From Eledone cirrhosa (taxonomy: Eukaryota): DNA of 64,000 nt. Shown in pieces: positions 1 through 64,000 of the stretch (position 1 is its first letter; every line of letters starts with the position of its first letter). The stretch covers positions 26,970,001 through 27,034,000 of the forward strand of contig OZ024763.1 in assembly GCA_964016885.1 (NCBI GenBank), read 5' to 3'. The position numbers were made by a program, and so were the translations under genes. The notes beneath the pieces are model-generated. The model did no database searches, was not told where the DNA came from, and was given only the letters and a program-made list of their open reading frames with translations.

Positions 1-90
1 TGTATATATATATATGTATATATATATATATGTATATATATGTATATAAATATACATGTATATATATATATATATACGTATATATACATG

Positions 91-3000
91 TCATCATTAT
101 CATCGTTTAACATCTATCTTCCACGCTAGCATGGGTTTAGACGGGAATTGTCCCACTTGAGGCAAGATTGGTTGTCTTGCTCGTATAGGACTGTCTGGCG
201 GGTTTTCTACGGCTGAATGCCCTTCCTAACACCAACCACATTTTTACAGTGTGGACTGGGAGGTTTTTACCATGTTACCTACACGGCCACATTACAAAGT
301 GGACTGTGTGTTTTTTTGTCGTGACACCTACACGACCTCATTTATTTAAGACTGGATGGTTGTGGTACCAACATAACTTTACATCGAAGGGGTGTGAAGA
401 TGGGGGTGGGGGTGTATTTTGGTTAAGAGGTGCCTACTGACTGTAGGTTTCGCTTTGTACTTAGGCAAGGCGGGTCTTCTGTATTACTGCGTAGCGCCAA
501 TGATCTCGCTCCAGTGACATTGACTTGGAGAGGTGTAAGTGTGTAACGTCGGAATTAATCAAGTCATCCCAGGTTTTTCTGGGTCTGCCTACTCCTTAGC
601 TACCATCTATTTTGATCGCCCTGCACTTTGTTATACAGCTGTCGTCTTTCATGCGCATCACGTGACCATACCAACGTAGTCTTCTCTCGAGTAAACAGCA
701 TCTGATCCCTCTTATTCCTAATTTCTCACTTAGTTCATTTATGCTTTGCCGTTCACGTATATTACTATTACACATCCAGCGGAGCATGCAAGCTTCGTTC
801 CTCTCCAGTCTGCGTATATCCTCTGCACACAATGCCCAAGTCTCACTGCCATGTAGCATTGCTGTTCGTATGCAGGCATCATACAGCCTGCCTTTCATTT
901 TTAGAGAGAACCCTTTAGTGGCCAATAGTGGTATAAGCTCTCTGAACTGTTTCCATCCCGTTCTGACTCTAGCTACTGTACTTTCAGAGCACCCTCCACC
1001 ACCGCTGATTTTGTCACCCAGGTAACGGAAGCTGTCCACTATTTCTATAGAACCATCTGGGCAATGGAATGAACTAGTATCCTGTGGGGACTTGCTACTA
1101 CTTATTGCACCTGAGCACTGGCCACATATAAAATCTATGTTCTTAGTTAACTTACTTGTGATCCCACTACATCTTTTATGCAGCCATACTTTGCATTTGG
1201 GACATAAAATGGAGTTTCTGCCTACTCCTTTCCTAAACACTGAGCATGGCCATTTCCCAGAGGGGACCAGTGCCCTATTTTCCTTCCTACATACTAGAAC
1301 TTTAGTCTTAGACAAGTTAATTTTAAGGCCTTTTGATTCTAGGCCATGCTTCCATGTTTGGAATTTCTTCTCTAGTTCAGCCATTGATTCAGCTATGAGC
1401 GTTAGATCATCTGCGCATAGAAGTTCCCATGGGCAGCCGGCCTTGAACTCCTCTGTTATAATCTCCTCTGTTATAGTCTGAAGGGCAATAATAAATAGGA
1501 GGGGGCTAAGGACAGAACCCTGATGAACACCAACTTTTACGCTAAACTCTTCACTATATTCGTTGTTAATTCTAACCTTGCTGACTGTTTCTTTATACAT
1601 GGCTTGTATAGCTCTCACAAGCCATTCATCAACACATAGTTTTCTGAGAGCCCACCAGATAATGGGGCGTGGGACTCTGTCAAAGGCTTTCTCCAAGTCA
1701 ACAAAAGCTAAGTATAGGGGTTTACTTTTAGCTAGGTACTTCTCCTGTAGTTGTCGTACAAGGAAAAGAGCATCTGTGGTACTTTTACCTGACACAAACC
1801 CGAACTGCATTTCATCTAGATCAATTCGCTCTCCGATTAGTTGCGCTATTACTTTTTCTGTGACCTTCATGACCTGGTCAATTAATTTAATGCCTCTATA
1901 GTTTCCCCTATCTAGGGCATCTCCTTTACCCTTGTAGCAGTTAATGATGATGCTGCTACGCCAGTCCTTTGGTACAACCCCATTCTGTATGACTTGGTTT
2001 ACTATCCGGGTGACCATAGTGTGTCCCACCGTTCCAGATGCTTTCAACATTTCATCTGTCGCCTTCAGCAGGTTAGCTTTCAGGAATTCCCACTGTTCCT
2101 CTATATTGTACGATTCTAATTGCTCTTCCTTACTGTCAAAAAGCATCAAGTAATATGCTTTTAAATTTATTACTGGCTGTGGGGTCCTTTAACTTTCATA
2201 TTTTTCTCCTGAGGATAGTCCTCCCCTGTCATCGAGTACGTCTCGTCCTAACTATGAGGTCACTAACGATGAGGCTATGTTGGGAGGTGCATTTTTCATG
2301 GGAGAGGGATTTAGTGTTTACAACAGACACTCTGTCACGTCTTCTGGTAAGGATATAATCTATCTGACTGGCGTGTTCCCCTGATCTATAGGTGATCAAG
2401 TGATTATCTCGTTTTTTGAAGTTTGTGTTACAGATAGTTAGGTTATTTGCGTCACAGAATTCCAGGATTCTGGAGCCTTCCTCATTTCTAGAACCAAACC
2501 CATAGCCTCCATGGATTCCGTCATAGCCGTCACAATGTTGTCCAATGTGACCATTTAGGTCACCAGCAATAATTATGTAGTCACTGTCGGTTATTTGGGC
2601 GGTAGTGAGTATTAACGACTCATAGAATCTGTCTTTTATAACGCCAGGCAGTGCGGATTGGGGTGCATACACAGATATTATTGTTACAGTTCTTCTATTT
2701 AGGACAAGTCTTATTTTAATTATTCTGTCGTTCACTCTATTTACGTCTATTATCTTATCTTCCCATTTTTCTGCTAACATGATTTTACTCCACCCAGCCC
2801 ATTGTCATTTCTCATCCAGAAAAGCTTATAGCATCGTTTTTTACCCACAATGAATCTAGCAGACCCACCCCTCCACCTGGTCTCTTGAACACAGCAAACA
2901 TCAACTTCCCTACGTTCAAGCATCTCTACAACCTCGTTAGAGCAACCTTTTAAGGTACCTACATTCATAGTACCAACTCTGAAGTTTTGGATTGCATTTG

Positions 3001-3230
3001 GTGGGTGGGAAGGATGGAGCGCAGGGAGAGGTGAGGGAGATGGGGTTATGTTAGCCATCCGCGGCCGAAATAAAGAGGAGGAGTCCTTGTATTCTCGTCC
3101 GGCAGCACGAGGTGAATTTGTCTTTATCTTTGGCATTGTCATTGAGTGTCCAGATTTTTCAGACTCTCCAGAATTCCGTAGTCCATCCATCATATCGAAA
3201 GGAAACCAGGTCTAAACTTAAGAAGTGATA
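91..3230 (-). mobile_element. RTE-clade non-LTR retrotransposon (family 1), near full length but decayed: APE endonuclease + RT with PHD finger, 3' UTR and (GAT)n tail
   Basis: ORF pieces 3193-2774 (VGTMNVGTL..CCVQETRW), 2780-2229 (SVYAP, GDLNGHIG, SQIDYIL, SQH) and 2149-596 (NYRGIKL, QFGF, FVDLEKAFD, GVHQGSVLSP, CADD, FRYLG, RRLRWYGHV). Frameshifts, premature stops and an apparent internal deletion between EN and RT. Confidence 0.93.
596..2149 (-). pseudogene. RTE reverse transcriptase ORF (catalytic YADD changed to CADD, premature stop)
   Basis: Canonical non-LTR RT motifs in the 517-aa ORF. The homologous copy at 25913-26752 reads through the position where this copy stops. Confidence 0.9.
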
Positions 3231-3529
3231 GCATAGGCCGCTGAATTATGATTGGTCCAAATAATAATGGTGGCCAGTGGGGGGAGGGATCTGGGGTAGT
3301 TAGCGAGAAGGTTATTTTATAAAATAAAATCCTAGAATTTCGGCCATAATTAGACGAGCATATAACAGTAATAAGATTAAGAGTTTAAATACAAGTAGAA
3401 GATAGTTTTCAGTGGTTTGACAGAATTATGGGATTTTAAAATACAAGAAGATTATTTTGAAGAATCAGACAGAATTATTGAATAGCATTGAAAAAGAAAA
3501 GATTGGATTCTGGACGATATGATACAGAT

Positions 3530-4086
3530 AGATATGTATATATATATATGTATATATGTGTATATCTATATCTATATATGTATGTATATATATATATCTA
3601 TATATGTATGTGTATATATATCTATATATGTATGTATATATATATCTATATATGTATATATCTATATCTATATATGTATATATCTATATCTATATATGTA
3701 TGTATATATATATCTATATATGTGTATATATATATGTATAAGGGATAACAAAATATTGTTATAGGTAATCGATATATATATGTATGTATATATATATCTA
3801 TATATGTATATATGTATATATGTATACGTGTATATCTATATCTATATATGTATGTATATATATATATCTATATATGTGTATATATATATGTATAAGGGAT
3901 AACAAAATATTGTTATAGGTAATCGATATATGTATGTATATATATATCTATATATGTATATATGTATTTATGTATACGTGTATATCTATATCTATATATG
4001 TATGTATATATATATATCTATATATGTGTATATATATATGTATAAGGGATAATAAAATATTGTTATAGGTAATCGATATATATATG
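3530..4086. repeat. (TA)n-type microsatellite containing three tandem copies of a ~40-bp island
   Basis: TAAGGGATAA(C/T)AAAATATTGTTATAGGTAATCGA at ~3739, ~3893 and ~4043, separated by TA/TC/TG repeats. Confidence 0.9.
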
Positions 4087-4300
4087 TACGTGGTCGGGTC
4101 AATAATATCTAATACTCGGTATGAAAAGAAAAAGCTAGAACATTCAAACAAATTTTATTTGAAAATACATTCAATACTAGTAAAGAAAAGTTTGTTTTAA
4201 TACGTCTTAATTTTGTTTATATTGGTTGGTGCATAAATTAAAATATGACATCAATTGAATACAGAAGTGTAATAAAATTCTACTTTCTACTTGGAAAAAC
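4087..4300 (+). mobile_element. Mariner-like transposon 5' fragment (TIR-like start and transposase N-terminus), cut off by the L1/Tx1 fragment
   Basis: TA-CGTGGTCGGGTCAATAA terminus. ATG at 4245 gives MTSIEYRSVIKFYFLLGKT, resembling the mariner N-terminal EYRxVIKF motif. Confidence 0.6.
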
Positions 4301-5648
4301 TGGGGTTCCTATCAGAAGTGGGCCGAGTGCAAATTATCCCTGAAAGGTCGAGCGGAGGTGGTGAACGCTTATATAGCGTCCGTCATCTACTACCGCTTGA
4401 CCGTCGTGCCTTGCCCAGAGAAAACACTCGCCAAAATGGAGTGCGCGCTCTTCCGATTCCTTTGGAAGAAGCGGACTCCTTTGGTGAGAAGATCCATCTG
4501 CTGTCAACACCCTTCGAACGGAGGGCTGGGGATGCTGTGGCTGACGATGCGTAGACACGCATTAAGGCTACGGCACCTCCAGGTATTCCTCACCGGTCAG
4601 CCGGTGTGGGCCCTGTTTGTGAGGCGAGCCTTTCCGAGACTCGTCTCACTCACCGAGCTGCAATCCTGGGTCAAGCAAAGACCGAGAAAAGTGGGCGACT
4701 GGCACATTAAATGTGCCCAGGCGCTCACGGCCCTCTGGCAAGCGGATCCGGCAATCAGTGGAGACTCAACCTCAACATTCTATAGAGGGTTGGTGCGCAG
4801 TAAGTGCGACGACGCTCTCGGAGAGGCTCTGGGCATGGAGGAAGACGAGCTAGCCAGTCTGTTCGGTAGGACGTTTGGCCCGGGACCGATGGACAACTTC
4901 CAAAAGTCCCTGGCTTGGCAATGTTACCGAGGAGCTCTACCCGTTCGGGACAAGCTCTACAGACACGGGCGCCCGGGTAGGGACCCCTCGAAGAAGATCT
5001 GTTCGAGATGCGTGCGTGACGAGGAAACCGTCGCGCACACATTCGTACACTGCTCGGGCGTTGCTGACCTGTGGGGCTATGTGGAACGACTACTGTCGCG
5101 GGTGGGACCAATCCGGTTGACCACCGAGAACATTGTCACGATCAAACCGCCTCTCCCTTTCAAAAACGAAGGAGAGGTGGTTTTCCTCTGTGTGATAGCT
5201 ATGGCGAAAGAGGTTGTATGGTGGACGAGGTTGAAAGGGCTGAGGTCAGACACCTTTCTCTCCGGCCAACAACTGGTCCTTTTTTTCAAGTACCACTTTA
5301 GAAGAAGGATCAGAATGGAGAGAGGTGCTCTACCCCAGCAAGTTTTATGAAAGGTGGGTGAAAGTAGCGAGAATGGCCCGAGTGAATGGGCCTTCTCTCT
5401 ATATCAGCCTGTAGGTGAGAGAGGAGAAGAATGAGAAGAGGAAGGGAGCACCTGCTCTTTGTGCTCCTGAAGAGGAGGGTTGCACATGTTTTCGGGGGTG
5501 TGCGTGACCCATGTCAACGCCCCTCCCTATTGAGGACATCGATTGTTAAATTTAATTTGTTATATGTTTTTTTACATGTCTTTTAAATGTATGTAAACTC
5601 CCCCTTTGTATTTGTCCCAATCTTTGATGCCCTGGTGGCAAATAAATA
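4300..5648 (+). mobile_element. L1/Tx1-clade LINE, 5'-truncated (ORF2 C-terminus with zf-RVT, plus 3' UTR)
   Basis: ORF 4358-5350 carries FRFLW, NGGLG, ALPVRDKL and the CCHC knuckle CSRC-x8-H-x4-C; LSLKGRAEVVN lies in frame upstream. GC-rich relative to the flanks; ends at AATAAA. Confidence 0.88.
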
Positions 5649-6057
5649 GAAATTACTCTTTCACTTATATATAACTATATATGTAAATATATATCAATAT
5701 ATACATATATATAACAATATATATATATATACACACTTATATATACATATCTCAATATATATCAATATATATATTGTTATACTTAGCCCGGGTCATGCTG
5801 CCAATAATAAACAATGCATCTGTTGGCTTTCACTACAATTTATTATCAATTTCCAGTCACTTTAATAACCAGATGGCTCTTTATTCGTGTATTGTGAAAG
5901 CTAATTTGTCACACAATCGCTGATCTAGTTACTTGACTTCCTTGGGATGAAGATTTATTGGCTGAAACATGTGTTAGTTTAAAAGTATATTAACTCTTTG
6001 TTGTTTCTTATTCTTTTTATATCACCACTGAATGAACCCTATTACATCGATTTTTAA

Positions 6058-6683
6058 CCCTTTAGCATTTAAACTGGCTATATCTGGCCACAGTTCTGTC
6101 ACTTCTTTCTGTTCAAACTGGCCATAACTGGCCATAACTGGCCTCCCATAATATCAAGGATAAGGTTTTGTTCTCAAAATAAATATCAAGGTTTCATAGA
6201 TTTGATATTTTGTGAGATATTATGTACGATAAAGCCTTTACCACAAAAACCACAATAGTATATGGAGGCACATGGCTTAGTGGTTAGAGCATTGAGCTTG
6301 CAATCGAAAGGTTGTAAGTTCAATTCTCAGACCGGGTGATGTGTTGTATCCTTGAGCAAGACACTTTATTTCACATTGCTCCAGTTTACTCAGCTGTAGA
6401 AATGAGATGATAGGACTGGGTCCCTATTATTCCACTGCAAAATGGTCGTGGAGGTGCCACGGCAAAAAAGCACCCAGCCCACACTGTAAAGTGGACGTGA
6501 AGGCGCCACGGCAAAAAAGTACTCACTGTGAATGAGGTTGGTGTTAGGAAGGGCATCCAGCTGTAGAAATCGAGCCAGAATCAGTTCCCGTCCCACCCTT
6601 GCAAGCAGGGAAAAGCGGACGTAAAATGATGATGATGATATATAGAGTAATATTATATATAGAGTAATGTAAATGCTAAAGGG
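6058..6683. mobile_element. piggyBac-type non-autonomous element (MITE) with a nested SINE
   Basis: 14-bp TIR CCCTTTAGCATTTA / TAAATGCTAAAGGG flanked by TTAA at 6054-6057 and 6684-6687. A related left end occurs at ~57067. Confidence 0.8.
6264..6640 (+). mobile_element. tRNA-derived SINE family A (CORE-like centre, RTE-derived tail)
   Basis: A box TGGCTTAGTGG, B box AGTTCAATTC, central CCTTGAGCAAGACACTT, tail CCCACCCTTGCAAGCAGG..(GAT)n shared with RTE 3' ends. Confidence 0.85.
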
Positions 6684-6748
6684 TTAAACCCTCTGGTAAA
6701 GTTTATACCCAATAATAGCAATGTTGTTGTTATTATTAATATTATATA

Positions 6749-6940
6749 AAGGGCGGTGGATTGGCAGTATCGGTAGGGGGTCGGACGCCATGCTTTCCAG
6801 CATAGTTAAGTCCCTTTACGATCTGAGTTCAAATCCCGCCGAGGTTGACTTTGCCTTTCATACTTACGGGGTCGATAAAATAAAGTACCAGTAATGCACT
6901 GGGTAATTGCTGGCCTTGTGCTTAAAGTAGAAACAATTAT
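6749..6940 (+). mobile_element. tRNA-derived SINE family B
   Basis: B box GAGTTCAAATCC, conserved centre GACTTTGCCTTTCAT..GGGGTCGATAAAATAAAGTACC, (ATT)n tail. At least seven copies in the window. Confidence 0.85.
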
Positions 6941-7063
6941 TAATATTATATATATATATTTCCAAGTGATGTCAACACAAATGGACCTGTTATTTTTCTC
7001 TAAAAGAATTTTTTTATGATGCCGACCTGCCCGCTCCTTCAATCTTCCTAATTTCTCATTCTT

Positions 7064-7099
7064 TCTTCTGATGAAGGACTAGCGTCCGAAACGTTAAGA
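7064..7099 (+). ncRNA. Minimal type-I hammerhead ribozyme (Penelope-like)
   Basis: TCTT-CTGATGA-A-GGAC-TAGC-GTCC-GAAA-CG-TT-AAGA: intact core, stems I and II, palindromic minimal stem III. Confidence 0.8.
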
Positions 7100-7183
7100 C
7101 CCTCTTCCTGCTATTTCAAGCGTTGACCTGATATATTCCTTCCATATACTGTACCAATTGTGTTGTTATTTCTGTTTACTTTT

Positions 7184-7217
<34 letters not shown>

Positions 7218-7221
<4 letters not shown>

Positions 7222-7410
7222 AGGGTATAAGTATTGTAGGAGCGGAGGAGACAGAGTTTTATATATAGAATAGGGTATAAGTATTGTAGGAGCGGAGGAG
7301 ACAGAGTTATATATATAGAATAGGGTATAAGTATTGTAGGAGCGGAGGAGACAGAGTTATATATATAGAATAGGGTATAAGTATTGTAGGAGCGGAGGAG
7401 ACAGAGTTAT
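7218..7410. repeat. 50-bp tandem repeat, 4 copies
   Basis: GAATAGGGTATAAGTATTGTAGGAGCGGAGGAGACAGAGTT+TA starting at 7218, 7268, 7318 and 7368. Confidence 0.95.
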
Positions 7411-7520
7411 ATAAAGATCTTGTTTTAATGGCTTGTAACTCCTTCAGTCATTCATTTGCATATCATCATCTTCGTTTAACGTCCATCTTCCACGCTATAT
7501 ATATATATATATATATATAT

Positions 7521-8016
7521 AAAAGTAAGTCCTTCATCAGTGACCCTCCAACCGTCCCAGGCATTTCATCGCTTTAAGGGCCATATGCCTCAGGTTGGTG
7601 CGAACAACGGCTAAAAAAAGTCGTTGGGACACGTAAACAAAGGGGACGCCAGGGTAACAAACAAAAAGGTTTAAGCAACGGAAAGTGAGAAGAAAGAGAC
7701 AAGTGAGAAGAAATAGACAAGTCCCCGTTAGACCTGTGCGAAATTCTTTCCTTGCTCACATTTCAACCAGGTTTGATGGTCTTTTGTCTCTTGTTCACGA
7801 TTTCACCGAGTTTATATTCATAGAGATCTGGGACTTGTCTATTTCTTCTCACTTTCCGTTGCTTAAACCTTTTTGTTTGTTACCCTGGCGTCCCCTTTGT
7901 TTACGTGTCCCAACGACTTTTTTTAGCCGTTGTTCGCACCAACCTGAGGCATATGGCCCTTAAAGCGATGACATGCCTGGGACGGTTGGAGGGTCACTGA
8001 TGAAGGACTTACTTTT
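7521..8016. repeat. ~190-bp inverted repeat with ~105-bp spacer; outer ends carry a truncated hammerhead 5' half (CTGATGAAGGAC)
   Basis: 7521-7725 is the reverse complement of 7830-8016, with few differences. Confidence 0.9.
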
Positions 8017-8151
8017 TCATATGCACCACCATTTGCAACGCGCATATATATATATATTTTGAGTTTATGTTGGTTGTATACCAACACCTCAGTATGCAGG
8101 CTGGAGCACTCGACGAAGTGCACAGGTTGGTTTGGTTACTCCAGAGTAATG

Positions 8152-8607
8152 TAAAATAAAGTTAAATAAAAAGTCAAATGATTAAAATTTAGCTTCATTT
8201 ATTACTGCTATATATATTTCAGTGACAGCCATCTTTGGCTGTGACCTATTCAGGCAGTTTGAATTAGTGTGGTATAGACAAGTACATATGTTGTTGAGGT
8301 GTATAATATTGTCAATACTCTGATATGCCCAGATCCTGGTTGGGTTGTTATTTCACTGAGGAACTGGAATCATATATGATTCCAGTTGATTCCAGTTCCT
8401 CAGTGAAATAACAACCCAACCAGGAACTGGGCATATCAGAGTATTGACAAAATTATACACCTCAACAACATATGTACTTGTCTATACCACACTAATTCAA
8501 ACTGCCTGAATAGGTCACAGCCAAAGATGGCTGTCACTGAAATATATATAGCAGTAATAAATGAAGCTAAATTTTAATCATTTGACTTTTTATTTAACTT
8601 TATTTTA
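8152..8607. repeat. ~455-bp near-perfect palindrome with a hammerhead-like motif in each arm
   Basis: Arms fold about 8370-8390. The motif lies at 8501-8555 (+) and 8204-8258 (-). Confidence 0.92.
8501..8555 (+). ncRNA. Type-I hammerhead-like motif with variant core (CTGAATA)
   Basis: ACTGC-CTGAATA-[ACAGCCA/TGGCTGT stem II]-GAAA-TATATA-TA-GCAGT, followed by AATAAA. Confidence 0.65.
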
Positions 8608-8660
8608 TATATATGTATATATATATTGGAAAATGTGTGAAATCCTTGGTACAGTTAGGT

Positions 8661-8820
8661 ATATTTAAAAAAAGGAAAAGAATGACTTCACATCTAGTTC
8701 TAAACAATTTAATTTAATTTTATAATATGATTTGGTAGATCTACCAAATCATAATATTATAAAATTAAATTAAATTGTTTAGAACTAGATGTGAAGTCAT
8801 TCTTTTCCTTTTTGTAAATA
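8661..8820. repeat. ~160-bp palindrome centred on GGTAGATCTACC
   Basis: Arms are reverse complementary. A related rearranged copy lies at ~35430-35533. Confidence 0.88.
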
Positions 8821-8825
8821 TATCT

Positions 8826-9172
8826 ATCATCATCATCATCATCATCATTTTTACGTCCGCTTTTCCCTGCTTGCAAGGGTGGGACGGGAACTGATTCTGG
8901 CTTGATTTCTACAGCTGGATGCCCTTCCTAACACCAACCTCATTTACAGTGAGTGCTGGGTGCTTTTTTGCCGTGGCACCTCCACGACCACTTTACAGTG
9001 GAATGATATGGACCCCAGTCCCTATCATCTCATTTTTACAGCTGAGTAAACTGGAGCAATGTGAAATAAAGTGTCTTGCTCAAGGAAACAACACATCACC
9101 CGGTCTGAGAATTGAACTCACAACCTTTCGATTGCAAGGCCAATGCTCTAACCAGTAAGCCATGTGCCTCCA
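8826..9172 (-). mobile_element. SINE family A
   Basis: Reverse complement of the 6264-6640 copy, with (CAT)n tail. Confidence 0.85.
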
Positions 9173-9227
9173 ATGCCAATCTCATTTACAGTGAGTACTG
9201 GGTGCTTTTTTTCATTACACCTATATA

Positions 9228-9277
<50 letters not shown>

Positions 9278-9444
9278 CACACACATATATAGCACCCAGT
9301 ACTCACTGTAAATGAGATTGGCATTAGGAAGGGCATCCAACTGTAGAAACCAAGCCAAAATCAGTTCTGTATGAGCGAGGCATGGTTATCTAAGCCATGC
9401 TAGCATGGAAAAATGGTTGTAAAACGGTGATGATACATCATTTC

Positions 9445-9776
9445 ATCATTTCATTTTACGTCCACTTTTCCCTGCTTGCAAGGGTGGGACGGGAACTGAT
9501 TCTGGCTTTATTTCTACAGCTGGATGCCCTTCCTAACACCAACCTCATTTACAGTGAGTGCTGGGTGCTTTTTCTTCCGTGATGCCTACACGTCCACTTT
9601 GCAGTGGAATGATATGGACCCCAGTCCCTATCATCTCATTTCTACAGCTGAGTAAAGTGGAGCAATGTGAAATAAAGTGTCTTGCTCAAGGAAACAACAC
9701 ATCTCCCGGTCTGAGAATTGAACTCACAACCTTTCGATTGCAAGGCCAATGCTCTAACCACTAAGCCATGTGCCTC
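9445..9776 (-). mobile_element. SINE family A
   Basis: Closely similar to 8826-9172. Confidence 0.85.
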
Positions 9777-9794
9777 GATGATATATATATATAT

Positions 9795-9962
9795 ATGGGT
9801 GGAGGTGGTGAGAGCAGACCTCAGATTGCTGAAGCTCACGGAGTAGATGACGAAGGGCTGTGACAAGTGGAGGGATGCTGTGCTGAATAGGACCTGATGG
9901 ACCCTTGCAAGTAGGGAAAAACGGACGTCAAATGATGATGATGATGATGATGATGATGATAG
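9795..9962 (+). mobile_element. RTE LINE extreme 3' end with (GAT)n tail
   Basis: Matches 56160-56290 (VVRADLR..LKLT). Confidence 0.75.
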
Positions 9963-10023
9963 ATATATGTGTGATATTTGTAAATCAAACTTAACCTGCA
10001 GTATAGCAAATACTATTCGATTC

Positions 10024-10092
<69 letters not shown>

Positions 10093-10175
10093 AGGCAGCA
10101 GCTGTGTGTATGTGTACCCCCACCCACCCATATTTGTAAGGTATTCAGAAGTATTGATATGGAATCTGCTACAGG

Positions 10176-10893
10176 ATGGTGATGGTGATGGTGGTGGTCG
10201 TAATCATGATGGTGATGGTGATGGTGATGGTCGTGATGATGGTGATGGTGAATCATGATGGTGGTGATGGTGATGGTGATGGTGGTGATGGTGATGATGG
10301 TGATGGTGATGGTCGTGATGATGGTGATGGTGAATCATGATGGTGGTGATGGTGATGGTGATGGTGATGATGGTGATGGTGATGGTCGTGATGATGGTGA
10401 TGGTGAATCATGATGGTGGTGATGGTGATGGTGATGGTGGTGATGGTGATGGTGATGATGGTGATGGTGATCGTGATAGTGATGGTGATCATGATGATGA
10501 TGATGATGGTTGTGAAGATGATGGTGATGGTGAATCATGATGGTGATGGTGATGGTGAGCACGACGATGGTGATGGTGATGGTGGTGATGGTCATGGGGA
10601 TCGTGATAGTGATCGTGATGATGGTGATGGTTGTGATGATGATGGTGATGGTGAATCATGATGGTGCTGATGGTGGTGGTGGTGGTGATGGTGATCATGA
10701 TGGTGGTGATGGTGATGATGATGATGGTGATCATGATGATGATGATGGTGATGGTGACGATGGTGACGATGGTGGTGGTGACGATGTTAAATGGTGATGA
10801 TGGTGATGGTGATGATGATGATGGTGATGGTGATGATAGTGATGGTGATGATAGTGATGATGGTGATGATGGTGGTGATGGTGATGGTGATGA
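10176..10893. repeat. Degenerate (GAT/GGT)n and (GATGGT)n simple repeat
   Basis: Direct inspection. Recurrent GGTGAATCATGAT marks higher-order units. Confidence 0.95.
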
Positions 10894-11058
10894 TTTAGGA
10901 GATATTAATAGAGTGCAAATATTTACTAACAGATCCAAACACTATCAATTGTACAGATGTCACATAATTATCATTGATTGAAGTCTTAGTGGGACTGGCT
11001 CACTAAATTGTTATAATTGGTTAATTCCTTTCTAGAATTTGTCATGGTGTGTTGGCCC

Positions 11059-14000
11059 ACTGGTTAGAGTGTTAAGCTAGGGATGGTAAGGTAGTTGTCA
11101 CTGGTTTAGTGGTTTAGTGGTTAGAGTGTTAAGCGAGGGATGGTAAGGTAGTTGTCAGTGGTTTAGTGGTTTAGTGGTTAGAGTGTTAAGCGAGGGATGG
11201 TAAGGTAGTTGTCAGTGGTTTAGTGGTTTAGTGGTTAGAGTGTTAAGCTAGAGATGGTAAGGTAGTTGTCACTGGTTTAGTGGTTTAGTGGTTAGTGTTA
11301 AGCTAGAGATGGTAAGGTAGTTGTCAGTGGTTTAGTGGTTTAGTGGTTAGAGTGTTAAGCGAGGGATGGTAAGGTAGTTGTCAGTGGTTTAGTGGTATAG
11401 TGGTTAGAGTGTTAAGCGAGGGATGGTAAGGTAGTTGTCACTGGTTTAGTGGTTTAGTGGTTAGAGTGTTAAGTTAGAGATGGTAAGGTAGTTGTCACTG
11501 GTTTAGTGGTTTAGTGGTTAGTGTTAAGCTAGGGATGGTAAGGTAGTTGTCACTGGTTTAGTGGTTTAGTGGTTAGTGTTAAGCTAGGGATGGTAAGGTA
11601 GTTGTCACTGGTTTAGTGGTTTAGTGGTTAGAGTGTTAAGCGAGGGATGGTAAGGTAGTTGTCACTGGTTTAGTGGTTTAGTCGTTAGAGTGTTAAGTTA
11701 GAGATGGTAAGGTAGTTGTCAGTGGTTTAGTGGTTTAGTGGTTAGAGTGTTAAGCTAGAGATGGTAAGGTAGTTGTCAGTGGTTTTGTGGTTTAGTGGTT
11801 AGAGTGTTAAGCTAGAGATGGTAAGGTAGTTGTCAGTGGTTTAGTGGTTTAGTGGTTAGAGTGTTAAGCTAGAGATGGTAAGGTAGTTGTCAGTGGTTTT
11901 GTGGTTTAGTGGTTAGAGTGTTAAGCGAGGGATGGTAAGGTAGTTGTCACTGGTTTAGTGGTTTAGTGGTTAGAGTGTTAAGCGAGGGATGGTAAGGTAG
12001 TTGTCAGTGGTTTTGTGGTTTAGTGGTTAGAGTGTTAAGCGAGGGATGGTAAGGTAGTTGTCACTGGTTTAGTGGTTTAGTGGTTAGAGTGTTAAGCTAG
12101 AGATGGTAAGGTAGTTGTCAGTGGTTTAGTGGTTTAGTGGTTAGAGTGTTAAGCTAGAGATGGTAAGGTAGTTGTCACTGGTTTAGTGGTTTAGTGGTGA
12201 GAGTGTTAAGCGAGGGATGGTAAGGTAGTTGTCACTGGTTTAGTGGTTTAGTGGTTAGAGTGTTAAGTTAGAGATGGTAAGGTAGTTGTCAGTGGTTTAG
12301 TGGTTTAGTGGTTAGAGTGTTAAGCTAGGGATGGTAAGGTAGTTGTCACTGGTTTAGTGGTTTAGTGGTTAGAGTGTTAAGCTAGGGATGGTAAGGTAGT
12401 TGTCACTGGTTTAGTGGTTTAGTGGTTAGAGTGTTAAGCTAGGGATGGTAAGGTAGTTGTCAGTGGTTTAGTGGTTTAGTGGTTAGAGTGTTAAGCTAGA
12501 GATGGTAAGGTAGTTGTCAGTGGTTTAGTGGTTTAGTGGTTAGAGTGTTAAGCTAGGGATGGTAAGGTAGTTGTCAGTGGTTTAGTGGTTTAGTGGTTAG
12601 AGTGTTAAGCTAGGGATGGTAAGGTAGTTGTCACTGGTTTAGTGGTTTAGTGGTTAGAGTGTTAAGCTAGGGATGGTAAGGTAGTTGTCAGTGGTTTAGT
12701 GGTTTAGTGGTTAGAGTGTTAAGCTAGGGATGGTAAGGTAGTTGTCAGTGGTTTAGTGGTTTAGTGGTTAGAGTGTTAAGCGAGGGATGGTAAGGTAGTT
12801 GTCACTGGTTTAGTGGTTTAGTGGTTAGAGTGTTAAGCGAGGGATGGTAAGGTAGTTGTCACTGGTTTAGTGGTTTAGTGGTTAGAGTGTTAAGTTAGAG
12901 ATGGTAAGGTAGTTGTCAGTGGTTTAGTGGTTTAGTGGTTAGAGTGTTAAGCGAGGGATGGTAAGGTAGTTGTCACTGGTTTAGTGGTTTAGTGGTTAGA
13001 GTGTTAAGTTAGAGATGGTAAGGTAGTTGTCACTGGTTTAGTGGTTTAGTGGTTAGAGTGTTAAGTTAGAGATGGTAAGGTAGTTGTCAGTGGTTTAGTG
13101 GTTTAGTGGTTAGAGTGTTAAGTTAGAGATGGTAAGGTAGTTGTCAGTGGTTTAGTGGTTTAGTGGTTAGAGTGTTAAGCGAGGGATGGTAAGGTAGTTG
13201 TCACTGGTTTAGTGGTTTAGTGGTTAGAGTGTTAAGTTAGAGATGGTAAGGTAGTTGTCAGTGGTTTAGTGGTTTAGTGGTTAGAGTGTTAAGCGAGGGA
13301 TGGTAAGGTAGTTGTCACTGGTTTAGTGGTTTAGTGGTTAGAGTGTTAAGCGAGGGATGGTAAGGTAGTTGTCACTGGTTTAGTGGTTTAGTGGTTAGAG
13401 TGTTAAGTTAGAGATGGTAAGGTAGTTGTCAGTGGTTTAGTGGTTTAGTGGTTAGAGTGTTAAGCGAGGGATGGTAAGGTAGTTGTCACTGGTTTAGTGG
13501 TTTAGTGGTTAGAGTGTTAAGTTAGAGATGGTAAGGTAGTTGTCAGTGGTTTAGTGGTTTAGTGGTTAGAGTGTTAAGCGAGGGATGGTAAGGTAGTTGT
13601 CACTGGTTTAGTGGTTTAGTGGTTAGAGTGTTAAGTTAGAGATGGTAAGGTAGTTGTCAGTGGTTTAGTGGTTTAGTGGTTAGAGTGTTAAGCGAGGGAT
13701 GGTAAGGTAGTTGTCACTGGTTTAGTGGTTTAGTGGTTAGAGTGTTAAGCTAGAGATGGTAAGGTAGTTGTCACTGGTTTAGTGGTTTAGTGGTTAGAGT
13801 GTTAAGCTAGGGATGGTAAGGTAGTTGTCAGTGGTTTAGTGGTTTAGTGGTTAGAGTGTTAAGCTAGAGATGGTAAGGTAGTTGTCAGTGGTTTAGTGGT
13901 TTAGTGGTTAGAGTGTTAAGCTAGGGATGGTAAGGTAGTTGTCACTGGTTTAGTGGTTTAGTGGTTAGAGTGTTAAGTTAGAGATGGTAAGGTAGTTGTC

Positions 14001-17000
14001 AGTGGTTTTGTGGTTTAGTGGTTAGAGTGTTAAGCGAGGGATGGTAAGGTAGTTGTCACTGGTTTAGTGGTTTAGTGGTTAGAGTGTTAAGTTAGAGATG
14101 GTAAGGTAGTTGTCAGTGGTTTTGTGGTTTAGTGGTTAGAGTGTTAAGCGAGGGATGGTAAGGTAGTTGTCAGTGGTTTAGTGGTTTAGTGGTTAGAGTG
14201 TTAAGCTAGAGATGGTAAGGTAGTTGTCACTGGTTTAGTGGTTTAGTGGTTAGAGTGTTAAGCTAGGGATGGTAAGGTAGTTGTCAGTGGTTTAGTGGTT
14301 TAGTGGTTAGAGTGTTAAGCTAGAGATGGTAAGGTAGTTGTCAGTGGTTTAGTGGTTTAGTGGTTAGAGTGTTAAGCTAGGGATGGTAAGGTAGTTGTCA
14401 CTGGTTTAGTGGTTTAGTGGTTAGAGTGTTAAGCTAGGGATGGTAAGGTAGTTGTCACTGGTTTAGTGGTTTAGTGGTTAGAGTGTTAAGCTAGGGATGG
14501 TAAGGTAGTTGTCAGTGGTTTAGTGGTTTAGTGGTTAGAGTGTTAAGCTAGAGATGGTAAGGTAGTTGTCAGTGGTTTAGTGGTTTAGTGGTTAGAGTGT
14601 TAAGCTAGGGATGGTAAGGTAGTTGTCAGTGGTTTAGTGGTTTAGTGGTTAGAGTGTTAAGCTAGAGATGGTAAGGTAGTTGTCAGTGGTTTAGTGGTTT
14701 AGTGGTTAGAGTGTTAAGCGAGGGATGGTAAGGTAGTTGTCACTGGTTTAGTGGTTTAGTGGTTAGAGTGTTAAGCTAGAGATGGTAAGGTAGTTGTCAC
14801 TGGTTTAGTGGTTTAGTGGTTAGAGTGTTAAGCGAGGGATGGTAAGGTAGTTGTCAGTGGTTTTGTGGTTTAGTAGTTAGAGTGTTAAGCTAGGGATGGT
14901 AAGGTAGTTGTCACTGGTTTAGTGGTTTAGTGGTTAGAGTGTTAAGCGAGGGATGGTAAGGTAGTTGTCAGTGGTTTTGTGGTTTAGTGGTTAGAGTGTT
15001 AAGCTAGGGATGGTAAGGTAGTTGTCACTGGTTTAGTGGTTTAGTGGTTAGAGTGTTAAGCTAGAGATGGTAAGGTAGTTGTCAGTGGTTTTGTGGTTTA
15101 GTAGTTAGAGTGTTAAGTTAGAGATGGTAAGGTAGTTGTCACTGGTTTAGTGGTTTAGTAGTTAGAGTGTTAAGCTAGAGATGGTAAGGTAGTTGTCACT
15201 GGTTTAGTGGTTTAGTAGTTAGAGTGTTAAGCGAGGGATGGTAAGGTAGTTGTCACTGGTTTAGTGGTTAGAGTGTTAAGTTAGAGATGGTAAGGTAGTT
15301 GTCACTGGTTTAGTGGTTTAGTAGTTAGAGTGTTAAGCGAGGGATGGTAAGGTAGTTGTCACTGGTTTAGTGGTTTAGTGGTTAGAGTGTTAAGTTAGAG
15401 ATGGTAAGGTAGTTGTCACTGGTTTAGTGGTTTAGTAGTTAGAGTGTTAAGCGAGGGATGGTAAGGTAGTTGTCACTGGTTTAGTGGTTTAGTGGTTAGA
15501 GTGTTAAGCTAGAGATGGTAAGGTAGTTGTCACTGGTTTAGTGGTTTAGTGGTTAGAGTGTTAAGCTAGAGATGGTAAGGTAGTTGTCAGTGGTTTTGTG
15601 GTTTAGTAGTTAGAGTGTTAAGCGAGGGATGGTAAGGTAGTTGTCACTGGTTTAGTGGTTTAGTGGTTAGAGTGTTAAGTTAGAGATGGTAAGGTAGTTG
15701 TCAGTGGTTTTGTGGTTTAGTAGTTAGAGTGTTAAGCGAGGGATGGTAAGGTAGTTGTCACTGGTTTAGTGGTTTAGTAGTTAGAGTGTTAAGCGAGGGA
15801 TGGTAAGGTAGTTGTCACTGGTTTTGTGGTTTAGTGGTTAGAGTGTTAAGTTAGAGATGGTAAGGTAGTTGTCACTGGTTTAGTGGTTTAGTGGTTAGAG
15901 TGTTAAGCTAGGGATGGTAAGGTAGTTGTCACTGGTTTAGTGGTTTAGTGGTTAGAGTGTTAAGCGAGGGATGGTAAGGTAGTTGTCACTGGTTTAGTGG
16001 TTTAGTGGTTAGAGTGTTAAGTTAGAGATGGTAAGGTAGTTGTCACTGGTTTAGTGGTTAGAGTGTTAAGTTAGAGATGGTAAGGTAGTTGTCAGTGGTT
16101 TTGTGGTTTAGTGGTTAGAGTGTTAAGTTAGAGATGGTAAGGTAGTTGTCAGTGGTTTTGTGGTTTAGTGGTTAGAGTGTTAAGTTAGAGATGGTAAGGT
16201 AGTTGTCAGTGGTTTTGTGGTTTAGTGGTTAGAGTGTTAAGTTAGAGATGGTAAGGTAGTTGTCACTGGTTTAGTGGTTTAGTGGTTAGAGTGTTAAGCT
16301 AGGGATGGTAAGGTAGTTGTCACTGGTTTTGTGGTTTAGTGTTTAGAGTGTTAAGCTAGGGATGGTAAGGTAGTTGTCACTGGTTTAGTGGTTTAGTGGT
16401 TAGAGTGTTAAGCTAGAGATGGTAAGGTAGTTGTCAGTGGTTTTGTGGTTTAGTGGTTAGAGTGTTAAGCGAGGGATGGTAAGGTAGTTGTCACTGGTTT
16501 AGTGGTTTAGTGGTTAGAGTGTTAAGTTAGAGATGGTAAGGTAGTTGTCAGTGGTTTTGTGGTTTAGTGGTTAGAGTGTTAAGCGAGGGATGGTAAGGTA
16601 GTTGTCACTGGTTTAGTGGTTTAGTGGTTAGAGTGTTAAGCTAGGGATGGTAAGGTAGTTGTCACTGGTTTAGTGGTTTAGTGGTTAGAGTGTTAAGCTA
16701 GGGATGGTAAGGTAGTTGTCACTGGTTTAGTGGTTTAGTGGTTAGAGTGTTAAGTTAGAGATGGTAAGGTAGTTGTCAGTGGTTTTGTGGTTTAGTGGTT
16801 AGAGTGTTAAGCTAGAGATGGTAAGGTAGTTGTCAGTGGTTTAGTGGTTTAGTGGTTAGAGTGTTAAGCTAGGGATGGTAAGGTAGTTGTCAGTGTTTTG
16901 TGGTTTAGTAGTTAGAGTGTTAAGCTAGGGATGGTAAGGTAGTTGTCACTGGTTTAGTGGTTTAGTGGTTAGAGTGTTAAGCGAGGGATGGTAAGGTAGT

Positions 17001-20000
17001 TGTCAGTGGTTTAGTGGTTTAGTGGTTAGAGTGTTAAGTTAGAGATGGTAAGGTAGTTGTCAGTGGTTTAGTGGTTTAGTGGTTAGAGTGTTAAGTTAGA
17101 GATGGTAAGGTAGTTGTCAGTGGTTTTGTGGTTTAGTGGTTAGAGTGTTAAGTTAGAGATGGTAAGGTAGTTGTCAGTGGTTTTGTGGTTTAGTAGTTAG
17201 AGTGTTAAGTTAGAGATGGTAAGGTAGTTGTCAGTGGTTTAGTGGTTTAGTGGTTAGAGTGTTAAGTTAGAGATGGTAAGGTAGTTGTCACTGGTTTAGT
17301 GGTTTAGTGGTTAGAGTGTTAAGCTAGGGATGGTAAGGTAGTTGTCAGTGGTTTAGTGGTTTAGTGGTTAGAGTGTTAAGCTAGAGATGGTAAGGTAGTT
17401 GTCAGTGGTTTTGTGGTTTAGTGGTTAGAGTGTTAAGTTAGAGATGGTAAGGTAGTTGTCACTGGTTTAGTGGTTAGAGTGTTAAGTTAGAGATGGTAAG
17501 GTAGTTGTCAGTGGTTTTGTGGTTTAGTGGTTAGAGTGTTAAGCTAGGGATGGTAAGGTAGTTGTCAGTGTTTTGTGGTTTAGTAGTTAGAGTGTTAAGT
17601 TAGAGATGGTAAGGTAGTTGTCACTGGTTTAGTGGTTAGAGTGTTAAGTTAGAGATGGTAAGGTAGTTGTCAGTGGTTTTGTGGTTTAGTGGTTAGAGTG
17701 TTAAGCTAGGGATGGTAAGGTAGTTGTCACTGGTTTAGTGGTTTAGTGGTTAGAGTGTTAAGCGAGGGATGGTAAGGTAGTTGTCACTGGTTTAGTGGTT
17801 TAGTGGTTAGAGTGTTAAGTTAGAGATGGTAAGGTAGTTGTCACTGGTTTAGTGGTTTAGTGGTTAGAGTGTTAAGCTAGGGATGGTAAGGTAGTTGTCA
17901 CTGGTTTAGTGGTTTAGTGGTTAGAGTGTTAAGCGAGGGATGGTAAGGTAGTTGTCACTGGTTTAGTGGTTAGAGTGTTAAGTTAGAGATGGTAAGGTAG
18001 TTGTCACTGGTTTAGTGGTTAGAGTGTTAAGTTAGAGATGGTAAGGTAGTTGTCAGTGGTTTTGTGGTTTAGTGGTTAGAGTGTTAAGTTAGAGATGGTA
18101 AGGTAGTTGTCAGTGGTTTTGTGGTTTAGTGGTTAGAGTGTTAAGTTAGAGATGGTAAGGTAGTTGTCAGTGGTTTTGTGGTTTAGTAGTTAGAGTGTTA
18201 AGTTAGAGATGGTAAGGTAGTTGTCAGTGGTTTTGTGGTTTAGTGGTTAGAGTGTTAAGTTAGAGATGGTAAGGTAGTTGTCACTGGTTTAGTGGTTAGA
18301 GTGTTAAGTTAGAGATGGTAAGGTAGTTGTCACTGGTTTAGTGGTTAGAGTGTTAAGTTAGAGATGGTAAGGTAGTTGTCAGTGGTTTTGTGGTTTAGTG
18401 GTTAGAGTGTTAAGTTAGAGATGGTAAGGTAGTTGTCAGTGGTTTTGTGGTTTAGTGGTTAGAGTGTTAAGTTAGAGATGGTAAGGTAGTTGTCACTGGT
18501 TTAGTGGTTAGAGTGTTAAGTTAGAGATGGTAAGGTAGTTGTCACTGGTTTAGTGGTTAGAGTGTTAAGTTAGAGATGGTAAGGTAGTTGTCACTGGTTT
18601 AGTGGTTAGAGTGTTAAGTTAGAGATGGTAAGGTAGTTGTCACTGGTTTAGTGGTTAGAGTGTTAAGTTAGAGATGGTAAGGTAGTTGTCACTGGTTTAG
18701 TGGTTAGAGTGTTAAGTTAGAGATGGTAAGGTAGTTGTCACTGGTTTAGTGGTTAGAGTGTTAAGTTAGAGATGGTAAGGTAGTTGTCACTGGTTTAGTG
18801 GTTAGAGTGTTAAGTTAGAGATGGTAAGGTAGTTGTCACTGGTTTAGTGGTTTAGTGGTTAGAGTGTTAAGCTAGAGATGGTAAGGTAGTTGTCACTGGT
18901 TTTGTGGTTTAGTGGTTAGAGTGTTAAGTTAGAGATGGTAAGGTAGTTGTCAGTGGTTTTGTGGTTTAGTGGTTAGAGTGTTAAGTTAGAGATGGTAAGG
19001 TAGTTGTCAGTGGTTTAGTGGTTAGAGTGTTAAGTTAGAGATGGTAAGGTAGTTGTCACTGGTTTAGTGGTTAGAGTGTTAAGTTAGAGATGGTAAGGTA
19101 GTTGTCACTGGTTTAGTGGTTAGAGTGTTAAGTTAGAGATGGTAAGGTAGTTGTCACTGGTTTAGTGGTTAGAGTGTTAAGTTAGAGATGGTAAGGTAGT
19201 TGTCACTGGTTTAGTGGTTAGAGTGTTAAGTTAGAGATGGTAAGGTAGTTGTCACTGGTTTAGTGGTTAGAGTGTTAAGTTAGAGATGGTAAGGTAGTTG
19301 TCACTGGTTTAGTGGTTAGAGTGTTAAGTTAGAGATGGTAAGGTAGTTGTCACTGGTTTAGTGGTTTAGTGGTTAGAGTGTTAAGCGAGGAATGGTAAGG
19401 TAGTTGTCACTGGTTTAGTGGTTTAGTGGTTAGAGTGTTAAGCGAGGGATGGTAAGGTAGTTGTCACTGGTTTAGTGGTTTAGTGGTTAGAGTGTTAAGC
19501 GAGGAATGGTAAGGTAGTTGTCACTGGTTTAGTGGTTTAGTGGTTAGAGTGTTAAGCGAGGAATGGTAAGGTAGTTGTCACTGGTTTAGTGGTTTAGTGG
19601 TTAGAGTGTTAAGCGAGGGATGGTAAGGTAGTTGTCACTGGTTTAGTGGTTAGAGTGTTAAGCAAGGGATGGTAAGGTAGTTGTCACTCGTTTAGTGGTT
19701 AGAGTGTTAAGCGAGGGATGGTAAGGTAGTTGTCAGTGGTTTTGTGGTTTAGTGGTTAGAGTGTTAAGCGAGGGATGGTAAGGTAGTTGTCACTGGTTTA
19801 GTGGTTAGAGTGTTAAGCGAGGGATGGTAAGGTAGTTGTCACTGGTTTAGTGGTTAGAGTGTTAAGCGAGGGATGGTAAGGTAGTTGTCAGTAGTTTAGT
19901 GGTTAGAGTGTTAAGCGAGGGATGGTAAGGTAGTTGTCAGTGGTTTAGTGGTTTAGTGGTTAGAGTGTTAAGCTAGGGATGGTAAGGTAGTTGTCAGTGG

Positions 20001-20086
20001 TTTAGTGGTTAGAGTGTTAAGCGAGGGATGGTAAGGTAGTTGTCACTGGTTTAGTGGTTAGAGTGTTAAGCTATGGATGGGAAGGT
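11059..20086. repeat. 57-bp tandem satellite (with 49-bp variant), about 9 kb, roughly 160 units
   Basis: Unit GGTTTAGTGGTTTAGTGGTTAGAGTGTTAAG(CT/CG/TT)AG(G/A)GATGGTAAGGTAGTTGTCA(C/G)T. Successive units start at 11103 and 11160. Confidence 0.98.
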
Positions 20087-20113
20087 GGGACTCAGACGTT
20101 GGGGTCCTCAGTT

Positions 20114-20193
<80 letters not shown>

Positions 20194-20302
20194 ATAATAA
20201 AGAGGAAAATGCAAAATTGAAGATGTTAGGGTCCTTTATTAATTGAGCCGTTATACATATTTCAATGACGATAGATATCGTGATTTTTTTAGACAGCAAA
20301 AA

Positions 20303-20339
<37 letters not shown>

Positions 20340-20776
20340 GGGGTAACAGATTATTGTTATAGGTAGTCCACTTAAGTGTAGTCCAGTTAGGGTAATCCGG
20401 GTAGTGGATGATATCAATGCTTGGCTAAGTTTGACTCAACAAGGTGTTTCCATAGTGATTCTGCGAGTAGGCTGTAATTCCTATGTTGTAAACACTTGGA
20501 GTAATGATAAATTGTTTAAAGACACCGGCTTATCTTTACACTAGACATAATACACCCCATGCCAGCTTTTACATGTCAATTTTATACATCTGCCTCATGT
20601 CAGCTAGTTTTACACGCTAAAATCGTAGATATACTATACTTCCCACCTAGATCGATGTTGTGATTATTTCAAATAATTTATTGCTAGCGTTGTTAGTATT
20701 GTTGTTATTGTTCTGATTGAATGCCATTACTACTATATATACTAGCCATGCCTGTATATTCTTTTCATTCTCACAA

Positions 20777-20882
20777 GCTCCGATGAATTGACTGGTTATA
20801 ACTTTGTATTGGTGATTGAATAACGTGAAAATAAGGGGGTAGCGATCTCTAGACCTACCAGTTCAGAGAAACAATTGTCAGC
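20777..20882 (+). ncRNA. Degenerate type-I hammerhead motif with long stem II
   Basis: GCT-CCGATGA-A-TTGACTGGT...ACCAGTTCA-GA-GAAA-CAATTG-TC-AGC. One core substitution (CCGATGA). Confidence 0.55.
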
Positions 20883-20967
20883 AATGAGATTAAAAAGCTT
20901 TTTTGTATAGCAAACCGTGTCACTCTTCTTTCCTGATTTATATATATATATATAAAACCTTATTCTT

Positions 20968-21003
20968 TCTTCTGATGAAGGACTAGCGTCCGAAACGTTA
21001 AGA
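20968..21003 (+). ncRNA. Minimal type-I hammerhead ribozyme, second copy of the 7064 family
   Basis: Identical 36-nt motif. The downstream ~90 bp is also homologous and ends in (TA)n. Confidence 0.8.
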
Positions 21004-21094
21004 CCTTCTTCCTGCTATTTCAAGCATTAACCTAATATATTCCTGTCATATACTGTACCGACTGTGTTGTTATTTCTGTTTACCTTTTACATAC

Positions 21095-21211
<117 letters not shown>

Positions 21212-21226
21212 CATATATATATATTA

Positions 21227-21518
21227 GTACCACAACATCCAGTCCAAATTAATGAGATAATGTGATCGAGATCGTGTAGGTGCCATGAAAAAATACACAG
21301 TCCACGCTGTAATGTGGCCACGGAGGTAACACAGTAAAAAGTTCCCAGTCCACACTGTAAATGTGGTTGGTGTTAGGAAGGGCATCCAGCCATAGAAAGC
21401 CTGCCAGATAGTCCTATACGAGTGAGATACGGTCACCCGACTAATCTTGCCCCAAATTGGGATAACTCCCGTCTAACCCATGCTAGTGTGGAAGATAGAC
21501 GTTAAACGATGATGATGA

Positions 21519-21521
<3 letters not shown>
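21227..21521 (+). mobile_element. RTE family 1 3' UTR fragment with (GAT)n tail
   Basis: Reverse complement of 91-370. Confidence 0.8.
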
Positions 21522-21559
<38 letters not shown>

Positions 21560-21659
21560 TATATATGTACATATATATATATATAAATATATATATGTAC
21601 ATATATATATATATAAATATATATATGTACATATATATATATATATAAATATTATATGT

Positions 21660-21705
<46 letters not shown>

Positions 21706-21707
<2 letters not shown>

Positions 21708-22240
21708 TCGTGTAGCACCCATCCACCATCTGAGTGAGTTTCTTGGTCAGTGTCCAAGTCTCAGACCCATACAGCAGCACAGACTCCACTACAGCAATGA
21801 AGAGGCGGATTTTCAGGTCTCTACGAAGGTCCGACTTCCACACCGAGCTGTGGCACGCCGCCCAGGCCTTGCTCTTCCTCTCAACCACATCATCCTCCGA
21901 GAATGCTGAGGATGGCTCTGAACATTAATCAGTATACACTGAGGATGAAAAACTCAGAGCTGTATGGGAGCATCCCAAAAGTCAGCTCAAAAGTGACACA
22001 GAGGAGACTGAGGTTAGCTGGACATGCTCACCGACATCCAGAGTTGACATTGCACTCAGTACTCCTTTGGGAGCCCCTACGTGGACACACTAGAAGAGGA
22101 AGACCAAGGTTAACGTATGTTGATGCCCTAAGGACAGACACTGGTCTGTTGGAGACGCAGGACATGGCAGTGATAATGAGGGACAGAGACCGCTGGAGAG
22201 AACTCGTCCATGGATCTCGGGAATTTTACCCGCCTTAGAT
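21706..22240 (+). mobile_element. RTE-like LINE family 2, 5'-truncated, with 5' inversion, inside (TA)n
   Basis: 21706-21895 (-) encodes ..[22 protein letters not shown] and 21903-22238 (+) continues MLRMALNI..RRLRLAGH..GRPR. The two parts are colinear in the copy at 26984-27830. Confidence 0.88.
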
Positions 22241-22800
22241 AGATATATATATATATATATGTATATAAATATATATATGTGTATGTACATATACACGCAT
22301 ATAAGAAATCATGTGACTAGTCACATGACAGACAACTCTAAAAACTTAAGCAATAAGATGACTCTTCAATTTAAAAATACATTTGCTGTACTGTGAGTTT
22401 ATTTTTAACATTCTCTACCTCACCTTACCCCATACCCCTCCCCCATCTCACCACATTCTTTTCCTTGTACTTCCAAACCTTGCCACCTTCTCACCTTTCC
22501 ACCTGCCAAACTCCCCACCTTTCTCTATCTGAATTATCTTCAACCATTTGTATACCTGGAAAGTTTACTTCACTTAAAGTTTAATGATCGTTAGAGCTTG
22601 TTAAATCTCAGGTGACTTCAGGTGTTTTCTAAATTTACTCAAATTAATAATTCACCGTAACTTACCTCACCTTACCTTACCTTACCATTGCATGCCATTC
22701 CCTCACTCTCCTCTCTTTCTTTCTCTCTGTCTTTCTTTCTTTCATTCTCATTATCTTTCTTTACTTCTTTCCTTCTTTCTTTCTCTGTCTCTTGTTTTAA

Positions 22801-23180
<380 letters not shown>

Positions 23181-23657
23181 AAATAGAGAAAAAGTTTTAA
23201 AATAAATTTTAAAAAGTTTGCTGTACTTACTATATGTACCCTTACCGCGCGGTTTCAAATCCCTAAATAAATGGATAATCCAGGCGGACCACCATTGAGA
23301 AGGGAATTCTCGTCAGAAGGTTCTTCTCGCTCGGAGAATATAAAATTCCCGAGTTCAAATTACAAACTGGCGCCATACAAAACTGTTCCCAGATGAGAGT
23401 GATTGAGTCAGGGACCAATTCTGTCTAGTGCCGTGTGTAAAGACAGAAGTCAAGGGTGGACAGGTCAATGTCCTGCCACTAGAAATAGCAGCAGTCCAAA
23501 TGACCAAAATGTTATCTCAACCTTAGGGGAGATTAATAAACCTTGATTTTATATGTTCTGGCTCGTTAATTTATTAACCTGCCATAAAACCACATTAGCA
23601 TACGGTTGGATAATACTTGTATCCCTATATGTATTTTTTACACGTAGGAACACATAC

Positions 23658-23707
<50 letters not shown>

Positions 23708-23992
23708 GGGGTCGAAAAAAAAAGTACCAGTAATGTACTGGGTAATTACTGGCCTTGTGCCAAAAGTAGAAACAATTATATATATATATATATATGTAAT
23801 GCACATGGTTCCCAAACTTAGCGTGTCTCGCACACTCACGCCACTAAAAAATAGCAGCCGAGTTTACTCGACATTTGAATTAGCTCGACGAATTAACGGA
23901 GCGGAATATACCAAAAGCATGTATTGAGTTAGATATACACACACTATCCAGTTTTTTATTAGATTTAGAAGTGATCAGGATACTAATTTCCT

Positions 23993-24268
23993 CACCCGCT
24001 GATGACCTTAGGACTTTGGTAATTCCTTTTCACAAATAATTGTTTCTACTTTAGGCACAAGGCCAGCAATTATCCAGTGTATTACTGGTACTTTATTTTA
24101 TCGACCCCGTAAGGATGAAAGGCAAAGTCAACCTCGGCGGGATTTGAACTCAGATTGTAAAGGGACGTAACTATGCTGGAAAGCATGGAGTCCGACCCTC
24201 TAATGATACTGCCAATCCACCGCCCTATAATAATATTGCGAAACAGTTTTATTAAAACTGTCTGGGTG
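23993..24268 (+). ncRNA. Type-I hammerhead motif split by a SINE B insertion in the stem II region
   Basis: CACCCG-CTGATGA (23993-24005) ... GAAA-CAGTTTT-ATT-AAAACTG-TC-TGGGTG (24240-24268). Confidence 0.65.
24035..24226 (-). mobile_element. SINE family B
   Basis: Reverse complement of 6749-6940. Confidence 0.88.
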
Positions 24269-24619
24269 TTTGGTTGTTACCACAATTATGGTTTATTTTT
24301 CTTGATTTATTCTTAAATTGAGTCTGGCAAACCCTATTGTCTGTAGTTAGTATTTTTTTCACCTTAGCGATTCTGGTCCATTACGATTTGAACACATATA
24401 TGTCTGTGTTTGTTTTTTCCTTTTTGTTCAGTTATACTATATATATATTTATATAAATTCAAGAGCAAATGACATATGTCGGAATCTATCCTTCAGTTTT
24501 CATTACAGGCAATATGGCGCGTGTTTGTAATTTCTCCAGACACGACATCTTTATTCATTTTAATAATATCTATCTCTCTCTCTCTCTCTCTATATATATA
24601 TGTTGAAAAATAGACTTCA

Positions 24620-24620
24620 T

Positions 24621-24652
<32 letters not shown>

Positions 24653-24975
24653 TTTACGTCCGCTTTTCCCTGCTTGCAAGGGTGGGACGGGAACTGATTC
24701 TGGCTTTATTTCTACAGCTGGATGCCCTTCCTAACACCAACCTCATTTACAGTGAGTGCTGGGTGTTTTTTTGCTGTGGCACCTCCACGACCACTTTGCA
24801 GTGGAATGATATGGATCCCAGTCCCTATCATCTCATTTCTACAGCTGAGTAAACTGGAACAATGTGAAATAAAGTGTCTTGCTCAAGGAAACAACACATC
24901 ACCCAGTCTGATAATTGAACTCACAACCTTTCGATTGCAAGGCCAATGCTCTAACCACTAAGCCATGTGCCTCCA
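24620..24975 (-). mobile_element. SINE family A
   Basis: Closely similar to 8826-9172. Confidence 0.88.
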
Positions 24976-25295
24976 TTTCGTCAATCCAAACTCTTTCTTT
25001 CTCTTGTTCCTACATCTGTCTATCTATTTTCCCATTTTTCTCTCAATGTTTATTAACTTAAGTCTATCTGTTGTCTCTCTGTCTGTCGTCTGTCTGTCTG
25101 TCTCTGTTTTGTCAAGAATATAAAAAAAAAATAGATGTTAAATTGTTGTTATTTTTTAAATTTCCATCCACCCTACACCCTTTATTCCATCCCACTTTCA
25201 GGACAAAGGCTCAGTAACCTTGAATGGTGTATACATCATAAGCTTTTATATACATCCTAAGTTTTTATATATATCCTTATAAATTTTACATTGTT

Positions 25296-25326
<31 letters not shown>

Positions 25327-25404
25327 CTTCCCTTCAAGCATCCTACATTGTTTTTATATATACATACACTCACACACATACATGTATATATATATATATA
25401 TATA

Positions 25405-26749
25405 TCATCATCATCATCATCATCATCAGGTTTAGCGTCCGTGTTCCACGCTTGCATGGGTTTGGACGGGGGTTTTCCCACTTGAGGCAAGAGTGGTTGT
25501 CTTGCTCGCATAGGACTGTCTGGCGGGTTTTCTACAGTTGGATGCCCTTCCTAACACCAACCACATTTACAGTGTGGGGCTGGGAGGTTTTTACCGTGTT
25601 GCCTACACGGCCACATTACAGCGTGGATTGTCTGGCGGGTTTTCTACAGCTGGATGCCCTTCCTAACACCAACCACATTTACAGTGTGGGGCTGGGAGGT
25701 TTTTACCGTGTTGCCTACACGGCCACATTTACAGCGTGGACTGTGTGTTTTTTGTCGTGACACCTACACAATCTCATTTGTTTCGGCCTGGATGTTGTGG
25801 GACCAACATAACTTTACATTGAAAGGGGCGGTGTGGGTGGGGTGGAGGTGGTGGGACGGGGGTGTGTTTTGATAGAGATGCCTACTGACTGTAGTAGGTT
25901 TTTACTTTGTATTTAGGTAAGGCGGGTCTTCTCTATTACTGAGTACCGCCAAAGGTCTCGGTCCAGTGACATTGTCTTGGAGAGGTGTAAGCGTGTGAGG
26001 TCGGAATTTATCAGCTCGTCCCATGTTTTTCTGGGTCTGCCTACTCCGTGGCTACCGTCTATCTTTATTGCCCTGCACTTTGTTATACAGCTGTCGTCTT
26101 TCATGCGCATCACGTGACCGTACCAACGTAGCCTTCTCTCGAGTAAACAACATCTGATCCCTCTTATTTCTAATTTTTTCCTTAGTTCGTTTATGCTGTG
26201 CCGTTCACGTATATTACTATTGCACATCCAGCGGAGCATGCAAGCTTCGTTCCTCTCTAGTCTGCGTATATCCTCTGCACACAATGCCCAGGTCTCACTG
26301 CCATGCAGCATTGCTGTTCGTATGCAGGCATCGTATAACCTGCCTTTCATTTTTAGGGAGAACCCTCTAGCGGCTAATAGTGGTATAAGCTCTCTGAACT
26401 TTTTCCATCCAGTTCTGACTCTAGCTACTGTACTTTCAGAGCACCCTCCCCCACTGCTGATTTTGTCACCCAGATAACGGAAGCTGTCCACTATTTCTAT
26501 AGAACCCTCTGCGCAGTTGAAGGAGCTAGTATTTTGTGGGCACTTGCTGCTACTTATTGCACCAGAGCACCGGCCACATGTAAAATCTATGTTCTTAGTT
26601 AGCTTACCTGTGATCCCACTACATCTTTTATGCACCCATACTTTGCATTTGGGACATAAAATGGAGTTTCTACCTACGCCTTTCCTACACACTGAGCATG
26701 GCCATTTCCCCGATGGGACCGCCGCCTTATTTTCTTTCCTACAAACTAG

Positions 26750-26752
<3 letters not shown>
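25405..26752 (-). mobile_element. RTE family 1, 5'-truncated copy (PHD finger, RT C-terminus, 3' UTR with ~110-bp internal duplication)
   Basis: Open frame to the stop at 25913, homologous to 460-1300. The 5' end abuts (TA)n. Confidence 0.92.
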
Positions 26753-26786
<34 letters not shown>

Positions 26787-26820
26787 CACTCACACACATA
26801 CATGTATATATATATATACA

Positions 26821-26960
26821 CAGGGTGGACCAAAAGTCGTGATACATAGGAAAAATAATTATGTTTTTATAAGAAACAATTTATTCATTTAACATGGTCT
26901 ATCTGGAAACTTAAAAATGTAATTATTTTTACTATATATTGCGACTTTTGGTCCACTCTA
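26821..26960. mobile_element. Tc1/mariner-type MITE (~140 bp)
   Basis: TIR CAGGGTGGACCAAAAGTCG / CGACTTTTGGTCCACTCTA in a TA context. Confidence 0.75.
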
Positions 26961-26983
26961 TATATATATATATATATATATAT

Positions 26984-27830
26984 CTAGGGCGGGTAAAATT
27001 CCCAAGATCCATGGACGTGTTCTTTCCAGCAATCTCTGTCCTTCATCAGCACCGACATGTCCTGTGTCTCCAAAAGACCAGTGTCTGTCCTTAGGGCATT
27101 AATATATGTCATCCTTGATCTCCTTCTTCTAGTGTGTCTATGTAGAGGTTCCCACAGAACCATTGAGTGCAGAGTCAACTATGAATGTATGTGAGCATAT
27201 CTAGCTAACCTCAGTCTCCTCCGTGTCACTTTCGAGCTGACTTTTGGGAGACTTCTATACAGCTCTGAGTTTTTCATCCTCACTGTATACTGATTAATGT
27301 TCAGAGCCATCCTCAGCATTCTTGTGTAGCACCCATCCACGATCTGAGTGAATTGCTTGGTCAGTGTCCAAGTCTCAGACCCTTACAGCAGTACAGACTC
27401 CACAGTAGCAATGAAGAGACTGATCTCCAGTTCTTCCACACCAACCTCAAATTGTGACACACTGCCCTGGCTTTGCTTTTCCTCTCAACCACATCATTCT
27501 CTATGTTCCCAATCTTTGCTCCCAAATACAGGATGTCCTAAACCAGCTCTAGCAACTTCCTGCCCACATTCATAATCTCAGCCCCACCCTCATCAACACA
27601 GTCTCCAACTCTCACAATCAACTCCTCTGCCTCCTTCACTGTGTTTGTCACCAAAGCTATGTCGTCAGCAAATTCAGCATCTGATATCTTTTTAGACTTA
27701 ACTCTAAAGAAAAAACCGAGTCCTGGTGTTTCTTCAGTACAAGACATATACAATAGTCCACTGCAATGATGAAAAGGTAGGGAGCCAATGTATCGCCCTG
27801 GAGTCAGCCAGTAGGTCAAAGACCTCCGTC
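26984..27830 (-). mobile_element. RTE-like LINE family 2, decayed RT and C-terminus
   Basis: EFADDIALV RT motif and WEPL..R C-terminal motif. Homologous to 21706-22240. Stop codon directly followed by (TA)n. Confidence 0.85.
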
Positions 27831-27842
27831 ATCCTGCCTATT

Positions 27843-28286
27843 TGTAGTGGTTGTTGTTGTAGTTGTTGTTGTAGTTGTTCTAGTGGTTGTAGTTGTTGTT
27901 GTTGTTGTAGTAGTTGTTGTAGTGGTTGTTGTAGTTGTTGTAGTAGTTGTTGTAGTGGTTGTTGTAGTTGTAGTTGTTGTGGTTGTGGTTATTGTAGTTG
28001 TTGTTGTGGTTGTGGTTGTTGTGGTTGTTGTGGTTGTTGTTGTAGTTGTTGTTGTAGTAGTTGTTGTAGTGGTTGTAGTTGTAGTTGTGGTTGTTGTAGT
28101 TGTTGTGGTTATTGTTGTCGTTGTGGTTATTGTTGTGGTTGTGGTTGTGGTTATTGTTGTGGTTGTGGTTGTGGTTATTGTTGTAGTTGTTGTGGTTGTT
28201 GTTACTGTTGTAGTGGTTGTTGTGGTTACCATTGTAGTAGTTGTGATTATTGTTGTTGTGGTTGTTATAGTTGCAGTTACTGTTGC
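27843..28286. repeat. (GTT/GTA/GTG)n trinucleotide repeat
   Basis: Direct inspection. Confidence 0.95.
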
Positions 28287-28688
28287 AGCTCACACCTATG
28301 TAGGTTTAGCTGGTCTCCTACTAGATTGTATCTCATAGGAGGTGTCTTGGGTGTTTTAATGGTAAGTACCCCAGTCCTATCATGTTATAGCTCACACTAT
28401 GTAGGTTTAGCTGCTCTCTTACAAGGTTGTATCTCATAGGAGGTTTCTTGAGTGTTTTAATGATAGGGACCCTAGTTTTATCATGTTGGTGTTGTTACAG
28501 CTCCCGATTATGTAGGTTTAGCTGACCTCCCATGAGATTGTATCACATTGGAGGTTTATTGAGTGTATTACTGATAGGGGCCTATCATGTTGTTACAGCT
28601 CACACCTATGTATGTTTAGCTAGCCTTCAATAAGGTTGTATCTCATAGGAGGTTTCTTGGGTGTTTTAATGATAGGGACCCCAGTCAC
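28287..28688. repeat. ~100-110-bp diverged tandem repeat, 4 copies
   Basis: AGCTC..TATGTAGGTTTAGCT..TTGTATCTCATAGGAGG recurs at ~28287, 28390, 28499 and 28597. Confidence 0.85.
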
Positions 28689-28839
28689 ACCAGGAAAAGC
28701 AATGTGAAATTAAAGGACTTGTTCAAGAAGACAGTGCTCTTCCTTCTGGTCCAGAATGGAGGCCTCAAACTTATGATTTTGAGGTCAACACACTGATGAT
28801 TAAGCCGACCCAAAATGTTTGTTAATAAATCCAATCCAA

Positions 28840-29163
28840 TTCAGAGCCTTCTCTCCCCTGTTGGAGGAACCCTTCTCTGGTTGACCTTCGCTGCTTTCTG
28901 CTTGGTTTTTGTCATGTCAGGGGGTTTTGCCGTACTTACTGCTCTTGGCCAATTGCGGATTGGTGAGGCTATTTAATCCATAGTTGGAGATTGATCACTG
29001 TTGACTCTGAGGTATTCGTCCACCCTTTTAACAGCTCTTGTTTTTAGTGCTGCTGGGGTTCCACTCACCCTCCTCACCAGAACAAGGTGTGGTTGGGGGG
29101 CTGGTTTAGTTGCCAACCACTCAACCATGAAGCAGGTTGTACTGGGTTACATGGTACCAGTAG
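28840..29163 (-). mobile_element. Probable RTE-type 5' UTR, possibly the 5' end of the family-2 copy at 26984-27830
   Basis: Minus strand ACACCTTGTTCTGGTGAGGAGGG resembles, from recollection, RTE/Expander 5' UTRs. Same orientation as the nearby RT fragment. Confidence 0.4.
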
Positions 29164-29167
29164 CAAT

Positions 29168-29455
29168 AAATAATGATTTCTACTATAGGCATAAGGCCAC
29201 CAATTTGGGGGAGGGGAAAGTCGATTAAATCGAACCCAGTATGTTACTGGTGCTTTATTTTATCAACCCCCGTAAGGATGAAAGGCAAAGCTTACCTCAG
29301 CGAGATTTGACCTCAGAAAGCAAAGTGCCGTAACTCTATGCCGCGAAGCATGGTGTCCGACACTCTACTGATTCTGCCAATCAAGTAGCAGTAAATAATT
29401 GTTTCTACTTTAGGCACAAGGCCAGCAATTACCCAATACATTACTGGTACTTTAT
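29168..29455 (-). mobile_element. SINE family B copy plus extra 3' fragment
   Basis: Homology to 6749-6940. Confidence 0.75.
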
Positions 29456-29619
29456 AAATAATGATATCTCAAAACCCCAGCTATATTTGGGAAGTGCCCT
29501 TACTTAAATGCAGGTATGGACTTGATAATTGGAAAGTACAGAAGATGTAGTGGGATCTCTACCAATGTGATAAAGAATGGGGCTTTTCGATGGGGGTAGA
29601 TATATAAAAAAAGTCTATC

Positions 29620-30482
29620 TCGAGCCTGGAGGGTCATCAGGTCAGCACTTATCCTAGTTTCTGTGGCATGAAGCAGCTGAGAGTACAATATTCCCCCTGG
29701 AAAGGTCACCAGTCCATCACAGCGTTAAAGTGTATCTTGAACCTGGTGAGTCATCAAGTCGGACTGGTGCTTATCCTGGTTTCTGTGTCTTGAAGTGACT
29801 GAGAGTACAAGATTCCTCCTGGATAGGACACGAGTCCATCACAAGGTTAAATCATCCAGTCATTGCTGCTGGTACTCATTTTCAGCTGAGTATACTGGAG
29901 CAGCATGAAATGAAGTGTTTTGCTCAAGAACACAACACACAAACCAATCCAGCAATCAAACCCATGATATTATGATCGTAAGACCAACACTCTTACCCCA
30001 AGGCCATGTACCTCCAGTAGAAGTGGGCACCTATGACATGAAAAACCCACAAATTACCCAGAGAATTAATTATCCAGTCCATCGCAGGGTTAAAACCCTT
30101 AGTAATTACTGGTACTCATTTTCAGCTGAGTATACTGGAGCAATGTGAAATGAAGTGTTTTGCTCACAACTGAGACCAGGAATCAAATCCATGGTATTAT
30201 GGTTGTAAGTCCAACACATTTACCACTAGGTCACTTTCATCCTTCTCAGTCTATCACTGGGTTAAACCTCCTGGCTACTCATTTTCAGCTGAGTGTACTG
30301 GAGCAATGTGAAGTAAAGTGTCTTGTTCAAGAACACAACACAACACACAAACCAGTCCAGCAATCAAACCCATGATATTATGATCGTAAGACCAACACTC
30401 TTACCCCAAGGCCATGTACCTCCAGTAGAAGTGGGCACCTATGACATGAAAAACCCACAAATTACCCAGAGAATTAATTATC
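29620..30482 (-). mobile_element. Cluster of tandem SINE family C fragments
   Basis: Repeated ACTCATTTTCAGCTGAGT..CTGGAGCA..GTGAA, homologous to 57252-57485. A ~130-bp block (29940-30072) is duplicated at 30350-30482. Confidence 0.75.
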
Positions 30483-30635
30483 TATCTAGGTGACCTAATT
30501 ATTAGTGAGAGGGGTTGATGGGGTATATGGGTGGTGGTGGTGGTGGCAGCTTATCAGCTCCCCATTTCTCCCACCACATTCTTCACTATCAAGGTAGTTG
30601 GAAATATCTAGCATTCCTTCCTAACCTTCTTTTCT

Positions 30636-30671
<36 letters not shown>

Positions 30672-30691
30672 TTCAGCTTCAAAACAATGGA

Positions 30692-31759
<1,068 letters not shown>

Positions 31760-31770
31760 TGTATATATAC

Positions 31771-31805
<35 letters not shown>

Positions 31806-31851
31806 CAATATATATATATACATATATATATATATGTACATATATATATAC

Positions 31852-31884
<33 letters not shown>

Positions 31885-32348
31885 CATACCACGTTCACAG
31901 TGTGGACTGGGAGGTTTTTACCGTGTTACCTACACGGCCACATTACAGCGTGGACTGTGTGTGTTTTTTGTCGTGACACCTACACGACCTCATTTGTTTC
32001 GGACTGGATGTTGTGGTACCAACATAACTTTACATTGGAAGGGGTGGTGTGGATGGGGTGGGGGTAGTGGGGCCGGGGTGTATTTTTGTTAGAGGTGTCT
32101 ACTGACTGTAGGTTTCGCTTTGTACTTATGTAAGGCGGGTCTTCTCTATGACTGTGTATCGCTTGGAGAGGTGTAAGTGTGTGAGGTTGGAATTTATCAA
32201 GTCGTCCCAGGTTTTTCTGGGTCTGCCTACTCCGTGGCTACCGTCTATTTTTATTGCCCTGCACTTTTTTTATACAGATGTCGTCTTTCATGCGCATCAC
32301 GTGACCATACCAACGTAGTCTTCTCTCGAGTAAACAGCATCTGATCCC

Positions 32349-32380
<32 letters not shown>

Positions 32381-32392
32381 TGTATATATATA

Positions 32393-32482
32393 TTTTTCAG
32401 TACGTCTTCATCAGATAAAATATATGATTTGATATATGACATACTGCTACGGCCTTGATTATACAATTCCAGTATTGGCAGT
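32393..32482 (-). mobile_element. Truncated copy of the 40583-40740 hammerhead element
   Basis: Minus strand ACTGCCAATACTGGAATTG..TTTTAT-CTGATGA-AGACGTACTGAAAAA, then (TA)n. Confidence 0.75.
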
Positions 32483-32509
32483 TATTATATATATATATAT
32501 ATATTCTTT

Positions 32510-32722
32510 CTTATCGATCGACTTTCGTCAAATCGGACCGAAGAAACAATGTTTCCGTCGGTCTTTCCAGTTGCTAGTACTATCTATCGTCGGTCGCAAC
32601 TCCAGGTAGAAGGAGCAACGTGAAATAAAGTGTCTTGCTCAAAGACATAACGCATCGCCCGGTCCAGGAATCGAACTTACAACGTCAAGACTGCGAATCC
32701 AATTCTCTAACCACTCAGCCAC
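32510..32722 (-). mobile_element. tRNA-derived SINE family E; 3' parts also at ~35581-35672 and ~41695-41790
   Basis: Minus strand GTGGCTGAGTGGTTAG..GTTCGATTCC..TTGAGCAAGACACTT. Confidence 0.75.
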
Positions 32723-32745
32723 ACATATATATATATATGTATGTA

Positions 32746-32785
<40 letters not shown>

Positions 32786-33006
32786 TGTATATATATATGT
32801 GAGTGTGTGTATCTCCCCCCCCCTCTCTCTCTATATATATATATATGTCTGTATATATATATATATATATATGTAGATAAATCTACCAAGAGTTTACGGT
32901 AGTGTCCAATCCGTATGAAGAACTCAATGTATTCCGGATATCATGGAAAGAAGAAATGTAATGAAAAATCACTTTCGGTGAAAGATAAACGGTATACAGA
33001 GTCAAG

Positions 33007-33407
33007 ATAAAATATTAAACAAATAATGAATAAACAATTCCTTATATTAAACAAAAAAAGTTCATTATTTAACGATCGTTTCTAGGATATATATGTGTTA
33101 GAGTTGGCATGCATATTCAACAGATCTATGTACAAAATTATACAAAATTATACAAACTATCAAGATTAAATATACATACCAACACATATATACGCCGTCT
33201 TCATTATTTCTGAAGACGGCGTATATATGTGTTGGTATGTATATTTAATCTTGATAGTTTGTATAATTTTGTATAATTTTGTACATAGATCTGTTGAATA
33301 TGCATGCCAACTCTAACACATATATATCCTAGAAACGATCGTTAAATAATGAACTTTTTTTGTTTAATATAAGGAATTGTTTATTCATTATTTGTTTAAT
33401 ATTTTAT
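33007..33407. repeat. ~400-bp palindrome folded at the start of a hammerhead
   Basis: Centre GCCGTCTTCA-TTATTTC-TGAAGACGGC. Confidence 0.92.
33200..33353 (+). ncRNA. Type-I hammerhead ribozyme with 10-bp stem I and long stem II
   Basis: TTCATTATTT-CTGAAGA-CGG..TATATATGTGTT...AACACATATATA..CC-TA-GAAA-CGATCG-TT-AAATAATGAA. Confidence 0.75.
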
Positions 33408-33470
33408 ATATATATATATATATATATGAGTGTATCTCTCCCTCTCTCTCTCTCTCTCTGTGCGTGTGTG

Positions 33471-34819
33471 TATAGGAATCACATTTAACAATTTACGGGT
33501 ACGACGTACTAAGCTAGAATGTCGTATGACATTATTGCATTGTTGTAGGTTCAAATCAGGCCTAGAGCCATGAGAAATACAGTCTAGATTTACTTTATGA
33601 ATTCCCCTCGGAGGATGAATTCAAGGACATCCCGAAAAAGCCATGAACACCACTACATCGAGTTTTCAACCGAACAAAATGTAGTTTTATAAATATTAAT
33701 TTTCAGAACGAATTCGTACAGTCCCTATAATTTGCACACACGCAAAACTTTTGCATTAATTTTTGCGTTTAAGTCAGGCAAGAGTTATGTTTCTTGGCAA
33801 AAATGTCAAGTTTGTTTACAAAAAAAATCCTTTTGTTTAAAAAAGTTCGTCTGAATTTTTAGTTTACCTCTTTTAAAATGAAAAAAAAAAAAGAAAGTAA
33901 GTTTATAAATATTAATTTTCAGTACGATTTCGTAACCGTCTCGGTGGCCTAATGGTAGGTGTTAGAGACAGTGGAGATTCTTGTCGGGAGTTCAATGTCT
34001 GTCCGTTCTACATCAAACACTTCATAACACATTTTTTAAAAAGTAGGAAGCTAATTGGGAAAATTGAACAAGTAACAAACATTTACCAAACATAATTGGT
34101 ATACTGTGGAATATTTACTATACAGGTGGGTGGTGGAACATTCTTTTATGTGAGTGTGGGTGATGACGCCAAAATATTTGGCAACCCTTGGCTTACACCT
34201 TACTAAATGTGCTGGGGACAAGCCTCCTAGTTATATATCATAGTTCTTCAGTCCTTTATCTTCCACAGTCGGTGAGGTATTTCGTCTTTGATATGACGAT
34301 CGCAGAGTTCTATTTAGCAGATATGGCATTGTATCGTCTAGCCATCTGAAAAAGGTGTCTAAAAATATATAATATATAGATACATACACATACATATATA
34401 TTTACACATATGTATATAGAGTCACATATAGGCGAACTTTTTTAAACAAAAGGATTTTTTTTGTAAACAAACTTGACATTTTTGCCAAGAAACATAACTC
34501 TTGCCTAACTTAAACGCAACAATTAATGCAAACATTTTGCGTGTGTGCAAATTATAGGGACTACGAATTCGTTCTGAAAATTAATATTTATAAAACTACA
34601 TTTTGTTCGGTTGAAAAAAACTCGATGTAGTGGCGTTCATGGCTTTTTCGGGACGTCCTTGAATTGATTCCCCGAGGGGAATTCCTAAAGTAAATCTAGA
34701 CTTTATTTCTCATGGCTCTAGGCTTGATTTGAACCTACAATAACTCCGCCTGCAATAATGTCATACGTCATTCCAGCTTAGTACGTCGTACCCGTAAATT
34801 GTTAAACGTGGTTCCTATA
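33471..34819. mobile_element. Fold-back / long-TIR non-autonomous DNA element (~380-bp arms)
   Basis: 33471-33851 is reverse complementary to 34430-34819, TA at both ends. Internal tRNA-like cassette at ~33935-34010. Confidence 0.85.
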
Positions 34820-35532
34820 TATACATGCAAGTAAGATTTGAACCTACAATGCTGTGCTTAATTTCTATTAATAACTATTAACTGCTGAATAGTTCTCTTG
34901 TTTTTGTTTGTTGTTACCATTATTTACTGTAAATGGCGACTGTGACGAGACTGGATTATTACCGAGTTTTACTTTTAAAATAAAACCAATAAACAGGACA
35001 GGTAGACTCAGAGACCAGGTAGGAATAATCTAAAATTAATAAAAAAAAAAGACAATGTTTAAAGAAAGACAAACATTAAAAAAGGATTTCCAACAAACAC
35101 GTAAAGACAAAGACAATCACATCCACAATTTAATATCTGAAGATCAACATTTTCCACGATATAAATAAAACTAAACATGTAAAGTTAAGTGACCTCTCAT
35201 TTATTTGCTCTAACTTTATTTTACTAATCTGTATTCTGAAGACATATATTTTCGTTGGTGTACATTACGATTTCGTTGATGAAAGTTTTCACTCGTCTTT
35301 AGATCTATATTTTACTTTTGGAATACTGTATTAACAATTATATCACTCGTCTTTAGATCTTTATTTCTTATAAAAGTTATAATACTCACCTCTTCCCATT
35401 ATATTTTCATATATACTTATATATATTTGAAAAAAGGAAAAGAATGTCTTGACTTGTAGTTCTAAACAATTTGATTTAATTTTATAATTTTCAAATATAC
35501 CTTACTGTACCAAGGATTTCAAACATTTTCCA

Positions 35533-35567
<35 letters not shown>

Positions 35568-35682
35568 CATATATATATTTACTTCTACCTGGAGTTTCGA
35601 CCGATAGATAGTATTAGCAATTAGAAAGACCAATGGAAACATTGTTTCCTCGCTCCGATTTGACGAATCTCGATATATATAT

Positions 35683-35888
35683 ATAGGAACGAGTAGGACC
35701 CCAGCTTAGCGGAAAAGTCTGGATACGGCGTGGTAGGGTCGGAAAGTGCTCTACTACGGGAGTAGGAGCTAGATAACGAAGACCATAACGCACCAAAGTA
35801 CTCAATACTTAGGGTAGTAGAGTGGGTAATAGGAACGAGTAGGACCCCTGGGGGTCCACCTGGTTCTTTACCACATTTCCTTCGTTAT
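35683..35888 (-). mobile_element. Rearranged family-D element; two segments start at the predicted hammerhead cleavage site
   Basis: ATAGGAACGAGTAGGACCCC ends at 35702 and at 35848 and lacks the GACGGC continuation seen at 31313. Confidence 0.8.
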
Positions 35889-36730
35889 ATATATATATAT
35901 ATATATATACATACCCATACATTCATATTTACCCACTTCTATGTAACTATACATACATATATACACATACCATATACCATCATAATAACGATTGACTAAC
36001 CATCGGGACACATGCTTGCTCATGTGAAAATTCTCACAGAGACACTTACGAAAACCGAACTTGCAACGCCACGTACACTTACATACACACACTTGTACAT
36101 ACACAGACGTACAGAAGAGGTATGACTTATATAGGTACATCAAAGTTTAGGTTTCGCTATTGTACCATTCGAGGTAGTTAGAAAGAAGTACCAGTGTAGT
36201 ACTGGGGTCGATTCTTCTATATCTCTTTCTCAATTCCTTTCTCTCACTCTCTATCATTATCTGTAAGACATCTGTGAGCAGATCTGGGGTGGAGATGGCA
36301 TCTGTCAACTTTTACAAAATACACTAGACACCCTGAATGTCAATGTAGGGCCTCTAGGACTCCCTCACAAGTTATAGGTCCCTACATACATATATACCAA
36401 CATCAGACAGATTCTTTATTTAGATCTCTTTTACTCGATGATGCAAGACAAGTTTTCAGTGAGTAAGAAGGAATATTTGTGATATGAAGGGAGAACCTCT
36501 CTGAATAAATATTACATAGTTAAGATGCTACGTAAAGCAGGCGGTGACAACATCGAGGACCAGATGTGCCATGTGGAAATAGACATCGACATATATATAT
36601 ACAAAGATAGGGGGACCTTATCATCATAGACTCTTGGGCTTATGAACACACACACACACAAACATATATATATGTGTGTGTGTGTGTGGCTTCTGCAGGA
36701 CTAGAACTGTTTCATTCGGAAGAAATCAAG

Positions 36731-36782
36731 GGCTTTCCTGATGATTTCTTCCGAATGAAACAGTTCTAGTCCTGTAGAAGCC
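36731..36782 (+). ncRNA. Type-I hammerhead ribozyme inside a short fold-back (36688-36782)
   Basis: GGCTTTC-CTGATGA-TTTC-TTCC-GAAT-GAAA-CAG-TTCTAGTC-CTG-TA-GAAGCC. Confidence 0.72.
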
Positions 36783-38091
36783 ATTTCTATATTAAATATT
36801 ATGTATTAAGTATTTATACTCTGCTATGTAATGAGTACCTTACTTACTGTGGTTACCGCCGATTGAACCCGGGATAAACATATATATATATACGGGTGTA
36901 CGGTATCCTCAAGTTAAGACTAAGGATTCCGCCTAATGTCCCGCTACACATCACTTCATCTTCGTGTAAATGTTGATTAGTAAATAAACCGTGTATCTCA
37001 CATGTAAGAGGGAAAGCCATCGCAAGTGTGGAGGATAAGAGACGTGTGAAAATAATAATAATAATAGTGTTAAAATTATTAATAGTAGTAGTTGTAATGA
37101 TAAAGTGAGGGGGGGGGGACAACATTATTATAAATACTTATGTTCACACAAACTTACACAGGTTCAAATCAAGCAAGTTCCTTACCGTGTGAGGATAAAA
37201 AAAAATTGTTTTAAGTTGATTCGAAATCCAACCACGGCATTCCCTAGTTCTATGTCTTACCACTAGACTATAAAGACTTAAGTAATTTTCTACTGAATAT
37301 ATACACATATAAACTTATTTTCAGTCTAACAATAAAATAGCTTTAAATGTGTTAATTTCACTCCGTATTTGTTCGTCTGTAGGTGGCCGTGTGGGTAGTT
37401 GTGGTGTATCTATGCATCAATTGAGTGTGTATAGATTGGAGATAAGGTTTCGATGTTTAACTTAGCCTTTTGGGCTACCCGGGGCCACGATCATCTCGAA
37501 GCCACCTTTTTAGTTCCGCTTCCGCTCGAACCTACACTACATACCTAGTTAGCTACAAACACTACCTTACCACACGCCCGTAATTCTACTGTGCAAATTT
37601 CATATTTTTAAATCTATTTTTGCATTTCTTTAATAATGAACCACATACGATGTTTGACATAATGGAAAAAAAAAATTTATTTTACTACTTCATAAGCTCT
37701 GGCAGGTATCGAAAACCTGATATATAGATTCATTTTACTTACGTCAAAACACACATATGTATATATAATAATAATTTTTTTATAACTTTTCAGTGACAAA
37801 ATACATACATCGATAGGGTTTCCAATCTCAGAAATTTCTCCACTAGAGATATGTGTGTGTGTATATCTTTATTATTCCTTCGAAAAGTAGTTTTAATTTA
37901 AAAAAATTATATATTTCACTATTTCCAAAGTCCTGGCAGATATTGCAACTCCATCTGTAGATTCATTTAAATACATTGTATTTATTTGACTTACGTGAAA
38001 TTAAATATATAATTTGTTTTTAAATTTTGTTTTCAAGTACCAAAATAAAAACACATTAGTAAGGTTTTCAGTCTCTTAAATGCGTGGTTGT

Positions 38092-38304
38092 TATATATAT
38101 ACATACATACATGCATATATATATATATATATTTATATACATACATGCATATATATATACATACATGCGTATATATATACATACATACATGCATATATAT
38201 ATACATACATGCGTATATATATACATACATGCGTATATATATATATATATACATACATGCATATATATATATATATATATATACATACATGCATATATAT
38301 AATA

Positions 38305-38336
<32 letters not shown>

Positions 38337-38435
38337 CATGTTATATATACATGTGTGTCTATATATATATGTATGTACATATATATGTATGTACATATAT
38401 GTGTAAATATGTATATATATTGCTATGTATATGCA
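38092..38435. repeat. TA/CA-rich compound microsatellite
   Basis: Direct inspection. Confidence 0.95.
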
Positions 38436-38444
38436 TACTCGTAG

Positions 38445-38622
38445 TTCAGTATCGGTAGAGGGTTGGACGCCATGCTTTCTAGCATAGTTACGTCCCTTTA
38501 CAGTCTGAGTTCAAATCCCGCCGAGGTTAACTTTGCCTTTCATCCTTACGGGGTCGATAAAATAAAGTACCAGTAATGTACTGGGTAATTGCTGGCCTTG
38601 TGCCTAAAGTAGAAACAATTAT
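38445..38622 (+). mobile_element. SINE family B (5' slightly truncated)
   Basis: Homology to 6749-6940. Confidence 0.85.
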
Positions 38623-38882
38623 TAGTTCATATATTCATATACAGTTACCCCCCCGGCATTCGTGGGGTTTAGGGTCCTAGAGAACCCGAGAATAGTGAAA
38701 AACCGCCAATATTGTAGGTGGTCTATAGAAATGCCTATAAACCTCAAAATACAACGTAAAATTTAATAAAAATCGAGTGAGCGTCTTATGGAAGGGGCGT
38801 CCAATAGGCCAGCAAATACAATATATTGTTGTTATTGTTGTTAATAATTTAGCGTTAAAACAATATATATTGTCACAGAAAA

Positions 38883-38918
<36 letters not shown>

Positions 38919-38921
<3 letters not shown>

Positions 38922-39294
38922 CTCTGACTGCTATTTCTAGCATACACTAGAAAAAACCGGAAGTGGAGAAAATTGAAAAACATCTTCTTTTTCCCCCGCT
39001 AACTTTTCAAACAAAAGAAAATTTTATGTAAACAAAAACGAAATTTTTGCCAAGAAAGATAACTCTTCTCTGACTTAAATCCAAAATTGGGATACAAAAA
39101 ATTGCAGAATTTTTTTTGTATCCCAATTTTGGATTTAAATCAGAGAAGAGTTATCTTTCTTGGCAAAAATTTCGTTTTTGTTTACATAAAATTTTCTTTT
39201 GTTTGAAAAGTTAGAGGGGGAAAAAGAAGAGGTTTTTCAATTTTCTCCACTTCCGGTTTTTTCTAGTGTATGCTAGAAATAGCAGTCAAAGCAA
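38919..39294. mobile_element. ~375-bp palindromic MITE-like element related to the 33471 fold-back arms
   Basis: Arms fold at ~39106. Shares AAGAGTTAT.TTTCTTGGCAAAAAT..TTTGTTTACA with 33781-33820. TA flanks. Confidence 0.85.
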
Positions 39295-39830
39295 TATATA
39301 TACTGTGCCAATCTATTGAGTACATTGTATTTATTGTGGTTTCTCCCCGACGCGACCCGTTTATCTACATACGCATATATATATATTAGAAGAGGTAAGA
39401 CGAGTCGCACCTCGTACCCAAAGTACGACATTTGGCTGCTATTTCTGGCAGGTTTAGAATTTACTATTTTCCAAACAGAATTCTATTTTACACCCCTCAC
39501 TCTGAACTCGATTTCAAATTACCGAGGAGTTTGTTGAAGCAGGGTTCAACTGAAATATCTACACCAGTAACTTAATTAGTGTTAGACCGGTATCCCTTAG
39601 GCATAAACTATTTGGCATTCTTCGAAGGAGGTACTGGTATTTTCGCTGTCTTAAATGGAGTATATACGCACGCACGATGCATATATACAAATTAATGTTT
39701 TTCTCTGTACAAAGAGATTGACATCATTTCTTAAATCACTATTTAGGGTTTTACAAAACATATTGTATGTGTACTTATACATACATTGAATTTAAGTATT
39801 TATTTTTTAATTTTACATACACTTTAGTAG

Positions 39831-39862
<32 letters not shown>

Positions 39863-40645
39863 TTTGTGTGTGCGTTAATTTCGTAGGTAACTGCAGTTAA
39901 CGTTCATCTCGTGTTGGGTTTTATTCCAGAGTTAAAACGACTGTAGAGTATGAATAAAAAAGTAATAAAGATCGAAAACACTGTTGCTGTATATATACAT
40001 TTTATTGGCAGATTAGAATTGTTTCAATATTGATAGCTCGGAGTACAATCGTAATATGTATACATTTTTCACATGAAATCAATATTCAAACTGACCCCAG
40101 TGTGTTTAGTTTAAAGTGACGTAATTCTACCTCCCAGTGTTTTGAACACAGTTTCATGTTACAGGGTGGTACAATGAAGCAGAGAGAATATAAAATCGCT
40201 ACACAGGTGGCATATTTAGTGTTTCACCGGTTTTCTTATAACAATACACTGGATACGACGGGCATGATAGAGGTAAATGAAATCATTATTTTACATTGAC
40301 GCAATACATATGTTCATGCATAGAATATACCCCACCCATATATATATAATTCAGATGATAAAAGTTGGTTGATCGTATAATCGGCCGACCTTTTTGTAAA
40401 CAACCGTAACTCACTCTACGATTTGTATTGCTTAGGGTTTTCTCGGTAATGTATCAACCGGAGTTTCAATATAATGAAAGAGACGTTTATGTATGAATAA
40501 AACCGTATGTATGTATGGATGTATGTATGCACACACACACACTATATATATATGTATGTATGAATGTGTATATATGTATATATACTGCCAATACTAGAAT
40601 TGAACCATCAAGACCATTGAGGTATGTCATACATCAATTATTGTA

Positions 40646-40707
40646 TTTTATCTGACGAGGACGTACTGAAAAAACAGCACAGTACCTTCGAAATATATAT
40701 AATAAAA
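40646..40707 (+). ncRNA. Type-I hammerhead ribozyme, canonical core
   Basis: TTTTAT-CTGACGA-GGACGTACTG..CAGTACCTTC-GAAA-TATATA-TA-ATAAAA. Confidence 0.78.
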
Positions 40708-40934
40708 CATATTTTGATTATGTGAATGTCTTCATTTATAAATATTTTGAATAATATCAATAACTCCAGAAAACTTCATTGTAGAGAGCTTTTAATCTAT
40801 TGTAAAACTATATTCATTGAGTAATCAATGAACCATATTAATCTTTGGTTATATATATATATATAAGAGCGAGAGAGATAGGTATATAGATATAACAATT
40901 TATTTTATTCAGTAAAGTTTTTATTTTATGTATT

Positions 40935-42400
40935 CACTGCTGAATAGTTCTTGTTTTTGTTTGTTCTTACCATTGTTTACTGTAAATGGCGACTGTGACG
41001 AGACTGGATTATTACCAAGTTTTACTGGATGATGGCATTTCCTTATTTTGTTGTCAGTGGACATCTCTCTAAATACCTGGAATAAACATATGGTGTGTCT
41101 TTTACGTAACATTTCATTTAATATCTGATGTTCCAATGGATTACTTTTAAAATAAAACCAATAAACAGGACAGGTAGACTCCATCAAAAGAGACCAGAGA
41201 TGAGGTACGAATAATCTAAAATTAATTTAAAAAAAAAGACAATGTTTAAAGAAAGACAAACATTAAAAAAGGATTTCCAACAAACACGTAAAGACAAAGA
41301 CAATTACATCCACAATTTAATATCTGAAGATCAACATTTTTCACGATATAAATAAAACTAAATATGTAAAGTTAAGTGACCTCTCATTTATTTGCTCTAA
41401 CTTTATTTTACTAATCTGTAGACATATTTTCGTTGGTGTACCTTACGGTTTCGTTGATGAAAGTTTTCACTCGTCTTTAGATCTTTATTTCTTATAAAAG
41501 TTATAATACTCACCTCTCATTAGATCTCTATTTTACTTCTGGAATACTGTATTAACATTTATATTTTCATCTCGATATTATTAAGTATTAAGGTTGCCAT
41601 GTATTACAATACTGTATATAAACAAGGGAATATGAGGAGGGGGGGGGGGGGGTAATCATTTAATTAATATATACACATTAATTAATTTATTTATTTCCAC
41701 CTGGAGTTTCGACCGGTAGATAGTATTAGCAATTGGAAAGACCAGTGGAAACATTGTTTCGTCGGTCCGATCTGACGAAGGTCGATCGACTGTCTATATA
41801 TGTATATACATACCCATACATTCATATTTACTCACTTCTATGTAAATATATATACATATTAAAAACACATACCATATACCAGCTTAAAAACGATTGACTA
41901 ATCATCAGGACACATGCTTGCTCTTGTTAAAATTTCACAGAGATACTTATGAAAACCGAACTTGCAACGCCACGTACACTTACATACACACACCTGGACA
42001 TACACAGATGTACAGAAGAGGTATGACTTATATAGGTACATCAAAGTTTATGTTCCACTCTAGCTCTATTTGACGTAGATAAAACGAAGTACCAGTGTAG
42101 TACCGGGGTCGTTTCTTCTATATCTTTTTCTTACTTCCGTTCTCCTCTCTATCCTTCTCTGGAAAAATAACTCCTGTGATCAGATCTGGGGTAGAGATGG
42201 GATCTGTCAACTTTCACAAAATACTTTCGACACCCCGAATGTCAATGTGGCACCGCTACGCCTCCCTCATAAGTTTATGGCACCTTACAGACATACATAG
42301 CAACATCAGACAAATCCTTTATGTAGATCTCTTTTACTCGATGGAAGACAAGATTTCAGTGAGTCAGAAAGGAATATTTGCGATATGAAGGGAGAAACTC
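40935..42400. repeat. Dispersed ~2-kb repeat, copy 2 (a further diverged piece at ~42950-43170)
   Basis: 41215-41520 is nearly identical to 35025-35395, and 41800-42400 matches 35905-36500. Confidence 0.88.
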
Positions 42401-43171
42401 TGTCATAACTAAATCCTGTGTGCGACTTACAAATAAATTGCTAAATGTCACTTTTATCAATGTAAGATTGGAACCTACAGTGATGTACTTTGCAGTAATG
42501 TCCTGTAACTCCCACTAGATTGCGCTAAGCTTGTATATTTCTTTCGTCCGAATAACAATGGTTTCGATCCCAGTTCGCTACTGGTACAAAAAATAATTTA
42601 AAGAAATTCAATATCCCCATCTATGTTACTTAATACCAATAACCCCGTTACTCACTGAACATCTAAGCCCTGAACACACATATTTATAATTCAATTTCTA
42701 ATTTTTAAATGATATTACATCACCTTTCTGTTCTCGGTGGATATTAATTTACAATTTTATAGCAGAAAAATAGAGTACCAGTCATTTTATAGGTTCAATT
42801 TAATCGATCAGCTTCTCCCCATCAATCACTTGACATTTGCCAAAAAAAAAAAAAAAAAAAAAAAAAAAGACACAAACAGTATACGACAAATTTGAAATAA
42901 ATTATAATTACTTAGTAATAATATTTTTATTGTTTGTTTTCACTGCAATTACTGCTGAGTGTGACTTATTTTTCTACTGTAAATGGCGGCTGCCACGATA
43001 TTTGATTATTACTAAGGTTTACTGGATGGTGGCGTTTCCTTATTGTATTATTTTACAAACAGTGGATAACTTTCTAAATACCTGGAATAAATGGAAGACA
43101 CTTTTTTTTTGTATCCTCAGAACAATGGTCATCTCTTATATTTACATTTTCTTCTCCAATTCTGTATTTGA

Positions 43172-46100
43172 AGAGAGGAGTGAAACAAGAGAGAGGAGTG
43201 AAACAAGAGAGAGGAGGGAGAGAGGAATGAAACGAGAGGAAGGAGAGAGGAGTGAAAGAAGAGAGAGGAGGGAGAGAGGAATGAAACGAGAGGAAGGAGA
43301 GAGGAGTGAAAGAAGAGAGAGGAGTGAAAGAAGAGAGAGAGGAGGGAGAGAGTGAAACAAGAGTGAAAGAAGGGAGAGAGGAGTGAAACAAGAGAGAGGA
43401 GGGAGAGAGGAGTGAAACAAGAGAGAGGAGAGAGAGAGAGGAGGGAGAGAGGAGTGAAACAAGAGAGGAGGGAGAGAGGAGGGAGAGAGGAGGGAGAGAG
43501 GAGTGAAACAAGAGAGAGGAGGGAGAGAGGAGTGAAGCAAGAGAGAGGAGGGAGAGAGTGAAACAAGAGTGAAAGAAGGGAGAGAGGAGTGAAACAAGAG
43601 AGAGGAGGGAGAGAGGAGTGAAACAAGAGAGAGGAGGGAGAGAGGAGTGAAGCAAGAGAGAGGAGGGAGAGAGTGAAACAAGAGTGAAAGAAGGGAGAGA
43701 GGAGTGAAACAAGAGAGAGGAGGGAGAGAGGAGTGAAACAAGAGAGAGGAGGGAGAGAGGAGTGAAGCAAGAGAGAGGAGGGAGAGAGTGAAACAAGAGT
43801 GAAAGAAGGGAGAGAGGAGTGAAACAAGAGAGAGGAGGGAGAGAGGAGTGAAACAAGAGAGAGGGGGGAGAGAGGAGTGAAACAAGAGAGGAGGGAGAGA
43901 GGAGTGAAACAAGAGAGAGAGGAGGGAGAGAGGAGTGAAACAAGAGAGAGAGGAGAGAGAGGAGTGAAACAAGAGAGAGGAGAGAGAGGAGGGAGAGAGA
44001 AACAAGAGTGAAAGAAGGGAGAGAGGAGTGAAAGAAGGGAGAGAGGAGTGAAACAAGAGAGAGGAGGGAGAGAGGAGTGAAACAAGAGAGAGAGGAGGGA
44101 GAGGAGTGAAACAAGAGGGAGAGGAGGGGAGAGGAGTGAAACAAGAGAGGAGGGAGAGAGGAGTGAAACAAGAGAGAAGAGGGAGAGAGGAGTGAAACAA
44201 GAGAGAGGAGGGGAGAGGAGTGAAAGAAAAGAGAGAGGAGGGAGAGAGGAGTGAAAGAAAAGAGAGAGGAGGGAGAGAGGAGTGAAACAAGAGAGGAGGG
44301 AGAGAGGAGTGAAACAAGAGAGAGAGGAGGGAGAGGAGTGAAACAAGAGGGAGAGGAGGGAGAGGAGAGAGAGGAGTGAAACAAGAGAGAGAGGAGTGAA
44401 ACAAGAGAGAGGAGAGAGGAGGGAAGAGAGGAGTGAAACAAGAGAGGAGGGAGAGAGGAGTGAAACAAGAGTGAAACAAGAGAGAGGAGGGGAGAGGAGT
44501 GAAACAAAAGAGGAGGGAGCGAGCAGTGAGAGGAGGGAGAGAGGAGTGAAAGAAGAGAGAGAGGAGGGAGAGAGGAGTGAGAGGAGGGAGAGAGGAGTGA
44601 AAGAAAAGAGAGAGGAGTGAAAGGAGAGGAGTGAAAGAAGGGAGAGGAGGGAGAGAGGAATGAAAAAAGAGAGGAGGTAGAGAGGAATGAAACAAGAGAG
44701 GAGGTAGAGAGGAATGAAACAAGAGAGAGGAGGGAGAGGGAGAGGAGGGAAACAAGAGGAGGGAGAGGGAGAGAAACAACAGAGAAGAGGGAGAGAGGAG
44801 GGAGAGAGGAGTGAAACAAGAGAGAAGAGGGGGAGAGGAGTGAAACAAGAGAGGAATGAGAGAGGAGTGAAACAAGAGAGAGGAGAGAGAAGAAGGAGAG
44901 AGAGGAGGGAGAGAGGAGAGAGGAAAACAAGAGAGAATGGAGAGAGGATTGAAACGAGAGGAGGATACAGTGAAACAAGAAAGAGGGAGAGAGGAGTGAA
45001 ACAAGAGAGAAGAGGGAGAGAGGAGTAGAGGGAGAGAGGAGTGAAACAAGAGAGAAGAGGGAGAGGAGTGAAACAAGAGAGAGAGGAGGGAGAGAGGAGT
45101 GAAACAAGAGAGAGAGGAGGGAGAGAGGAGTGAAACAAGAGAGGAGGGAGAGAGGAGTGAAACAAGAGAGAGGAGGGAGTGGAGGGAGAGAGGAGTGGAG
45201 GGAGAGAGGAGTGGATCAAGAGAGAAGAGGGAGAGAGGAATGAAACAAGAGAGAGGAGTGAAAGAAGAGTGAAAGAAGAGAGAGGAGTGAAAGAAGAGAG
45301 AGAGGAGTGAAACAAGAGAGAGGAGGGAGAGAGAGGAGGGAGAGAGAGGAGGGAGAGAGGAGTGAAACAAGAGAGAGGAGGGAGAGAGAGGAGGGAGAGA
45401 GTGAAACAAGAGTGAAAGAAGGGAGAGAGGAGTGAAACAAGAGAGAGAGGAGGGAGAGAGGAGTGAAACAAGAGAGAGAGGAGTGAAAGGAGAGAGGAGG
45501 GAGAGAGGAGTGAAACAAGAGAGAAGAGGGAGAGAGGAGTGAAACAAGAGAGAGGAGGGAGAGGAGAGAGAGGAGTGAAACAAGAGGAGGGGAGAGGAGT
45601 GAAACAAAAGAGGAGGGAGCGAGCAGTGAGAGGAGGGAGAGAGGAGTGAAAGAAGAGAGAGAGGAGGGAGAGAGGAGTGAAAGAAGAGAGAGAGGAGGGA
45701 GAGAGGAGTGAAAGAAGAGAGAGAGGAGGGAGAGAGGAGTGAAAGAAGAGAGAGAGGAGGGAGAGAGGAGTGAAAGAAGAGAGAGAGGAAGGAAGAGAAT
45801 GAAACAAGAGAGAGAATGGAGAGAGGATTGAAACGAGGAGGAGAGAGGAGTGAAACAAGAAAGAGGGAGAGAGGCGTGAAACAAGAGAGAAGAGGGAGAG
45901 AGGCGTGAAACAAGAGAGAAGAGGGAGAGAGGAGTGAAACAAGAGAGAAGAGGGGGAGGAGTGAAACAAGAGAGAGAGGAGGGAAGAGAGGAGTGAAACA
46001 AGAGAGAGGAGGGAAGAGAGGAGTGAAACAAGAGAGAGAGGAGGGAGAGATGAGTGAAACAAGAGAGAGGAGGGAGAGAGGAGTGAAACAAGAGAGAGAT

Positions 46101-49100
46101 GAGTGAAACAAGAGAGAGGAGGGAGAGAGGAGTGAAACAAGAGAGAGAGGAGGGAGAGATGAGTGAAACAAGAGAGAAGAGGGAGAGAGGAGTGAAACAA
46201 GAGAGAGAGGAGTGAAACAAGAGAGAGAGGAGTGAAACAAGAGAGAAGAGGGGGAGAGGAGTGAAACAAGAGAGAGGAGGGGGAGGAAGGAGAGAAACAA
46301 GAGAGGAATGAGAGGAGTGAAACAAGAGAGAGGAGAGAGAAGGAGAGAGAGAGGAGGGAGAGAAACAAGAGAGAGAATGGAGAGAGGATTGAAACGAGAG
46401 GAGGAGAGAGGAGTGAAACAAGAAAGAGGGAGAGAGGCGTGAAACAAGAGATAAGAGGGAGAGAGGCGTGAAACAAGAGAGAAGAGGGAGAGAGGAGTGG
46501 AGGGAGAGAGGAGTGAAACAAGAGAGAAGAGGGAGAGATGAGTGAAACAAGAGAGAGAGGAGGGAGAGATGAGTGAAACAAGAGAGAGAGGAGTGAAAGG
46601 AGAGAGGAGGGAGAGAGGAGTGAAACAAGAGAGAAGAGGGAGAGAGGAGTGAAACAAGAGAGAGGAGGGAGAGGGGAGAGAGGAGTGAAACAAGAGGAGG
46701 GGAGAGGAGTGAAACAAAAGAGGAGGGAGCGAGCAGTGAGAGAGGAGTGAAAGAAGAGAGAGAGGAGGGAGAGAGGAGTGGAGGGAGAGAGGAGTGAAAC
46801 AAGAGAGAAGAGGGGGAGGAGTGAAACAAGAGAGAGAGGAGGGAAGAGGAGTGAAACAAGAGAGAGAGGAGGGAAGAGGAGTGAAACAAGAGAGAGAGGA
46901 GGGAAGAGAGGAGTGAAACAAGAGAGAGAGGAGGGAAGAGAGGAGTGAAACAAGAGAGAGAGGAGGGAAGAGAGGAGTGAAACAAGAGAGAGAGGAGGGA
47001 GAGATGAGTGAAACAAGAGAGAGGAGGGAGAGATGAGTGAAACAAGAGAGAGGAGGGAGAGATGAGTGAAACAAGAGAGAGGAGGGAGAGAGGAGTGAAA
47101 CAAGAGAGAGAGGAGTGAAACAAGAGAGAAGAGGGGGAGAGGAGTGAAACAAGAGAGAGGAGGGGGAGGAAGGAGAGAAACAAGAGAGGAATGAGAGGAG
47201 TGAAACAAGAGAGAGGAGAGAGAAGAAGGAGAGAGAGGAGGGAGAGAGGAGGGAGAGAAACAAGAGAGAGAATGGAGAGAGGATTGAAACGAGAGGAGGA
47301 GAGAGGAGTGAAACAAGAAAGAGGGAGAGAGGCGTGAAACAAGAGAGAAGAGGGAGAGAGGAATGAAACAAGAGAGAGGAGTGAAAGAAGAGTGAAAGAA
47401 GAGAGAGGAGTGAAAGAAGAGAGAGAGGAGTGAAACAAGAGAGAGGAGGGAGAGAGAGGAGGGAGAGAGAGGAGGGAGAGAGGAGTGAAACAAGAGAGAG
47501 GAGGGAGAGAGAGGAGGGAGAGAGTGAAACAAGAGTGAAAGAAGGGAGAGAGGAGTGAAACAAGAGAGAGAGGAGGGAGAGAGGAGTGAAACAAGAGAGA
47601 GAGGAGTGAAAGGAGAGAGGAGGGAGAGAGGAGTGAAACAAGAGAGAAGAGGGAGAGAGGAGTGAAACAAGAGAGAGGAGGGAGAGGAGAGAGAGGAGTG
47701 AAACAAGAGGAGGGGAGAGGAGTGAAACAAAAGAGGAGGGAGCGAGCAGTGAGAGGAGGGAGAGAGGAGTGAAAGAAGAGAGAGAGGAGGGAGAGAGGAG
47801 TGAAAGAAGAGAGAGAGGAGGGAGAGAGGAGTGAAAGAAGAGAGAGAGGAGGGAGAGAGGAGTGAAAGAAGAGAGAGAGGAGGGAGAGAGGAGTGAAAGA
47901 AGAGAGAGAGGAAGGAAGAGAATGAAACAAGAGAGAGAATGGAGAGAGGATTGAAACGAGGAGGAGAGAGGAGTGAAACAAGAAAGAGGGAGAGAGGCGT
48001 GAAACAAGAGAGAAGAGGGAGAGAGGAGTGGAGGGAGAGAGGAGTGAAACAAGAGAGAAGAGGGGAGGAGTGAAACAAGAGAGAGGAGGGAAGAGAGGAG
48101 TGAAACAAGAGAGAGAGGAGGGAGAGATGAGTGAAACAAGAGAGAGGAGAGAGAGAGGAGTGAAACAAGAGAGAGATGAGTGAAACAAGAGAGAGGAGGG
48201 AGAGAGGAGTGAAACAAGAGAGAGAGGAGGGAGAGATGAGTGAAACAAGAGAGAAGAGGGAGAGAGGAGTGAAACAAGAGAGAGAGGAGTGAAACAAGAG
48301 AGAGGAGGGGGAGGAGTGAAACAAGAGAGAGAGGAGGGAAGAGAGGAGTGAAACAAGAGAGAGAGGAGGGAAGAGAGGAGTGAAACAAGAGAGAGAGGAG
48401 GGAGAGAGGAGTGAAACAAGAGAGAGAGGAGGGAGAGAGGAGGGGAGAGGAGTGAAACAAAAGAGGAGGGAGCGAGCAGTGAGAGGAGGGAGAGAGGAGT
48501 GAAAGAAGAGAGAGAGGAGGGAGAGAGGAGTGAAAGAAGAGAGAGAGGAGGGAGAGAGGAGTGAAAGAAGAGAGAGAGGAGGGAGAGAGGAGTGAAAGAA
48601 GAGAGAGAATGGAGAGAGGATTGAAACGAGGAGGAGAGAGGAGTGAAACAAGAAAGAGGGAGAGAGGCGTGAAACAAGAGAGAAGAGGGAGAGAGGAGTG
48701 GAGGGAGAGAGGAGTGAAACAAGAGAGAAGAGGGGGAGGAGTGAAACAAGAGAGAGGAGGGAAGAGAGGAGTGAAACAAGAGAGAGAGGAGGGAGAGAGG
48801 AGTGAAACAAGAGAGAGGAGGGAGAGAGAGGAGGGAGAGAGTGAAACAAGAGAGAAGAGGGAGAGATGAGTGAAACAAGAGAGAGAGGAGGGAGAGAGGA
48901 GTGAAACAAGAGAGAGAGGAGTGAAAGGAGAGAGGAGGGAGAGAGGAGTGAAACAAGAGAGAAGAGGGAGAGAGGAGTGAAACAAGAGAGAGGAGGGAGA
49001 GGGGAGAGAGGAGTGAAACAAGAGGAGGGGAGAGGAGTGAAACAAAAGAGGAGGGAGCGAGCAGTGAGAGGAGGGAGAGAGGAGTGAAAGAAGAGAGAGA

Positions 49101-52100
49101 GGAGGGAGAGAGGAGTGAAAGAAGAGAGAGAGGAGGGAGAGAGGAGTGAAAGAAGAGAGAGAGGAAGGAAGAGAATGAAACAAGAGAGAGAATGGAGAGA
49201 GGATTGAAACGAGGAGGAGAGAGGAGTGAAACAAGAAAGAGGGAGAGAGGCGTGAAACAAGAGAGAAGAGGGAGAGAGGAGTGGAGGGAGAGAGGAGTGA
49301 AACAAGAGAGAAGAGGGGGAGGAGTGAAACAAGAGAGAGAGGAGGGAAGAGAGGAGTGAAACAAGAGAGAGAGGAGGGAAGAGAGGAGTGAAACAAGAGA
49401 GAGAGGAGTGAAAGGAGAGAGGAGGGAGAGAGGAGTGAAACAAGAGAGAAGAGGGAGAGAGGAGTGAAACAAGAGAGAGGAGGGAGAGGGGAGAGAGGAG
49501 TGAAACAAGAGGAGGGGAGAGGAGTGAAACAAAAGAGGAGGGAGCGAGCAGTGAGAGGAGGGAGAGAGGAGTGAAAGAAGAGAGAGAGGAGGGAGAGAGG
49601 AGTGAAAGAAGAGAGAGAGGAGGGAGAGAGGAGTGAAAGAAGAGAGAGAGGAGGGAGAGAGGAGTGAAAGAAGAGAGAGAGGAGGGAGAGAGGAGTGAAA
49701 GAAGAGAGAGAGGAGGGAGAGAGGAGTGAAAGAAGAGAGAGGAAGGAAGAGAATGAAACAAGAGAGAGAATGGAGAGAGGATTGAAACGAGGAGGAGAGA
49801 GGAGTGAAACAAGAAAGAGGGAGAGAGGCGTGAAACAAGAGAGAAGAGGGAGAGAGGAGTGGAGGGAGAGAGGAGTGAAACAAGAGAGAAGAGGGGGAGG
49901 AGTGAAACAAGAGAGAGGAGGGAAGAGAGGAGTGAAACAAGAGAGAGGAGGGAAGAGAGGAGTGAAACAAGAGAGAGAGGAGGGAGAGAGGAGTGAAACA
50001 AGAGAGAGGAGGGAGAGATGAGTGAAACAAGAGAGAGGAGGGAGAGAGGAGTGAAACCAGAGAGAGAGGAGGGAGAGATGAGTGAAACAAGAGAGAAGAG
50101 GGAGAGAGGAGTGAAACAAGAGAGAGAGGAGTGAAAGGAGAGAGGAGGGAGAGAGGAGTGAAACAAGAGAGAGGAGGGAGAGGGGAGAGAGGAGTGAAAC
50201 AAGAGGAGGGGAGAGGAGTGAAACAAAAGAGGAGGGAGCGAGCAGTGAGAGGAGGGAGAGAGGAGTGAAAGAAGAGAGAGAGGAGGGAGAGAGGAGTGAA
50301 AGGAGAGAGAGAGAAGGGAGAGAGGAGTGAAAGAAGAGAGAGAGGAGGGAGAGAGGAGTGAAAGAAGAGAGAGAGGAGGGAGAGAGGAGTGAAAGAAGAG
50401 AGAGGAAGGAAGAGAATGAAACAAGAGAGAGAATGGAGAGAGGATTGAAACGAGGAGGAGAGAGGAGTGAAACAAGAAAGAGGGAGAGAGGCGTGAAACA
50501 AGAGAGAAGAGGGAGAGAGGAGTGGAGGGAGAGAGGAGTGAAACAAGAGAGAAGAGGGGGAGGAGTGAAACAAGAGAGAGAGGAGTGAAAGGAGAGAGGA
50601 GGGAGAGAGGAGTGAAACAAGAGAGAGGAGGGAGAGAGGAGTGAAACAAGAGAGAGGAGGGAGAGAGGAGTGAAACAAGAGAGAAGAGGGAGAGAGGAGT
50701 GAAACAAGAGAGAGGAGGGAGAGGGGAGAGAGGAGTGAAACAAGAGGAGGGGAGAGGAGTGAAACAAAAGAGGAGGGAGCGAGCAGTGAGAGGAGGGAGA
50801 GAGGAGTGAAACAAGAGAGAGAGGAGGGAGAGATGAGTGAAACAAGAGAGAAGAGGGAGAGAGGAGTGAAACAAGAGAGAGAGGAGTGAAAGGAGAGAGG
50901 AGGGAGAGAGGAGTGAAACAAGAGAGAGGAGGGAGAGAGGAGTGAAACAAGAGAGAGGAGGGAGAGAGGAGTGAAACAAGAGAGAGGAGGGAGAGGGGAG
51001 AGAGGAGTGAAACAAGAGGAGGGGAGAGGAGTGAAACAAAAGAGGAGGGAGCGAGCAGTGAGAGGAGGGAGAGAGGAGTGAAAGAAGAGAGAGAGGAGGG
51101 AGAGAGGAGTGAAAGAAGAGAGAGAGGAGGGAGAGAGGAGTGAAAGAAGAGAGAGAGGAGGGAGAGAGGAGTGAAAGAAGAGAGAGAGGAGGGAGAGAGG
51201 AGTGAAAGAAGAGAGAGAGGAGGGAGAGAATGAAACAAGAGAGAGAATGGAGAGAGGATTGAAATGAGGAGGAGAGAGGAGTGAAACAAGAAAGAGGGAG
51301 AGAGGCGTGAAACAAGAGAGAAGAGGGAGAGATGAGTGAAACAAGAGAGAGGAGGGAGAGAGGAGTGAAACAAGAGAGGAGGGAGAGAGGAGTGAAACAA
51401 GAGAGAGGAGGGAGAGGAGTGGAGGGAGAGAGGAGTGGAGGGAGAGAGGAGTGGATCAAGAGAGAAGAGGGAGAGAAGAGTGAAACAAGAGGGAGAGAGG
51501 AGTGAACAAAGAGAGAGGGAAGGGAGAGGGGGAGAGAGGAGTGAAACCATAGAGAGAAGAGGGAGAGAAGAGTGAAAGAAGAGAGAGGGGAGGGAGAGAG
51601 GAGTGATAGAGGAGTGAAACAATAGAGAGGGGAGGGAGAGGGGAGGGAGAGGAAGGGAGAGGGGGAGGAAGAGAGGAGTGAAACAAGAGAGAGGAGAGAG
51701 AGAGGAGGGAGAGAGGAGTGAAACAAGAGAGAGGAGGGAGTGGAGGGAGAGAGGAGTGGATCAAGAGAGAAGAGGGAGGAGTGAAACAAGAGAGAGGAGG
51801 GAGAGAGGAGTAAAACAAGAGAGAGAGGAGGGAGAGGATAGAAACGAGAGAGGAGGAGGGAGAGAGAGAGGAATGAAACAAGAGAGAGGAGGGAGAGAGA
51901 GAGGAATGAAACAAGAGAGAGGAGGGAGAGAGAGGAGGGAGGGAGGAGTGAAACAAGAGAGGGGAGGAGGGAGAGAGAAGGGAGAGGGGAGGGAGAGGGG
52001 AGTGACACGAGAGAGAAGAGGGAGAGAGGAGTGAAACAAGAGGGAGAGAGGAGTGAACAAACAGAGAGGAGGGAGAGAGGAGTGAAAAAGAGAGGGAGGG

Positions 52101-53110
52101 AGAGAGGAGTGAGAGGAGAGAGAGGAGTGAAAGAAGGGAGAAAGGAGAGATGTGTGAAACACGAGAGAGAAGAGGGAGAGAGGAGTGAAACAAGAGAGAG
52201 GGGAGGGAAGGGAGAGGGGGAGGGAGAGGGGGAGGGAGAGAGGAGTGAAACGAGAGGGGAGGGAGAGGGGGAGGGAGAGAGGAGTGAAACAAGAGAGAAG
52301 AGGGAGAGAGGAGGGAAACAAGAGAGAGGGAGGGAGAGAGGAGTGAAAGGAGAGAGAGGAGGGAGAGAGGAGTGAAAGAAGAGATGAGGGAGAGAGGAGG
52401 GAGAGAGGTGGGAAACAAGGGAGAGGGGAGGGAGAAAGGTGTGAAACACGAGAGAGAATAGGGAGAGAGGAGGGATAGAGGAGTGAAACAATAGAGAGGG
52501 GAGGGAGAGGAAGGGAGAGGGGGAGGGAGAGAGGAGTGAAACAAGAGAGAAGAGGGAGAGAAGAGTGAAAGAAGAGAGATGAGGGAGAGAGGAGGGAGAG
52601 AGAAGTGGAAGAAGAGAGAGAGGAGGGAGAGATGAGTGGAAGAAGAGAGAGGAGGGAGAGATGAGTGAAACAAGAGAGAGGGGAGGGAGAGATGAGTGAA
52701 ACAGAGAGAGGGAGAGAGGAGAGGGAGAGGGAGAGAGGAGTGAAACAAGAGAGAGGGGAGGGAGAGGAGTGAAACAAGAAAGAGGGGAGGGGAGGGAGAG
52801 AGGAGTGAAACAAGAGAGAGAGGAGGGAGAGAGGAGTGAAACAAGAAAGAGGAGGGAGAGAGGAGTGAGAGGAGGGAGAGAGGAGGGAAACAAGAGAGAG
52901 GCGTGAGAAAGGAAGGAAACAAGAGAGAGGAGGGAGGGAGGAGTGAAACAAGAGAGAGAGGAGGGAGAGAGGAGTGAAACAAGAAAGGAGGGAGAGAGGA
53001 GGGAGAGAGGATTGAAACAAGAGAGAGGGGAGGGGGGGGAGTGAAACAAGAGAGAGATGAGGGAGAGAATAGAGAGAGGAGGGAGAGAATAGAGAGAGGA
53101 GAGAGGGGGG
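43172..53110. repeat. ~10-kb polypurine/polypyrimidine minisatellite (core GAGAGAGGAGGGAGAGAGGAGTGAAACAA) with higher-order blocks
   Basis: The + strand is almost entirely A/G. Marker motifs GAGCGAGCAGTGAG and AATGGAGAGAGGATTGAAA each recur about ten times. Confidence 0.97.
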
Positions 53111-53118
53111 AGACTTAC

Positions 53119-53191
53119 CTTTTTGTGATGTCAAATAAAGTTTGACAGTTCTTTTAGATTTTACAATAATAGGAATGGTTCGACATGATAA
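53119..53191 (-). CDS. Candidate 73-nt internal exon of an unidentified host gene (LSCRTIPIIVKSKRTVKLYLTSQK)
   Basis: Minus strand: pyrimidine-rich tract + TGTAG acceptor, one open frame, AAG|GTAAGT consensus donor. Confidence 0.4.
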
Positions 53192-53225
53192 CTACACAAG
53201 ATAGAAAATATACAGAAACTAATAT

Positions 53226-53378
53226 AATTGTTTCTACTTTTGGCACAAGTCCAGCAATTACCCACTGGTAATTTATTTTATCGATCCCGTAAGAATGAAA
53301 GACAGTTAACCTCGGCCGGATTTGAACTCAGAATGGAAAGGGGCGTAATTCTATGCGTCAAAGCATGGGGTTCGACGG
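53226..53378 (-). mobile_element. SINE family B, diverged
   Basis: Homology to 6749-6940. Confidence 0.78.
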
Positions 53379-54014
53379 TGTAGTGTGGTGATATGTGTGG
53401 TGATGTGTGTGGTGTGGTGTGTAGAAGGTGATTGTGTGGTGTGCTGTGTAGAAGGTAATGTGCGTTGTGTAGTGTGTAGAGTGTGGTGTGTAGAGTATAA
53501 TGTGTAGTGAGTGATGTGTAGAGCATAATGTGTGGTGAGTGATGTGTATGTCGTGATGAGTGATGTGTATGGCGTGGTGTGTGAGTACATGTGTGGAGTA
53601 TGTGGTGTGTAACGAGGGTGTGGTGTAATTGTGTGTATGTGTGAGTGTTTAATGTGCTGTGTTAATGAGTGGACTGGAGTAAAAAGGAGTCACACAATCT
53701 TTAAAAGACCCTAAATTAACTTGCCCTAATTACTATATATACTCAATCATAAGCCGATCCCTTTTATATTTGAGAAATAGGACAGAATCCAAACCCCATT
53801 TATAAGCCATGGTGGCTAATCAACAGACGACAGTTTTGAAATTCTCACGAGTGGAGAATATATTTATGAAGTTTTAATATTTTGATATTTAAAATGTTTT
53901 AAGTGTCATTTAGAGTATAGTTTTTATTTCACTTCTTTATGTAATGAGTTACCATTTTCTGATTGATTTCAAGGCCATATTCATTAAAATCATCAAATAT
54001 AATAGCAAATATAA

Positions 54015-55050
54015 ATTTCACCTCCAAAATGAAACTGGTGTAATATATCCACCACCGAAGTGAAACTGGTGTAATATATCCACCTCCAAAGTGAAACTGG
54101 TGTAATATTCACCTCCAAAGTGAAACTGGTGTAATATATCCACCACCAAAGTGAAACTGGTGTAATATATTCACCTGCAAAGTGAAACTGGTGTAATATA
54201 TCCACCTGCAAAGTGAAACTGGTGTAATATATCCACCTCCAAAGTGAAACTGGTGCAATATTCCAAAGTGAAACTGGTATAATATTTCAAAGTGAAACTG
54301 GTATAATATTTCAAAGTGAAACTGGTATAATATTCCAAAGTGAAACAGGTGTAATCCTCCAAAGTGTAAAATGGTGTAATATTCCAAAGTGAATCTGGTG
54401 TAATATTCACCTCCAAAGTGTAAACTGGTGTAATATTCCAAAGTGAAACTGGTGTAATATTCACCTCCAAAGTGTAAAATGGTGTAATATTCACCTCCAA
54501 AGTGTAAACTGGTGTAATATTCCAAAGTGTAAACTGGTGTAATATTCCAAAGTGTAAACTGGTATAATATTCCAAAGTGAAACTGGTGTAATATATACAC
54601 CACCAAAGTGAAACTGGTGCAATATTCATCTACAAAGTGATACTGGTGTAATATTCCAAAGTGAAACGTGTAATATTCACCCCCAAAGTGTAAACTGGTG
54701 TAATATTCCAAAGTGAAACTGGTGTAATATTCACCTCCAAAGTGAAACTGGTGTAATATATTCACCTCCAAAGTGAAACTGGTGTAATATATTCACCTAC
54801 AAAGTGAAACTGGTGTAATATTCCAAAGTGAAACTGGTGTAATATTCCAAAGTGAAACTGGTGTACTATTCCAAAGTGAATCTGGTGTAATATTCCAAAG
54901 TGAATCTGGTGTAATATTCACCTCCAAAGTGAAACTGGTGTAATATTCACCTCCAAAGTGAAACTGGTGTAATATTCACCTCCAAAGTGAAACTGGTGTA
55001 ATATTCACCTCCAAAGTGAAACTGGTGCAACATTCATCTCCAAAGCGAAA
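54015..55050. repeat. 21-29-bp minisatellite (CCAAAGTGAAACTGGTGTAATATT[CACCT])
   Basis: Direct inspection; roughly 40 units. Confidence 0.95.
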
Positions 55051-55553
55051 ATATTTTAGCACCTCATTTACATATAATTTTTAAGTTGGTGAAATCAAAA
55101 TATTGACCTCGAAGACAAGTCCTCCTCCCTATTTTACCATCAATATTTTGTCACATTTATCGACATATATACAAGTATATACAATATTTACTTTACATAA
55201 ATTATCAAAAGATTTGCTATTTATGTAAACAGAATTATCCGAAACTAAATCTAATAAAATTTCTTTTAATTAAATTTAAGAAAAAAAATATAGTTTGAAA
55301 GAAAACTAGAGATCACTGCTCCGACCAAGGTGTAGGAGTCACTGATTTTGACCAAGGTGTAGGGGTCACGACATACAAAATAAACAGTACTCACTGTAAA
55401 TGAGGTTAGCGTTTTGAAAGGCTTCCAGCTGTTAAAGCGAAGCCAAGATCAGTTCTGTATGAGCAAGACATGGTCACCTGACCTGGCATTGCCCACAATA
55501 GGACAACTCGTCTAACCCATGCTAGCGTAGAAAAATGGACATTAAATTGTGAT

Positions 55554-55644
<91 letters not shown>

Positions 55645-55645
<1 letters not shown>

Positions 55646-55827
55646 TGGTTCAATCGAGGGGGAAACCACAATAGGTAAAGTACTCAATACATTAGTAGAG
55701 TATATACAAAATATAATATAGAAATAGCATCTACAGGACTAGAAATATTTTATTCGAAGGAAATCATCAGGAAAGCCCCGATTTCCTTGAAATGAAAGTT
55801 CTAGTCCTGTAGAAGTCATTTCTATAT
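55645..55827 (-). mobile_element. Second copy of the 36731 hammerhead element, degenerate, also folded back at the ribozyme start
   Basis: Minus strand GGCTTTCCTGATGATTTCCTTCGAATAAAA..CTAGTCCTGTAGA..TATTGAGTACTTT..GATTGAACC. Confidence 0.75.
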
Positions 55828-55829
55828 CA

Positions 55830-56290
55830 TTCTGTTGACAAAGGGTTTCTCCCTACGAACGAAAAGCCAGTTATATGATGCCTGTGTGAGATGGGTAGCA
55901 ACTGCGGAGGATATGCGACGGCTGGAGAGAAATGAATCAAGCATGCTCCGTTGGATGTGCAATGTCAATGTGTGTGAACGACCAAGTATAGACGAGTTGA
56001 AAAAGAAACTGGGTATAAGAGGGATAAGTTGTGGTGTGCAGGAGAGAAGACTCCGATGGTATGGACATGTGATGCGCATGGAGGATGACCGCTGGGGAAA
56101 GAAGTACCAAGAAATCCCAGTAGAAGGAAGATGCAGTAGAGGAAGACCACGAAAATCATGGGCGGGAGTGGTGAGAGCTGACCTCAGATCGCTGAAACTC
56201 ACAGATGACGACGAAGGACAGTGACGATGGAGAGATGCTGTGCTGAATAGGACCCGTCCCACCCTTGCAAGCAGGAAAACTCAGACGTAT
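55830..56290 (+). mobile_element. RTE LINE 3' fragment (relative of family 1)
   Basis: KGFSLRTK..LYDACVR..MLRWMC..RRLRWYGHVMRM..GRPRKSW. Confidence 0.88.
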
Positions 56291-56590
56291 GAAAAGATAT
56301 ATATATAAATAAGAATCAAATATACTACTTGACCAATATACTAATATGTATAGATAATATAGATATAACAAACCTGTTGGTATAAACATCAACACTGGTA
56401 GACTCCTTCAGTACAGGAGAGGGGCAGATGATACTCCTGGCTTGTGTTTGATCAATAGCATCACTCCTTCCCTCTGGTACATAAATTTCTATTTGGTAGT
56501 GACCAGTTGTTTCCTCCTACTAAGAAAGAAATACCACCAGGGGTCAGAAGGTTAATTTATGAGTTTTATTTATTTAGTTTATGTATCATA

Positions 56591-56673
56591 TAGAGGGTGT
56601 CCCCCCAAAATGTATACACGCTTCAACAATATTCTTATAAATATGTGTATGCATTTTGGGGGGTCACCCTGTA
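56591..56673. mobile_element. Tiny Tc1/mariner-type MITE (~83 bp)
   Basis: TAGAGGGTGTCCCCCCAAAATGTATACAC / GTGTATGCATTTTGGGGGGTCACCCTGTA. Confidence 0.75.
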
Positions 56674-56884
56674 TTTGTGGCTGAATTTTTGTGGTGGTGG
56701 TGGAAGGTTATTGTGGCTGAGGGAAGGAAGGGAGGGAGAATGTAGATTGTGTGTGTGTTGACTGTAGACTGTGTGTGTGTGTGCGCGTGCGTGTCTGTGT
56801 GTAAGTAGAAGAGAGAGAGAACCTGAGATGGGAGAGACACATACATGTATGTGTGTCTCCCATCTCACGTTCTCTCTCCCTTCT

Positions 56885-56950
<66 letters not shown>

Positions 56951-57251
56951 CCCAACTCTTGGAGGAGTCGGGGCGCCATAGAGATGTAGAGTGTGCCTTG
57001 GGCATTTATAAACCTGGTGGAGCCCATCTCATCAGAGAGAGAGAGAGAACACATACGCATGTTTGACCCTTTAGCATTTAAACCGGCCATATCTGGCGAG
57101 AGTGTGGTGGTGGTGGTGGTGGTGGTGGGGGGGCATGGCGATAGTGTGGTGGTGGGGGGCTAACATGGAGATAGTGTGGGGGCTTTTGAACAGGAGGGGA
57201 TATCAGTATGCGTGTAGTTGTAGAAGGGTAACGTGTGTGTGTGTGTGTGTA

Positions 57252-57485
57252 GAAGCACGTGGCCTAGTGGTAAGGGTCTTGGATTTACAATCATAACATC
57301 GTGGGTTCGATTCCTGGGTTCTGTGTTGTGTTCTTGAGCAAAACACTTCATTTCACGTTGCTCCAGTAAACTCAGCTGAAAATGAGTACCAACAATAGAT
57401 GGGGGTTTAACCCTGCGATGGACTGGCGCCCTGTCCCGGGTGGAGTCTTGTACTCTCAGTCGTTTCACGCCATAATGCATGGAAA
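57252..57485 (+). mobile_element. tRNA-derived SINE family C
   Basis: A box TGGCCTAGTGG, B box GGTTCGATTCC, CORE-like TTGAGCAAAACACTT, then CCTGCGATGGACTGG. Confidence 0.82.
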
Positions 57486-57804
57486 ATCTAAGTCGTCTAA
57501 CTACAGAGGTACAACGTCAAACCATTCTAGCCCATTACTATAAAAAGTTATTTCAAAAATAAATAGATGATAAATAGAAAAAGAGAAATGGGGAATACAT
57601 ATACATACATATATATATATATATATATTTATTAAAATAACAGATTAAAGTTTAAGCAAAGAATCGCTGCTTTCACCCTTAACGGGATCTGTTATTTTAA
57701 TAAATATTTGCTCTACGGTTCTTATATATCTGATATATATTTATCCTTATCGAGCCCTCTTTGGATTTTAGTCTTCAAATTTATTATTATTACTATATAT
57801 AAAT

Positions 57805-57871
57805 AAAAGTGAGTTTTATTATTTCTGGAAATATAGTAATATCCCCCACCCCTATATATATATTTATATAA

Positions 57872-57914
<43 letters not shown>

Positions 57915-58620
57915 TATATAGGGGTGGGGGATATTATTATATTGCCAGAAATAATAAAACTCACTTTTTGGTTTGGGTTGGATTTCACTTCCATATATTT
58001 TATATCTATCCCTATAGTTAATTTAACTAGCAATCAATGTTTTATTGATTGACCAACAGTTTTATATATATATACATAGTCTTCCAGAGCTCTTTCGTCA
58101 CACACCTGTGAGATCAGTGATACTATTGTTTCTTCCTGTTGTATGGTACAACAACCAATCAAAGGCCATAAGAAAGATTAAAGTGGTAGAAAAGCCAGGA
58201 TCTACTATAAAATCCATGAATTAGGGAAGCAAGTGAAATAGAACCAAGAAAACCGAAGTAGAACAGAAAACTTGAATGGAACAACAACAACAACCATACA
58301 AATACACACTAGTGACCAAAGATAGAATACAAACACAAACCAAACAGAAAACGCGCATAGAAACACATTCGGAAATCGAGACAAATAAATAAACAATTGA
58401 ATAAGTAAACATTACAATACAACGGGAGGAAACAATAATATCACTGAAGATGTCACAAGTGTGTGATGAAAGAATTCAGACTATAAATAAATATATATAA
58501 ACAGTTGGTCAATCAATGATAAACATTGATTGCCAGCTAAATTAACTATAGGGATGGAGAATATACGGAAGCCAAAACCAACCCAACCCAAACTGTTTTA
58601 TTATATATTTCTGGCAATAC
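57805..58620. mobile_element. Nested inverted repeats with hammerhead motif; probable Penelope-like remnant
   Basis: 57805-57968 is a palindrome around (TA)n. 57940-58132 pairs with 58430-58620 as diverged arms. Hammerhead CTGAAGA-T-GTCAC..GTGAT-GAAA-GAAT-TC at 58444-58477. Confidence 0.7.
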
Positions 58621-58864
58621 TATAACAATATGACCCTTCCCAAATATAATTTGTTTCGACATACGATTTCATATAAAAAAACGTTGCAAACAAATTAGTT
58701 CGGATCTAGCTGTCGAAACATCTAGCTTCTGTGTTTTTTTCTTCTTTTGTTTTTCCTTTCCCTTTCCTTTATATTATATTATATTATATTATATATTTGT
58801 TTGTGCTTTCGTTCTGTAAATATTGTATTATATTTCTTTTTATAAGAAATATAATACAATTTTA

Positions 58865-59055
58865 AGGGCAGTAGATTGGCAGTATCAGTAGAGAGTCGGA
58901 CACCATGCTTTGCAGCATAGAGTCACGGCCCTTTACGCTCTGAGTTCAAATCCCGCTGAGGTTAACTTTACCTTTCATCCTTACGGCGTCGATAAAATAA
59001 AGTACCAGTCATGCACTGGGATAATTGCTGGCCTTGTGCCAAAAGTAGAAACAAT
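58865..59055 (+). mobile_element. SINE family B
   Basis: Homology to 6749-6940. Confidence 0.85.
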
Positions 59056-59149
59056 GATATTTCTTTTTATACAAAATAAAATTTAAATCATCTATAATAC
59101 TTAGATACAACAATACAATAAAAATATTGCAAATGAGAGGTGTCATTTA

Positions 59150-60840
59150 CCTTTAATCTCACCTCTTCCCATTAGATCTATATTTTACTTCTGGAATACT
59201 GTATTAACATTTATATTTTCATGTCTATATTATTAAGTATTGAGGTTGTTATATAATATTTAGAATACAGTCTACAGACAAGGGGAAGTAGGGAAGGGAT
59301 AATTATTTAAAAACTGATCTCTCAACTCCATCTTTATTTAGCTTACCCCAGGGTTTCCCAACTTGGGCGATTTCATATATACGTACACATATATATTCAT
59401 TAAATAATAACCCTTCTTTAATATTTAACTCTGCACCTTAAGCACACCTCGCTTCGGCTATTGGCGTCTAGTATACTGTACCACACTTTTTTGTCTCCTC
59501 TTTTCTTATGATACATATCTTCTCTTTAATATATATATATATAAATATATATATATACACACATACATGCATAAACACTTCTATGCAAATACTCATACAT
59601 ATATATTAAAAACACATATATACCAGCATAATAACGATTGACAAACCATCAGGACACATGCTTTGCTTGCTCGTGTGAAAACCGAACTTGCTACTCTACG
59701 TACACTGACGGAAACAGATATGTACATAAACACACAAATAGAACTGGTATGACTTATATCGGTACATCAAAGATTTTGTTCCACTATTGAACCATTCGAG
59801 GTAGTTAGAACGAAGTAGCAGTGTAGTACTGGGGTTAATTCCTTTCTCTCACTCTATATCCGTCTTAGGAAAACATAACCTATCTGGGGTAGAGATCGGA
59901 TCTGTCACCTTATACAAAATACCCCGAACACCCCGAATGTCAATGTGGGACCTCTACAACTCCCTCACAAGTTATAGGTCCCTACATACATACATAGAAA
60001 CATCAGAGATATCTTTTATATCTTTCACTCGATATTGCTAGACAAGTATTCCGTGAGTCAGAAAGGAATATTTGCGATATGACGGGAGAACCTCTCTGAA
60101 TAAATATTAGATAGTTCAGATGCTACGTAAAGCAGGCGGCGACAACATCGAAGACCAGAGATGCCATGTGGAAATGGACATAACACACATAGGGTTACCT
60201 TATAATCATAGACATTTGGGCTTATGAACACACACACACACACACACACATATAAATATATACGGGTGCACAGATGTACGGAGTTCTCATGTCGCCACTA
60301 AGGATTCCGCCAGATGTCCCGTCACACATCTCTACACCTTCCATTAAATGTTGATTAGTAAATATATAGTAAGTATATATCACATGTAAGAGGGAAAGCC
60401 ACAGCAAGTGTTGAGGATAAGAGACGTGTGGAATTAATAATAAAAATATTGTTAAAATTATTAATAGTAGTAGTTGTCACAATAAAGTGGGGAGGACAAC
60501 ATTATTATAAATACTTATAATTGTTTCTACTTTAGGCACAAGGCCAGCAATTACCCAGTACATTACTGGTACTTTATTTTATCGACCCCGTAAGGATGAA
60601 AGGCGTTGTTTAGAGGGCGGTGGATTGGCAGTATCAGTAGAGGGTCGGACGCCATGCTTTGACGTATAGAGTTACGGCCCTTGCCATTCTGAGTTCAAAT
60701 CCCCCGAGGTTAACTTTGCCTTTCATCCTTACAGGGTCGATAAAAGAAAGTACCAGTAATGTACTGGGTAATTGCTGGCCTTGTGCCAAACGTAGAAACA
60801 ATTATTATAAATACTTATATACACACAAGCTTAAACAGGT
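59150..60840. repeat. Dispersed ~2-kb repeat, copy 3
   Basis: Colinear with 35900-37160 and 41510-42400. Confidence 0.85.
60520..60800 (+). mobile_element. SINE B with an inverted 3' half joined to its 5' end; 19-bp target-site duplication
   Basis: ATTATTATAAATACTTATA at 60501-60519 and 60801-60819. Empty site present at ~37123-37140. Confidence 0.85.
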
Positions 60841-61749
60841 ATACATACGTACGCTTATCTAGACTCGTACGTACATAAACGTTTATAAATAAAAGCCGAA
60901 GCTGATAAAAAGAACATAGCTTACCATATCGAATTTGGAAGGATGCACATAACGTTGCTTCAACATGGTCCCATCATCATTTGCTGATACGATTATTGCA
61001 TACGCAACACAAGTTTAAAGGGCTATCTGTTTAGAAACCATCAAGCCAGGCCACCATCTAGACACTGAGGTATGACAGTTGAAGGACATCAGGTGGTTAT
61101 AGCTTCAAATCAAACCTTTGCGGTATTAATAAGACTGAGAAGGGTATGAACGCCACCACGTCAATTAAGCTTCGAAAATAGAAAGTAGGTTTATATATCT
61201 ATTAATTTTCATTTTCTTCCCCAATTCTGTATTTTGAAGTGCTTTCATTATTTTAAATATTTCTATCATGTCACTCGTTTGATTAATCTCCTCCAAAGTT
61301 GTAATTCTAAGTGTTTGTCCTTGGTATAGTGAACTAATGTTGATATTTTCAAGTCTTGACATTTATATGGAATAGTGTACTAATATTTAAATAGTCTTTA
61401 TATTTTTATCCTGCTCCCCTAAGATTTATCTCCTCTAAATTTACAAAAGTTCACATTTCTTTCACAAGATAGATCCTTAAATAATTATAGTGTTTTCTGT
61501 TTTCTTCTTCTCTTGGTTGCTTCAAGAGCCTCACCGTTTTTACGGATGTCGGTTGACAATTTTCTCAGTGGTATCATACATATTCATCTAGAGTTTTAGA
61601 TTTTTCAGCAATTAGCTAGGGAACAGAATGTTTTATTATTTCTATTATCCGTCTCCCTCTTTTGCTTCAACATGGTTAGCCATCTTTCAATTGATATTCA
61701 TACATATTCACAATTCTTCTGTGAGGGGTATAAGAAGCTCGTTTTTTGC

Positions 61750-62470
61750 TCCACATTCGATACCAAATCATGCTTCCTTTTTATAACTTCGTTGTACAAA
61801 TATAATAATTAAAGTATATATATATAAGCAATGTATATATATATAGCTTCTTATTAACTCTTTCCCGAAACATTTATTTCTTCAAAATAAGGTAAGACAT
61901 ATCCCGAAAAATAGTGTAAGGTGTCTCAATAATTATTCCATTTCAATCAATTTCTCATTTCAGTTTTCTTTACGAATATCTTGGCGTTGAAGATTTGTCC
62001 TCATAGTAATTAGCTTGTCTCAAAATTGTTCGCAGTGTTTCCATGTTTAGTGTCACAAACTATCGTTAATTCATGATTTTGCTCTAATGTAATAAATGTT
62101 ACTTTTAAAAGAGTGAAGCTCTCAATTTTTTCCACATTCGATACCAAATCATGCTTCCTTTTTATAACTTCGTTGTACAAATATAATAATTAAAGAATAT
62201 ATATATATAGCTTCTTATTAACTCTTTCCCGAAACATTTATTTCTTCAAAATAAGGTAAGACATATCCCGAAAAATATTGTAAGGTGTCTCAATAATTAT
62301 TCCATTTCAATCAATTTCTCATTTCAGTTTTCTTTAGAAATATCTTGGCGTTGAAGATTTGTCCTCATAGTAATTAGCTTGTCTCAAAATTGTTCGCAGT
62401 GTTTCCATGTTTAGTGTCACAAACTATCGTTAATACATGTTACTTTTAAAAGAGTGAAGCTCTCAATTTT
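61750..62470. repeat. Tandem duplication of a ~380-bp segment
   Basis: TCCACATTCGATACCAAATCATGC at 61750 and 62131. The second copy has small deletions. Confidence 0.92.
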
Positions 62471-62991
62471 TTCTTTCTCTTCTATATTGATATCTAATGA
62501 ATGACAAATGTATGTGATAGGAGAAAAACCACACAGCCTCCTTCCCTCGCTATAGAAGGCTAACTGACAATGTCGTTCGTAGGAGTAACAAGTCACCTCT
62601 TACTGCCTTTTATATACCATGTTAACTGGAACGACTTTCCAAGTATGGATACACTCTCTCCTTATCAATATTGTCCGAGTCCGAGGACATTTTCTCCCTG
62701 GTTAAGGAGTGAGATAAAATATTAGGGATCAATCTCTAGCAATAATTTAATTAAATTATATTTAACCAAAGCTGTTATGTCGTGGTTGTTGTTATATTTT
62801 ATAGTCGTGGTTTCAATGTTTATGAGGGGTTGTAGAATTAGTTTTATCTAATTATTATCAAACAAAAATGATGTATATATTGTCGTTGTACGTTGAAATC
62901 ACATATATACATTTATATACACACCAAGGATGGAGGGAAGACGGAATTGAAAACCATTATTGCTGAGCACAACATTGCAGGATCAAATATA

Positions 62992-63026
<35 letters not shown>

Positions 63027-63059
63027 ATCAGGTATAACCATTGATGAATATCCCTGCAG

Positions 63060-63845
63060 ATCATCAGGTTGTAGGATGAAATCAACCCTAGAGAAATGAT
63101 AAGGTATATTTTATGGAAGCTTGAGAAGAATAAAAATGAAAGTGAACCATTTTGAATTAATATCATTGGGAAAGCCATGAAGGCCACTACATCAATTTTT
63201 CTTTTAAATAGAAAGTAGGTTTATAAATTTTAATTTTGATAGTATTTTTGTAGTTGTCTTGGTAGCCTATTGGTAGGTGTTGGGACAGTGGTGATGCTGG
63301 TCTGGGGTTCAATCTCAGTCAGGAATCTCTCGAGAAATTTAATTTTTTAAATTTTTCATAAAATGAACGAAAAATAGAGGTTGCAGGAATCTGACTGAGA
63401 TCGAACCCCAGACCAGAATGTCCAGCACCTCTAATACTTATCACTAGTCTATAGAGGCGGTTATAAAAACTTACTGAAAATAAATATTTATAAACCTACT
63501 TTTTCAATTTTTTTATAAAAACAAAATTTCTGTACAAGGTTTTCATGTACACCTGACAGAGATCGAACCCCTAATCAATATCACCACTGTCTCTAATGTC
63601 TACCACTAGACCACTGAGACAGTTATGAAATCGTAGTGAAAATTAATATTTATAAACTTACTTTTTAATGGTTTTTATTTTAGAAGAGGTAAACTAAAAG
63701 TTAATAATACCCATAATGTAGAACCAGATAGAGATTGAACCCTAGACCAGGATTTCACCGTTTCTAATACATACCACTGGGCCAGAGAGAATGTACGAAT
63801 TCGTAGTGAAAATTAATATTTATAAAACTACATTTTGTTCGGAAG
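63060..63845. mobile_element. Relative of the 33471 fold-back family with four tRNA-like cassettes
   Basis: Shares AAAGCCATGAA..CCACTACATC and GAAAATTAATATTTATAAAACTACATTTTGTTCGG with the 33471 element. One + and three - strand A-box/B-box units. Confidence 0.7.
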
Positions 63846-64000
63846 TAATTCAAATAAACTATTGTTTCTGACGATCCCGTAACAAGTTGAAAGCAGTGAT
63901 TCTTTGCTTAAACTTTAATTTGTACTCATAATAAATAAATAAACATATGTATTTATGTGTGTATACATGTATATGCGTTGCTTTGATGCTATTTCTAGTA

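Follow-up and report, generated by a model that had tools for sequence, protein, structure and literature searches.

Genomic copies of a Penelope-like retrotransposon in Eledone cirrhosa that begin at the predicted cut of its hammerhead ribozyme, and U6 snRNA joined at the predicted cut in several hammerhead-bearing families

The function of hammerhead ribozymes in Penelope-like retrotransposons has been called unclear (PMC8557442), and the available parts of that paper report no copies ending at the ribozyme's cut for elements of the Hydra clade. For the anole Poseidon element studied in vitro, the accessible text of PMC11167929 describes two internal copying starts that define the tail, extension of both DNA strands and a hammerhead just upstream, all of which are shared with the element described here; in that system, RNA that had not been cut served as the main substrate and none of the RNA reads started at the cut, according to the sections available, whereas here a few percent of genomic copies do start at it. 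Fig. S2 of the same paper plots genomic ends and may bear on the novelty of what follows. In the passages of the relevant papers that we draw on, two other systems are precedents for cut-site ends and for U6 joins. In the R2 retrotransposon, as in our case, a ribozyme cut (by an HDV-like ribozyme) sets the 5′ end of the RNA and is visible in genomic 5′ junctions (PMC3774820); both the ribozyme and the class of element are different, and the R2 cut makes the normal 5′ end, whereas it makes a minor class here. The U6/LINE-1 chimeras made by RtcB (PMC6789731) also consist of U6 with a short T run, joined without overlap and copied into DNA, but in our examples U6 is accepted, across many families, at a fixed bond predicted from the ribozyme, and both arms of an inverted insertion can carry the chimera. 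In a literature search that covered titles and abstract openings of openly accessible papers, we found no report of cut-site copy ends or U6 joins for Penelope elements.

The window that we analysed is a stretch of 64,000 nucleotides of the Eledone cirrhosa genome (contig OZ024763.1, positions 26,970,001 to 27,034,000), and it contains several copies of a repeat that we call family D. A sequence-only reading of this DNA had pointed to two segments that stop at GGACCCC, at 35702 and 35848, exactly where a ribozyme was predicted to cut, and had proposed that they were reverse-transcribed from the 3′ product of self-cleavage. We use a scale on which 0 denotes an arm that has all four G and nothing upstream of the predicted cut; for arm ends, +n means n bases upstream of the cut, and for the pieces of the window copy it means n bases downstream. 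The family-D features in the window are as follows.

35683..35702, minus strand: short arm, element +1 to +17 (35702-35686), then (TA)n; begins exactly at the predicted cut
35703..35848, minus strand: second piece, entered after a jump and covering element +1 to +170 minus 24 nt (+68 to +91), from alignment to the full unit L091
35849..35852, no strand: TGGG, four letters without a template at that place
35853..35888, plus strand: inverted tail arm, element +65 to +100, with (TA)n at its end
31571..31722, plus strand: ordinary short copy of the major class, consisting of a T run, the 3′ half of the hammerhead and the tail
31214..31365, minus strand: second ordinary short copy, of the same extent as the copy at 31571..31722 but on the opposite strand
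22900..22961, minus strand: lone short arm in (TA)n, from ~41 nt upstream of the cut to +17

Both segments follow the family sequence as far as the GGACCCC ends that had been claimed for them and diverge there, so that the second piece, too, begins exactly at the predicted cut (35848). On the plus strand, the pieces read (TA)n, +17 to +1, a jump, +170 to +1 with the 24-nt deletion, TGGG, inverted +65 to +100, and (TA)n again. Positions 35703-35781 of the second piece correspond to the leader upstream of the first ATG of the open reading frame. The suggestion that the two junctions had a single origin agrees with this alignment: 35683-35888 is a single Penelope-like insertion in which two pieces stop at the predicted cut of the hammerhead, and because both belong to one insertion they are not independent observations. 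The two stops could have arisen in that one event either because the enzyme jumped or because two cut RNAs had been ligated to each other. The added G run of the TGGG gives the third piece a GGGGTCC start like that of the cut end, perhaps reflecting a slip between two similar motifs. The ordinary copy at 31571..31722 includes the 3′ strand of stem II, GAAA at 31601-31604 (as had been read), stem III and the predicted cut (31623/31624); the 5′ half of the hammerhead core is missing from it.

Family D is, judging from its motifs, the terminal repeat of a Penelope-like retrotransposon of the Hydra-clade type. When a 146-nt query was searched against the 3.0-Gb genome (967 candidates, 40 of them scored), most of the 30 loci that we read were inverted pairs in (TA)n, with one arm stopping 17 nt behind the cut and the other ~100 nt behind it. 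Searching with the unique middle part of the window copy revealed tandem units of ~3531 bp. The full, tandemly arranged unit of 3531 bp contains a 784-codon open frame whose translation includes YRDD and a VIY...YIG stretch, which we read as a reverse transcriptase with a C-terminal GIY-YIG nuclease; Pfam and PDB sequence searches with this protein gave no significant match, and the assignment therefore rests on motifs. Others are DKT, RWR, CNCPDRSIC (CxCX5C), CNLC (CxxC) and CKH (CxH), and CCHH is absent. As far as the available text of PMC8557442 describes them, the C-terminal-endonuclease elements of the Hydra clade share the single ORF, the RW-basic motif plus DKT, the CxCX5C linker, CxxC and CxH, the absence of CCHH, and a hammerhead inside the repeat; their structural traits (tandem and inverted repeats, a tail, and (TA)n targets) are likewise all found here. 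The element described here differs from them in having RWR rather than RWK, a length of 3.5 kb rather than <3 kb, and a U3-A8 core plus a long stem II. Both the element and its ribozyme type are kinds already known. Two other identities were rejected: a non-LTR retrozyme would consist of short non-coding tandem hammerhead units, whereas the parent unit is 3531 bp long and coding, and a DNA transposon or MITE with terminal inverted repeats does not fit with inner arm ends that vary or with a sequence that is part of a reverse-transcriptase-coding unit. Elsewhere (L033-L039, G000:C2:356.03 Mb), we noted tandem 299-bp units derived from the element that carry a hammerhead with a shortened stem II, a retrozyme-like derivative.

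Full copies contain the 5′ half that is missing from the window copies, and it had been predicted to comprise a CCCC stem and a CTGANGA box. The CCCC stem is there, but the core reads TTGAGAA or CTGAGAA instead: among the first 30 whole copies read, 25 have TTGAGAA (U3-A8), 5 have CTGAGAA (a C3/A8 mismatch) and none has the canonical CTGANGA box. The order in full copies is GGAATTACCCC, TTGAGAA, a long stem II, GAAA, stem III, GTC and GGGGT, and 3124 genomic copies match a flanking pattern for the whole hammerhead exactly. Full copies thus carry a complete predicted type I hammerhead with a U3-A8 core, having three stems around that core and NUH at the cut, and are predicted to cleave themselves. 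The 113-nt motif is predicted to adopt the three-way hammerhead junction as its lowest-energy fold, which is no more stable than those of shuffled sequences (z = -0.49). Rfam returned no hammerhead match for the full repeat, and none for the window among the matches listed (150 of 177), which gave low-complexity miRNA-like matches only. The U3-A8 core is a known variant from the Schistosoma Cercyon elements (PMC4209133, as described in the part available), where the same core covariation is found, also in a Penelope repeat; the Cercyon hammerheads are minimal motifs, whereas the element here has long stems II and III. The C3/A8 core mismatch occurs in several copies of part of an older subfamily (L153-L182), and this lineage, whose ribozyme is likely weak, still spread. 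We looked for a weaker cut-site peak by comparing the U3-A8 and C3/A8 subfamilies, without a linked marker, and found 37:31 against 46:54 (p = 0.35). Two identical minimal canonical hammerheads of another family (CTGATGA, GAAA, a GTT cut and a 4-bp stem I) lie at 7068 and 20972 of the window.

Copy ends across the genome show a peak at the predicted cut. Searching for arms that depart from the family sequence gave 458 end matches at 0, 409 at -1 and 372 at +2. Inspection by eye of the initial 100 rows in each set identified 68, 21 and 12 true breaks, respectively (in the remainder, the family sequence resumes after a change), which scales up to an estimated ~311, ~86 and ~45 tail-arm breaks relative to GTC|GGGG. 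These genome-wide counts cover 0, -1 and +2, and the count at 0 excludes blunt CCCCGGGG joins. Short arms at the cut add 388 matches, with ~72 true breaks in the first 100 by eye. Ends were also computed for 100 of the 10,353 tail arms, namely the first in a list that required A or T at a single downstream position; all of them lie within the initial 54 Mb of C1. In this sample, 3 arms end at -6 or -5, 4 at -1, 5 at 0, 12 at +1 to +32, 57 at +35 to +47 and 19 beyond +69. Stops at the cut itself (5 of 93 arms at risk) compare with 12 across the next 34 bases (p = 4e-5). The cut-site peak is one base wide and minor, comprising ~3-5% of arms. The sharp truncation peak at GTC|GGGG expected by the sequence-only reading is thus present to the base, but it is overshadowed by the class at +35 to +47.

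The peak could in principle reflect not a cut but a property of intact RNA, with copying stalling or ends joining at the run of G residues or at the foot of stem III, or through CCCC/GGGG microhomology. There are indeed four G next to the cut, and among the first 100 of 455 short inverted junctions read by eye, 21 have both arms at 0 plus a linker and 15 are blunt CCCCGGGG joins, those 15 being ambiguous (they are blunt or overlap by CG); microhomology exists at some of the ends at 0, and a minority of partner arms cross the cut, as described below. Yet the excess at the cut persists in linker-bearing junctions, where there is no overlap: the 45 such junctions have 90 arm ends, of which 56 fall at 0, 6 at -1 and 5 beyond the cut (by eye). 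Moreover, +2, at the foot of stem III, has only about one seventh of the ends, and in other families U6 is joined at cuts that are followed by AAGG, AAAA, ATAT, ACT or GAAT rather than by four G. We therefore consider stalling or microhomology without self-cleavage improbable. The pieces in the window very probably stop where they do because their RNA template had cleaved itself there, which would mean that the ribozyme is active in cells.

The majority class, the 57 sampled arms that end 35-47 nt upstream of the cut, appears to have a different origin. Added letters were counted in 216 arms, a non-random set drawn from all loci retrieved, in which part of the C is due to microhomology: an added C was found in 15 of 24 arms at +41, compared with 14 of 130 arms ending elsewhere between +35 and +46, and an added A in 22 of 23 arms at +44. 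Copying of the cap by reverse transcription yields an extra G on the RNA. Because the added C fits such an extra G, we read the +41 end as a start site, and the major end is likely a capped transcription start inside stem II. A splice acceptor was rejected as the source of the +40 ends, since no common sequence follows them.

The two arms of an insertion tend to end together. For the 68 true breaks at 0, the partner arm ends at 0 in 30 cases, inside the cut in 15 and across it in 8 (by eye), while 11 partners continue into (TA)n or flanking DNA and 4 are lost from view after a jump; that is, 45 of the 53 visible partners of cut-site tail arms stop at or inside the cut, and the 8 that cross it are a counterpoint to our reading. 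In the computed sample, only 4 of 56 second arms end at 0, and all four are paired with a tail arm at 0 or -1; major-class arms of one insertion likewise end close together. Three insertions have an identical foreign junction in both arms. This pairing fits a model in which a single RNA is the template for both arms of an insertion, and the blunt and one-letter joins count against fold-back priming.

These patterns suggest the following scheme. Most RNAs would start ~41-45 nt upstream of the cut, within stem II; lacking the core, they could not cut and would give rise to the common 140-nt copies. Read-through RNAs would contain the whole hammerhead, and some of them would cut. The 3′ cleavage product would retain both copying start points, +17 and ~+100, and the enzyme could therefore copy it from both cut DNA strands. 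On reaching the new 5′ end, the enzyme would run off and then add letters, slip, jump to another RNA or join the other arm. The 5′-OH end might also first be ligated, in an RtcB-type reaction, to RNAs with a cyclic phosphate such as U6, and the chimera then copied into both arms.

The last step is suggested by a family-D insertion (L238) in which both arms run from the cut into the 3′ end of U6. Exact matches to the U6 end number 89 genome-wide, 30 in one array and 59 dispersed. The array (L384, G000:C19:31.78-31.84 Mb) has ~30 U6 copies spaced ~1.8 kb apart and likely represents the genes. Of the dispersed ends, 50 of 59 were examined in sequence, and the other 9 resemble short interspersed repeats by their listed letters. 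Rfam (RF00026) confirms U6 in 6 of 12 loci scanned; the short fragment in L238 and L270 falls below its threshold and matches the U6 3′ end by sequence. We tested 17 chimeras, chosen as Penelope-like or unplaced; dispersed U6 ends outside this set are joined to short repeats, other elements or plain flank (in L377, the downstream DNA is single copy). For 11 of the 17, which represent 8 families, a script located in sister copies a complete hammerhead whose predicted cut coincides exactly with the U6 junction, with five of them (L284, L286, L288, L289 and L378) placed from 1-2 sister copies each; in the register control, there were at most 2 hammerhead hits at any shift of 1-5 bases. Three further chimeras (L280, L379 and L383) fit by eye only, bringing the total to 14 of 17, although the family search for L280 mostly returned a neighbouring repeat. 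In L271, U6 is one base off and there is no core, and no hammerhead was found in the sister copies of L282 and L381 (the DNA downstream of L282 is a repeat). All 17 tested junctions have five T at the U6 end, that is, the mature 3′ end joined without overlap.

Several of the U6 junctions lie in unusual contexts. In the L287 family (L061, L375), GCAA replaces GAAA in the hammerhead, and U6 is nonetheless at the exact cut. The L289/L378 family (L088, L410) has a U3-A8 hammerhead with a 45-60-nt insertion in stem III, and two separate U6 chimeras at the cut. L274, L278 and L370 have one common U6 junction in another repeat, with no hammerhead there. L271 and window positions ~31880-32060 belong to a repeat that has GAAA, a stem and GTA but no recognisable core, with U6 joined a single base behind GTA, and this repeat is possibly a permuted hammerhead.

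RtcB joins the cyclic phosphate of U6 only to a 5′-OH end (PMC6789731) and ligates hammerhead products in vitro (PMC7229834), according to the parts of these papers available, and U6 at the cut fits ligation to a 5′-OH end. A competing account leaves the cleavage as it is and alters only the ligation step: the RNA was cut, and U6 and the other pieces were added when the reverse transcriptase jumped between templates. Such jumps are in fact observed: from the cut, some copies continue into poly(A), a fragment of a repeat or fragments of the element. They could explain some chimeras; L231 carries the added piece in just one of its arms, and there is slippage at the end of L229, with its last ten bases repeated. 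(There and at G000:C2:179753207, the last ~ten bases before the cut end are copied several times, which resembles repeat addition at a template end.) Template jumping does not readily account for the same U6 junction in both arms of L238, L289 and L299, for the five T at every tested junction, or for the placement of family D's sole U6 chimera at the minor cut-site end rather than at the major end. We regard it as a serious but unlikely alternative, and ligation of U6 before copying into DNA as the probable order of events.

The 5′ end at the cut base could also have been produced by a host nuclease or by a second transcription start. Host nucleases too leave 5′-OH ends (PMC6789731, in the part available), but the end coincides with the hammerhead-predicted bond in 8 families that differ in sequence around the cut, making this explanation even less credible than stalling on uncut RNA. 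The original proposal of reverse transcription from the 3′ product of self-cleavage is thus strengthened by the 5′ half in full copies, the one-base peak and the U6 joins, from which we infer the cleavage. The wider picture, that Penelope hammerheads cut in the germ line, that a host RNA ligase captures their 5′-OH products, that both inverted arms come from one RNA and that genomes record this activity, seems to us somewhat favoured.

Base-exact copy ends and U6 junctions would thus amount to evidence, read from inherited DNA, for cutting by Penelope hammerheads in cells, with the cut RNA supplying only a few percent of insertions, and the paired arm ends offer a testable handle on the origin of the inverted Penelope structure. 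If this is true, the genomic record could confirm unusual cores, among them U3-A8, GCAA and those with very long stems II or III, with no assay needed. Separately, positions 10001-20000 and 44001-54000 of the window have a very strong GC skew (0.7-0.9) and are likely simple-sequence satellites.
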